A stretch of 63,992 nt of DNA, the filler included, from Basidiobolus ranarum (Eukaryota), in NCBI GenBank assembly GCA_040143965.1. It is 8 parts of 8 records of this genome, joined end to end, with 100 filler letters (N's around TTAATTAATTAA, not from the genome) between each part and the next. Parts side by side here need not be neighbours in the genome. Positions count along the whole stretch, not along the records: positions 24,248 to 32,216 come from JASJQH010007914.1; 7 more parts are not named here. One strand, written 5' to 3'. Below the pieces are notes generated by a model, which saw only the letters and a list, made by a program, of their open reading frames with translations, did no database searches and was not told the origin of the DNA. Both the position numbers and the translations under genes were made by a program. Positions within the stretch are counted from its first letter, which is position 1. Every line of letters starts with the position of its first letter. Of the stretch, positions 1-63,992 are shown one piece after another.

Positions 1-1295
1 GAAGGTGCTCTATTTGTGCGATGGCGTGGAGCTCCTGTTACGCGATCTGAGCTAGCCGGCATTGGTGGCAAATATTGAGGGATTGGAGGCTGCGGTGGTA
101 GTGCGGACATGGATTTGCTATTACCATTTAGAGCACGTAACGTCTTGGGTCGAGTAATTGGAACAGTAGAGGCAGAATCACGACGTGAATTCCTCAACGA
201 GTGCAATCCATTGATAACATCTTGTTTGGTTGAAGGGATGCTAAAGCTTCCTGATGAAGGTAATCGGTTATTGCAGTATTTTGCTCGAATAACCGACGCT
301 TTCAACGCATTTAACCATGTTTTAAGTTCGTCAAGACTTTCGGTTTGAATATACCAAGATGGTTTAGAAGGTGTAGTGATCTCTAGCACCCAACGTTTTC
401 CAGTAAATTTATCTGTTACACAGGCAATGGTTTCAGGTGTGAGTTCAAGATATTCATCTACAATAGCACCTGGCGCTGATGATTTAAATCGAAAGAGAGT
501 AGTAGGAGTTAGCACCAAAAACCGTCTTTTCCAGCTTTTGAGTGAAAAGAAAGAGGTGCTGCTGAGCTTCAAAATCCATCCAGCAAGGGTAGCAATGATA
601 TAGACCTCACTAACTGTAACATTGTTCCTAGCTGTGTGTGACTTCTGTGAGGAGATAGTAGGTACGGAAGCATCTAAAATTTCACTAGTTTTGTCATTCG
701 CAACTTCTGGTCCTCGACTTAAGAAAGCAGTTACTGGTACACTGGGCATAGAGGCAGTGAATGTAGTCATAGAAACCGATTTTGTGATGAGTTGAGCGGA
801 TGCACTAGGAATAGGATCCAAATCCGCTTCCAAAGTGTGTGGCAGAAGGTCAGTAGAGGCGGTATCTACAGTATCGCCATCACTTTGTTGTATTTTGACA
901 AGACAGTTTTCTAATTCCCACAATAACTGATGGACCTTAGGAGAAAGAGGGCAAGAATTATCCTCTTCACTCAAAATAGATGTAGCTGAGTTGTGAGAGC
1001 CAGTAGAGTAGGTGGAGTCTTGAGAACAACGGCGGTCCATGCGCCGTTGCATGGCAATCTTCCCCAAACTATTACGCATAACCTCTAGTTCGAAAGAAAC
1101 ATCAACGACAAGCGTATGACTACATCTACGAGTTTTTTTGAACAAAGATGAGAATTCTTCAAGATCGTGAGCTTTAGTGTAACGTGAGGAGGTGGTCGCT
1201 ATACATGAATCATCTTTAGCGTAATAAAGTTGGCGTTTAGGAATGGGGAAAGTGGAAGGATTTATGGGATTTATGACAGCAAGTTCAGTGGACAT
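1..1295 (-). CDS. PH-domain protein with Ser/Thr-rich N-terminus; 3' end runs off the window
   Basis: Frame read from ATG 1295 (MSTELAVINP...). It is absent from the ORF track, consistent with no stop inside the window. About 290-590 encodes AGWILKLSSTSFFSLKSWKRRFLVLTPTTLFRFK...WYIQTESLDELKTWLNALK, a typical PH signature. Confidence 0.8.
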   Translation of the reverse strand, partial: MSTELAVINPINPSTFPIPKRQLYYAKDDSCIATTSSRYTKAHDLEEFSSLFKKTRRCSHTLVVDVSFELEVMRNSLGKIAMQRRMDRRCSQDSTYSTGSHNSATSILSEEDNSCPLSPKVHQLLWELENCLVKIQQSDGDTVDTASTDLLPHTLEADLDPIPSASAQLITKSVSMTTFTASMPSVPVTAFLSRGPEVANDKTSEILDASVPTISSQKSHTARNNVTVSEVYIIATLAGWILKLSSTSFFSLKSWKRRFLVLTPTTLFRFKSSAPGAIVDEYLELTPETIACVTDKFTGKRWVLEITTPSKPSWYIQTESLDELKTWLNALKASVIRAKYCNNRLPSSGSFSIPSTKQDVINGLHSLRNSRRDSASTVPITRPKTLRALNGNSKSMSALPPQPPIPQYLPPMPASSDRVTGAPRHRTNRAP

Positions 1296-2968
1296 TGTAA
1301 AATACATAAATATGCACAGTATGAATAATAATTATAGATGGAACTAAAAAGGGCAGTAAAGAATCGACTCAAATGAGGACCAATATTGAGGATTTATTGG
1401 AACAGAAAGAAAGAGTGAAAGTGAGAGGTTGACTGCCAAGAAACGGATTGGAATGAAGTTGAAAAGGCTAAACTAAGGCAAATGAATAAACTAGTTGTCC
1501 TGTACGCAAACTCTATTCACGCTCACTTTCACTTTCACAAATTTGCAACACGGCGCAGCTGGGGTAAAGAGTTTTGGTCACAACAAGTTCCCGATTAAGC
1601 GAGAGCTCGAAATTAAGAAAAAAAGGAGATGCGGATTAGATTCAAGGAAGTATATAATGTATCTCCTAATGAGTATGACAAATGAACTTGTCGTGTAACA
1701 CAAATAAACAATAATAGGATATGTTCTATAAAAAGCAGTATCAGAATCAAACCGACGGATCAATAGATAGCTAGATCTAGGGTGGGATTTATAGTTAATT
1801 TATTATTTAATTGAAGAACCAGCTCATATTGTTTTGGGTGCTCTACAAATATAGTAGTTAAATATATCCACTTGGCATGACGCCTCAATACTAATATTCT
1901 CAGAGATATCCCGGCACAAACTGCACTCGACTGGTGAATGCTCCCTCGGGCATTGGGACCGATCAATGCAAACTTAAGTGTAGTCGTCAAAACTCATGTG
2001 AAACCGATGAAGAAAACCAGACCGAGTAAGCAAGTGATGTCGAATCTGCTTGAAACTGAGCTAGGGTTGTTAATGAGGTTTCTGGTGATATTCCAATCAT
2101 TGCCATTATTGCTCTGGAAATAGAGCCAGGAACTAGGGCTAGAGCAGATACGTGAGGGTAACAAAATAACCCTTACGTGAAACCAACAATGCATCAGCAA
2201 GTTTCCTGTTGTCGTATGGATTACGTTTCGTCCTGTATCTTCTATCATAATATCAAGTTAGCAAATAGCTGCTCTAAATTCAGCTGAGCAAACTCGTAGC
2301 TACTGAGAATCATGGAAAACGGACACACAGTTCACACTCATACACAGGCATAATGATAGTCTCCAGCCAAAGAAGCGCTAAAATTACTGAAGAATAATCG
2401 AATTATAGTCTTGTCTCCTGGATTTATGAAATCCTCCTAGTTGTAGCAATGGTTTTAATTATTGGTAATTTTTTTGATTTCACCATCTGAGAATATTCTA
2501 TATTTGTGTTCAAGTGGCATTTTTAATTACTGATAAATCTCAACAATTGGTGATGCTCATAGTTCCCCAACATAATTAACTTCACTCTGCTCTATTTGTT
2601 ACCAACCGAAGTACTTGTAAACTCAAGGAAGTATAAACTCATTGTCACTTTCGTAATACTGTAGATACGAACTTCTACAATCCAAGAGGTCGTCATAAGG
2701 AACTGTTAAAGCAAGAAAATGACCAATCAATGTTAGCGAATCAACTGTATCTAGAAGAACACTTTATTTGTTCGCTTCTGAGAACAGAAATGTTGCTCCA
2801 AAGATCAAACACTTGTAAAGTTAAGATTAAGAAAAATGAAACAAAATAGTCAACAACGAAGAATATTTAAAAGCAAAATAGTAAAACAGGGAAACCTACA
2901 GAGAAATCATTTCGAAGCAACAAATGTTTACGCCAGGAGTAAGGCAACTTGGAATAATGATTAGTGAA

Positions 2969-5337
2969 CTATTGGGCCATCATTGGTTTGGAGTCTATAT
3001 TCAATAAAGCCTTGATTTGGTCTGAGCTAGGAGGTGCTGAGTTTTCTGTGCGGATTTGTTGATTCGAATTGATGCCCAACATTTGCTTTAACATCTGGCT
3101 TTGTCCTAATTTTGGCGATTCAGGAATAGCATATGGAACTGGCCGAGAGGAGACAAATCCAAGTAATTCATTCGCAGCGTTTGCAGTGGTTTGAGATGTA
3201 CGCCGGTTGGGGACTGAAGCGTTCGGTACAGCTTGAGTGTTAGTAACATCAGATAACAATGTTAGCAAAGACTGGGCGGAAGTATTTGATGGCTGTAATT
3301 GAGCATTGGAGGGATTTGGCTCAACATGGATAGCATCAGCAGCGTTGGATGATTTTCCGAGCAAATTCAACAAAGATCTTGTATTGGGATTGGATTGCTG
3401 ATGACCATTAGTATGGAGATGTATATCTGGCAACGATTGAACGTTGATGTCGGAAGAGTTTATATTGGGGGGCTGGGAAGATGGCATAATCCCGGAAGGA
3501 TTGAGCGACTTGGTGATGCCTAATAGAGATTTCAACTGGTTCGCAGCAGGCACAGGCGGATTGGAAATCACCGTATCAGGCGAGGGTGCAGCGTGTGATT
3601 CATACTGGTCGCCATACGAATGATATCTCTCATGGTTCACTAACAGCGAAATGAAACTTAGCAAAAGTGGTACAGTAATTTATATATATTCCACTTACAG
3701 GCTTGTTGAGCTGTGATATATGTATTATCTGGAGTTCTAGTAAGAGTTGATATTAAAGGTTGATTTGAATTAACAGGTACTCCAGTGCTATGCATTTGTT
3801 CAGAAGGCTGAGAAAGGTAAGAGGGCGACGGAGATTGTGTGATGGGCTGCGAAGGCTTCGAGTCCGAGATCTTCAGCATCGACTTAAGCATGACCTCAGG
3901 ACTAATGTCATTTACCAAACTCTGTTCTCTGGAAAGGATTACAGGAATGTGCTTTTTCACATCATTAGAAACATGGTCGTGGTGTCCTTTAGTTTGGTGT
4001 TCTTTGACCATCCCTTGCCCATTTACAATACCCAGCAAAGATTTGATTTGATTTTCAGCATTAGTCTGACCATCAACTGTTGATAATCGAGAAGAGCTTC
4101 CAGATGACTTGACGGAGCTTGATCGCTTGCCGGATTTTCCTTTATTTCGTCGATTTATCCAAGATTTCAATCTTCTGTAAAGCAAAGAAATAGGGTTAGA
4201 TATCTCTCATTCGGTGGTAATACAATACAACGTACTCACGAAACGAATGGAATGATCATGTAATAGCGATTCTTGGATTTGGAGCCAGAGATATCATACA
4301 AGCCAGGAGCACCTGTTTTGACTCTAGAGGTGGGAAGGTCTGAGATTCTATGCCATTCTATTTTCTAAATAAAATAGTTGGTATTTTGATTGGGATGCTT
4401 GTACACCAAAATTATACGCTTACACTAATTTCTTTTCGAGTCAGAGGAGTGAAGACAGTACTTTCAGGAACACCAGTGGCAATAAATAGCTTGATTCGTT
4501 GTTCATGTATAACAACCTCGATAAACTGATCATCCTTTAAATAAGGACCGATGTCAAATCCTGTTTCTTCCAGTACCTATTTGTTCATAAATTTGTGTTG
4601 GGAGAAAGAAATGCACTCTAAATAAGTAACATGACATAAACCATACAAAGTTATCTAAAATAATTACTTCACGAATGGCACAAGTGGAATCGGGCTCATC
4701 CTTATTGATTTTACCTCTAGGGAATCCCCAACCAGATCGCGAGGTCCATCCTTTTACTAGCAGGCACTATTAATTAACGGAGAATTAACAATTAGTATAA
4801 ATTAAGGACACTAATAATTACATTTGCACAAACCTTATCTTGGTTTTCGTTTAAAATGATAGCACCGCAAACAGGAACACGAAATTTGTACTGCAAAAAA
4901 TCGTTGTACGCTTTCTCATGCTCATTAGCCCATTGATGCAGTAAGGGACAATGCTTAAATAGTAAATAGCTGTTAAGGACTCGACTGACACGATATTTCA
5001 ACAAAATAAAAAGCTTTTGAACACGTAAAGTATTTCTGGCTCAAATAGTAAAAGGATATTTTTCGCGGAAAAATTTTTGAGCGTATACATGGGTAAAGAA
5101 GGATTTAACTCTCTGATAAAATCCTCATAAAACCAGTGAGCTTGTTCAATCTGAAAGCAAATACGCTCCACTGAAGCAAGCTCTTCGTCTGGTACGTTGA
5201 TGATAAACCGGCTTGAAAAAATACGTTAGAATACTTCATTTTCTCTGCCAACGCGTCAGTCGTTGGATTTGTTGAAGATAAGCAAACCTGCATAGATCGT
5301 CCAAGATTTCGGGTAACGAAGCCGTCTCAAAATACAT
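2969..5337 (-). CDS. DCP2: mRNA decapping enzyme catalytic subunit, multi-exon
   Basis: Spliced reading gives [48 protein letters not shown] (Box A), [10 protein letters not shown] and the Nudix box [22 protein letters not shown]. The C-terminus is low-complexity with Leu-rich motifs. Introns are GT-AG except one AT-AC. Confidence 0.95.
4962..5059 (-). other. U12-type AT-AC intron in DCP2 (98 nt)
   Basis: 5' splice site ATATCCTTT, branch site TCCTTAAC at 4972-4979, terminal AC. Removing it restores NFSAK-I-FKHCPLL in frame. Confidence 0.92.
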
Positions 5338-6327
5338 AGTTTAAGCTAGGTGAATGTATGATCTACTATAACTCCTAAAGATAGTTGGTAAGGTTGTATG
5401 GAGAGTAGTATGGTAGCAACTTTAGTATATATAGCCAATAATATTCGACGTGTATCGAAGTGGGTGAAAAGGGCGTCAGTGAGTAAAGGTGAAAAGAAAT
5501 TTGCTTTCAAGAAACTTCAGTTGGTTGTCTCAAGCTTGGGTATTCAGACCCGATAGGTGGAACAGAATCGAAATCCTCCCTATCCATTTCAGAACAATAT
5601 GTTCCAGTATTCTCTCTGACACTCATACTAGATTATTATTATGAAATGTAATTGATTCAGAGTAAAGATCTCCCACCCGTCGTAAATATTCGTGAAACAT
5701 GCCTGTTTGTCAAAAAAATCAGGTTAAAACGAGAATAGTTTAGCCTCCGAGACCGAATCAATAACCTTGCTCGGCCACTGGTGGATAGTTCCATTACTTT
5801 CGAGAATCTCTTAAGTTGGAGTCCTGTCGATGATTGTGGTTGCGAGTCTATCTGAAACATCGATAATTCCAGGGATCTCTCTCACATGATAATACTCTTG
5901 TCAAGAGTACAAGCTGTATCGGAATATATGCATACGTCACATTTGCATGCAATAGAGAGAGATTGGTTACCAGACTAGCCTTGACAGTTTGGGGGTCATA
6001 GTCAATGGGACAAGGTTGCTCAGAACTGCACGATTGCCGTTTGAGCACCGATCGGAAAATTGGTTAAGTCATGGGGCTACCAAGTACGTAGCATAGATTA
6101 AAAATGTACATTGGTCACTGAGCATGCACTACACACAACGCAAGTGTATATACAAAAGCTCAAAGTTTTTAGCTTTCTCGTGCTACACGCAATTAGCAAG
6201 GGGTTGGACTAATTTTCGCTTTTATTCTTGAGTCAATGTTGAATATTACAGCATAGAGATATCTGATGATTGGAGCAATTGAGCTCTAACTATAGTCCGG
6301 GATTGGCTAGCTGAGACAGGTCAGTTT

Positions 6328-7906
<1,579 letters not shown>

Positions 7907-7987
7907 CTACGAAATAAGCCTTAGTGGAAGAACTTAATAAGGAATCCAAAGAAAATAGACAGAGGGCGTTGAGATAATTTATGATTA

Positions 7988-8087
7988 NNNNNNNNNNNNN
8001 NNNNNNNNNNNNNNNNNNNNNNNNNNNNNNNTTAATTAATTAANNNNNNNNNNNNNNNNNNNNNNNNNNNNNNNNNNNNNNNNNNNN
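7988..8087. other. Artificial contig spacer
   Basis: N44-TTAATTAATTAA-N44, with stops in all six frames. Confidence 0.98.
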
Positions 8088-9921
8088 GTAGCGATTGAAG
8101 ATAATGAAGTAATATTAATCAAAATAGATCTGCATGGTTGGTCGAACTGCTTTGAATTATTGTTTACGCGCTATATTGGCTGAATATCCGCTGGCGTCGC
8201 AGTTTGAGTTGCTATTTATCGACAATACTCCTATCCCCTTTGAGCCTGATCCCTGTTGATTACTTGTCTAGGATAAAGTCCAAAAGCCATCCTTCTATAT
8301 GGCCAGATGCATACTCTCCAAGAAGCTCCACATATATTGCACTAACCCAAGTGAAAACGCCTGAAGCATGTGTTATCCAGGGAGTGGAGTATAGGCATAG
8401 AATCACCTCGCGATTTCAATAACGCATGTCGCTCACAAAGGGAGCCTGTGTCAAAGGAGTTTTAAAGATACAAAAGTGTTTATTCACTACCTCAAAGAAA
8501 AGAACTAGCTACTGAAAACTAAGAGAATGGAGCTGGTTTGGTTGAAATGTGATTGTCTCGTTTTCTGGAATACTCAACGAGATATCTAATTCTGACAAAT
8601 GCAGCACATGGGAAAGAAAAACAGTATATTAAAGAGTACGTTAATTTAAAAATAGGATCCTAAGATGAGGTTGAGGTGGATATGGAGTTGGAATCTGACC
8701 TATTTCAACCCATTGGTATGTAGTTACCTGACTCTGCCCAGGCTCCAAGACACAGACAAAGCGGTGGTTTGTGTAATAACTTTTCGGGCACGGCACGCAA
8801 TGTGAAGTGCCTTCGGAAGAATACGTTGTACCAAAGGGGAAAATAAAACCAAGCCGAGTTGGAGTTTATCAATAGCCAGTCTCTCCATCTCTCGCTAATT
8901 ATCCTTACCTCATTTCCACTTACTATAAATAATCATTAATCTCGTTCCTCAACAAAAAGTCAGGTAACTATATCGGCAATCGCGTAATTGATGAGCCAAT
9001 CTTGGTAGGCAGGGAGCTCGCATCAAATGAAGGAATGGATATTAATTCACCGATTGGACCCACTAATCTATGCTTGTTGGAGATACAGCCAATTAGATTT
9101 CAGTCCTCAGTAACCTTCATTATGGTCACAATTGCCATGAGGCAAGGATGCCGATTTTAGCCAGTGTCTATCTCTGTAGAACTAGGTTACTCCGTAAAGA
9201 GCCTGTTCTAAACACTTGCCAAATTGAGAGTAGACGAAACTATTCAAGGCATTTTAGTTAAAGTTACATAGAGCCTTGTATTTCGGGTTTTATCCACCTT
9301 TGTTAGCTTATCTCTATAAACAATACTTATCCATGTAGGCCAACTGGATACGAATCGTGTTGCTGGTAGCTGTAACAAGAATAAACTCATCGTTTGACAT
9401 TCTTTGAGGATGATAAATGGCCAGCATAAGATCAACCATATAGCAATAGGAATCCACACAACAACAGAAAGAAAACACTGGAGTAGTCTAGTTGCACACG
9501 GCGGCTAAAAACTCGAACCATCCATTAACAATCCATGCCCTAGAGCATAACTATAAATAAAACTAAGGAACGCTTGTTACTTTTGTGCGACATATTAACA
9601 TTTGATAATGGACTCTCTGTTTGCTATTCTCGCTTTGAGTGGTAATTCATACTTGCCCCCCCCCCAAGTTGGGTCTAACGATATATATTCCATCATATTA
9701 GCTAGTCTGTAGACCTATGAAGGTATTTAGTGAGTGATTAATTACGGAAAGCTAGGGTTTAATAGATGAGTTGCTCGTGTAGAATCTATAGAATAGTCCA
9801 GATAGAGATACTCTGAGAACATTGGATCTATGATTTAGATGCGAAAGTCAGCTATTTATTGATGCAGTCTTAGACTTTGAATGTGAACATTGCTATGAAT
9901 ATCGAGGAGGCTCAGACGAGT

Positions 9922-11053
9922 CTATTGCTTAAGAAATTTGATAGTGAGATCTAAAAACTCTTTGGGCTTCTCGGCATGAACTATATAATGGCAGAAAGGA
10001 TTATCAATAAATGGTGTTAAGAACATTAAGCAGACTCAATATACGTACCCCAATGCCCTGCGTCAAGCTCAGTAAATTCCACACTAGGGAAAAAGCTTTT
10101 GATAACGGGATGATAATCTTTCTTGACATAATTTGACTTACTACCTGCTACAAATAGTGTAGGCTTGGTAAATTCTTTCGATCCTTCTTTCACTGGAAAG
10201 TTCCCAAGTTCTTCTAGGTGTTCCCTTATGATATCTAGTGGTACACGCCAACGATATATGCCGTCACTATCTTTCTTGAGATTTGTCATTAAAAATAAAC
10301 GTATCCCTGCATCCTTGAAATTAAGTTGCTATGGGTAAATAAAAGCGCGCTTCACTTCATATCATTACTTTTGACTTACAGGTATATATTGCATCAAGTC
10401 TGCCTCGGCTGTGCTTTGCTTTGTATGTTTACCCTCTTCGACTTTTTTCATAGAGTCGATATAATAATAAAAGTCATTTGAAAGCTTGGCATTAACGGGC
10501 GACATGTCGGCTACGATTAATTTCTCAAGCTGAGCAGGCTTATTCAGTCCCAAGGTCATAGCTACTTTCCCACCCCTATATGTCGTTGATTGTTAAGACA
10601 GGCTAGGCTATTTGAAAATGTTGAACAATACTGCTGTACTTACATAGAATGCCCAATGACGTTTACTTTCGTAAGACCTTTCTCTTTTAAAAACTCGGAC
10701 ACATCTTCAGCTAAAGCTTCATAGTTCAGAGGCTCTAGGTGAGGGCTTTCACCGTGATTTCTCAAGTCCACAGCATATACGTCGGTGTTGAGACCACTAA
10801 CATATCTTTTGGCGAGGGTTTTCCAGTTTTTTTTGGAACCAAAGAGTCCGTGAAGAATTAATAACGGGGTTTGTGATCTTTCAGCTCCTATTCCAACTGC
10901 CTCATGGTGGTCATATTTTAACTGAACGCGAGGATTATTACTAGTCAAGGTTGAATGAAATTCACGGTTAATTAATAAGCTAGAAACACCCTGCTTTACA
11001 TTTCTTTGGCAGTGTGAGTAAAGGTTCGACGAAACTCTCTGAAGAATACTCAT
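9922..11053 (-). CDS. Alpha/beta-hydrolase, ABHD11/YbfF-like, probably mitochondrial; 4 exons
   Basis: LHGLFGS..NW, VDLRNHGESP, GHSM|GGK nucleophile motif split by an intron, DAGHW|VHAEKP. The N-terminus is Arg/Ser-rich like a presequence. Confidence 0.9.
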
Positions 11054-11449
11054 TGCTGTGAAGACAGGCCAACTTCACTAATTTCGATTTTTCTTTTACA
11101 TGAAAGGATTAGGGAAATTTGTATTAATGGACACCAATTCATTTCGTCCAAAAAGGGTAAGTAAAGCGTCTAAAAATTAATTTGATTCGTCTATAAAATT
11201 TGACGATGTCAGTACTTCTTTGAGTAAAATCCTATAAAGTGCGCAATTGAATAGTGGATGGGGTACCCCGGATTGCATAAGAGCTACCAAAAGAAGCCGA
11301 TTTACTGTACTAAAAGAGATTTTACATATCTTGTTGATCTATCTATAACTTGCGATGATTCGTAGCTGGGAGATTAAACTCAAGTTTGAAACAAAAAATG
11401 AAAGGAGGATTACACACATATGAAAAGTAGATATTGAAACAAACGGGGT

Positions 11450-13188
11450 TTAAGCTAGGGTCCACAACGAAGAAAAGGCATCCTCTTCACTAAAGAGGGT
11501 ATTGTTGCTCTCAATGGCTAGTGCAGGAGTCTTCTTGATCTTCCTGCCAAGCTCGGCAGAGATAAGAGTCGTGTAGGTATGGTCGAGGAAATCTTCCAAG
11601 TTATAGGAAGGCTTGTTGAATTTCTCCGAAAAGATCTTGGCCAGCGCAGAAACATTAGGGAAATAATGATCCTTGAGCGTCTCGATTTCCCACAACGAGC
11701 TATCCATTGCATTCGATTCCAAGGGGTCGGCCTCAGAGAAATCGTATGGATCGCCATCAGCGGAGTTCACTTGCTCATCCGAATCACGATGAATAAGGAC
11801 CATAGTGGAAGGATGACGCTTGAGGAGGTTATAGATAATAGGAATTAGAATGAGAATACCAGGGGGAGGGGCTGAAAGAGAGAGACGCGCAAGTCGTTTG
11901 ACGAAAGCGGCGACAAGACTGGATGAAAGATGTGTGGAGCTCAAAAACAGATCTAAGAGTCGGAAGAAGCGAGATCTGTACTTCACATGCAACACATTAC
12001 GATCCAATAGAGCGTATAACTTCTTGTAAAAGTCTGGATAGTCCAAATTATGCTCGTGGATGAGAGTAAAGAGACCATTCAATGCCAGAAGACTGATCGC
12101 ACCTCCAGCATTATATGAGTCCGTCAAGAAATCCATTAGTAGTGTGGGTTGAGGCATGTGGACAATAATCTTTTTGTGCATCATAACTAGGACCTTCTTG
12201 TAAATATCAGTAGTTAAAGGGAGTCTGAGAAAGGCGATCCAGCAGTCGCTGAACATTTTGCGGTGAGCTTGCAGTTGAAGAAGAACTGGCTTCTTATCAG
12301 AGTCACCCTCATCGTCCACTTTAGGCTCCTCAGTCCAGAACTCGTCGATTTCGCTTTCATCCGTTGGCATTGTTCTCAATTGCTCTAGAATAGCAAACCC
12401 ATTGGTTACTAGGATAGCCTTACTCGAGTTGGAGGCTTTGAGAAGTTCGGTACTGAAGATTTTGGCTAGATCTTTAAGGAAATAATATCTCAAATCGTCG
12501 TAGTAGTTGAGGTATTTTTCCATGAGAGCAGACTGTAGTCCACCATTGAAATTATCATTATTGACCAGAGCTTCAACAATCTTAAAATACAAAAAGTTGG
12601 GGAAAACGCCAGTCATCGATGTCTCCTTGGCAGTAAAGTCCAACAGCAAGTTAAGAGCGGTTACCTAGAGAAATAATGAATATTAGGTCTTGTTGACATA
12701 TGCATACGAAAGTGTATATTGAGAGCTTTACCTGTAAACTGGGCTCTTGGTGGCAGAGAAGCCTCAGAAGATGGTTATAATATTTGATATAGTGATCACG
12801 CAGCCAAGTTGACACTACTAGTTTTGCTTTCTCAGCCCCATCTACATTTGCATTTTCTTTGATTTTTTGAAGGTCACCTTTCTTCAAAAAATCAACAAAA
12901 ATTCTTTGCAACGAATTGATTGCGGCATAAATGATTTCTGGGTGTTCGTTCTATTGAAAGACAAGATATATATAATATAATGAGTTCAAGTGCACAGTTA
13001 TATATTATTAGTAGTCTTCATGATAGTACCTCACAATATTCAACGATTTGAACTATATCGTTCAGATTTTTTTTACTCTCTTGCACACCTTTCTCGAGAG
13101 ATCTAACTTTGGCGATGGTTTCTTCAATTTCCTTCTTTATAGCCTTTGGCTTAGAGTCAGTTCTCTTCTTCTTGCGTACAGGTGCCAT
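11450..13188 (-). CDS. NOC4: Nucleolar complex protein 4 (CBF/Mak21 domain), multi-exon
   Basis: ATG at 13188 (MAPVRKKKR...). Motifs LMDFLTDSY, LLALNGLF, LDYPDFYKKLYALL, VKYRSRFFRLLDLFLSSTHL and SSLWEI..L.DHY.PNV. Confidence 0.92.
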
Positions 13189-14145
13189 TATATGTATATA
13201 TTGGTTGAACGTCTAGCGTTGACACTACAGTCGAGATATTTAACTTATAGAAATTAAAAAAAAAGAAAAAAAAACTTACGATTTACTATGACAGTAACAT
13301 AGCCTTCGGTCACATGTAATTTCTCATTATGATTAAATTATGTCTACTTTTGTTTGAATTTTTTGATTTTTTAAATCATCAGTGAGCATATATAGAACTG
13401 AAATAGTTTGGTTGTACCATGGTGTAAATCTATCACACGTTCTAGGTGCTACAAATTGTTTGAGCCATATCGTTACCCTTTCCTTCCAAGTACTTGGTAC
13501 TTCCAACAACAAACCATAAATGCAAAAGTGAGTTTTTTGATGGATTCTGACATAAGTTAAGAGCACACTAAGACCGGTTATTCTAACTTGTGTCAAGTTA
13601 ATTTTGACGGGCTCACGTTCTAGGTAATTTCCAATATATTATTTCTCAATTTCATCTCGTTGTTGGTTTGAGAACCTTGTTACAGAGAAAGGTTTCGTTA
13701 TTCTTTGAATAAAATGTATTTCATTACAGAAATCCTTTTCGAAATTCTTGTCGTTGTTTAGAACATATTTGTACTATGACAGTAAGAGATGAATTCATAA
13801 GGAAACGTATTTCAGTTTACTACCATATTCATAACTAACTTCTTGTAGGATATATTCTAGAACAATCTGCGATCGTAGTAACAATGAAATTTGGCAACTT
13901 ACTAACTATTTATATGATGGAAAAGTTTTAATGGAAAAACAAGCCAAATGAGAAAGAAAAAAAAAAGGTCCAGGGATGGAAAAATCAAAATCATGTCAAA
14001 GCATATACACAAACAGTTTATTAAACGTAATTAATCTCTTCGACCGTTCCTAAAGGTCAAAGTTGACACTGCCCAAAACAACACCTTTTTCAGTTTGACA
14101 GTGTACAATTCCCTTTATTAAATAGTGCACTTTTGAGAGTTGAAT

Positions 14146-16071
14146 ATGAAAGAACATGTCGTGGAGAGTGCCCCCAAGAGGATGTAAAGTTCATATTCAC
14201 CTTTATACTTGAAATCAAATTCCATTAGACATATAATTCAACAATCCCTCTTTTCACAAAAATAGTAAGCACATCCAATTCGGAGTTCTCTCTCCTCAAC
14301 AAATGATGAAACTTGCTGAATTCGAAGTTACGCAACGGGATCTTTACAACATTCCCGATCGGACTCCTGTCAAGCATGGTGTGTTGGATAAGAGATTGGT
14401 CGGTATATCTGCGTATATCTTCATAAGTCTTCAACCCGTACAGTAAGTCGATACATAAGTCTTACACTTGTCAATTTGTAGGGTACTTCAGACAAAACTG
14501 CGTTATGTGAAACCTGCGGCTTGAAAATGGCAGATTGTGTAGGTCACTATGGTTATGTCAAGTTGTGCCTTCCTGTGTTTCATATCGGTTATTTTAGATC
14601 TATCATCACCATTCTACAAAACATATGTAAAGTACGTATATTTTTTTATATAGGTTACAGTCTTGGTTATAGATATCGGGAAGCGCGCAAAAACGCTTTG
14701 CACATAATAGTTTACAATAAACTTATAATTTGACAGACTTGTAGTAGGGTTCTACTTGAGGAGGGTGATAGACGTATATATTTGAGGAGACTCCGTGCGC
14801 CACGTTTAGAAAATCTGCAAAGGCGTAACATTGTCAAGGCCATCAATGACAAATGCAAGAAAGTTGTATATTGTACTTACTGTGGAGCTACAAATGGTAT
14901 TATCACTCAGTATTGAAGCCAGCTCGAACTATAATAACACTTGGTTCAAATCTAGGGGTCGTCAAGAAAGTTGGTCCACTTAAAATTACACATGAGAAGT
15001 TTCGCGCAAAGAGAACCGCCTCAGAACAAGAGATCTTCAAGCAAACCTTTGAAAATGCAGTTGCATTTGCACCTGAATTGAAACCTCACGTTGGAAAAGC
15101 ACAAGAGGATATGAATCCACTTATAGCCTTGCAATTATTTGAGAAGATTACTGCAGAAGATTGTGAGCTCTTAGGATTAGATCCTGAAGAAGGAAGACCT
15201 GAATCATATATCTGGAGAGCTCTTCCTGTCCCTCCAGTTTGTATTAGACCCTCGGTTGCCCAGGACGGGGCCAGTACTGAAGACGACCTGACAGTAAAAT
15301 TGACAGAGATTATTTTCACCAATGCACTTATTAAAGCTGGGTTGGAAAAAGGAGGATCCATAATGAATTTAATGGAGCAATGGGAGTTTTTACAGCTTTC
15401 TGTAGGAATGTACATTAATAGCGATATTCCTGGACTTGCTAACAATATGGGTGGCAAACCCATCCGTGGGTTCTGTCAACGACTGAAGGGTAAACAGGGT
15501 CGTTTTCGTGGAAATCTTTCCGGAAAACGTGTTGATTTCTCTAGCAGAACAGTTATCTCTCCCGATCCTAATCTCAGAATTGATCAGGTTTTTGTTGCTA
15601 GTAACAAGTTCAATTGTTGATACTTTATTGACGAATAGTTATTTAGGTTGCCGTTCCTGAGTATGTGGCTAAAATCCTTACTTTTCCTGAGCGTGTTTTC
15701 GAACATAATATTGAGCGTCTTCGTAAAAACGTTCTTAATGGTACTGATGTTCATCCCGGTGCCAATTTTATTGTTCAAGGAAATGGATTTAAGAAGTATC
15801 TTAAATACGCCAATAGAGAACAGGTCGCTCAAGACTTAAGGATTGGAGATGTGGTTGAAAGACATTTGTCAGATGGTGATGTTGCTCTATTCAATCGTCA
15901 ACCGTCACTTCACAAGCTGAGTATTATGGCACATTATGTAAGGACCTCTCGACTTTCCTTTATTCAGATAACCACTCATCCAATTGTATTTTTTTAGGTA
16001 ACTGTCAAACCCTGGCGTACTTTCCGCTTTAATGAGTGTGTCTGTAGTCCTTACAATGCTGATTTCGATGG
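14146..16071 (+). CDS. RPC1: RNA polymerase III largest subunit, multi-exon, 3' partial
   Basis: [16 protein letters not shown]...CVGHYG zinc site, [38 protein letters not shown] (Pol III type) and [15 protein letters not shown]. The contig ends inside the catalytic YNADFDG motif. Confidence 0.95.
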
Positions 16072-16171
16072 NNNNNNNNNNNNNNNNNNNNNNNNNNNNN
16101 NNNNNNNNNNNNNNNTTAATTAATTAANNNNNNNNNNNNNNNNNNNNNNNNNNNNNNNNNNNNNNNNNNNN
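16072..16171. other. Artificial contig spacer
   Basis: N44-TTAATTAATTAA-N44. Confidence 0.98.
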
Positions 16172-16778
16172 CCAATCACATGATCATTATCCAATCAGTA
16201 TTAACCTCTGAGGTACCTGCCTAGACACAAGTCAAAGTGAGTGACAAGATTGATAACCAATGATCTTTCACTGTCAAGACTTCAGCTGATGCATGACTCA
16301 CATATCTATCTGTCTATCCATCTATCCAATCACATTGTCTTTAATCAGAATTAGTTATCTATTATCTTGGTGCTGACTAATTTACTTTGCAATCAAAAAG
16401 TATAAATAAAGCTTACTGAACCTTTTGGTTTAGTGTATATCTCAACATATATAGGATCACAACATTTCTCAGTGTTTCTCAACAACTTCAATATTCCCCT
16501 TTCATTTCTGTCAATGCCTAGTATCCACTGTCATCTACAGAACATCAAATCTAGCTGCCCAGCAAACCTACTCTCCACCATAACATAGCAACCAATTTCT
16601 ACTCCCAAGACATATATTAGTTAGATCTTCTCTTCTAATATATGCTGCTATGATATTTTGAAGATTCTGCACTTAACTGTTTCTTTGGTTCAGTAAAGTT
16701 CAAGACTTTTTATCCACTTCTCTCTTGAACACAACATTTTTTTCATTGAATTTGATTACATTTAACAACCAACTTAAC

Positions 16779-19459
16779 ATGGCCTCACCTACCAGTACTC
16801 CAAGTCTCAACATCCATGATGATGCCAGAGCAGCCTATGAAAAGATATCTTGACAACTTAGGCAACTTATGTCTGAGAAAGATACACATTTTTGGAGTAC
16901 ATTTCCCTTCTTCAATCAAGAGCTGATGAAGAGCAAAGACAAGATCTTCAGGAAGTCATTGCTTCTGAGAAGGAAGAAACCACCATTCTTAAATAAAGTC
17001 CCCAAGATCTTGCCAAAACAATTCTCAATGTGGAGAATCCTCCAACCTTCACCATATCTCCATCAAGAACCACTCTTACATCTGCTGCAATTGATCCCAC
17101 TAGCACCCCTAGATCAGATATAGCCATTGTTCCTAAGTCCCTGCCTCTCTTTGCAGAAGGACACAATGCCATCAAAGATCCCACTGAGTTTCTTTACAAA
17201 TTCACCAATGTCTTAGTTGCTCACCAACTAGATACAGACACCAACTGGGCAAGACTACTACCACTTTGTCTCACCATGCAAGATGCTGACTGGGTAGAAT
17301 GTAACCTTCCAGCTACCAGGTCCTGAAAAGATGCCCAAGATTTCTTTTGGAAGCAATTTGATGATCCACTCAAGAAAGCTCACTTACACCATGATCTTTG
17401 GAGAACTAGAATGCAAAAGGATGAAACAGTCCAACATTTCTGCAACAAGTTCCAAAGACATATGCAAGAAGCTTGAGTGCAAGACTCTGATCCTTTACTC
17501 ACTGCCTGCTTTCTCTCCAACTTCAATACCACTCTGCAGAAAAACCTGAAAATTATTAAGGCTGGAAGTCCAACATGTAGCTATCACAAGGTTTCAAAAG
17601 TTGCTTCTATAGCAATCTCCATACTTGCTGCTACAAGTAGCACTACTTACTTTGCTCACCACCAACCTTATCAATCAAGTTTCCAAAACATCAATTCTGC
17701 TAGGAATGCCACAAGTCCAAAGTACCGCCAACTTCATGGGAAAGGTTCCCATGCTACCAATGATTGAAGAACTTTAAGCAACAAAGCTAATAAGCCAAAC
17801 CAACCAACCACCAAGACAGAAAATCCCTATCCTGATGGCCACTGCTTTATATGCAATGAGCTTGATCATAGAGCACCTGTCTGTCCACAAAACAAAGCAC
17901 CTAATGCTAAACTGACCCAAGTCTCAGAGGATTCAATATCTAAACCAGATGATGCTCCTGCAGAAGATTTCATAAGTTTTGAAAAAGCTGCTCACAAAAT
18001 TACAGTAAAAGACTATCAAAATCTCTTTGACTGTTCAGCCAAAATTGCCACCATCAATCATAAGAAGCAAACCACCAACCACCTTAAAGCTATCAAGTAC
18101 CCTTAATACTTAATGGTCTCCAATACATAGCACTATTGGATACTGGAGCCACCAACTCTGTTGTATGACCCAGAGTAGTGAAAGAGCTTGATTTTGAAAT
18201 AGAAAAACAACCTGGAAACATTATTCTTAGTGCCAAAGATGTTTCTGCCCCAAGAATAGGAGTTACCAACTCTGTCAATATTCAATGTGGAAATTCTCAA
18301 ATATCTCATCACCTGGAAGTAATGAATATCCCTGATGGGACAATGGTTGTTATTGGTCTATACATATTCACTCAACTTGACTTCAATATAGGAGGACTAC
18401 CAGTCTTTTATCCTAGATTTAGCAAATCTTTACCATCTGATTCTGATCACAAATCAGAAGTAATCTCAGAAACTCATGAACAATAAGAATTATCACCTTC
18501 CTTTCAAGCATATCCTAACTCTGTCAAGTTATCTATTCAACCTGCTATTGAAACAAAGCAGAAAATCCCAAAGAACAGTTTCTGCACAACACCATAGTCT
18601 CTGGTTACATTGGGAATACCATCTGGAGAAACAACTTGGAGAAGATAATAACAAATTCCACATATGCTACAACCTTTAGTTGATGAAGTAGTACCAAAAT
18701 TGGCTGATATTGACATTTTCACTCAAGCACCCGTCCACACTACCTTCAACACCCCTTTGACTTAATCACTAAAGAAGGATTCAGAGGGATATCTTATGCT
18801 AAAATGACCCTGTTAGATCCAAGACCTCCAAACAACTACTACAGGATGATAAATTTTATATCTCTAGGATCAATGACATCTTTTCCTCACTCTCAGGAGC
18901 ACAAGTATTTTCTAAATTGGATTTAAAAGATGCTCATCATCAATATCAGATTCATCCAGACCACCAACACAAGTCTGCTTTCACATTGAGAAACATGCCA
19001 TGGATGTTGCAAGGAGCACTCTTGGGACTTAGGACATTGACCACCAAGTTTCAAACAGTTATGACTATCGTACCCAAAGATGCTAGATATGCCTTAGTGT
19101 TTGTTAATGGTGTTATCATTTTCTCAACTAATGCAGCTGATCAGACAACCCATGTTGCTGATATTATCAGCCATCTTACTTCTGCTGGACTTACCTTAAA
19201 TGCTGAAGAATGCAGCTTTGCCTGCCTTAAAATCAAGCTACTTGGTTTTATTGTTACTCCTACAGGCCACCAACTAGAACCTTTCAAGTTAGTCGTCATT
19301 GTGGTTTTTCCTATGCCCACTACTGCTAAACAACCTCAACATTTTCTTGGAGTCTTCAACTATTTCAGGGAACATATGCCACTGTTTTCTACTCTAAGTG
19401 CACCACTTGATTCCTTATGGTGCAGTGTTGGAAGTTTTCCAACAATATCTTGCACATAA
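16779..19459 (+). mobile_element. Degenerate Ty3/gypsy LTR retrotransposon (gag, protease, RT)
   Basis: Zn-knuckle-like CFICNELDHRAPVC (about 17840), aspartic protease ALLDTGATNS (about 18130), RT motifs LDLKDAHHQ, decayed YxDD (FVNGVII), KLLGFIV and FLGVFNYFR. Many stops and frameshifts. Confidence 0.88.
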
Positions 19460-19899
19460 CAAGTAGGAAGAATATTATCTATAGCTATCTTATGATATTT
19501 TACAGAACAAGAATATTTGATCACTCACATTTGCATTAATACTTAACTAATTACAGTAAATCTAACTGGGATCATAAACTCCTGAATTAGAGCTTTGTAA
19601 CCATGCAAGAATTACAAGATTGGATCAGTTATTGGTGGAGCTATAATCATTTCAAAACTGCCAACACAAAATTTAACTCTAGCATGTGTTCAAAACACCT
19701 GAATTTTGGACCTTAAAATGCTCACAAAATTAGTGCTAACAATTGAACCAGCCAATGGATTCTGTTCAAAGCTTGCATGGAGCTGCAATAGTACTTGATG
19801 CTAATGTGTTCAGAGTTTCAGAGCCACAACTGCTACATTAGTGAACTCATTGGCACTTTGATGCTAGGCAACCCACTCATAGCATTTATACTCAGCGAT

Positions 19900-20460
19900 C
19901 TATCCAAAACATTTAATCTAAGCTATTTCTTTATAAAAGCAACCCTTCCCCCTAGTGAAAAAGCTTCTAGCCTTACTACATTCCAAAACTGCATCATATT
20001 CCTTATCCTTTCTTTAATTAGATATTCTAACCTGTATCATGGTAGGATAATAACAATTGCTATTACAACTCAACTAGGGTTGACTATTGAAGATTGCAGT
20101 TCAGATTCTTTCATAGTTATCTTCACTTTTACAGCCATAGAATACATCTAACCCTTAATGAAAGTCTTTGCTAACCTTAAAAGAACCATGTCTTTTTCTT
20201 CAGACTTTAAGTTAGAGAAACCACCAGAGTTTTATCTACCCTTGTAGTATTGAAGATTCTTGATAGTTCTAAAATCAGAAACAATCTATTCTCAAAAAGT
20301 CTCCAAGCAACTGACATATTATAGTGTATATTTACCCTTTAAAGATAGAGTGAAGACTATATCTCCCATCAATATTTTTAAGCTTTGAGTATAAAAATTC
20401 AGCTTTGCTTGAGATTTGTAGTGGGATCAAGCTTTATTTCTAATATTCAAGTTAACACCC
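19900..20460 (-). mobile_element. Highly decayed non-LTR (L1/Tx1-like) RT remnant
   Basis: Minus-strand peptides GDSLHSIF (cf. QGDPLSPLLF), VKVKITMKES (cf. GxKINxxKS) and FSLGGRVAFIK (cf. LSxxGRxxLxK) occur in the expected order. Confidence 0.4.
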
Positions 20461-20470
20461 CTATCCCACA

Positions 20471-21092
20471 CCCTAACAGAAATTTGGGGATAGTTGTTGT
20501 AGGAAAACCATCACAATTTTAATCCGTTTGGGATTGACAATTCAATTACCATCATAAAATTGTCCAGTTAGATTTGATTTTAATCAATTTTTTCAATTAA
20601 GGAGTGAAATTTCAAGATCTCACAAAACTGTTGCACATGATTGGCTACAATCTCAGAGCACTATGGATCAACATATGTACAAAAAATGAAACTCAAATTT
20701 TAACATTAACCACTTGAACACTAATTTGTCACCTTTCAAATCCCAGTTTCTTTGATATATTCTTCTGAATATTTTTGTAGAGTTCATCATACTCAAGGTT
20801 TAGCTCATAGCCAACACAAGTTTGTATCAATATCTCCATCAAAGTCCACCATTGTATTAAGGCTGTGGAATCAACATTCTTCCAGCAATCTGGGAGATAT
20901 CTTGCAACTGCGTGCCACTCTGTATTAAGTTCTTTCATATATAAGAATGTTAAGTTAAATGTTCTTCTTCTGAAGCTACTTTCTACGTACTTGCACTGCA
21001 TTTATCCCTTCATACTTTTGAAAATACTCCTCAGCACTTTTACTATTCTCATATGTCCTTGTAATGTGACACTACTGAGGGTGCTCTATTGC
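20471..21092 (-). repeat. Unclassified dispersed repeat, copy A (internal deletion)
   Basis: Aligns by eye to 23196-23838 and to the reverse complement of 32317-32907. Terminus CCCTAACAG. Confidence 0.88.
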
Positions 21093-21659
21093 AAGATATA
21101 TATTTAATGCACAATATTTATCTTAAAATTGTTTGGTGGAATCTGTTGCTACATCTGTATATCTGAAGAAAAGAGTTAAAATAGAAATATAACTAACTCT
21201 ACATAATATCAAGCTTGGTTTGAAGTCAAACCTAATGTTAAGCATTTGAAGATCTTTGCATGCATTGCTTATTTCAAAATTATGACCAAAATGGTCCATA
21301 TTTGATCTAGCATTCAAGAAATTTATCTTTCTGGGCTTATGTACTCAAACTAAGGCAAACTGACTCTAAGGTACCAAACTTTCTAAGTTATTCAAGTTCA
21401 GCAAGGATTTGTTTGACAAAAATGAAACATTTTCATCAATATTTGCCTCCAATGATAACAAAAATCTATTTTTCCCAATCCCTTCTTTTAAATTAAATCA
21501 AACCAATACTATAAAGAACATAGCATTCCTGTGCACCCAACACTCAAGTTTGAGCCTACTGAACTGCCCAATGCATTGCCAGAAGTAGTAGAACATTTAA
21601 GCCAAAGCAGGAGATAACACTGGATCAAATAGCCCATATCACTACATCAATGAGTCCCG

Positions 21660-22200
21660 TTAATGTTAATTGTCACTCTGATGGTAGTATACAAAGGTAT
21701 AATGCTATACTAGCAGCCAATGGCTATTCCCAAACAACAGGAAGAGAATACTTAGAAACTCTCTCTAGAAGCTCCTGTTGCAAAGTTTGGTTCTATTAAA
21801 TTGATTTTAGCAGTTTTAGCTAATTCTAAGTTAATTATATATCAATTGGATCTTAAGACTGCTTCCTTATATGGTGAGCCTGCTGAAGAGATCTTTATAG
21901 ACCAGCCAGATGGACTGGTGGACCCTGAAAGCTCTAAAAAATTGACAGATTTCAGAAACCACTCTATGGCTTAGAGCAATCTCCAAGAGCTTGGAATTGC
22001 AAGATAGACACTTTTTTTGGAAACACTCAAATTTCAAAAGAGAGATGATAGCTAGGGTATCTGCTTTGGCCCCAATTGGAAACACCCAGTTTTATTAGCC
22101 TATCATGTAGATGGCCTTACTATGGGAATATTGGATCAATGATCTATTTTTATGTGATTCTATCAAACTTCAAGATGGGGAATCAATGGTATGTAAGCCA
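21660..22200 (+). mobile_element. Ty1/copia reverse transcriptase remnant
   Basis: RYNAILAANGYSQ (cf. RYKARLVAKGYSQ), YQLDLKTASLYG...IFIDQPDG, LYGLEQSPRAW and LAYHVDG (cf. YVDD). Confidence 0.85.
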
Positions 22201-23195
22201 AACAAGAACAATTTTTACCTGATTCAGTGATTGCCAATTGTGTGCAAACAGTACATGACTTCAGGTTTTTCAGATCACTGGTGAAAGCAAAACATCTATT
22301 TGGACATGAAGTTAGTTTACTAACTGAAGAATCTTAAATCCAATGATTGACCAGAGCTTTGAGTTAGAGCATGGCCAGAGGACTCAGTGGCAAAACTAAA
22401 GTCAAAATTGGGCACTAGTTACAATTTATATTCACCAGCCTTTGTGCAGCTGGTGGCTTGGTACAGTGACCATGCTTGTGATAATTTTTTCTATGTAGCA
22501 TCAGGTTTTATAGCACACGAAATTTTGACATTATTCTCAGGGCTTCTTTAAACATTTGTGTTGCGGCATGAGAAAGATATAGTGGAGAAAAGAAAACATG
22601 CTATGTAAGGGTGATATTTTAGGTATATCCAATCAGCAGCATCAGCTGATTCTGAGATGATGTCATAGAGGAGTCATCAGCATATATACAATATATTTTT
22701 GTTAATGGATGCCAATTTTAGTTCATTATAAGCTGTTTGTAATCAATTTTTTACACCAAGTTTACCATCTGAAAATATTTATACCATTTATAAAGAATTC
22801 AAAAGCTCCATCAAAATTGGCTTCAAAGCAAAAGCCAGCTTGCACAAAAGAAAAAAAAACAGTAAGAACAGTGGACTCAATTGAAGAGGAGTCTAGCAAT
22901 CCACTATCCATCTTGGAAGTCAATAACAAGCTAGAAACTATCTCAAGTAATGATGAAGGATCAATCAACTTGCCAGATGTGTTCTTTCCACCAATAGTGC
23001 AAGTAAAGAGATTAAAATCCCCTGATTATGCGGTAAATCAACAGTGGAGCAAAGTTCAACAGAAATACTATCCAGACAATAAACTTCCAAAATGCCTAAT
23101 TTGCCAACTATTGAACACCACTCTGTAGACATTTTGGATAGAATTATTACAACCAGGAAATCTCAGGCAGAACACCAACATGATTTGTATGTAAT

Positions 23196-23838
23196 CCTCT
23201 AACAAAAATTTCAGGATTTTATTGTAGGAAAACCATCACTACTTCAATCCATGTTGCATTGATTGTTTACTTACCATCATATTTTGTCTAGTTGGACTTA
23301 ATTTTAATCAATTTTTCAGTTATGGGAGTGAAGTATCAAGATCTTGCAAAATAGTTGAAAATGATTAGCCACAATCTCAGAGAGCTATGGATCAAAATAT
23401 GTGCAAAAAATGTTACTCAAACTGTATACATCTACCACCTGAACACTAATTTGTCACCTTCAAAATCCCCAGTTTCTTTGCTATATTCTCCCAAATATTT
23501 TTATGGAGTTCTTTATACCCAAGGGTTGGCTCTTATCCAACACAAGTTTGTATCAATATCTCCATTAAAGACAACCATTGTATGAACATTGCCAAATCAG
23601 TATTCTTCCAGCTATTTGGTGGATACCTTGCAATATTGTGCCACTCTGTATCAAGTTCTTCCTAGATATCTGCACAGTCAGCACCAGCCTGAATGTTAAG
23701 TTGAATATTCTGCATCTGCAGCCACTTTCTGCATACTTGCACTACATTTTTCTCTTCATACTTTTTAAGCTATTCCTCAGCAACTTGACTGTTTTTATAT
23801 GTCCTTGTAGTGTGACACTACTGAGGGTGCCTTGCACT
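23196..23838 (-). repeat. Unclassified dispersed repeat, copy B
   Basis: Homologous to copies A and C over about 640 nt. Confidence 0.88.
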
Positions 23839-24147
23839 GGGTGTGCAGTTTTTTGTTTGCTTTAAGTTAGGGGCTAACTTCAACACTTTAAAAAGTACCA
23901 ATTGATGGTGGCAAGCTGTGAGTTTTATTTGTTGTTGTTTTGTCTTGTTGAGAGATGCCTGGTGTTCTATAAACACCCAAATTCAGCATTACTATAAATG
24001 TGTCCCAGGTTCCTTGGTAAAATTATGCTTTTTTACTAGTATATCTCATACTCAAGATACAGACCTTCATAATGGTGTGTGTGGACGCTCTGTTAACGTA
24101 TGCTTTGGTAGGGAGTGAAATGTCGGGTGCTCTCGGGCGCCAGTCTT

Positions 24148-24247
24148 NNNNNNNNNNNNNNNNNNNNNNNNNNNNNNNNNNNNNNNNNNNNTTAATTAAT
24201 TAANNNNNNNNNNNNNNNNNNNNNNNNNNNNNNNNNNNNNNNNNNNN
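24148..24247. other. Artificial contig spacer
   Basis: N44-TTAATTAATTAA-N44. Confidence 0.98.
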
Positions 24248-26780
24248 GTTCTTGTAGAATCTCACACAAGTAGACCTGAGTTGGTTGTTTATCAGTGCTC
24301 CATTTGCGGTAATTGAAGAATATCTTTACAAGAGATTCGCGCAATAGCTCCAAGTGAGGAGCCTCAGAGGTGGCCTGTATAAATCCTTGAATTTGTGTGA
24401 GCGCTGGTTTGGCTTCTAAATCAATCCATCTTGCGAGAATATCTTTGACAGTTTCTGAGCCAAGAAGGAATTCTGGTACCTGAAAGCCGTCATCGCTGAT
24501 AATAGTAATGTACATATCAAGGCTTAAATTAATGAATTTGGATATTTTGCGGATCTCTTGGGGCCGATTGTTTGGCAATATTAACATGTGTCCACCCTCC
24601 TTATATCCATCCACTTTGTCAGGTAAAGTGAAAGAAAACTTACGTACGGATCTTCCGGGATTCTCCTGAGATAGCCAAGAAATAAACCGAGTTTTTTTAT
24701 ACATCAACGAACTTTCAGTCATGCGAAAGGTGCTGTAACTCTGGATACATTCATTTCGAGCCCGATGTTTGTCTGATAGCATCAATTCCAAACTTAAACT
24801 GGTAGGCGTAAGACTTGTTCGTGGAGAATATATCCCACTGTTGATGACTTCGATCACCGATTTCATCCACTTTTCGAATATCCCCTCCTGATCACCACTC
24901 TTGGCATCTCCTACACCAAGTTTGACTATTCGCTCTCCCCCCAATCTCTCAAGTACATTATCAAAGAATCGCGCACAAGCATTAAATTGAGTATAGTCTG
25001 AACTACAGCACCCAAACACGCCAAACTCCACTCCGCTGAGCATGTTGTTATCTCCTGTTTCAGGAATGAAGCCAGAAATGGTATTCAACTGATTATAAAG
25101 ACGTTGAGCTCATTGAGGTGGACCACCAATACCGAAAGTAGAGACTATAACCAATATGTAATACCTAGTCTTACTCGAAGCTCTCAAGTCGTTCTTCAAT
25201 TTCGATATATTATCTATGGAAGCCATAGAGTGAAGGGTAATGTTGTCTTCCTTGCCTTTAGACGCAGAGATATAATTGTGTAGCAAGGTGGCAAAGGTAA
25301 AAGAGGTACCTGTCTCAGTAGCATAAATTATACGGATGTTTTTGCTGTTTTCTGGAGAGATCTCCGCTAGTAGCTCATCCGATGATAAGCTTGATGCAAG
25401 AGATGGGCAAGTGCTGACTGGAGTGGGCGTTTGGAGGGGTTCAGGATTGTACTCACGGATCTTCGAGATTGATAATCCGGGAAGAAAGTTCGGCTTTACA
25501 AATACGTTGATCATCTCCTGATGAAACACTGGGCATCCACTACCCGAGAGAGGTGGCACAATCCAAACCCAGTCAGCGGGACAAAAACCACGACTTTTGA
25601 CCTCTTGCTCGTGAAAACTCATAAATGACTTTGACGCTGTATGATGATCCACTATGGTGACGCCAGCCCTCTCAAAGCTCTGCATGATGGCCGTGGTAAC
25701 TTCAACTAGGGCTCTATCCTTCCATAATGGCACTGAAGGTTCCAAACCCAGTACTTTACGAGAAATCGTTGGCAATAGATTATATCGTTGTACATCCGTG
25801 AGGTTACGCATGATTTCTGTGCACATGTACCAACCATTAAATGGAGCACAAGGATATTGTATGCCGCCAATATCTAATACGAAGTCAGATATAGCAGGAA
25901 CTGCATGCCATTGAAGCTTTAATCGCTCCAGTTCCGGATACTTGTTATGGGTCAAGGGGATGGTTAGTATTGCGTCATCCGGGATGATTCCAAGGAAAGG
26001 AGCATATCCAGGTGCCTGAGTAACCAGTGGTAAAATATCGAAAGCAGTACGCTCATCTCCAGGCTTACACCAGCCCATTTCCAAGCACACCTTTGTAATT
26101 TCTATATTTGCGGGGTCACCCAATATGGTTCCATCGAGCTGTTCATAGCCTGCGTAGCGAACCAGCTGTGAATTCCAAATTCGACAACCAACATCCTCTC
26201 CAGGTAATATTTGAGGGAATACTGTCATCAAAGAGTTGACTACATGTTTAGGGAATTGTGGGGAACCACTGCTAGTAGTAGCGCCTCTCAGGTGATTCAC
26301 AGCACCTTCGAACACCTCTTTACTTGAAATATGACCAACCTGAAGTTCGTTGGCCTCTGAGTCCATAAATGTACAGCGAGCATCGATTATTTCGATATTT
26401 TTAAATTGTGCTCGCATGATACATCTTGAAGAGTTCCGCCATGCGGTTTTGACTCCGTATTCCAACTCTTCTTTAGTGTGTACATAATACCCTTGACTAA
26501 GTATTTGTCGACTAACTTGATAGAGGCGCCTGCTTAATTGAATACCAGTCTCTTCGTCGTCACCAACTGCAGTTTTGTAATACTCTCTCAAGAACTCCAA
26601 TGCCTCTGCTTCTATCTGTTTGGGGGACCTGTATGGGTCGAAATGCTCGCCGTCTGATTTATTCATGGTAGCTGCATGACACTGATTTTTGGTGCAGCCT
26701 AGGCCGTAAGGCTTGGGTGAGTCTTGTTGGGGAAACTTGTGCAGTATTGATGAGCCATGTTCCAATTGAAAGAGCTCCAT
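24248..26780 (-). CDS. Nitric oxide synthase (oxygenase + flavodoxin + start of FAD domain); intronless, one in-frame TGA at 25110-25112, 3' truncated by the contig end
   Basis: AWRNSSRCIMR (heme Cys), RIWNSQLVRYAGY, GDPAN, PFNGWYMCTEI, IVDHHTAS and CPADWVWIVPPLSGS..PVFHQEM. Then IIYATETGTS, VSTFGIGGPP, FGVFG..SSDY..F and YKEGGHMLILPNN. The two track ORFs are in the same frame. Confidence 0.93.
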
Positions 26781-29036
26781 AGTATCACCGATGTACCTGT
26801 CGTTTCCAGGAGCAGATTGACGTGAACCCGAATTATATAGTGTTCTGAAAGAATATTTCAGGAGACTGACATTTCATCCTCGTGTCAGGAGTTGCTAAAA
26901 TAATTCCATTCTATTCTGGACTGTCTAAATTTATTTACCCCTATAAATGAGAGTTGTATATCAAATAGGGACCATATGCATCCGGAAACTCCATACTACC
27001 AGTGTTGCCTAAGCACCCCAAAACCCTAGCCCCGGCGTTAACACTAGAGTGTAATAGCGTAGTTGCTACAGGGATAGCCTTGCTAGTACAATGCTTACCT
27101 TTGCTACATAATGAGATCGTAGTCTATTCAAGATACAACGACGCCTCTGCGCCTCTAAGGATTGTCTATTTCGTACTTTCTACGCACCTAGTTTCACCTG
27201 GTTGAATCAAAACTGTCAGCGGAGAGTGTCAAAGTTTTTGTTTCATCGAAATTTTGCTAGAAACCGGAATTAGTCCACCCATAGCGGGATGCTTAGATTA
27301 AAACTGGCTAGTTAAAGATGATATTCAATAAAGATTGGGTTTCAATGGTTCTTAATCAATGCCCCTTGATAATCATGAATATTCTTCAAATGGTGTCAGT
27401 ATCTCATCTATAATGAGGGGATTTTCAACACCAATGGTGGTGGTCATTAATCAATAAATGAGCATGCATTGTTGATTGTGATCTTATTAGGAACCTGTGT
27501 AGCACACGCTAAAGCTGCGGGCCTCAGATTGAATTCTCAGCTGGAAATCCCTCACACATCCCATAGGCTTCCAGAGAGTGAAGACGGCTCAGATCAGGTT
27601 TGTGATGCAAATTGGTTATATCCAATGTATTATCTGCCGGTGGATTAGCTAGAAACTTGTGCATTCATTTTCCATGTGTTGCACTAGCTCAAGCCAAATA
27701 GGGCGCAGCGAGAACGTAGACCAAAACAATTGCAAGTCAGCCTCAATTCTTCGAGAGTCCTTCTGTGAGTGGGGCCATACTCCTCTGACGAACCTGGTAG
27801 TATCTTGGAGTGGAAAGCCCTCCAACAATTCGAAGGAGTGGCAATCGTCGATTCGTGAGAAGTTGCTTCTTCAAAAAGGATCCTATTGTATATTATATTC
27901 AACTCAGATAAAGAAGCATATTCTCTAAATCAAATCTATCCTTATTTGGTAAAGGTTCTTTAAACTCTCACATTATCGCACCAATCAATGCGGCAGAACA
28001 AGGTCAAAACAAGGTCAGTATTTAATGCAATAGACTTTCTGAGTTTCAGTTTTGTGAGCTTAGTGGGTTTGGTCAATAGAGATCATCTACTGGCACCTCT
28101 GGTGCAAATGTTGTGACACTTTATGCCGCACACACCCTAATCATCATAGGTTTTGCTGCACATTGGAAAACGCTACAAAATTTAAACCTTGTTTAGCTTG
28201 AATACTGTCTGACAACTCTAGACCTGTATCACTAAGCTCGCTTGATATATGGCAAAGACAGCTAATTGATGGTTGCACACTCAGTTTCACTTCCATTTCA
28301 ATACCTCGATATCGTAAGACTGATATTCTACTTTTCTCCGAATAATATTCCGTAGACATACCATTGGGCCTGGTTTTACAAGGATCGAAATTACTGTAGT
28401 GTAACATGATGCTATAGTAGAAGGACGACAAATAGCAGCTTGGAAACTACCACGAGAGGATACAAGCTTGGCTTGCACCGTAATCCTGATGTCAATGAGG
28501 AATTTATGACCCTCAGTTATTACTAAATATCTTCCTTTCATGTGACTTGGTAAAGTCGAAAAACAACTGTATAATCAGAAATATAATCGATAAGGGTCTG
28601 CATCACTAACCTGCTCACCGGATGACGAGCTAGTCACAAGTGATGTGCGTTCTAGTCCATGAGCAACCTTTTTTAGCTTGGGAATAAATGGCTGGTATGA
28701 CAGCAGTTTGGTCCGACTACAAGATAACAGAATTAATGCCCAAAGCAGCCAAGCTTCGGCATAAAGCGGGGATGTTTGATTTGTGTTTAATAATTAGATA
28801 ATAAAAAGAGAAGAAATCTTAGAGACAAGCAAATGGCACGTGTTGTGCGATTAATTACGGAGATCTTTGGGTGTAAATAGGTACCAGAATAAGGCTGCTT
28901 ATTTGAAAACGAAATTAACACATAAAGTGAATGTACATTTAAATCATACTACGGAGGAGACAACCGAGAGGATGAAGCTAAAACGAATTGAGTGAAGCGC
29001 TAAGTTGAATGGTCAATGAATAGAGATCCTTGAGTT

Positions 29037-32000
29037 TCAATAAAACTGGCTAATCTCTTCACTATCCAAAAGGCCAATTTGTGCCACGGTCAAGTCAATC
29101 TCATTTAGCATATTCTGTGATGTAATTAAGGTGGTTAATGAGGCTTCCAAAAGAAAAGGTGAAATTTGCATATATACTCAATATGCAGAATACGTGAATG
29201 TAATTTACTACCTTGATAACCAGGTTTCTATCTGAATGATGCAGATTCATTTTCAAAATGTTGTACAGCTTGACCCTTAACTCATCTAGTTCTTCTACAT
29301 TAAACTCCTCTGTCTTTTCTATTATATGTTTCTCCAATAGTACCAATGTTGATGGATCCCAGATAACTTGTTTACACTGGATATCTTCGTCCATTTTCTC
29401 ATCTGATATGTTTTGCTCTTTACTTGGCTCTGGAGATAATGATACACGGTCAGGTACCGTTGAGGGTAGCGGTGATGGCAAAAGTGATGGTGATGTAGTT
29501 TCTTCATTCCCTACTTCCTTCATAAGCGTCTCAACATTGGAACCACTTGGTGGTGTACCTGCGGGAGTAAGAGCCCCCACAGGATTGTTGGTATCGGTGA
29601 CGCTCTTAATATCACTTCTACCATCATCCACTTGGCAAGGTGTGCCTGATTTACCGAGAGGACTCTTGCGAATTTCGGAGTCAGCAGGGGTTTCGTGATA
29701 GTACCTTGACGCACTTTGCTCGGCCTCCTCAATTAGTTCCGGGTCTATGCGCTCAATCATTGCATAAGCTACATCTTCCAAAGATTTCGCCTGGATGTTA
29801 CAAAAAGGAACACTGTTAGTTATGGATATATTATGTTACATGATATTAGAAGCCTACCCGGTAAAAGTTCTTTCCCTGATCGTAAGCACCAAAATAAAGT
29901 TCAGTGTTCCTACAATTAAATCTATATCCCTTAAATATTCTTTTACTGTGCGGTATTGACCCAAATTTATCTTTTCCATGATAGTAGAGAGATCCATGGG
30001 CTCAGAAACTTTGAAATAATAATCTGGGTACTCCTCAGGATCCTAGAGGTAGATGAGATTGTTAGTCAGCACTACGGAATAACGATAGTATCCTACAAGA
30101 GGACTGGCTACATACCACTGATTTGAAAAATATCTTATATTTGCGTTCTTTGAATAGTTCCTCCGTGACTGAGCGGAGAGATATTCTAAGTTCCCGGAAG
30201 ACGTGCTCATCATGCTCCTTCAGCAAACTCCGCTCTTCCTCCGTAGGCTCTCTAGGTGCTGGTTTGGGGGCCAAAGGGAGTGGGGGAATAGGCTCTGACA
30301 CAATTGGCTCGGTGAATCTAGGTGACTTCGTAATGTCCTGTATTAACGTCTTGAAGAAAAGTTCACGGCTTTGTTTGGAGGGCATACGTAAGTTAACATT
30401 CTTCCTATGAGCAAAATCGGACATTCGTAATAACTCTGATGGAAGGCTACTAAGCGGACTATCACATGTTGCTATAAAAATAATAGGGTCATACGGATTG
30501 ATGTCCTTTAATAGACTGAAAAACGTGTTGCGCATCGAATCAGTAATCGAACGCCACCAATGGTCGATACTAGGAACATAAACAACACAAGGCTTATGTC
30601 TCTTGACTTCGTGGAATAAATGGACACACTTTGTTTCTGGAGTACCCGATTCATCACCGAACAAGCTGGCGGTGTCAAAACTGTACACATGAAAATCCTC
30701 CAGATAATTAAGAATAGCCGGCCCCAAGTACGCTTGACCCATACCTGATTCCCCGGAGATTAAAAGACGTGGACGGTAGTGTTCTTCGTCATTAAGCTCT
30801 CCAAGCATCAAGACTCCTGTATCGGTCGATGTCCTGGGATTCTTTTTGCCTTTCAGATTTTTTATCAATGGCTCTAGAATCTGAAGGATGTTTTCCCAAG
30901 CATTGGTAAGTAACGGTTTTATAGCAGTTGGAAGAGGGTTCACTTGCAAAGGAGACGAGCGTTGTGAACAGGGAATAGTGGTCTTTATAGCTTCCAAGAA
31001 ATCAGCAGCAGTGATTTCAATATTTTTTGGCTCAATCAAAAGTTTTTCGTCACTATCATAAATTTGTGGATACCTCCTTCGTATAGCTTTTAACGCAGCT
31101 TCGGTGGATAAGGCTTTTAAATCCGCCCCGCCATACCCTTTGGTCATTACAGCCAAACGATCTTTAAGTTCCTCCGATATTGGTGGATTCCATTTTTTTG
31201 TATTGATATCTATTATGGTTCTTCTGGCCACCTGATTTGGCAACGAAAAATAAAACTCTCTATCAAACCGACCTGGTCTACGAAGTGCTGGATCGATGGC
31301 ATCAATTCTATTCGTGGCTCCAATCACCACAACTTGTCCACGATTATCTAAGCCATCCATTAACGCCAATAGAGTGGAGACAATAGAGGAGTGTACCTGC
31401 TCTTGCTTACTCGACCGAACTGGGGCCAGTCCATCTATCTCATCGAAAAATATTATGCTGGGCTGCCAAGCTTTAGCCTCCTCAAATAGAAGTCGAAGTT
31501 GTCGCTCAGCTTCACCGACCCATTTACTCAGACAATCAGCACCCTTACGCATGAAAAAAGCGACCTTTTGAGATTCCGTAGAGCAGCTGTTGGCCAATGC
31601 ACGAGCTACTAGAGTTTTACCAGTCCCTGGCGGGCCATAAAACAGAACTCCTCTTGGGGGAGTAATACTGAATTGAGTATAGATTTCAGGGTAAAGTAGA
31701 TGTAATAGCACCATTTCCTTAAGTGACTGAATATGTGAGTCCAAACCACCAATTGAACTGAAACCAACTTCCTCATTAACTGCAACTGGATCGATGTCGG
31801 CCAAGTTCGCAGTTCCCGAGCTAACTCCCTTTCCTTTGCGTAGTAACCCTCTTCCTCTACCATTCAATTGTCTTGCATTAAGAGGCATAATCCGTTCCGA
31901 TTCTTCCTCTTCTGATGCTCCACCCTTATTCGAAAGCATGTGACCGAAATTTCGCTTCTTCTGGGAATGGGTAAAATTCTCCAAGTGACGCAGCCGGTTG

Positions 32001-32216
32001 TATTGCTCTTCGAGTTGAGCAAGTTTAATAATATCTCGAGCCGAATCGGGACCATAAGAGCTATGTCGGTTATTTCGTAAATTGTATGGACGCGAGTTTC
32101 CGACCGAATTTGTCGGATCTCGACCCTGCTGATAAAAATAATAAAGCCTTAAAGTAAGCATGATTTACTAAATGAAATAAACTTGTTGAATAATTCGATA
32201 AACCTACCGACATTAC
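29037..32216 (-). CDS. YTA7: ATAD2/Yta7-like AAA+ ATPase with bromodomain, multi-exon, 5' partial
   Basis: [54 protein letters not shown], second [16 protein letters not shown], and bromodomain exon [19 protein letters not shown]. Last exon 29037-29099. Confidence 0.93.
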
Positions 32217-32316
32217 NNNNNNNNNNNNNNNNNNNNNNNNNNNNNNNNNNNNNNNNNNNNTTAATTAATTAANNNNNNNNNNNNNNNNNNNNNNNNNNNN
32301 NNNNNNNNNNNNNNNN
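32217..32316. other. Artificial contig spacer
   Basis: N44-TTAATTAATTAA-N44. Confidence 0.98.
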
Positions 32317-32907
32317 GTGCTTGAGGAGTATTTTCAAAAGTATGAAGGGAAAAATGCAGTGCAAGTATGCAGAAAGTGGCTTCAGAAGAAGAACATTCAG
32401 CTTGACATTCAGTCTGGTGTTGACCATGCAGATATCTGGGAAGAACTTAATACAGAGTGGCACAATATTGCAGGGTATCCGCCAGATAGCTGGAAGAATG
32501 TTGATTCAGCAATGTTAATACAATGGTGGGCTTTGATGGAGATATTGAAACAAACTCATGCTGTATATAAGCTAAACCTTAGGTATGAAGAATTCTATAA
32601 AAATATTCAGCAGAATATATCAAAGAAACTAGGAATTTAAAAGGTGACAAATTAGAGTTTAAGTTGTAAGTGTGTAAAATTTCAGTTATATTTTTTGCAC
32701 ATGTGTTCATCCATAGTTTGCTAAGATTGTAGCCAATCATGTGAAACTATTTTGCAAGATCTTGAAATTTCACTCCTGAAACTGAAAAAATTGATTAAAA
32801 TCAAATATAAATTGACAATTTTATGACGGTAAGTAAATGGTCAATCCCAAATGGATTAAAGTTGTCATGGTTTTCCTACAATAACAATTCTCAGATTTCT
32901 GTTAGGG
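32317..32907 (+). repeat. Unclassified dispersed repeat, copy C, with an open 107-codon ORF end
   Basis: Reverse-complement homolog of copies A and B. ORF 32317-32640 is open. The copy ends CTGTTAGGG directly against copia RNase H sequence. Confidence 0.88.
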
Positions 32908-33484
32908 CAAAGTTGTATTAAATTAGCAATGAATCTCATGCTTAATGTTAAAAGCAAATATATAAATAATAAACATCAATTTATCAGAGAAACTATAGCA
33001 ATTAAGTTTATTACCTTGACTTATTACTCTACAGGAGACATGACTGCTGATATATCCCCCAAATCATTAGCTTGACAGAAATTTGAGGGATTTTGACCAT
33101 CCTGGGGATTAAATATATGACCATTTAGTTGAGAGAATGTGTTAAAATTAGCATTGTCCAAACACCAACATGGTCATACATAACTTAATGCTTAGTTTTC
33201 TTATAGTTCACCAAGATGTTGTTCACTATCAACAATTGCAATTTACTTAAAATATTTCAACCAACTTACAAGTTTTCAGATATATTCTTTATTAAAACTT
33301 GTGCTACAAGCCCCAAAATTTGCACACATGGTCCTGCAATATACCTTAACACACTCTACATGCTGGCTTGTTAAAACCGTGAAAAACTTTAATTCCCAGC
33401 TTTCAACTCAATAAATCACCAAGTGAAAATCCCCAATTTCTCAAATTCTCCAAACCACTTTCAACAGCCTCCCAAAGTCCAACT
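32908..33484 (+). mobile_element. 3' end of a Ty1/copia element: RNase H remnant, PPT and 3' LTR (about 33140-33484)
   Basis: QSCIKLA...KSKYI..KHQFIRE and DMTADI..KSLA.QKFEGF, then purine-rich TTGAGAGAA, then TGTTAAAATTAGC starting the repeat seen elsewhere. Confidence 0.8.
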
Positions 33485-34972
33485 TGATGCTACTGTTTTG
33501 GGTCTCTGACAGCTTTCTGCCAATTTGATCAGGAATCAATCCAGGTTATCATAATTAATTTTCTTTAGTGAATTACAATTGATTACACATATGCACATAT
33601 GTGACAAGTTGGATACAAGTCTAGAATAACAATATGCCTTGGCAATAAACTAAAGAAGGAAAAATTACTTGACATCTACTATTTAGAATAAAATCGACAC
33701 TTGGCAAATAACTGGAACTTGCTAGTACTGATAATTAGAATAAGCTCCTTGATTGGTGCAAAATATTGTAGAAAGATATACAATAAGAGGCTTTGTTTAT
33801 ATGACCTTTTTAACTACTTTGGGAATATCACTATAGTTGCATAGGGTCTGCGTTTTAGAATACATCTTGACACCTAATAGTTAGTTGTAGTTGAGTGACC
33901 AGGATAGTTTAACACTCACAATCTTTATAAACCATAGGCACCTTTTGATCTTACAAATGCTTCTTTTTTAGGCCATAATCTGGATGTGCTAACAAAGCGA
34001 GGAACATAAAATTATTTAGCTTCAAAGCTATTCACAAAGCTGTACTTCAAGCCATAGTCCACGTTATTTGCGAAAACAGAGTGCAAACATATCTACTTCT
34101 GCTAAAAAGAAGCAACCGAAGAATACTTTCTAGGTTTGCTTTTACTGGTATTTTAGCACGGTGAAAAACTTCAGTGCATTAATCCACTACGAAAATTAAA
34201 CATTGCGCTGAACATGCCACTTTTCTGTAATATACTTGCTTTATTTTCTAGAGATTACTGACTATGCCAGTTTGATTATTAAGACATGTTGGAACATATT
34301 CGTTCAATACCATTGGAGCAGTCAGAATACTACAACTCTTACTAGCACATATGTGATAGATACGTCTGATAAATATTAGCGGTCGAATGTTGAACACGGG
34401 GATTGGGACAACAAGAGTGTGCTCTCAGAAGCTCAGTATATAGCGATACTAAGTATAGGATTTTTATGACCCAAAGAGTAACTGCTTACAAATGACTGTT
34501 TGGAATCATTATTCCTCTAATTTGCTCCACTGACATGGATGATCATTGCGATGATAGTAACCCTATCTAACCAATTGATAATAAAAATTACAGGATGGGT
34601 AACCAGTATTATAAAACCAACTAATCTAGCGGAAATTCATGTATTTTTGGTTAGTTTCAGATAGAGTCATAAGATCATAGTAAACATAGACTCGTAGCAA
34701 TTGGTGTGGATTAGTAATGTATACTATGTTATGACATTGCCAACGAATTTACATATCTAGTTGGCTTCACCACTATCTTGATCAATGTCACGTATGACAA
34801 GAATGATAACCGATGCAGATTTATTTCTACCTACTCACTTGGTCCAATGGGATTAGCGCCTTCACTTCTCCTGTACAAGCAGAGTCCTTCTCCATCACAT
34901 CCGCAGACATATAAAAGGGTATGAAAAGATTGGGTATGGTCAAAGAACTTCATCACTCAGCCAGACTATCAA

Positions 34973-35449
34973 ATGTTGACAACTAACGCACTGATTTACT
35001 TGGTACTAATCACAGTAACAAGTAGTATAAGAATCTCAGAAGCTGTTCAACTGGGAGACTCACCAAAACAGTGGGATGTATCAAAGACAACGTTATCTGA
35101 GGGACCCAAAATGATGCAACCTACTACCCTAATTCTCATTATCGTTGGAGTTCTTCTTGTTGTTCTATCTATTGCTGTTCTATATGGCCGTTATTTATGG
35201 AGTAGATATAGCAACTCACGTGAATTGGATAGACGGGTCAATCTAACGCTGAAAAACATCGCCAACGGAGATTCACATGCGGAAGTGTTGCCTCTTTACT
35301 CAAGCAACAGTTCGCAGACCAACCTCACACCTCCGATGATCCAGATAATCACGCAGCATATGAGTGCGCTAGAACTGGCAATAAACAAGGATGAGAATGT
35401 GGAGTGGATTACCCCACCACCCCCCTGCTATACAAAGTACTCCAACTAA
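34973..35449 (+). CDS. Small type I membrane protein with cytosolic PY motifs
   Basis: 158-aa ORF with a signal-like N-terminus, one TM helix (LILIIVGVLLVVLSIAVLY), LPLY and PPCY motifs. TATA-like TATAAAAG at about 34910. Confidence 0.7.
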   Translation: MLTTNALIYLVLITVTSSIRISEAVQLGDSPKQWDVSKTTLSEGPKMMQPTTLILIIVGVLLVVLSIAVLYGRYLWSRYSNSRELDRRVNLTLKNIANGDSHAEVLPLYSSNSSQTNLTPPMIQIITQHMSALELAINKDENVEWITPPPPCYTKYSN

Positions 35450-37982
35450 GAATAAGCTTATCTTAGCGCAATAAGGACACTGATTTCAAGCTTCCGGCGT
35501 GATACCCTACTTTCGCCATATAATTGAACCATTAACTAAAAGCGTAGAAAATCTTGTATAGTACAAACGAAAAGCTAAAATCCTGTTTATATGTCAATCT
35601 CACCCCCAGTATCATTAGCCCCATATTATAAATAAATTCACTAACTTGCATAGTACACATAACCAATGTCAATTGATCTACCATAGCTACATATATATTC
35701 TGAACATTCTTTAAGATTGTGTATATTCACTAGAGATTAAGGTTTAGAGTGGAGATCAATCTACAAGAGTCTTCATCGAGTAAACAACTAAGATACGTCC
35801 CATTACAAATACAATACCAGAGAAGTGGTCAACGGATTGGATCAATTACCTATTAACTCGAATTTTAACCAATAAGGTGGGACAGAAAATTGCGGACTAG
35901 ATACCTGATAGGGGCTGTGTTATATTGGAAGATTTGCACTGCAATTGATGGTGCACGGTTGATTTGCAGGATAGGATACATTTCAGTCACACTACTCAAT
36001 TTGGATTTACCTTTGTATCACTGAAAAGCATACCGTATATATACTATATGGGAAAGGCGCTGATGATTCACCAGCGGAAAATTAATTCAAAGCCTGATCC
36101 TCTATGGCAACTAAGATGCTCAATCGAACTCAATTCTCTTGAGCGCAATACTAACAACAGAGAGTCCCTTAGAGCCATTGTAGATTGCCTGATGTATTGT
36201 CTACACAGAACACGGAAATTCTCGGAACAATGAAAGCCCATGCTTTCTATGTCTCTTGCAAAATGCATAGCCACATACATGTTTCGAAATGAAATGAACA
36301 ATCTCTGGAGTTCGTTAGTGTTTTATGAAGACAAGAAGAATTCCCACGAGTAAGGTAGCATTACTAATGGGTAAATAACCATGCTGTTGTCATTTCTATT
36401 GCTGAAATATTTATTCTGTATATACAATACTTTTGAACCAATCAATATGGAACTCCGCTTATCTCATTCTGAATCTGGTTAGCTTTTTTGGGTTTGTTGC
36501 GTCCTGGTTCTTTCATCAGCTTGGAGGTGGAGTATAGGTTAGGTAGTACAATGGTAGGAATGAAAGCACTTAGTGAATCCAATCAAGGGGAGCATGCTGA
36601 AAACATCGGTATATCAAATACAGCTAGAGTTATCCAAGCCATACCATTCGCGGTAGATCTTAATCAGGAGAGATCAGCGAGATACAATCAACTAATTTGA
36701 TCTTAGCACAATTTATCTTCATTTCTTAGCGCAAAATCCATCTGTTCACAGCATAACGCTTATTAGTAATTATCTCCAATTACATATTACATCATAGAGC
36801 TGGTCACTAGCGGCATTCGATTAGTAATATTTATCTGTGCTTAATTCTGATCTCCACGAGGTGGCTAAGTGTGTAATGTTTACTGCAGGTTCGTGGTACG
36901 TTGTACTACCTGGTATAGTACTGAATGGTTGGCAGTTTCTGAATTCTTTACTATAACTTGTTCCATGTATAAAGTCAGCTTCATCGACAAGCTCAGAACA
37001 CATTGTGAGCTGAGAGTAGCAATACCTGGAGAGAATATCAACTTGCATATCTGTGCTGCACTATAGCCATTCTGGATGCCGATTACGAGACCAGACTGGC
37101 TTGTTAAACACACAATAATTAGCAGAACAATATGGGAGGAGTTTGCGTAGTGGTTCATAGTAGCGAGTCACCACCTGATGCATCTTCCGATTTTGGAATA
37201 CATACTACTTTCATTAAAGGTCAACAGTTGTATTACAATTCTTATAATCTAAATTTCGCTAGTTATTTGCTTGGTATATCTTGATCATAAGTACAGATTA
37301 GTGTTAATTCTTCTTTTTTGCTTTTTCTTTTCCAAGCCGGATTTTACTCATAATAATATATGAGTTAGGAATCTGAAAGTTGGATTCAAACCACTCTAGT
37401 GCTATCAATATTCATGTTGTGGTTACAAGAATATCATTGCAGTGCTGTTTCCGCATAAAGCATCACATATATATTATGCAATTTGAGAATTGTGAAAGAT
37501 GCATATGAGCGCGGCTAGCGTATGGTATGTCTACAGTGAATGTCTGGAAGCTATCATACATGTGATAACGCTGATTGTGTTGACGATATCAAACCTGGGT
37601 ACATTTTGTTACATATCCCTCAATATGCGAAGATTGGCTTAAATGTAAGCAATTACAACGGTTCTTTTGTGTCTCGCGGCAGACAATGTATGATCAGGAT
37701 TCCGGTAGTGCAGAATAGTTAGTGTTGATACTATAGAGGTAATGGACCACCTATTTAATTATTATATTGGACATATTTACTGCTCATCTCTCGTATATTA
37801 AAATCAATCAAGATAGGAAATCTAGTTGAGTACATCCTAGAGATGACAACAAAGAATTATGCTTTCAAACCGATTGAACAATCTTCGACTCTCTAAGCGC
37901 TTACTTGTATAATCATATTGCTAGCCTTCTTCGTTTCCACTTGAAATAAAAAAGGAAAATCCAAAACCTCTTATTTTCTCAG

Positions 37983-38318
37983 TGTTTTAGGAGTTTGTTA
38001 TAAGTGGTTTTGAGAACTAGAAAAATGGATGGCTTCCACTCAATGATTTTATGAGTAGAAAACTAATATTTATAGCTTTGCTGAGAGATAATCAATACAA
38101 ACATGTAGAACACAATAGGGAAGGTTCCAGGAATATGTGTGCACAGTTTGGGTCTTCTAGCATAAGTTTGAACTGTCTATATATTGGAGAACTCCCAGGT
38201 TGGTAAAACTATTTCAATAAATTGTGTTTGAGAATAGTGGGTGATATTCCAGTGAGATGTAGAATAACCAAAAACTAACCATTATAAAACTAGATAAGTG
38301 CTCAGGCTATTCTCATCT
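37983..38318 (-). mobile_element. Diverged copia LTR copy (approximate ends)
   Basis: Similar by eye to 42702-43047, e.g. CCAGGAATATGTGTGCACAGTTTGGGTCTTCTAGCA. Confidence 0.7.
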
Positions 38319-39149
38319 CATCATTAAGTCATATATATTCAAGCCAATACAGTCACCATATGTAGGCACCATTTGTTGGCTATCTTAGACCCATCCTTAG
38401 AAGACTGTTATAGAATTTTTCATTAGAGTCAAATAATAGACAAGCTGGCTTTTATGGTTTACATGATTCTCCTATTAATACTATTGTGGAAGATAAAATC
38501 AAGGAGAGTGGTAAAACCTGCAAAGGCAAAAGTTGCTCCTCAACTTACATAATAGCTATCACAATATATTTCAATATTGCAGATGATACTAAGAACAACT
38601 AAGGATTGAGAATGTTGGATTTGAGACTACAAGGTCATTCAATTTAGTCCTAGATTATTTTTCTTCAGTATGGATTGAATTCACTTTCAATATTACTTCT
38701 CAGTGACATTCATATTCAGCTAAATACTTTAACTTAGAAAAATCATATATAATTTGTTGACAGGAAATGGTCAATTTAAGTACAGCAAATACTTTCTTTG
38801 TAGTTGTTGGAAGAACTTGACATAAGGGGGGTAAACTGTGTGAATTAGAGGCAACCTATGATAGGATTTAGTTACTCTATTCTCAAGTGAATAGAATGCC
38901 TTATTTGGTAATGAAGCAAATCCCTTCTCTAAAATATTCATAAGTATGTGTGATAAAATATTGTAGGTAAGTGGGGATAATAAGCCATACAGGCTATAAG
39001 TATAGTGGGGTATTCATAGTTAAAGTATAGGGGCTCTGAAATCATGCTTCATGTATCTGCTACATGCACCATAACTCAAATCAAACAAGATGTTGAATGA
39101 AGATTAATTTTCTATCATCTTCCCTTCTTTCTTATTCAGCATTGTATCT

Positions 39150-39400
39150 ATATTCACTTTGTGAAAGTAGAAGTCTTGAGTGGCTTTGTTAGTATAGAAG
39201 CAAGTACATTTTCAGTATCTTAATTAATCCATTTCACTTGTTTGCCTCAAACTTTCTCTTGAATAAATTGATGTTTCATGTCCATATATTTAATCCTCAA
39301 GCTATGTTTAATATTTTTGGTAATCTGAATACAGCTTATATTATCATGACATAAGTCATGATTCTGAACTTAGCATACTCATCTACTGCAAATGGATTTC
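39150..39400 (-). mobile_element. Ty1/copia RNase H remnant within a CpG-depleted TE mosaic
   Basis: CHDNISCIQITKN, RIKYMDMKHQFIQE and LTKPL on the minus strand. Confidence 0.65.
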
Positions 39401-40279
39401 TTCTGTAAATAGACTGTTACATCATACCTGTTGTGCCACTCTTTCTTGGCAATCTTGTGCTAGCTCATCCAGGTCACCTTATATAGAAGTCATGTTCTTT
39501 GGGACATTTAATGAAACCTAACCAACCTTATCATCCCAGAAATAGCATGTTTCCACCAACACCTTCCATGGAAGGTTGCCAGATCATCCTTACATCATTC
39601 CCATTGGTATTGGTCCTTGTAGTCCCAAATACCCTGACACTTGAACTTGCCACAGTATAATCCCTATTCACTATGTTATATTTCATCCTGCTATATCTAC
39701 ATAAGCTCCCTGTTTTCCTTGATCAGTCCTCAGTCCAATCAATGCCATTTATCAACATTGATTCTTGCTGAAGTATCTTCCCTGTCCAGTCATGTCTTTT
39801 CTTGCCTTGTGGTCTACATCTAAGTACCCTCCTGCTTTTTAGCCTCTTGCCTCCGTTTCAAGTCCTTGTCCAGTTCCTTATTCTCATAGTTTGATCAGAC
39901 TACTTACACTTTCCTGTAGACCTCTCTGTATTCCTGTTCTCCAATCTTGAAACCCCCCAAGGTTGGCTTCCCTCTTATTACCTACCTTTCCCTAGCTTTG
40001 CTGCTAAGGCTAAGCTATCTTCCACTTTTGAATAATTGCTCTGAGTGCATCCTTGTTAAGACCCTACTGGTTGAGCTTACAGTTGTTTTTGATTAAGGAA
40101 GCTTTAGTTTTAGAGCAAAATCAAAGGACATTGATACCAGCATATTCTTTTGTCAAGGTGCCAATCATTTCTTCAACAGAAAGTTAGATATTGAATTATG
40201 ATTATCATTACTACAGAAACTGGTCACTTTAACCCTTGGGGGCGGGGGGGGGTGGGGGGGGGGGTGGGGGGGGGGGGGG

Positions 40280-40379
40280 NNNNNNNNNNNNNNNNNNNNN
40301 NNNNNNNNNNNNNNNNNNNNNNNTTAATTAATTAANNNNNNNNNNNNNNNNNNNNNNNNNNNNNNNNNNNNNNNNNNNN
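40280..40379. other. Artificial contig spacer
   Basis: N44-TTAATTAATTAA-N44. Confidence 0.98.
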
Positions 40380-40907
40380 CAAGATTCGCTAGACTCCATG
40401 ATTTGCTCCACTAGAAATGCTTTGAAATATTTGAACTTGAGTGGAATTCGACTTAACGAGCAGATTATTCACGTTGTCGCCACCCATTGCAAGAGTCTAC
40501 GAAACCTACGGCTTCAAACATTCAGCACGCTGGTTGATAATACAAGTCTATGTCCCTTGTTTAAAGCAATTGGTAGTCAACTTCAATTTCTAGACTTAAG
40601 AGGCCGGATAATGAATAGCAAGATGTGCAAAGAAATTGCTAAAGACTGCCCGAATCTACGAGCTTTTAGTTTTTGTAACAATTCGAAACTTCACGATGAG
40701 GACATACTAAACTTGTTGGTTCTACGACCGAACCTTCAAATTATCAACCTTCATTGCCCGAAATGCTTTTTTGTCAAAGGGGGACTCACAAGTGGGCTGA
40801 TCAATCAGATTCGCGAGCATGGAATCTACGGAGATACCTGGTGGTATCAGGAGTCAGATCGGGATTACATAGCACCTTACCATAAGCTTGCTGGAATGCT
40901 AGATTAG
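40380..40907 (+). CDS. C-terminal part of an RNI-like/F-box LRR protein, 5' partial
   Basis: Cys-containing LRR repeats LKYLNLSG, CKSLRNLRL, LQFLDLRG, CPNLRAFSF and PNLQIINL. Confidence 0.75.
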   Translation, partial: QDSLDSMICSTRNALKYLNLSGIRLNEQIIHVVATHCKSLRNLRLQTFSTLVDNTSLCPLFKAIGSQLQFLDLRGRIMNSKMCKEIAKDCPNLRAFSFCNNSKLHDEDILNLLVLRPNLQIINLHCPKCFFVKGGLTSGLINQIREHGIYGDTWWYQESDRDYIAPYHKLAGMLD

Positions 40908-42220
40908 AGGAGATTCAAGGTCGCCTTTTCATCGGATTGCAAGAGTATACTTTTTTAATTTTTTGATTCATCAGGAGCCTTCGCATGCATAGTGTTTTAG
41001 GCCACAAGGCTCCTTGACCTGTATCTAAATCGGTTTTCATACTTCTTCATAGTTCGTCCTTGGCCCACTCCATCCGTTCACTTTTCTTCATAGACTATAT
41101 ATAGTTGTTCTTTTTATTCACTATATCTTTTTTCAATGATTTGTGGGGATACAGCCATAGAGTGTCTCTACATATCATTGTGTATCATAGAGTTTGTTTT
41201 ATAATATAGATTGTCAGGAACTTTCACGAAACCCCTCTGTCAAGTCAGGATCATTGAGTATTTATCTAAGAACTAATCAGATTTTTCAATAAATGAGGGA
41301 AGGACAACTGAAAAGACTAACATCAGATGAGATTCATCCAAGCTTGTGTTCACTAACTGTTGTAGATGGTTCACGTTGAGGATACAATGTTCATCTTTGG
41401 ATGTTCTTTGAAATGACTAGAACATAGGTGTTATAACCCATGCTACTAAAATGTTACCTCAACTTCATGAAGTAGTCACAGTTGAGACCAAATCGATTGA
41501 CATTTCCAACCAATGTATGACCCCTCGATCATAGGGTAAATAGCCATGTGGGGGGAGGGGCAACATGGAGCATGCAGAGTCAGCCAAAAGTATATTTTAA
41601 TAGGAGTTGCAGAAATCGAAAGACAACCATCCTCGATTGGATGCAACGACAATCCATCCAACTTCTTTACTTCTCCACAATTTATGCTGTCTTAGTTTTT
41701 AGGGACATTTTGTCTGCTGATTGGAGTTGTTTATGAATTCGACTCTCAATATGATCTCTTAGTTATATGAAGAGGAAATCTGAAGTAGAAATTCTTCAAA
41801 TGTTCTACAATAGGCAGTGGTGAATGAAAATCTGAAAACATTACTGATTCTTCATTTATAAGAGCTCGAATTCTTTCAAGATTTGGCCGTCACGTATAGC
41901 TAATTCAATTGAAATCCAGAAAGTTAACCACATATGCGAAAGTCATTCCTATTTGAAAACCCATGCATTATGTTTAGCACATTTAACGCTTGTTTCCAGA
42001 AGATATTGTAACATCCAGTTTAGATATACCTCTGAAATGTTGAGAAAAGACAAATAATTAAACTCTCTTAAAATGCTCCTAAAATGCTCCAAAATCCGTG
42101 CCCCACGTCCTTGTTACCCTAGGAGTACAAACCAAAAAGAGAAACTTTCCAACTTCTCTCTATTGTATTCTTAGAGCTCAAGAATTCTTAGAGTTTTCTT
42201 ATTGAAAAGAATATGTATTT

Positions 42221-42540
42221 TGTTGAAATTAGCATTGCCTAAACACCTATATAGTCATATATATCTTAGTATTTAGTTTTCTTATATTTCACTAAGATAT
42301 TACCTATGATTCTCAATCGGAATTTACTTAGAAGTTCTCAGATATATAGATTTTTCAAAGAAGCCCCAAACTTTGCACACATGTTCCTGGGACTTTCCTT
42401 AACACATTCTACACGTTAGTTTGCTTACATCTTGACAAAGCTACAAATGTCAACTTTTAACTTCATAAATCAATAAGTGAAAACCACCAATTTCTCTAAT
42501 TCTCCAAACCGCTTTCAACAGGCCCCCAAATACTTTGACA
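42221..42540 (+). mobile_element. Solo copia LTR with 5-bp TSD
   Basis: TGTTG...TGACA termini, flanked by TATTT on both sides. Same repeat that follows RNase H/PPT at 33140. Confidence 0.85.
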
Positions 42541-42701
42541 TATTTGTGTTTTATTTTTGCTTAAAATTCTGACATTTGCTGCTATTTTCATTATTCCTCG
42601 AGGTATTGTAGACACTTTCCAATGCTTATAACAATTGTAATAATGTCAGTTGCTGGTATTAGCAATAAGGTGAAATTTATTTCATAGATAGTTGATAATT
42701 T

Positions 42702-43047
42702 TGTTAAAGTATTTGGGAGCCTGTTGAAAGTGGTTTGGAGAATTAGAGAAATTGGTGGTTTTCACTTATTGATTTATGGAGTTGAAAGTTGACATTTGTA
42801 GCTTTGTCAAGATGTAAGCAAACTAACGTGTAGAATGTGTTGAAAAAAGTCCCAGGAACATGTGTGCAAAGTTTAGGGCTTCTAGCACAAGTTTGAAAAA
42901 TTTATATATCTGAGAACCTCTAAGTTGGTGTCAATATTCTAAGTAAATTCCGATATCGAATAATTGGTGATATCTTAGTTCAATATAGGATAACTAAATA
43001 CCAAGCTACATGACTATATAGGTGTTTAGGCAATGCTAATTTCAACA
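42702..43047 (-). mobile_element. Solo copia LTR, inverted relative to 42221-42540
   Basis: TGTTA...CAACA termini, flanks AATTT/CATTT (4/5 TSD). Near-identical reverse complement of the neighbouring LTR over its 3' half. Confidence 0.85.
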
Positions 43048-44077
43048 CATTTAAATACAAATATTCATCTAACCATTTATGTTCATTTATAATCCTGTGC
43101 AAGCACTAATTCAAATTCATCAATTTTAGGAATTCCCTATCACTATATTTACATACTAAAACTATTTAGATTTCCATTTCAGCCACTTCAACTAGATATA
43201 TTATATCTGCACTGCAACTTCCTACCATTAGCACACCGATGTTGGTGGCAACTAGAACTCACTAGAATGCTCCACCCATTGAATCACCTTGGACAGTGGA
43301 ACAGTAGTAGTACCAGTACCATCAGAATCAGTTTGATCTCTACCTTGAGAGCCATATGATCAACGTGAGTTCACTTTAAAAATAGATATTAGCTATAGTG
43401 ACCTCTGGAATTGTCGCATCACTAGATTCTTTCAACAACAGTCACAAACAAGAAATAGATTACAGGACTATTTCGAATGGAACTCCGTATATGATTTATC
43501 GAATGGAATCTATAGCATTGTTAATGTTTGTAAAAATGTTTAATAATCAAGATATATGCTCTAAGGATAGCTTTATCGCTAGAATTTGATATCCTAGATC
43601 TTGCCCAATTCACCGAATCATCATTAACAGTGATTGGAAATGACCTTCTAATGTGTGAATCGTATACTGTCTGAGGTCTGTATCAATAAAATATTCAGTG
43701 AAGCTATTTTATTGTCAATAGTAACAGAGTGGAGAACAACATGGTACATTTCTGGCTCTAAGCGGGTGATAGGTAGAAGCCTCCTCCCTCCCCGAAGTAA
43801 CTATCAAACTTCATGATCAGTATTGAAAGTGCTCCGATACTCGAGGGATGAAAAGAAAAACTACATTGTGACAGGTGTATTTAGAAAAAACCCGATGTAG
43901 GTGAGCGGGTATAAAAAATGAGAGTGAAGGAAAGGGAAAGGAAGGGGAGGGGTAGAAGGAGGGATTTCTAACTCCGAACATATATTCGTAGTCGAGTTCA
44001 AGATGTTATGCCGGCAAAATTGTGAATCATGAAAACGATTTTCCAAATATAATTAGAGCCGATTCATGATGACTGCT

Positions 44078-44836
44078 TCAAGGTCGAGTAGATTCTACTT
44101 CACGTAATTCGATGGCCTCGGTCCCTTCATCGGGTACTAAAACGGCTCTAGTACTCCAACCGTCAACCTCTTTATCTCTTTCATTGCGTACTCCAACGTC
44201 AGTTTCCATAAGTTCCGATTTTTCTTTATCCAAGCGCAATAAACTAACCTCCCCACCAGGTAATACACATACGTTACACTTGGGAAGCTCCTTTCGTATA
44301 TCGGCAAAAAATAACTCTCCTTCCGGTGGAACATCAAAATTCAAGCGTACCAAATGAGAAAGTAAGCAGAAAGCAATGAACCATAAAATCATCACGAAAG
44401 AAACGACGGTCCGGAAGTTAATAAATGAAAGGAACGAAGAAGGGTGTTTTAATTTCGGTATTATGTCTTGAGTGATCACAACATATAGAAACAGGACTAG
44501 GACAAGAAGGCAGGTGATAAGCAGGGTAGCTTTAAGGAGTATTATCGAGTCATTACTGGTTTCTGTCAATAAGATAGATTATTAAAAAATTGGAAGAGAG
44601 AAGAAAGCAGTCCAAAAATATTTACCAAAATGAATCCTAACCACACTAATATCACCATCAACTTGCATCAACAAAAAAGAAGGAATCCTCTCGGGCGAGC
44701 GAGCAGGAGAGGACTCCGTGTCATTAAGTGTGGTCGATTTCTTGGCTTCTTCATTAGAAGAAAGCAGACTTTGTCTCTCTGGTGTGCTAAGCTCCTCTTT
44801 TTGCAATGGTTGATTAAGTGTGATAAGGCTCTCCAT
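44078..44836 (-). CDS. Hypothetical two-TM membrane protein (about 231 aa; intron 44563-44625)
   Basis: A GTAAAT...GACAG intron joins the two track ORFs in frame (HF-E-TSND). Two hydrophobic helices. Confidence 0.7.
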
Positions 44837-45637
44837 GATGTCTGCTTTTCAAAGAGTTTACTCTTTGTCGATAGAATGGGAATATAGGGATTCAATATAC
44901 AGCTCCTTGGATGTGTTAGTATTTACAGTACTTTCCAAGTGGAATTCCAATAGTAGAGTGGTTATGGGATAGTGTGTTGCTTATGGGTGACTAATAACAA
45001 AAATTTAAGAAAATGAATGAAGACGGTTAACGAGAATGGAATCAACCAAGTTGCTTCAAGAGTAGTAAAATTCTTAGAATTCCCCCATTGTAAGAGAATT
45101 GGAGCCAATCAAGTACCGAAATGGGAAATTTGATGATTCTAGCTTTATATTGTTGATGAATAGTTAAGCTGATGTTTTGCCACCTCACATATAACCCAAT
45201 TTCATATGAAGTAATTATTAAATTTTATGTTAGTAAACTGATTATGGCGTTCTGAGGATAAAACCTGGGTAACCCCTATTCCTTAATCTATGACGAATGG
45301 CAACGTCAGGATTGAGATTAGGCGGATCGCTAGATCCTGAACTGTTTTTGGCAAACCTTTCACCTAAAATATACTTGCACCTACTGAGCATCCAACACAA
45401 TTTGTACATTGCTGCACTTGAGGCAAACACTGGTGAACAAACTAATTGAAACATGTTTAGAGCATTGGGAAATGAAATGATCTCTGTTTCAAACGAACAA
45501 ATTGCGATGAATACTGCATTGCTTTAACGGGAGTTGTGACGTAATCTCACTATGACGAATTCGAGGGGGACGTTGATGGCAAATCTATAATATATAAAGG
45601 TGCTTAGAGTAGTGATTAATTGCCACTATACACAATA

Positions 45638-45850
45638 ATGAGCAATCAACATGCAGAAACCCAAGCTGGCACAGGATTCCTTCAGGAAGCTTTGGGTGGA
45701 ATTCTAGGTAATGAAGCAATACAGGAGCGTGGTACTACCAAACGGGAAAAGGCCGAAGCCGAAGCTAAACATCAATGTTCCGCAAAAGATGAGGAAACCC
45801 ACAATAAGACTGAAGTGAAATCATCTAGCAAAAATACCCAAAATCTGTGA
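45638..45850 (+). CDS. Small CsbD-like/hydrophilin stress protein
   Basis: GFLQEALGGILGNEAIQERG...KAEAE pattern. TATATAAAG lies about 45 nt upstream of ATG 45638. Confidence 0.6.
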   Translation: MSNQHAETQAGTGFLQEALGGILGNEAIQERGTTKREKAEAEAKHQCSAKDEETHNKTEVKSSSKNTQNL

Positions 45851-46118
45851 ATCTCCTACCATATACCCATCTAGAATACAAATGTGATGATTAAAAAACT
45901 ACTAGCCAACATTAACAAGCATTATCTTTACATTCTGTGTTCGAATAGCAACGTTCTTCAAGGGATTTAAATTCTACAATATTAGAGGTGTTTATTATAT
46001 CTTGTGGTTTAAGTGCGAAATGTTTAGCTTTGGGATTACAGAATAGAGTGGTATTTAAGAGATATGAGTAAGTGCTGGTATTTTCATGAATCAAGGCTTT
46101 GAAATATCGCTGCTTCGA

Positions 46119-47186
46119 TTATACTGTAAAATGTGGCCGAGTAATTTGTAATTGGCAGAGCAAAGCGATAGTTTCTCCGAAATAAGTATTATCATCCAAC
46201 TCGTCCATTTGCTTTTGGATTTTGGGGAGGTTTGGATGGTTAATTAACCACATAGAAAGTGCGGCAGGTGCCATGAAAGCAAGGTCAGTATAATCGACTA
46301 ACTGCTTGCCGTCCAATTTATAACCAGCCTTGACTTCAGACTGATGGGCAAAGAAGTTCGCTAGAGCCTGGAGCAGGGGATAGACTCTGTTATCTCTTGA
46401 CTCGATATAATAGATGGTCAGACGCCAGGGAACACGGCAACTATTCCAACTGTAATCCTTGTCATGTTTGCTCTCTAAGACTTCTCCTTTCACGGGTACA
46501 TATTCCTGTCCGTTGTGCTCGAGAAAATCAGCAATCAATCCAGTATGAGGATGGAAGGTTAACTGACGCTCCACAGTTCGAACGGTGGCCTCCAGAATTC
46601 TAATCCAGCCATCTCTTCTTTCGGGAGCATCTTCTCTGGAGAATAGAAGTACATGTGTAAGAAGAAAGTCAGAAGGACGAGTAAGTTTGTCGTGCTTGGA
46701 ACCACTTTCAACCCAATCACCTAAACGAAACATGCAGGTGTTCCAGTTTACACAGTGCTCGTAAATTGCTTTACAGAGAGATATAGCTCTGTCCCGGTAG
46801 GAGGGGTTATTCCAGGTTTTTGAAGCAATGAAAAGCGCAGCTGCGACATCAACATCACCGTCAGTAGCACAATTCTCACCACCATCAGGAGCATTAGAGA
46901 TTCGTCCAGTTTTCAAATCCATAACCTGCTGCCAAGCCATAAGACCTTTTTTGTTTCTGAAGTTGTCAAAGTAACGGACCAGGCCTTCAAAATCTTGAGG
47001 GTTTCCTTTTAGTACCGAGATGAGCATACCATAGCCATGGGCCTCACTACAAGTAATTGGCTTGAGGTTGCCAACTTTTTCGAGCTCATCTTTGTCGTTG
47101 TAGTAAACATAATAACTATTGCCATTAGCCGAGCGGAGATACCTATTCCTCCAAGCAACGTACTTCTGCTCAATAGAATGACTCAT
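46119..47186 (-). CDS. Glycoside hydrolase family 8 (GH8b-like chitosanase/beta-glucanase), intronless
   Basis: SEAHGYGML (catalytic Glu), LMAWQQ, ATDGDVDVAAAL, TRPSDF, TGLIADF and LES...YSWNSCRVPWR. Confidence 0.92.
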   Translation of the reverse strand: MSHSIEQKYVAWRNRYLRSANGNSYYVYYNDKDELEKVGNLKPITCSEAHGYGMLISVLKGNPQDFEGLVRYFDNFRNKKGLMAWQQVMDLKTGRISNAPDGGENCATDGDVDVAAALFIASKTWNNPSYRDRAISLCKAIYEHCVNWNTCMFRLGDWVESGSKHDKLTRPSDFLLTHVLLFSREDAPERRDGWIRILEATVRTVERQLTFHPHTGLIADFLEHNGQEYVPVKGEVLESKHDKDYSWNSCRVPWRLTIYYIESRDNRVYPLLQALANFFAHQSEVKAGYKLDGKQLVDYTDLAFMAPAALSMWLINHPNLPKIQKQMDELDDNTYFGETIALLCQLQITRPHFTV

Positions 47187-48338
47187 ATGTAATGGACTAG
47201 GTTTGAAATGTTTACAGCGGAGAAGGAGGAGGGAGAGATTTATTTAAATAAGAGATCCATGAACCTGGTGAATAATGTCCCATGTTCAAGTTTGACTCTA
47301 GTATATGCAGAAAAATATCCCAGATATAATTAGAGTAACTACTAAGTATAATCTGCACCCTCGATAATTGTTAAGCCATTGGAGGTATTGTTCCCCTATA
47401 TGTGGCAATTATTGTTTACCAATCAAGTATAATATACAAGCATATGGATAGTATTTTACGGATCACCATACATGTCTGATCGACACAAACAAACTAAGGA
47501 AAACAGGGTTGATTAAATATCTATGTATAGCAACGAATTAGTCCCAGGCGGAAGACATATAGCTATCTTATTGATTCTAAATCAATTATACAATTAAGGA
47601 TCGGATGAAAGAACACGATATACCGGCATTCTTGCCAAGAGCAGCGACCAACCAATCAACCTCCTTTATCGTGTTACACGATGGAAGCTAACCTGGGCTT
47701 CATTGAGAGATAATCACCCAGATATGCCTAAATTGATTCGTTGAATTTAAACTCACATTATGCTAATGAGCACCAACTTGGCTGGGTTAATTGACAAAGG
47801 TAGTCTCTGCTTCCCCAATGGAAAATAGCTCTGGCAATACGTTGTGGATTCCAAGCTGGCTCTCGGTTGAACAGGTATAGTATAGTGATGCAAGAACTGC
47901 ATTCATTTGGTCATGTGACCCTCAGATCATTGCTTTTAACATTGATTTTATGCTAGATGGATGGCTTATAATCAGCTTATATGCACTGATATGGAGAGTC
48001 AGTTTCTTGTCCACTTTTTAGCATTCAAATCGCAGATGGACTGCTCTGATTGGTACTACGGATTTCGGATGGGTATTCCTACAATTAAGTTGCTATCATG
48101 TTAGAAGTTATTCCGGAGAGCGGGAGCCATATGTTGGATTCTCAGTATGGTTATAATACATTAGAGTCAAAAAATACTCTGTGAGCTTTGATTTTATTAA
48201 ACTTGTTCAGAGACTAGAGTCCCGTATTGGAGTATCAAAGGATCGTGGAGTTACTAAACGACAAAATTGAACCACTTACTACCATTGGAGGTCATGGTTT
48301 GGGGCTAAGGATGGGCTATTCCGGTATACATGAGAATT

Positions 48339-48438
48339 NNNNNNNNNNNNNNNNNNNNNNNNNNNNNNNNNNNNNNNNNNNNTTAATTAATTAANNNNNN
48401 NNNNNNNNNNNNNNNNNNNNNNNNNNNNNNNNNNNNNN
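48339..48438. other. Artificial contig spacer
   Basis: N44-TTAATTAATTAA-N44. Confidence 0.98.
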
Positions 48439-48615
48439 CAACCCGAGAGTATCTCCAAGAACGGCTTGCCGGAGGAGTCCATTGTAGCTCTTCAGAGTGA
48501 GTACTGCGGCAATCCACAGACCGACGTTTACTAGCACCAGTGAAGATATGGTAATGATGACTTTACGCCTGAAAGGGCGATTTTCTTCCAGCATAAATGC
48601 ATCAACAATACCCAT
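48439..48615 (-). CDS. Probable N-terminus of a NiCoT (Nic1-like) nickel/cobalt transporter; rest lost at the contig end
   Basis: LVLVNVGLWIAA...AVLGDTLGL resembles fungal NiCoT TM1-TM2 just before the RHAxDADH motif, which is cut off. Confidence 0.55.
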
Positions 48616-50458
48616 GACAAAAATCTACAACAGAAAGGAATAAGTAATCCGTTAAGCAGTGAGAGCAAGTAGGGCCAGCTCAAAAAGTGAAGCGTTAAAT
48701 TGATGGGAAGGGGTTCGAGATAAGATGACTGTTTTATAGCAGGCATTAGATGGGCAATGTTTAAGATTATATTCGTATAGGTTACAAATCATAAGGGGTG
48801 GTTACTAAATTTGAGACAGTTGACAATTGATACCAAACCATATCTGACCTGTGAGTAGGGAAAAGGGAAGATGAAAGTCGTGACCAGTTAGAGATTGCAC
48901 TGGGGCAGGATCTTGTCCAACTATTTATCATCTACTGATGATCTCCACAAATCAGCACTAGGTTTCCCTGAGTCAGTTCCAATCTTCAGCTTATCGTTTA
49001 GGACAGTTCTGAATAATTTGTGAACTTCCATATATTATTTCAGGGGCAGGACCTGGTAAATAGAGATTAAAAAGAACCCGAAGACTTGTATTGGGGTGTG
49101 GTGTAACCCTAGAGGGCAATTGCAACATTAACTCAAACACTACCAAAACTTCAGCTAGGAGGATAATCCTAAGGTGATTGGAACTTTTGACAATAGTATT
49201 AGTTGCGCATAAAATGTTCAGTTTTGGAAAATATATGCAAATACAATGGTACAACTTATCAAAATGAACCTGTAAGCACCTAGTTGGTATACGGTATATT
49301 CAACACGCCTTTGCTCTAAGTTGACAATCATAAGCGGGGGGTAAAATGCAAATGATTTCTGTTATTTTAGTTAGGAACACGCCCTGTGTAAGCAGCACTT
49401 GTTAACTTCTGATGACCAGTCACACTTGAGGCGACCAGGAACTTTGGGACAATGCTCTTGTGGAGTAACGGTTAGTATCATGTTTGAGTTCATTATGGTC
49501 CCACATTGTCACTCATGGAAAGCAGCATTGCTTGATGTAAAGCAAACAAAATCCTATCAATGCAGCATGTGACGATGAATGGGTATCACTATCTGTGAAT
49601 TCTTACCTTTTTTAACATTACCTATTTGCATACATTGAGCGGGAATACCTGCGGCAATACTCACGATGTGATTCATCAAGTTATGGACTTGATCAATTTC
49701 AACTAAGCAAAATACATCTTATTACTTATTGAAGCAATGATTGAATGCTCCTTTGCTTTGTCTGATTGGTGCATAGTATTATTGTCACACTTGAAGTAGG
49801 TAAGTGATATAATGCTTGATCAATTGTCTGGACTTGATCAGACTGATTTGAAGCGGACAACACATGACCTGCTTGTGCTGAATTCCCTTGGATCTGATCT
49901 GGTAGCGCTTGCTGAGGTAAAGATTGGCCTGGATCATTTGCAAGGGGAAATCAAAGGGTATAACATCAGCTGAATCTTTATCATTTATTCCCTGTGCATT
50001 GTTATTGTCATTATCAAATCTTGAATCCAAAGCCTGTGGTGGTAAAGAATCTTCATAGCTAGAATTATCTGCTAGTGGTGTTGGAACAATTTCCATGGCA
50101 CCTTCAGAATCTTGTGGCATTCTATATACTCATTGCATACACTCCTGGTGTAATACTACTATCACCATATGGTCCAGAGTGGAGAACTTCTCCTGGTCAG
50201 ATTTAAACTGGTGCCTTCAACTGCAAAGCTAGGCCCTGACTGATATTTGAGGTTGGAGTTGGCTTACCCTTTGAAATTTGGATTATTTAAGTTAAAAAAA
50301 ATTCTGGAAACAGTGGTAAACACTGCTGGTTGTTCAACAGAAGAAGTTTGATTTTGACTGTAGCCTGTAGCCTGTGGATTGCTGTAATTTCATTACACTT
50401 CTATGGTAATTAGAGTATCTGCTAGAAGGGGTGGAAAGTATTACAGCGGTGAAGAATA

Positions 50459-50862
50459 TGTTGAAATTATCATAGCCTGAACATGTATGTAGTTATATAT
50501 AGCTTAGTATTTAGGTATTCCATATTTCACCAAGATACCACCCACTATTATCAATTGGAATTTACTTAAATGTTCTCAGATAAACAGCTTTTTCAAACTG
50601 GTCCTACAAACCCCAAACTGTGCACACAAGTTCCTGCGGCCTTCCTTAGCACATTCTACATGTTTTTGTTTACCTCTTTGCAAAACTATAAATATTGATT
50701 TTCTACTCAATAAATCAATCAGTGACAACCACCAATTCTTCTAGTTCTCCAAATCACTTTGACAAACTTAGCTTTTTAACTCTCAAAACATTTGAAGAAA
50801 TGTTATGCTTGTTGTAAATGTTCTCTAAACCACTTTCAACAAACTCCCAAAATACTTAAGCA
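50459..50862 (+). mobile_element. Copia LTR copy with a partial internal duplication of its 3' part
   Basis: Starts TGTTGAAATT and is homologous to 42221-42540. The TTCTCYAAAYCACTTT block occurs twice. Confidence 0.75.
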
Positions 50863-51099
50863 CATTTAGCCCTGGTATTGGCACTATACATTCTGATCTC
50901 TGCAGCATACAGTGGCGCCACTGGCTGAATAGGTTCTGGTGCCTAAAGAGATACTCTTCACACACTTCGCGGTGGCAGATCCATAGTTAATGGAGAATTC
51001 TGAGCCTGAACCTAAGGCTAATCCACAGAAGGCAAATGCGCGCACAACGGTTCTGACAAACATAACTTGTGGAATAACTGCAAATAGTATTGTATGATA

Positions 51100-51330
51100 G
51101 ACATCCCCAGGTCTGAGTACATAGGTATCTAGACTTCCTCCTAGGTTCATAACTGTCATACACGCATAACCCTTTGCTATGTAGCCCATTTCGGCTGTGA
51201 TTGGATGCCAATGAGGCTCACACATACCCTCGCCCATAATACCAACCCTGTAAGAGATGAAATTGATGCCGACATAACTTCAATATCGAACTTATGCTTC
51301 ATTGTTTCTCCAGTCGGGACAGGTGAAATT
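51100..51330 (-). pseudogene. Fragment of an oxalate-decarboxylase-like cupin
   Basis: GMCEPHWHPITAEMGY..KG.ACMTV...GS.DTY.L.PGDVY matches cupin motif 1. Motif 2 (P.G..H) and the flanking parts are missing. Confidence 0.7.
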
Positions 51331-51555
51331 GACTGACACGTTTGAGTGGATAGGTATCACTCCATTGTGCAAATCAAAATAATTAGATTCAGGTATATTC
51401 CATCCGAGATAATTCTACAACCCTACAACTGTACATTAACTACAACTGTACATTTCAGTACTTCGTTGATTCATCTTAGTATTGGACACAATTAGTTAAA
51501 ATATGGGTTTATTCGTATTCGCTATCTAATTTCATTTAACTGGAAACATTTACAA

Positions 51556-51662
51556 CATATCTAAGATTAAAGGTTTTAGTATTCATTACCGCCGTACATG
51601 GTCTTAGGGTACCATATCTAAGATTAAAGGTTTTAGCATTGATTACCGCCGTACATGGCCTT
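51556..51662. repeat. Direct duplication of about 50 bp (period 57) spanning the FET4 stop
   Basis: CATATCTAAGATTAAAGGTTTTAGYATTSATTACCGCCGTACATGGYCTT at 51556 and 51613. Confidence 0.9.
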
Positions 51663-53189
51663 CATCTCCGTTTTCGCACTATTATCTACAACTGGTCGAA
51701 CGTATTGGATAAGCTTAAGTCTTCTCAGTAAGGTATCGTGCATTACTACACGTCTTTTTGTGTTAGCGACGTTATGAGCCTGAATCAACACATTAAACAG
51801 GAAGCCCTCGATAATCATGGTGGGAGTGTTACAAATAAGCTGGGCAGTTTCGTTCCAAAGCATAGCACTAGCCATACACACCAAACCCAGAGTGATTAAG
51901 AATGATGCCATAACCGAAGCTGGGGAAGAGCAGATGACTCCCATAAAGTAACTCATGCGGTATATCAAAGATTTGTCGTCGATCAAATGTTCCTCAGGGG
52001 CTTCGAGGTTTAATTGTTGGAATATCTCGAAATCTTCGTCAATAAGCTTTTGGAATTGTTCATTGATTCTGGTATCTTGACGGAAGTAAACATTTCGCAA
52101 CACAAATCCATCGATATAACCAATCAATCCCGTATAGGTACCGATAATAAGCCACCAGTTGGAATCCCACTGCATCACATTTCCGACTGCTAACCAAGCA
52201 ATGAACACACAAGTGGAAATGAATGCACCAACTCCAGAACCAACGAGATCTGCGTAATAGTCAATGAATCTTACGCTGTGACTAACCTTAACTGCAGGAA
52301 TCTCAATTACTGGATTAAGTTCGCAGTCACCAGTTGCCTGGCGTAGGAGGGATTCCAACTCACGATCAGCATCCATAACTGAAGCTAGACACTTGTCGAA
52401 GTATTCCATATGGATACGTCTTGTGTGTTGCAGGAACATAGAGGAGAAAGTAAGCTGAAGTGCAGAGGCACAATTGATATAGAGTTGCCACATATTATTC
52501 CAATCCATGGTGGTTCCGGTACCAACCCACACAAAGATAGCTGCCCAGTAGAAAACTACCGAATAGATGGATCCAATAAGATTGGACACCGCAGTACAGA
52601 GTTTATCAAACCAGTTTTCCAATGGCAATTTCACTGCATCACCCACGTTATCGGTTGGCATTTGAAGGTTTGCGTTCAGCTTCAACTCATTAATCTTCTT
52701 TATCATTTGAGGATTGAGCAGTAATCTCTTATAGGTTATATTTCTAGAACGGAGCTGGCCAATAATCGAAAGTAGTTTGTCACATTGGATATGTTGTTGA
52801 CGCATTAAAAACGAATCAGAGATATAGCACTGGATAGAACCACCATCCGAAAAGGCGATCTGCCAATTAGCTGGAGCTCCTAGAACGATACCAGCAATAG
52901 ACCATCCAAGGATGATGGCCAGTGTTGTCACAAATGAGAATCGAGATCCAGAGAAGCTGGTAATACGGTCAAAGAAGCGGGAACCTGCAGACCGAACTAT
53001 TTTTTTATCGGCGCTAATGACCTCAGGTAATAATTCACCAACGACAGAGGACTCGTTCTTGTTGATAGCTACTGATAGAGTTGGAGCAGCAGAGCGAATG
53101 GCATATTGCTTTCCAGGGGAGCAAAGTTTATTCCATATTCTCCCTCCAAGCCCTATATTTGCCTTCTCGTTGAAATGGTGAGTAGACAT
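51633..53189 (-). CDS. FET4: Low-affinity Fe(II)/metal permease, intronless
   Basis: Repeated iron-permease units FDRITSFSGS...NWQIAFSDGGSIQCYISDSFLMRQQ, WQLYIN, NWWLIIGTYTGLIG.IDGFVLRNV and WNETAQLICNTPTMIIEGF. First ATG at 53189. Confidence 0.92.
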   Translation of the reverse strand: MSTHHFNEKANIGLGGRIWNKLCSPGKQYAIRSAAPTLSVAINKNESSVVGELLPEVISADKKIVRSAGSRFFDRITSFSGSRFSFVTTLAIILGWSIAGIVLGAPANWQIAFSDGGSIQCYISDSFLMRQQHIQCDKLLSIIGQLRSRNITYKRLLLNPQMIKKINELKLNANLQMPTDNVGDAVKLPLENWFDKLCTAVSNLIGSIYSVVFYWAAIFVWVGTGTTMDWNNMWQLYINCASALQLTFSSMFLQHTRRIHMEYFDKCLASVMDADRELESLLRQATGDCELNPVIEIPAVKVSHSVRFIDYYADLVGSGVGAFISTCVFIAWLAVGNVMQWDSNWWLIIGTYTGLIGYIDGFVLRNVYFRQDTRINEQFQKLIDEDFEIFQQLNLEAPEEHLIDDKSLIYRMSYFMGVICSSPASVMASFLITLGLVCMASAMLWNETAQLICNTPTMIIEGFLFNVLIQAHNVANTKRRVVMHDTLLRRLKLIQYVRPVVDNSAKTEMKAMYGGNQC

Positions 53190-53586
53190 TGTAAAGTGTA
53201 GCACTTGCAAGAATCAGCACGATGAGAGATAGAAGTTGAGCTACAATCAGTATTTATGTCAGAAATATTTCCGCTTAGCAATTGTCTAGACAGGGGGGCA
53301 AATATCAACACTAAAAGAAGTAATTTTTGGTTTCTTACTTATTTTAGATTGAACCTCACTTACTCCTCGTCTATCTGAATAGTTTAGGAAATACGCTCAC
53401 ATCTCGTTCTTGATCTAGCCATATTCCAAGAGGATACTCCCCAATGGTCCTCTGTTTTAGGTTAGCTGTTCTACTATTTCAAGAATATTCGATCATAAAC
53501 AGCTCTCCGAGGATATGGATAATAATTCGTTAAAATTTGGATAATTATTCCAATATTGATTGTATTCTCCATTCCACATTAACTCA

Positions 53587-53595
53587 ATCAGATAA
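53587..53595. promoter_or_regulatory. Candidate iron-GATA repressor site ATCAGATAA
   Basis: Exact match to the ATCWGATAA consensus of SreA/Fep1-type factors, about 400 nt upstream of the FET4 ATG. Confidence 0.5.
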
Positions 53596-54872
53596 AACAT
53601 CTTACTGAATGTCAAATGAGAGGCTGAAAAGTATCAGGCCTAGAATCAAATCAATAGTCACTTCTCGTAGTATTACCCGGATTTGCCTTTTTTCTCAAAT
53701 TGAAACTTTACTCTTTTGACTGCTTCAAATGTTCGCTCACGACTTACCTACTTAAGGGTGGATCCGCAAGTAATCAGTTGACCACTTATGCGCAGAAACC
53801 AATGGGTAACCAACGCAAAAGCTGAGTGCAAACAAATACCCTGCTACTGATGAAAGAACTACCAATGTCCAAGCATTCCTCAACAGATGCCATACTAAGT
53901 CATTCTACCTATGATAAGGCGAAAGAAAAAGGAAATGATATGTTGGACAAGGTTTTTCGATGATAAAAAAAAAGAACTCCTCATCAATCAAACTGAATCA
54001 GGAAATGTAGTTATCTCACATGGCTATAGGACTGCTAATACCTTTTGATCAGTAAAAAGATCGTTATTCGAGTTGCTACGTCCAGGACACTGATATACCA
54101 TATATATTTAGATGTTCATCGTGATTCCAATGTGGGTTTTCTGGTGCTTGTAGGGTATTTGTAGGGCATGTTCGGGGTAAAATGACCGCAACAGTTACCT
54201 TCAATGACGTTATTCAGATAAACCGAAGCCACCTGTAATCTATGGAACGTCAACTCGGAATCATTTTTGAACCTTTGTCTAATCCTACGTGATACATGAC
54301 ATATTTGTACCTCTTTCTAATTTATACTGATACATTATAGGTTAAGAGATCTCCTCATAGATATGATTCCTCTCCCATTTCACATCCCATCCCATCCCAT
54401 TTCACATCTCTTGGAATTCTAAGGGTTAGGGTTCCTCAACGTAGCGCTTAGACTAGTCGGCCATCTCCCCATTTTATCATTGTTACGGTTGAGTTCCTGA
54501 GGTGAGAGAAAATCCCAAATCGAGTTATTGGCTGATTTTATTTCGATTTATGTTATTTTATAGGGTAAGAGGTGGGAGAAGTCGAGTGACATTCCTGCCT
54601 AATTTGGCAGTGTTCGATTTTCGAAACTTGTTAGTAAAAAGAAGGGTCGTTTCTGATGTGTCGTAGCTTTGGCTCCGAATGTTTGATTTCTCCAAAATTT
54701 ATAACTTAACTAGATAATTAGTGCTTCTAGATTGGTCTCTCTTGATAGAAACATCCCCATTTTTAGTATCTACTTGTTCATTGTCGATGCTATTGGTTTT
54801 ACTTGGAAAATCTACCCGTTAATTTCCAACTCACTTTTCCACAATATAAACCGAAGTATTTATGTCGAGAAG

Positions 54873-55394
54873 ATGATCATTTACTTGATAAGCATCTCTC
54901 TCTCTACGAAACCCGCCTAGCACAAACCAAGAATGAAGCACGTGGATTTGGTGATATGCGATTTGAATGGCAGTGTGTCACCCGGCATGATAACCGGTAA
55001 TAAAGAATGCAACGATGTCATGAATAATTCTGCCCCTGATCAATGCTTCCACTACTCCTGTTTCAAACAAACCGAAATAGCACAGACTCTCGAAACGATG
55101 GCTTACAACAACAACCAAGCTAGGCCTAAAAACCTGAAAATTTGCGCCTATAAAGAGTGTTTCAAATCTTCCATGCTTTCTTCCGGTGAAATGGATGCGA
55201 CAAACTCTACCGAAAAATATTGTGTTCGCTATGAGAACTTCAATAAACCGGTGATTGTAACGTCCCTGAAGGATTTGTAAACTTGTAGTGACAGAGTCAG
55301 TGCAAATGCTGCTGCCTCTATTCAGCATAGCGGAATATTATTGTTAGCTCTGATATGTCTGTTCCTCATGTCCAAAATCCATCTCCTTGATTGA
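54873..55394 (+). pseudogene. Cys-rich, GPI-anchor-like surface protein interrupted by two in-frame stops
   Basis: A single frame reads MIIYLISISLSTKPA*HKPRMKH...SLKDL*TCSDRVSANAAASIQHSGILLLALICLFLMSKIHLLD*. Stops at 54918 (TAG) and 55278 (TAA). Confidence 0.55.
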
Positions 55395-55721
55395 CAGGTC
55401 ATTTCTAATTAATAATTTTGTATACATATAGACTAAACTCTCAAATAAAATAAAAGGTGCGAAGCCGGAAAGATCGGTCTTCTCCAATTGTTCAAAAACA
55501 GTATAATATTGTTCATTTCAGGATATTGAAAATTGTTTGTTTGGCAATGATCCATATGTTGGATTGACTGCGAAGAAAGATCTCGATTTACATGGAAGTA
55601 TAGTATATTCTATTATGTATATGAATTATTCCAGGTAGTTTATTGAACTACATATCAAAGTTCTTTCTTTGCTACAAAAAGAGAAGAGAAAGCACAACAA
55701 AAGTTGCTATGAGTGATTCCA

Positions 55722-56063
55722 TGTTGTAGTATTTTGGGAGTTTGTTAGAAGTGGTTTGGACAAGTGGAAGATTGGTGATATTTATTGATTTATTGAGTTG
55801 AAAGTTGCCATTTATAGTTTTATCAAGATGTGAACAAGTAAATGTGTCAAACATATGAAGGAAGGCCCCAGCAACATATGTGCAAAGCTTGGGCTTCTAT
55901 CACAAGTTTGAAAAATATACATATCTGAGAATTTCCCAGTTTTGAAAATATTCCAAGTGAGATCCTATTGCAAATCAGGAGCAATATCCTAGTAAAATGT
56001 GGTTTGATCAAATACTAAGCTATATATGACTATCCAGATGCTTAAGCTATATGAACTTCAACA
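55722..56063 (-). mobile_element. Copia LTR copy
   Basis: TGTTG...CAACA termini, homologous to the other LTRs. Followed on the minus strand by TGGAATCA, a weak match to the iMet PBS TGGTATCA. Confidence 0.78.
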
Positions 56064-56392
56064 CTCTTCCTAATCCAAATAGTCATATCAACTAGTCTTC
56101 AGGATGCTCTCAATTTCTCCAATACAGCATATCAAATGGTTTAATTAATATTGTTAAAGAATTCAGAGAGCCAGTTCAGAGTGGTTTAAAGACCTAGAGA
56201 AATTGATGATTAATTAGAAAGTTGACATTTTAGTTTCATCAAAACCTATGCAAACTAATATATGGAATATTGGGAAAATAAGGGCTGTTTGGAGGAACTT
56301 TAGAAATGTGGAGTTGTGAATAGCTTTGTGAGATAATTATTTATTGTCCAGAAATAAAGCATTTATACTTTTTGGTGGAAATACAGAAAACT

Positions 56393-56492
56393 NNNNNNNN
56401 NNNNNNNNNNNNNNNNNNNNNNNNNNNNNNNNNNNNTTAATTAATTAANNNNNNNNNNNNNNNNNNNNNNNNNNNNNNNNNNNNNNNNNNNN
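56393..56492. other. Artificial contig spacer
   Basis: N44-TTAATTAATTAA-N44. Confidence 0.98.
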
Positions 56493-59400
56493 GTAAAGCC
56501 AACAGTCAGGTCAAGTCATTCTGAAAGTGTCAAGCCTACCTTCAGCTCGAGAAAATCTGAAAGTTCGGCAGCTATCTCAACAGTCAGCTCATTCAACGCG
56601 TGGGCTGAGCTATATATTTGACTTGTGGGCATTTTGGCTACGTAGGATCAGTAAGTAATTTACTCGCTGTCATTCTAGATAAGACCACTCGGTTTATATT
56701 TGGATACTTCTCTAGGCAGAAATGAGCACGGGGAATTGGGAGAGTCGATTGTTAAAACTATGATTGATACGATCCCATTATGTGATGATCCAGAGATGAA
56801 TTCTATTCTACTATCGACTGCTACGGCCATGTCAGTCTCTTTGGGTAAGAGAACTTCTTTTTGTGAATGTTGCTCTTTCTGGCGTATAACATACTGATCA
56901 TCAACACAGTCAAATTCTCGGATGATTTTGATGAGCTAACAGGAGATGGACTGATGCAATGCATTGAGCAAGCCAAAGTAACCATCAGGTAAGCTAACTA
57001 ACCTAGCTTCAGGGAATGTATGGAAACCGACACTCACCAGCTCAAACTTAGTGCCGACCAAAGTGATCCTTTGTTTGCAAGTCTCGCCCAATATCTAAAG
57101 ACTGCACAGTCCAAAAAGAGAATGTTTGATATTTCCACAGAGTTTCTCTCTCTTGCAAAAACCCTTGCTATTATGTCGAATGAACGTCTCGAGTACTTCA
57201 TCAAGATTTTCCGACTTTATCAATTCGTTTCCACCTCACGGATAAAGCCTTACCAAAAGAACAGTGCTACCAAAGCAAAGTCTGCCTTTCACTCAGGTGT
57301 GCCAGAAGAGTCTAGTAAAATCCAGATTTTACTTGATAGTTCACGTCTAGCTATGGAGTCGGATGAAAACACAAGTAAATCTATACGCACCCGTTTTTCT
57401 TCTTGCCTGTATTGACCAACTATTTGATTTCTTTTCCTAGTGAAACGTATAGGATTTATGGCACTGACTGGTCTAGTGTAAGTGTATTCATAGTATCGAT
57501 ATCAATGAGCAATCTACTCACATGGTTTCATCTGATTCAGCAAAGGCTACCAATTGTCACCATCCAATTTGAGTCTGAGCAAGGAGATCGACTATGAACT
57601 TATGCGGAGTCTAAAGCAAATGACACCTGAAGATCCCATCTTTTGTGATGGTAAACTTGCCTCTTCTATTATTATACCGCGCATTCAGTTCATTGTTTAG
57701 TAACACTTCTATGCTATAGTGGAGGATCAAGATCTGATTAGTTTTGTATCTGGTCAATGTTTGTCTAAAAGACTACCAACCGAGAGAGATAACTTGAACA
57801 CCAAAGTAAGAATGATGTATGTATTTGAGCTTTTCAGAGTGTATTCCAACATGTGGTTGTCAACTATGTAGAGCTTGGTACAAGTCCTTGTGAATACACT
57901 GTTCTACGGCGATAATGCTCTAGGCTTCTCTTATCTGGACTCCCTTATATATGCTCCACCTGCCAAGAATGAAGTAAGTTTTCATGGACACCATTACTTG
58001 GCATCATGAAGCAGATTATAACCCTCAATTTCCCGTAGAGTTACCTGAGAACTGTTGCTCTACTGCAGAAAAGAACCAAGCATCCGATTTATGCCGAAGT
58101 CGGTCGTATCTCTGTTGTATTAGCTAATTTGTTATGCCAAACAGATAAACCAACCATCCAAGAATCCATCGACAAGTCAGTTTTACTTTTTTGTCCAATA
58201 GTGGATCGCTTATACTCATGAATTACCTTAGGATTCGCTCATTTGCCATCAACTTGTACACTGAGATGGATCGCTGTTCCGTTGACTTTTTGGTATACGA
58301 AAACAGTAAGTAGTTCATGAAGATTGGTTGCAGTATGTTGGTGCTAATTGAAACTCAGATCAGTTCAAGGAGTTGGAACCACCTCTAGGTGATATGTTCA
58401 AGAACACTATATTTTCGGTTACTCTGATCTACAAAACGCTTCTAGAGAGGATCATCAATGATGACAGACCCATCTGTAAGTTAACTGAAAGAGTAATCAA
58501 AGTGATGTTCTCGCTAACCCAAGCACCTTTGCGCAGCATTCGCCATCTGTGGAGATATGGTCGAGTCTCTGTCAAGTCTTCATTATATGGTCGTGCGTCT
58601 TGGAGGACGAGGATTCGCATCATATGAGACTGTTACCAAGAACTTGATGGAGAAGTTGAGAAGTGATAAGGACATAGCCAATAGGGTGGTGAAAAACATC
58701 GTGCCTATTCGATACTATGATGAGGGTAATTTATATTTTCAACATTGTTATTTGAATTAGATGCCCGCGGAGATGCTCATGTTTTCCTTTGATGTTCTTT
58801 AAGTGGAGAGGAATCCTCTTAGAAGATCGAGACTGTTGTTCTACTTTAACCTTGTTGACATAACCATGGATGTCCTGGATGATAATTTAGTCAAGCAGGA
58901 TATTTTACCTTCAATCTATCCGTATCCTTTTGTCTTATACCAGGCCTCTGATCTAGCATGAAACATACGATCCCTAACTCTAACTCCCTCTATAGATATC
59001 TCAACACTAACCAATACCAAGACATGTTTGAAGCATCGCATTCCATTGTGTTGAGTATTTTCGAAAACAAAAAGCAAGTAGCCGGAGAACTCAGTGCCTA
59101 TTACTCCTCCTTAATACTGACAGTAACTTGACTTTGTTAACTTCACCGCATCGTAAAGACCCTAACTCCATCCGTTATCTAGCAATACCCCAAATACCTA
59201 AACATCGAGCAATTAAGAGAAGCCTATACAGTTATGATGTTGGGACTTTCTCAGTCCGATGACGCGATTGCATGGTCTTGTTTGACCAAGTTAATCCAGG
59301 AAATCGAAGGGTTCTCGGAACCTTGTACACCAAACCAAACGGAGCCTTCCAAGGACGACCCAAATCCGGAACAAAGTGCAGCTCTCTATCTTGCCAGAGG

Positions 59401-59638
59401 GCATTTATTGTTGACACTTTTCGATCAAATCAAATCAGTCAACCTAGTTCTATTGGAATCTTTACTGAAGACCATCAAACACTTGCTACTAACTGAGCCC
59501 AAATCAGCTGGAAGAGATGCCATCTGCAAAGCATTATACGACAACGTAAGCAACGGTCTAGATTACACCAAAAAAGAGTCGACCATCAAATGGTATTTAA
59601 ATTTGATGAAGGATCTTGGAGAAAATATACGCCCTTGA
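56493..59638 (+). CDS. Multi-exon alpha-helical protein, PEX8-like (Yarrowia 'Pex17'-type), 5' partial
   Basis: More than 10 short introns. C-terminal motifs RLLFYFNL, MFEASHSIVLSIF, YPKYLNIEQLREAY, LLTLFDQI and LDYTKKESTIKWYL resemble, from recall, filamentous-fungal Pex8 proteins. Confidence 0.55.
58922..58995 (+). other. U12-type GT-AG intron (74 nt)
   Basis: 5' splice site GTATCCTTT, branch-like TCCCTAAC at 58971, terminal TAG. Splicing gives SIYP-YLNTNQYQDMFEASH in frame. Confidence 0.8.
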
Positions 59639-62600
59639 ACGTTTCTTATAGTTGGACTCACTTTTGCCTCGCCAAATGGATGCCATCCCTTAACTTAATC
59701 TTGGCCAGAAATTTCTCCACACAATTGTAAATCTACACTCTTATCATGAATTCGCCGTTTTCATCATATAAATCAAATCCCTTTTACAACGTAATTAAGG
59801 AAATAAACCACCATATTCAACTGATGTGATTACTTAGGAAAACACCTTTCCCGCCTGGTATTAGTTATTACATACAGTGAACCCTACCCTTTCTTTCACA
59901 AGGTTCAGTAAATGCAAGTAAAAAGAAAGATAATGTCCGTGATGGGGCTGAGTAATTTCTATGGAGAAAGGGATATTCAAAAAAAGTCACAGATGCCAAT
60001 CTTCACAAACAGTTCCTCGTCACTCCACGTAGAATCAGTAAGAAACTAATAAATAGCAGAGAATTCCCATTCATATCGGCTTAAGATCAATGTCAAAGTA
60101 TGAACAAGTTGGGAGTCTTGAGATGGTACTTGATATGCTAGCACCAAGAATTAGTGTTGTGTTAGGTATTATGCAAAGGATAATTGGATTTCCTAATAAC
60201 AAGGTATCATGACGCTTTCATCATCAGAGACATAGGCTTCGAATGCGCCTTTGCCACATGTACAGCACCCAGCGAAGCACAAGCACATTCGAAACCTAAT
60301 CAAAAGTCTAACTTGTTTACCAGCCGAAGTGTTTAACCAATACTACAAGATTAGGAGATTGGCCGTTTTTGATGAAATAAAAACAGAATCTTGGGAATTT
60401 GCCGAATTAGCGTTTAATACTACATACAAGCTATTGTTATTTGGACTTGGTTTTAGTTTGGTTCCGTAAATGTGGATAATATCTATTCACGTTACTTCTT
60501 CGTATTCCTTCTACTTTTATCGGTAACTCTTCTAACCCCTCACCCATAGGTGATTTCGAAACTAATGGAATTACTTTATTGCTACCTCTTGTACGATTGA
60601 TACAGTAGAAAGTGACGTAGGTTCTAAGAATAACTACGAATTTGGTAGGTGTATCATAATATCCCTACCGTACACAATGAAAGAGATTTGCCTTTCTCAA
60701 TTTCAGGCGTTACATTTTAGTATTGCAAAAAATAGAAATTCCCAGGTATATCATACACTTTTGTAAGGGAAGAAATCACCACATTCACCATAGTTACCAA
60801 TTACAGACCTAGAAAATCCGCCATAAAATTCCTTCCAAGTAACCAAGTTGAGAGTTCCTAAATCTCGGAATACTGGTTGGATTGAAAACAAAGGATAACT
60901 ATGGATCACCAACAGGTATTATGAATCCAACTAGAAAAACGCCCATACTTGCATATCTTACACTCAATAGAATGCATCTTGTGATATGGGGGATCATCGA
61001 TCCTTGGAATCAACCGCTCACCATTGGTACCAGTGCCCTCTATTCGAAAGTTTGTCCCCAAGTTATCATTTGAACACAGAAGAACACTTTCTTTCTTGTA
61101 CCAAGACTGACAATTACTTGACCTTCAATGGGCAGTCACTAGCAGAGTATTACATGGATCGACCATGCATCTGCCGGATTCAGTCCTCTGATATGGTAAA
61201 CGTCCATAAGTGTGTCTCCTGAGGATGAACAAGGATTGGCCCAGTCATGGAAAGCGCTGAATCCACGATACCTTTTATATTGATGGAGCATATGATTGTG
61301 GGGGCGGGGAGCTTTTAGAAGATAGTGACGGTAAATGCTGGTGATTGTAGGTCAAAGTGTGATTTCATTTGCATGAAATTTTACGTATTCAACAAAATGT
61401 TCCCTATTAGCATGCTGATTTGTTTATTCAACTGATAGTGGCAATAAGTGACATGTAACATACCATTCCATTCAGATGGTTTGCCAAGATCTGGAGAAAT
61501 AGGAATGAGAAGTCAATGGCCCTTCCATTCAAAATAGGGTCTTTTACCCGACTAAATCCAGTGCTGATAGATAAGCATAAAGTGACTATGTAGTTACTAA
61601 ATCGAAGGAATCCATATCGGCTATACCTCCACTGCTACAACCGGATTGCTTACATTGAGGATGAAAGTCATAAAATGATGGCTATCTGAGCGATAATGCA
61701 TAAAAGACTGATTTCATTGAGGATATTCAAAGGGGAGGTGCATCTATCAGCTCCAGAAGGATGGGGTGATAATAGTCCCGCACTTGAATGACATCATGCA
61801 ATGGATGGAACTCCCCATCGGAAATAAGGATTGGTTCTATGCACGGAGATTTCTCGGCTCGAACTTGCAAAATGGCTTACTATCGTATATGCAAAGTCCA
61901 TCCTGTAGTTACATGTTTTGAGTGATGATGTAGCAAAATCTTGAAAGTTCACTGGGATTTTTACTAAAACCTGCTACGATGAGGATAAGTGTAGAGAAGG
62001 TAGAGAGCAATCGGGGGAAAGTATTGTAGTAACACCAATCTATGCAGTACTTCTTTGAAAGGTAAAACTTTTCATTGCATGGTTTCACCTCTGTCTATAC
62101 TAAGATATGACGACACGTTGAAAAGCCGCCTGTTTGGTGAATTCAAAGTAGGCTAAAGGTATCAAAAATCAAACTGTAACCATCTTTATTGTAGAGCATT
62201 TTTCTTATATCTTGGCAAAGCCAAGACTGTCCGTACATAAATGAGATTCGCAATCTAGTTTTGAACTTTTAGCTGGAGGATCTTTAACTAGAATTCGTGA
62301 AGCATGTAGAGACAACCTCTTTAGAAAGTGTACGATAGTCCTGGGTGTATAGAACCAAATCCACTTAAAAGTGATCCTCATACTCTTCGTTGCCAAGTAT
62401 AGAACCCTCTAACGACTTCTTTATTCTGCGCTTTGTGCTGACACGAGTAAACAGAAACTAACGTAAAAACCTGCTTTAATAACTATCTGCGACAAGCACC
62501 TCCAAGTCAAGCACCGGATATTCTAGTTAGTTGACCTGGCTCTTCATTGAGCTCAGAGAAAGGACATGCCAAGATTGTCGTCATTGACAAAATTGTCACC

Positions 62601-63992
62601 CATTCCGAGAATTGTTTGAGAAATCTCAGGTTGAAAGGATTCAAGTGCAGATACCATTTATCAAGCATGAAATGCCCTCTTACCAAATACGCTTGACCAC
62701 AATTTGAGTGTAACCAGTTTGTGAGCAATACAAGTCTAGTAGCCTTTTTGGTTTCGATATGCAAGCAACATTTCTTTTATTTCAACGCTCGCATTCCACC
62801 TGTAGGGAAATCTATCCTTCAGAGCATTTGTGTAGCCCATTTACCATAGATAAACCTTTTTACGTAGCCAATGATATGGATTGGGAGATTTTTTCCGTAG
62901 GACTCTAATGAGGCCTTACTAATATCATATTCTTGTTATGTATGCTCTAAGTCGTAGCGATGGTATTACAACGCCCTCTAAGTCATCTAGAAACGGATAT
63001 TGATGACAACAGCAAAACTCTGGACAAGCCCCACATTTCCGCTTTTATACGTACATCTAAACAATCGATGGAAGGGCTGATTTCATCCATTTGTGGTTGG
63101 CTGCAAAACTAGGCCACTTATGCCAAGCCTCATAGAGTAGGTGGCTTTGGCACACAAACTTGTTACATACAACAAGCTCATCCACCTGTCACGTGAGTGT
63201 TGAGGATTTCCCTCGTCAATTTGGGAGCGTTGAACCTAAAAAGAAGTTACATGCCTCCAATAGCTCCATAGGTATGATGCAGAATATTAACCAGAGCAAA
63301 TCGGTTTGACGTGCAAACATGTTGTCCTCTTGTATGAATGCTATTGAGGTGCATGGAAAGAGTTTCGGATTGTTTGATTATCACTCAGATGCATGGCATG
63401 AGCAAGTGATCTTCTAGGAATGCCAAGGCACTCATTGGTGCGATGCGAGAGTCGTCAACATGTTGCATCAGAGATCAAGGCCAGGTATCTTGTCTAACTT
63501 CCAGTCACTAGCTGGATTCTGATTCCAGAGAGATCCATCCTGGGTATGCACACTGCTGATGAGCGGGATCCCTTTGTTAGTGATCAACTATGTTCAAGCT
63601 AAATATGTTATGGCGTGGGTTGATAGCACAAGCCCACGGTAGGCCATTGCCTAAAACACACATCATTAATAATTTCAACGGCAGAAGCGGTTGGGAACGA
63701 TTACCTGACGTGACTAATAGTTCACTTGTTTTGGCTTGAGTTGATATCACATGTATAATGTAACGCCAATTCTATTGCAATCAACCCTTTTGTTGCCATG
63801 GCGTTTAGTAGTCGGTGAAATGGCCAAACCAGAGCCAAGCCTGATACTACGCTCCCATTATGTCACACTCACTCCACATTTGTCCAAATCAAATCACTCG
63901 AGGCGTACGAGGAGTTAAAATCGACCATATGGGAACTGGCGGATATCCTAGACAATCCTCCCTCGCCCTCGCAAATCTTGGTAGGCTTCGAT

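Follow-up and report, generated by a model that had tools for sequence, protein, structure and literature searches.

A Probably Native Nitric Oxide Synthase Gene of the Full-length Type, Interrupted by One TGA, in Basidiobolus ranarum

Does Basidiobolus ranarum possess a nitric oxide synthase (NOS) gene of its own, where would its lineage have obtained such a gene, and could it still specify an enzyme? According to one review (PMC10889981), it is unclear where the arginine-dependent NO of fungi comes from, and NOS genes are "rarely found"; sequences from Aspergillus and Dendrothele are included in published NOS phylogenies (PMC10073611; bioRxiv 10.1101/2022.02.14.480389). Our literature search yielded nothing on NOS in Basidiobolus, nothing evident on NOS in Mucoromycota, and nothing on NOS in chytrids; the trees of PMC10073611 and of a choanoflagellate preprint may name more fungal NOS. 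The locus had been picked out by a reading of the DNA without database searches (the sequence-only reading), which described it as an oxygenase-reductase NOS in an early-diverging fungus and rated its novelty as high. The description holds, given the domains reported below and the product of the neighboring gene, which is deposited under the name Basidiobolus ranarum, phylum Basidiobolomycota. The rating does not, because NOS of the same clade from Jimgerdemannia, Phlyctochytrium, and Pterulicium are already in GenBank by name and fungal NOS have already been published.

The Contig and Its Genes

The window, which is the whole stretch of 63,992 nucleotides that was analyzed, comprises eight contigs of ~8 kb with a joiner between each and the next. 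The contig that bears the NOS gene occupies positions 24248–32216 (7,969 bases). Its features, together with the joiner that precedes it, are as follows.

24148..24247, no strand: artificial contig joiner (N44, TTAATTAATTAA, N44), non-genomic
24248..26780, minus strand: NOS gene fragment of 844 codons, one of them TGA, with its ATG at 26780 and its 3' end beyond the contig (translation and tblastn)
26781..29100, no strand: spacer between NOS and YTA7 with no long open frame (40–52 stops per frame in 26900–29050)
29101..32164, minus strand: YTA7/ATAD2-type AAA+bromodomain gene, 5'-truncated on the contig, with a 73-nt GT..AG intron at 30043–30115

The NOS gene is truncated by the contig edge at 24248, before its natural end is reached, and the NADPH domain with ~230 residues is lost beyond that edge; the relatives have RxYS and GTGIAP-type motifs in this end of the protein. 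When four relatives were used as tblastn queries, the NOS locus was the sole match in the window, and the missing 3' end of the reductase was found on none of the other seven contigs. An upstream exon with the CPF motif of the relatives was likewise not found in any frame of 26781–29100. As had been stated in the sequence-only reading, the NOS gene shares its contig with an intron-containing fungal YTA7, the intron being that of the deposited gene model.

At the far end of the contig, a 95-nt piece that resembles nad5/nad4 (mitochondrial-like) abuts the middle of YTA7. This end looks chimeric at the scale of a read length, and for that reason joins on the contig are not to be trusted unchecked.

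Domain Structure

Pfam profiles were run on the read-through protein with the TGA rendered as X. The protein comprises the following regions.

25482..26621, minus strand: NOS oxygenase (heme) domain, residues 54–433 (Pfam PF02898 and PDB nNOS 8t1j)
25332..25481, minus strand: oxygenase-FMN linker, Pro/Ser/Thr-rich and acidic, without a basic amphipathic helix of the calmodulin type
24867..25331, minus strand: flavodoxin (FMN) domain, residues 484–638 (Pfam PF00258)
24267..24641, minus strand: probable first part of the FAD-binding domain, severed by the contig end (Pfam PF00667)

The oxygenase domain is complete, as had been claimed: NO_synthase (PF02898) scores 403.6 bits against a cut-off of 22.7 and covers positions 3–355 of the 362 in the profile, the motifs quoted in support of the claim were verified at their coordinates, and the nNOS chain of PDB entry 8t1j matches with an E value of 4.8e-106. 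Flavodoxin_1 (PF00258) is matched over its whole length (1–143 of 143; 62.3 bits, cut-off 25). The match to FAD_binding_1 (PF00667) covers only positions 30–158 of 222, with the contig ending inside the domain, and its 24.6 bits lie below the cut-off of 32.3. Flavodoxin and FAD motifs had been placed in the same frame as the oxygenase; the first domain is present whole and the second apparently in part, but a TGA, which had been overlooked when the frame was taken as open, breaks that frame. The description of the gene as intronless stands for the part present, which is collinear with the relatives in alignment and requires no intron. The domain order would be an N-terminal zinc/pterin hook, heme oxygenase, a short linker, FMN, FAD, and presumably NADPH past the contig end.

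Residues of the Active Site and the Linker

26679..26696, minus strand: CX4C zinc-site motif, C29/C34, aligned with nNOS C326/C331
26421..26441, minus strand: WRNSSRC, with the heme-stacking W114 and the heme thiolate C120
25890..25892, minus strand: Ile297 at the position of rat nNOS Val567 (where animal and bacterial NOS differ by a Val/Ile switch)
25815..25817, minus strand: substrate-binding Glu322, aligned with nNOS E592
25563..25571, minus strand: pterin-site Trp pair W404/W406, aligned with nNOS W676/W678 (WVW)

W114, C120, E322, and R325 align with, and are identical to, nNOS W409, C415, E592, and R596. The residue corresponding to nNOS W421 is Phe (residue 126), and the stacking Trp at the position of W409 is kept. 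By alignment, the protein has the features of a eukaryote-type NOS, an N-terminal CX4C and the pterin Trp pair; both zinc-site cysteines are present in 8 of the 13 rows of one alignment (A1). Most relatives have one residue more in the loop that follows Glu322; the shorter form is shared by the Physarum row and eight more among the 29 rows listed. At the Val567 position, the inner 12-row clade of the tree described below has Ile in seven rows and Leu in five, and the animal group has Val in 12 of 13. Ile at this switch slows NO release in the enzymes that have been studied (PMC6120233), and the bacterial-type Ile297 would be expected to do the same here.

The calmodulin-helix test was a crude scan for charge and hydrophobicity, with the best 20-residue stretch of the linker taken from each of 11 proteins. 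The net charge of this stretch is 0 in B. ranarum and –1 to +4 in six other members of the clade; the three animal NOS reach +7 to +9, and Physarum +5. Since no calmodulin-type helix is seen in the linker, electron transfer is probably not gated by Ca2+/calmodulin. If the frame is intact in the living strain, electrons from NADPH would reach the heme of the partner subunit by way of FAD and FMN, and there L-arginine and O2 would yield citrulline and NO; the conserved residues suggest this reaction as well as a dimer stabilized by zinc and pterin.

Phylogenetic Position and Comparison with Known NOS

The main tree was calculated by maximum likelihood with IQ-TREE from 57 rows and 365 columns. 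It places the B. ranarum NOS in a 12-row clade (support 100/99) within a 17-row clade (98/89) that is also recovered by FastTree on 170 rows with a support of 98. The clade has as its named members Jimgerdemannia, Phlyctochytrium, Dendrothele, and the Pterulicium cluster; nested within it are sequences from saprolegnian oomycetes and Chitinophagaceae. Typical bacterial NOS group elsewhere, in a part of the tree of their own. The deep nodes toward animal NOS have support of only 72/30 and 65/36. Because the clade includes a chytrid, an endogonalean, and two basidiomycetes, an old fungal ancestry with many losses is favored over a recent import. The choice left by the sequence-only reading, between an ancestral gene retained and one acquired horizontally, is thereby tilted toward old ancestry as far as the fungal clade goes.

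Among 1.84 billion representatives and in a word-indexed search of 5.8 billion clusters, the B. ranarum NOS has no relative nearer than 48–51% identity; an ortholog from another Basidiobolus was found in neither collection. Among these closest relatives are oxygenase-only proteins (48–51% identity), with one cluster that includes a protein from a Chitinophagaceae metagenome-assembled genome (MAG). When that type of protein was compared with prokaryote species genomes, the best 80 of 582 relatives had identities of 39–52%, with no near-identical genome among those 80. A protein-guided scan of metagenome contigs gave only two loci (L081 and L082), both 41% identical, with 62% GC and the match divided over two frames.

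The fungal NOS in GenBank that belong to the clade are those of Jimgerdemannia flammicorona ("nitric oxide synthase, partial"; P0003), Phlyctochytrium bullatum (P0359), Dendrothele bispora (P0061), and Pterulicium gracile (in the P0362 cluster). They have in common with B. ranarum the domain order (oxygenase, FMN, FAD, NADPH), of which the B. ranarum copy ends in FAD, and a linker without a calmodulin-type helix. Only Jimgerdemannia also shares the GCC that replaces GLG in the FMN domain and a WCKP insertion. Between the B. ranarum NOS and the nearest fungal one, the identity is 39% for the whole protein and 48% within residues 1–556. The relatives have an N-terminal extension containing CPF that is lacking in B. 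ranarum and, unlike theirs, the B. ranarum gene is from the phylum Basidiobolomycota, is interrupted by a TGA, and is incomplete. No activity assay of the enzymes from Jimgerdemannia, Phlyctochytrium, Dendrothele, or Pterulicium was found in the literature.

Animal NOS (nNOS, iNOS, and eNOS; for example, 8t1j) share the zinc CX4C, the heme Cys, W409, E592, the pterin Trp pair, and the fused FMN/FAD reductase with the B. ranarum protein, and iNOS resembles it in the lack of an autoinhibitory insert in the FMN domain, as judged by alignment. Their identity to it is 31–34%; it differs from them in having no calmodulin-binding helix, no PDZ domain, and Ile at the position where animal NOS mostly have Val. 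Bacterial NOS oxygenases of the Bacillus, Streptomyces, and similar types resemble the B. ranarum protein in their fold and catalytic residues, and they too have Ile at the position of Val567 and Asn at that of D597. Neither a zinc hook nor a fused reductase is known from these bacterial enzymes, whereas the B. ranarum NOS has both. The NOS of Physarum polycephalum, a full-length enzyme from a non-animal eukaryote, has the short loop after the substrate Glu in common with B. ranarum but lies on another branch of the tree and has the basic linker stretch that is absent here. The Physarum enzymes have been expressed recombinantly and characterized biochemically (PMC2677215).

The In-frame TGA

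25110..25112, minus strand: in-frame TGA at codon 557, within the flavodoxin domain, occupying one ungapped alignment column

The public gene call on this contig stops at the TGA (P0002, 556 amino acids). As assembled, the gene copy cannot encode the full-length enzyme outlined above, with a TGA in the FMN domain and the contig end in the FAD domain. The 287 codons that follow the TGA contain no in-frame stop (13 and 23 stops in the other frames), and none of 20,000 shuffled controls kept those codons open. In a comparison of the oxygenase with 56 other diverse NOS domains, the domain retains all 20 invariant columns, every one of the 50 that are conserved at ≥95%, and 61 of the 63 that are conserved at ≥90%. 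The terminal branch has a length of 0.75, those of Jimgerdemannia and Phlyctochytrium being 0.69 and 0.90. By these comparisons, the oxygenase domain is without decay. Private changes at conserved columns of the reductase are E626A, D730G (in the GDH motif), and L814R. With the stop included, this region deviates in 3 of the 16 columns that reach 95% conservation and in 9 of the 38 that reach 80%; by the latter measure, Phlyctochytrium deviates in 16 of 43 columns and Dendrothele in 13 of 42, so that B. ranarum falls within the fungal range.

An intron across the TGA was rejected because the stop fills a single ungapped column within the conserved G-x-G-x-P-P-x-N-A; the single GT..AG pair tried around it encloses 44 nt, a length not divisible by three, and its removal would delete this conserved stretch. 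Selenocysteine, which is used by some early fungi, was also rejected, since at least 80% of the other 23 rows have Asn in this column and the site has no redox role. Exact matches to the 24 bases beside the TGA numbered zero in the metagenome contigs. Because the oxygenase is intact and the 287 codons are open, the TGA would be an error, an allele, or a very recent lesion. A sequencing or assembly error, or one allele of a multi-copy genome, appears about equally likely as a real and very recent inactivation.

Origin and State of the Gene

The correlations of relative synonymous codon usage (RSCU) between NOS and YTA7 are 0.48 and 0.45; controls read out of frame give 0.15 and 0.09. GC by codon position is alike in both halves of the NOS gene and in YTA7, and the GC of the contig is even (0.39–0.44 per 2 kb). 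Linkage to an intron-bearing YTA7 and the common codon usage argue against bacterial contamination, in agreement with the sequence-only reading. The NOS half could still have come from another fungus, an oomycete, or a bacterium and have been joined to Basidiobolus YTA7 by the assembler, as might be suspected from a draft fragmented into contigs of ~8 kb, from the mitochondrial-like piece fused to the middle of YTA7 at the other contig end, and from nearest NOS relatives that are merely 37–52% identical and belong to other lineages. However, both NOS halves match YTA7 in codon usage and in GC by codon position, the even GC extends over the contig, the nad5-like piece is of read-length size and 5.3 kb away from NOS, and no donor is identifiable among sequenced oomycetes, bacteria, or other fungi, with an identity of ≤52% to any of them; we therefore consider such a join quite improbable. 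Basidiobolus is reputedly rich in bacterial genes, and a recent horizontal acquisition of NOS from bacteria would be consistent with the oxygenase-only relatives, including the Chitinophagaceae MAG protein, and with the Ile at residue 297, which is typical of bacteria. The Chitinophagaceae sequences, however, lie deeper in the fungal/oomycete clade, with the B. ranarum NOS branching outside them, and typical bacterial NOS are elsewhere in the tree. The eukaryote-type zinc motif, the fused FMN/FAD reductase, and the host-like codon usage also speak against this origin, which we regard as very improbable, even more so than a false join.

A more serious alternative concerns the state of the gene. 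If the TGA is real in all copies, the locus would be a recent pseudogene, from which the strain would make at most 556 residues, the oxygenase plus half of the FMN domain, to which no electrons would be delivered, and the gene would be heading for the loss seen in most fungi. Apart from the TGA itself, the private changes in the reductase and the lack of an ortholog from another Basidiobolus in the collections searched fit this view, as does the patchy distribution of fungal NOS, which implies frequent loss (our tree and the review PMC10889981). Against it, the lesion is single in 844 codons, the frame downstream stays open to an extent that no shuffled control matched, the oxygenase keeps all columns of the ≥95% class on a branch that is not lengthened, and a single-base error or an allelic difference fits the same data. 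With one lesion and a conserved oxygenase, any inactivation would be very young, and a gene already lost to function in the whole strain seems to us possible though rather doubtful. The reading that we prefer, and consider probable on the comparisons given above, is that the locus is a native nuclear gene of B. ranarum for a NOS of the full-length type, a member of the fungal clade, with a single TGA as assembled.

Implications for Fungal NOS

With the B. ranarum NOS, a coherent clade of canonical oxygenase-reductase NOS gains its fifth named fungal lineage and a further phylum. The traits common to this clade are a zinc motif, the lack of a calmodulin helix and, within the inner 12 rows, either Ile or Leu at the position of Val567. 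In Basidiobolus, the finding is of limited value while the TGA and the 3' end stand as they are in the assembly. For the family, the fungal clade represents a defined set of candidate enzymes for assay. The part in NO signaling or defense for which the sequence-only reading made the gene a candidate is speculative. The oomycete and Bacteroidota sequences nested among the fungal NOS, which lie outside the window, are the more unusual result.

These relationships lead us to put forward, as a tentative proposal that we hold to be less likely than its opposite, that a calmodulin-independent zinc/pterin NOS with a bacterial-like Ile in its heme pocket was present in the last ancestor shared by the fungi and may still be working, Basidiobolus included, in isolated lineages from four or more phyla as the long-sought source of arginine-dependent NO. 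Saprolegnian oomycetes would then have received the gene from this fungal lineage, and Chitinophagaceae its oxygenase domain alone. If this is true, the gift of a fungal NOS to Chitinophagaceae would represent a transfer from a eukaryote to a bacterium.

Organization of the NOS Contig

Seven copies of TTAATTAATTAA, each with 44 N on either side (fourteen N runs in all), cut the window into eight pieces of ~8 kb each, with descending lengths. The window is a concatenation of separate contigs and not a single molecule, a feature that the sequence-only reading did not mention, and features on different segments therefore have no physical linkage. The NOS and YTA7 genes share the contig at 24248–32216, which has 7,969 bases.

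Linkers and genes of the NOS contig
7988–8087, 16072–16171, 24148–24247, 32217–32316, 40280–40379, 48339–48438 and 56393–56492: N44-TTAATTAATTAA-N44 linkers
26780 down to 24248, minus strand: NOS frame, ATG at 26780, 844 codons, reaching the very end of the piece
25110–25112, minus strand: in-frame TGA at codon 557, the sole interruption of the 844-codon frame
~2.3 kb upstream of NOS, same contig and same strand: YTA7/ATAD2-type gene with AAA, AAA-lid, and bromodomain matches

The deposited YTA7 product (P0161, 744 aa) is 100% identical to the window, and its source names Basidiobolus ranarum, which belongs to the phylum Basidiobolomycota (NCBI). When mapped back, the model comprises two exons with a gap of 73 nt between them (30043–30115) that begins with GTATGT and ends with AG, confirming the intron-containing fungal neighbor that the sequence-only reading had described. 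The correlations of relative synonymous codon usage (RSCU) between the two NOS halves and YTA7 are 0.48 and 0.45, as compared with 0.15 and 0.09 for out-of-frame controls; GC by codon position has the same profile in both NOS halves and YTA7, and GC is even over the whole contig. The last ~95 nt of the contig (32122–32216, minus strand) are AT-rich and encode a nad5/nad4-like peptide that abuts mid-YTA7, with a match to Proton_antipo_M (E = 0.0018) that is below the cut-off. This end represents an assembly chimera of read length or else a mitochondrial insert.

The other contigs carry ordinary eukaryotic genes (6-phosphofructo-2-kinase, CBF/Mak21, an Rpb1-type polymerase subunit, and a Fet4-type permease). 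On one of them, a 374-codon open frame (46119–47243, minus strand) matches glycoside hydrolase family 8 with an E value of 3.5e-24; this family is mostly bacterial, and the gene may have been acquired horizontally. Another has an RVT_1 reverse-transcriptase open frame (18803–19459, plus strand), presumably a retroelement.

Domain Structure and Conserved Residues

For comparison with Pfam, the NOS protein was read through the TGA with X at the stop. NO_synthase matches residues 54–433 of this product with 403.6 bits, and Flavodoxin_1 matches residues 484–638 with 62.3 bits over the entire profile. Both oxygenase and flavodoxin assignments stand. FAD_binding_1, also predicted from the sequence, scores 24.6 bits against a cut-off of 32.3 because the contig end leaves only profile positions 30–158 of 222. 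By comparison with the 1,102-residue Jimgerdemannia protein, ~230 residues are absent, which would make up the NADPH domain and the remaining FAD domain; this missing reductase end was not found on the other seven window contigs.

The best solved structure for the window NOS is neuronal NOS (8t1j, E = 4.8e-106). Counted along the 8t1j chain, the zinc pair Cys326/Cys331 of nNOS is kept as Cys29/Cys34, and the heme-stacking Trp409 and thiolate Cys415 as Trp114 and Cys120. Trp587, Tyr588, Glu592, and Arg596 of nNOS are all present, as is the pterin pair Trp676/Trp678, so that the NOS motifs quoted earlier are real and correctly placed. Most relatives (alignment A1) are also extended at the N-terminus and carry there, ~60 residues ahead of the zinc motif, a conserved Cys-Pro-Phe motif that may resemble heme-regulatory Cys-Pro motifs. 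It is absent from the window NOS, and no exon encoding it was found upstream.

Integrity of the Gene and the In-frame Stop Codon

When aligned with 56 further NOS domains of animal, algal, amoebal, fungal, and bacterial origin, the window oxygenase domain keeps all 20 invariant columns, all 50 columns conserved at ≥95%, and 61 of the 63 conserved at ≥90%, the exceptions being W126F, which aligns with Trp421 of nNOS, and P279N. With a terminal branch of 0.75, it falls within the range of its fungal relatives (0.69–0.90). The loop that follows the catalytic Glu has one residue fewer than that of most relatives, a feature shared by Physarum and 8 other rows among the 29 compared; recombinant expression and characterization of Physarum NOS have been reported (PMC2677215). 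By these comparisons, the oxygenase domain is without sign of decay.

The reductase part is, from an alignment of 24 rows (two of the 26 chosen proteins lacked domain coordinates and were dropped), more divergent than the oxygenase domain. Including the stop, its deviations number 3 among the 16 columns with ≥95% conservation and 9 among the 38 with ≥80%, and the changes E626A, D730G, and L814R are private to it. Other fungal members equal or exceed this at the ≥80% level (Phlyctochytrium, 16 of 43; Dendrothele, 13 of 42).

The TGA at 25110–25112 was overlooked in the sequence-only reading. It occupies one ungapped column of a conserved FMN-loop motif that is Asn in ≥80% of the remaining 23 rows and is therefore a point difference; an intron or frameshift at this position was rejected on the same grounds. 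The 287 codons after it are open, as compared with 13 and 23 stops in the other two frames, and none of 20,000 shuffles of the segment was open. Because the oxygenase domain shows no decay and the frame after the stop is open, the TGA represents a sequence error or an allele, or else a very recent inactivation. The gene is incomplete in the assembly and possibly broken.

Relatives and Phylogeny

A word-indexed search of 5.8 billion clusters gave 1,359 proteins at E ≤0.001 among the 8,000 candidates scored. The 556-residue truncated product of the window gene (P0002) is already in the public protein collection. The best matches after it include Jimgerdemannia flammicorona "nitric oxide synthase, partial" (39% identity, with 96% of the query covered), two unnamed JGI proteins at 37% identity, and proteins of the saprolegnian oomycetes Thraustotheca and Aphanomyces at 36–41%. 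Oxygenase-only proteins of 488–517 residues have 48–52% identity over the oxygenase domain; one of their clusters includes a Chitinophagaceae MAG protein from a contig of 178,861 bases. Among 1.84 billion representatives searched exhaustively with HMMER, 2,233 proteins reached E ≤0.001, and no relative was closer than 48–51% identity; the profile search gave no further named member of the group. Two mixed-culture metagenome contigs (L081, 490–2626, and L082, 4001–6137; 30 and 55 kb, 62% GC) encode a NOS with 41% identity to residues 59–646 of the window protein, with the L082 match split over two frames.

A FastTree of oxygenase domains contained 170 rows, after 13 of 183 with fewer than 280 profile positions had been dropped. 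From these, 57 rows, comprising all 17 members of the window clade and samples from every other group, were analyzed in IQ-TREE under LG+C20+F+G4 by PMSF. A 12-row clade (100/99) contains the window protein and, as its sister (99/94), the remaining 11 rows: Jimgerdemannia, three unnamed, three oomycete, and four Chitinophagaceae-type sequences. A 17-row clade (98/89) adds Phlyctochytrium bullatum, Dendrothele bispora, a Pterulicium gracile cluster, and two unnamed proteins, and the phylogeny that the sequence-only reading had proposed thus groups the window protein with named fungal NOS. Animal NOS group together in a separate clade (100/99), and typical bacterial NOS lie in other parts of the tree.

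The suggestion of an ancestral opisthokont NOS stands in part. The 98/89 clade supports derivation of the gene from an old fungal NOS lineage, but nodes ordering the large NOS groups have support of only 72/30 and 65/36, and a common opisthokont origin with animal NOS is therefore neither shown nor excluded by the tree. P0398, from the chytrid Caulochytrium protostelioides, is a partial NOS-like protein that lies outside the fungal clade and groups with the diatom Eucampia (99/94), indicating that fungal NOS genes have more than one origin.

Oomycete and Bacterial Sequences Nested among Fungal NOS

Full-length NOS of Thraustotheca and Aphanomyces (P0006–P0009, P0049, and P0055) lie inside the fungal clade, an arrangement consistent with fungus-to-oomycete transfer. 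Four oxygenase-only NOS of 488–497 residues (P0011, P0012, P0013, and P0015) are nested in the fungal/oomycete clade (100/99) and have a eukaryote-like N-terminal extension with the second zinc Cys only, which suggests eukaryote-to-bacterium transfer. A tree constrained to unite the five named fungi to the exclusion of the oomycete rows, the Chitinophagaceae-type rows, and every other named row, with the five unnamed clade members left free, was worse by 52.9 log-likelihood units and was rejected (p-AU 3.8e-5, for a constraint group named after the tree had been seen). Because of this rejection and because fungi occupy the deeper branches of the clade, the most economical reading is that a fungal lineage exported NOS to saprolegnian oomycetes and Bacteroidota, the direction being unproven.

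Proposed Mechanism and Regulation

Eukaryotic NOS is a zinc-tetrathiolate, pterin-binding dimer. The same assembly is predicted for the window protein from its conserved CX4C motif and from the N-terminal segment that precedes the heme domain, and a fused FMN/FAD(/NADPH) reductase would supply electrons to the heme. The oxygenase-FMN linker has 50 residues, is rich in Pro, Ser, and Thr, and contains six acidic and four basic residues. By a charge/hydrophobicity scan, a crude index, its best 20-mer has a net charge of 0, as compared with +7 to +9 in three animal NOS and +5 in Physarum; six other clade members tested (−1 to +4) likewise have no basic stretch. Ca2+/calmodulin gating is therefore unlikely for the window NOS as judged from its linker, and its FMN domain aligns without an autoinhibitory insert.

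At the position of nNOS Val567, the window protein has Ile. Within the 12-row clade, seven rows have Ile and five have Leu; Val predominates in animals (12 of 13) and Ile in the bacterial-type group (10 of 15). The bacterial Ile is reported to shield the heme and greatly slow NO release (PMC6120233), and by analogy a slow-release, bacterial-like kinetic profile is predicted for the window NOS.

Place among Known Fungal NOS

The high novelty first attributed to this gene is not supported. GenBank already names NOS proteins for Jimgerdemannia, Phlyctochytrium, and Pterulicium; published NOS trees hold Aspergillus and Dendrothele (PMC10073611), and choanoflagellate NOS is reported to group with metazoan and fungal NOS (bioRxiv 10.1101/2022.02.14.480389). 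A search of the literature for NOS in Basidiobolus, Mucoromycota, or chytrids returned no papers. Since named relatives and P0002 are public, the Basidiobolus gene adds a new phylum to an already known kind of fungal NOS. The part in NO signaling or defense that the sequence-only reading suggested for it is hypothetical. The locus itself is ordinary once placed in the tree, and its modest value is in the coherent fungal clade, the joint departures of its members from animal NOS, and the oomycete and bacterial sequences nested within it.
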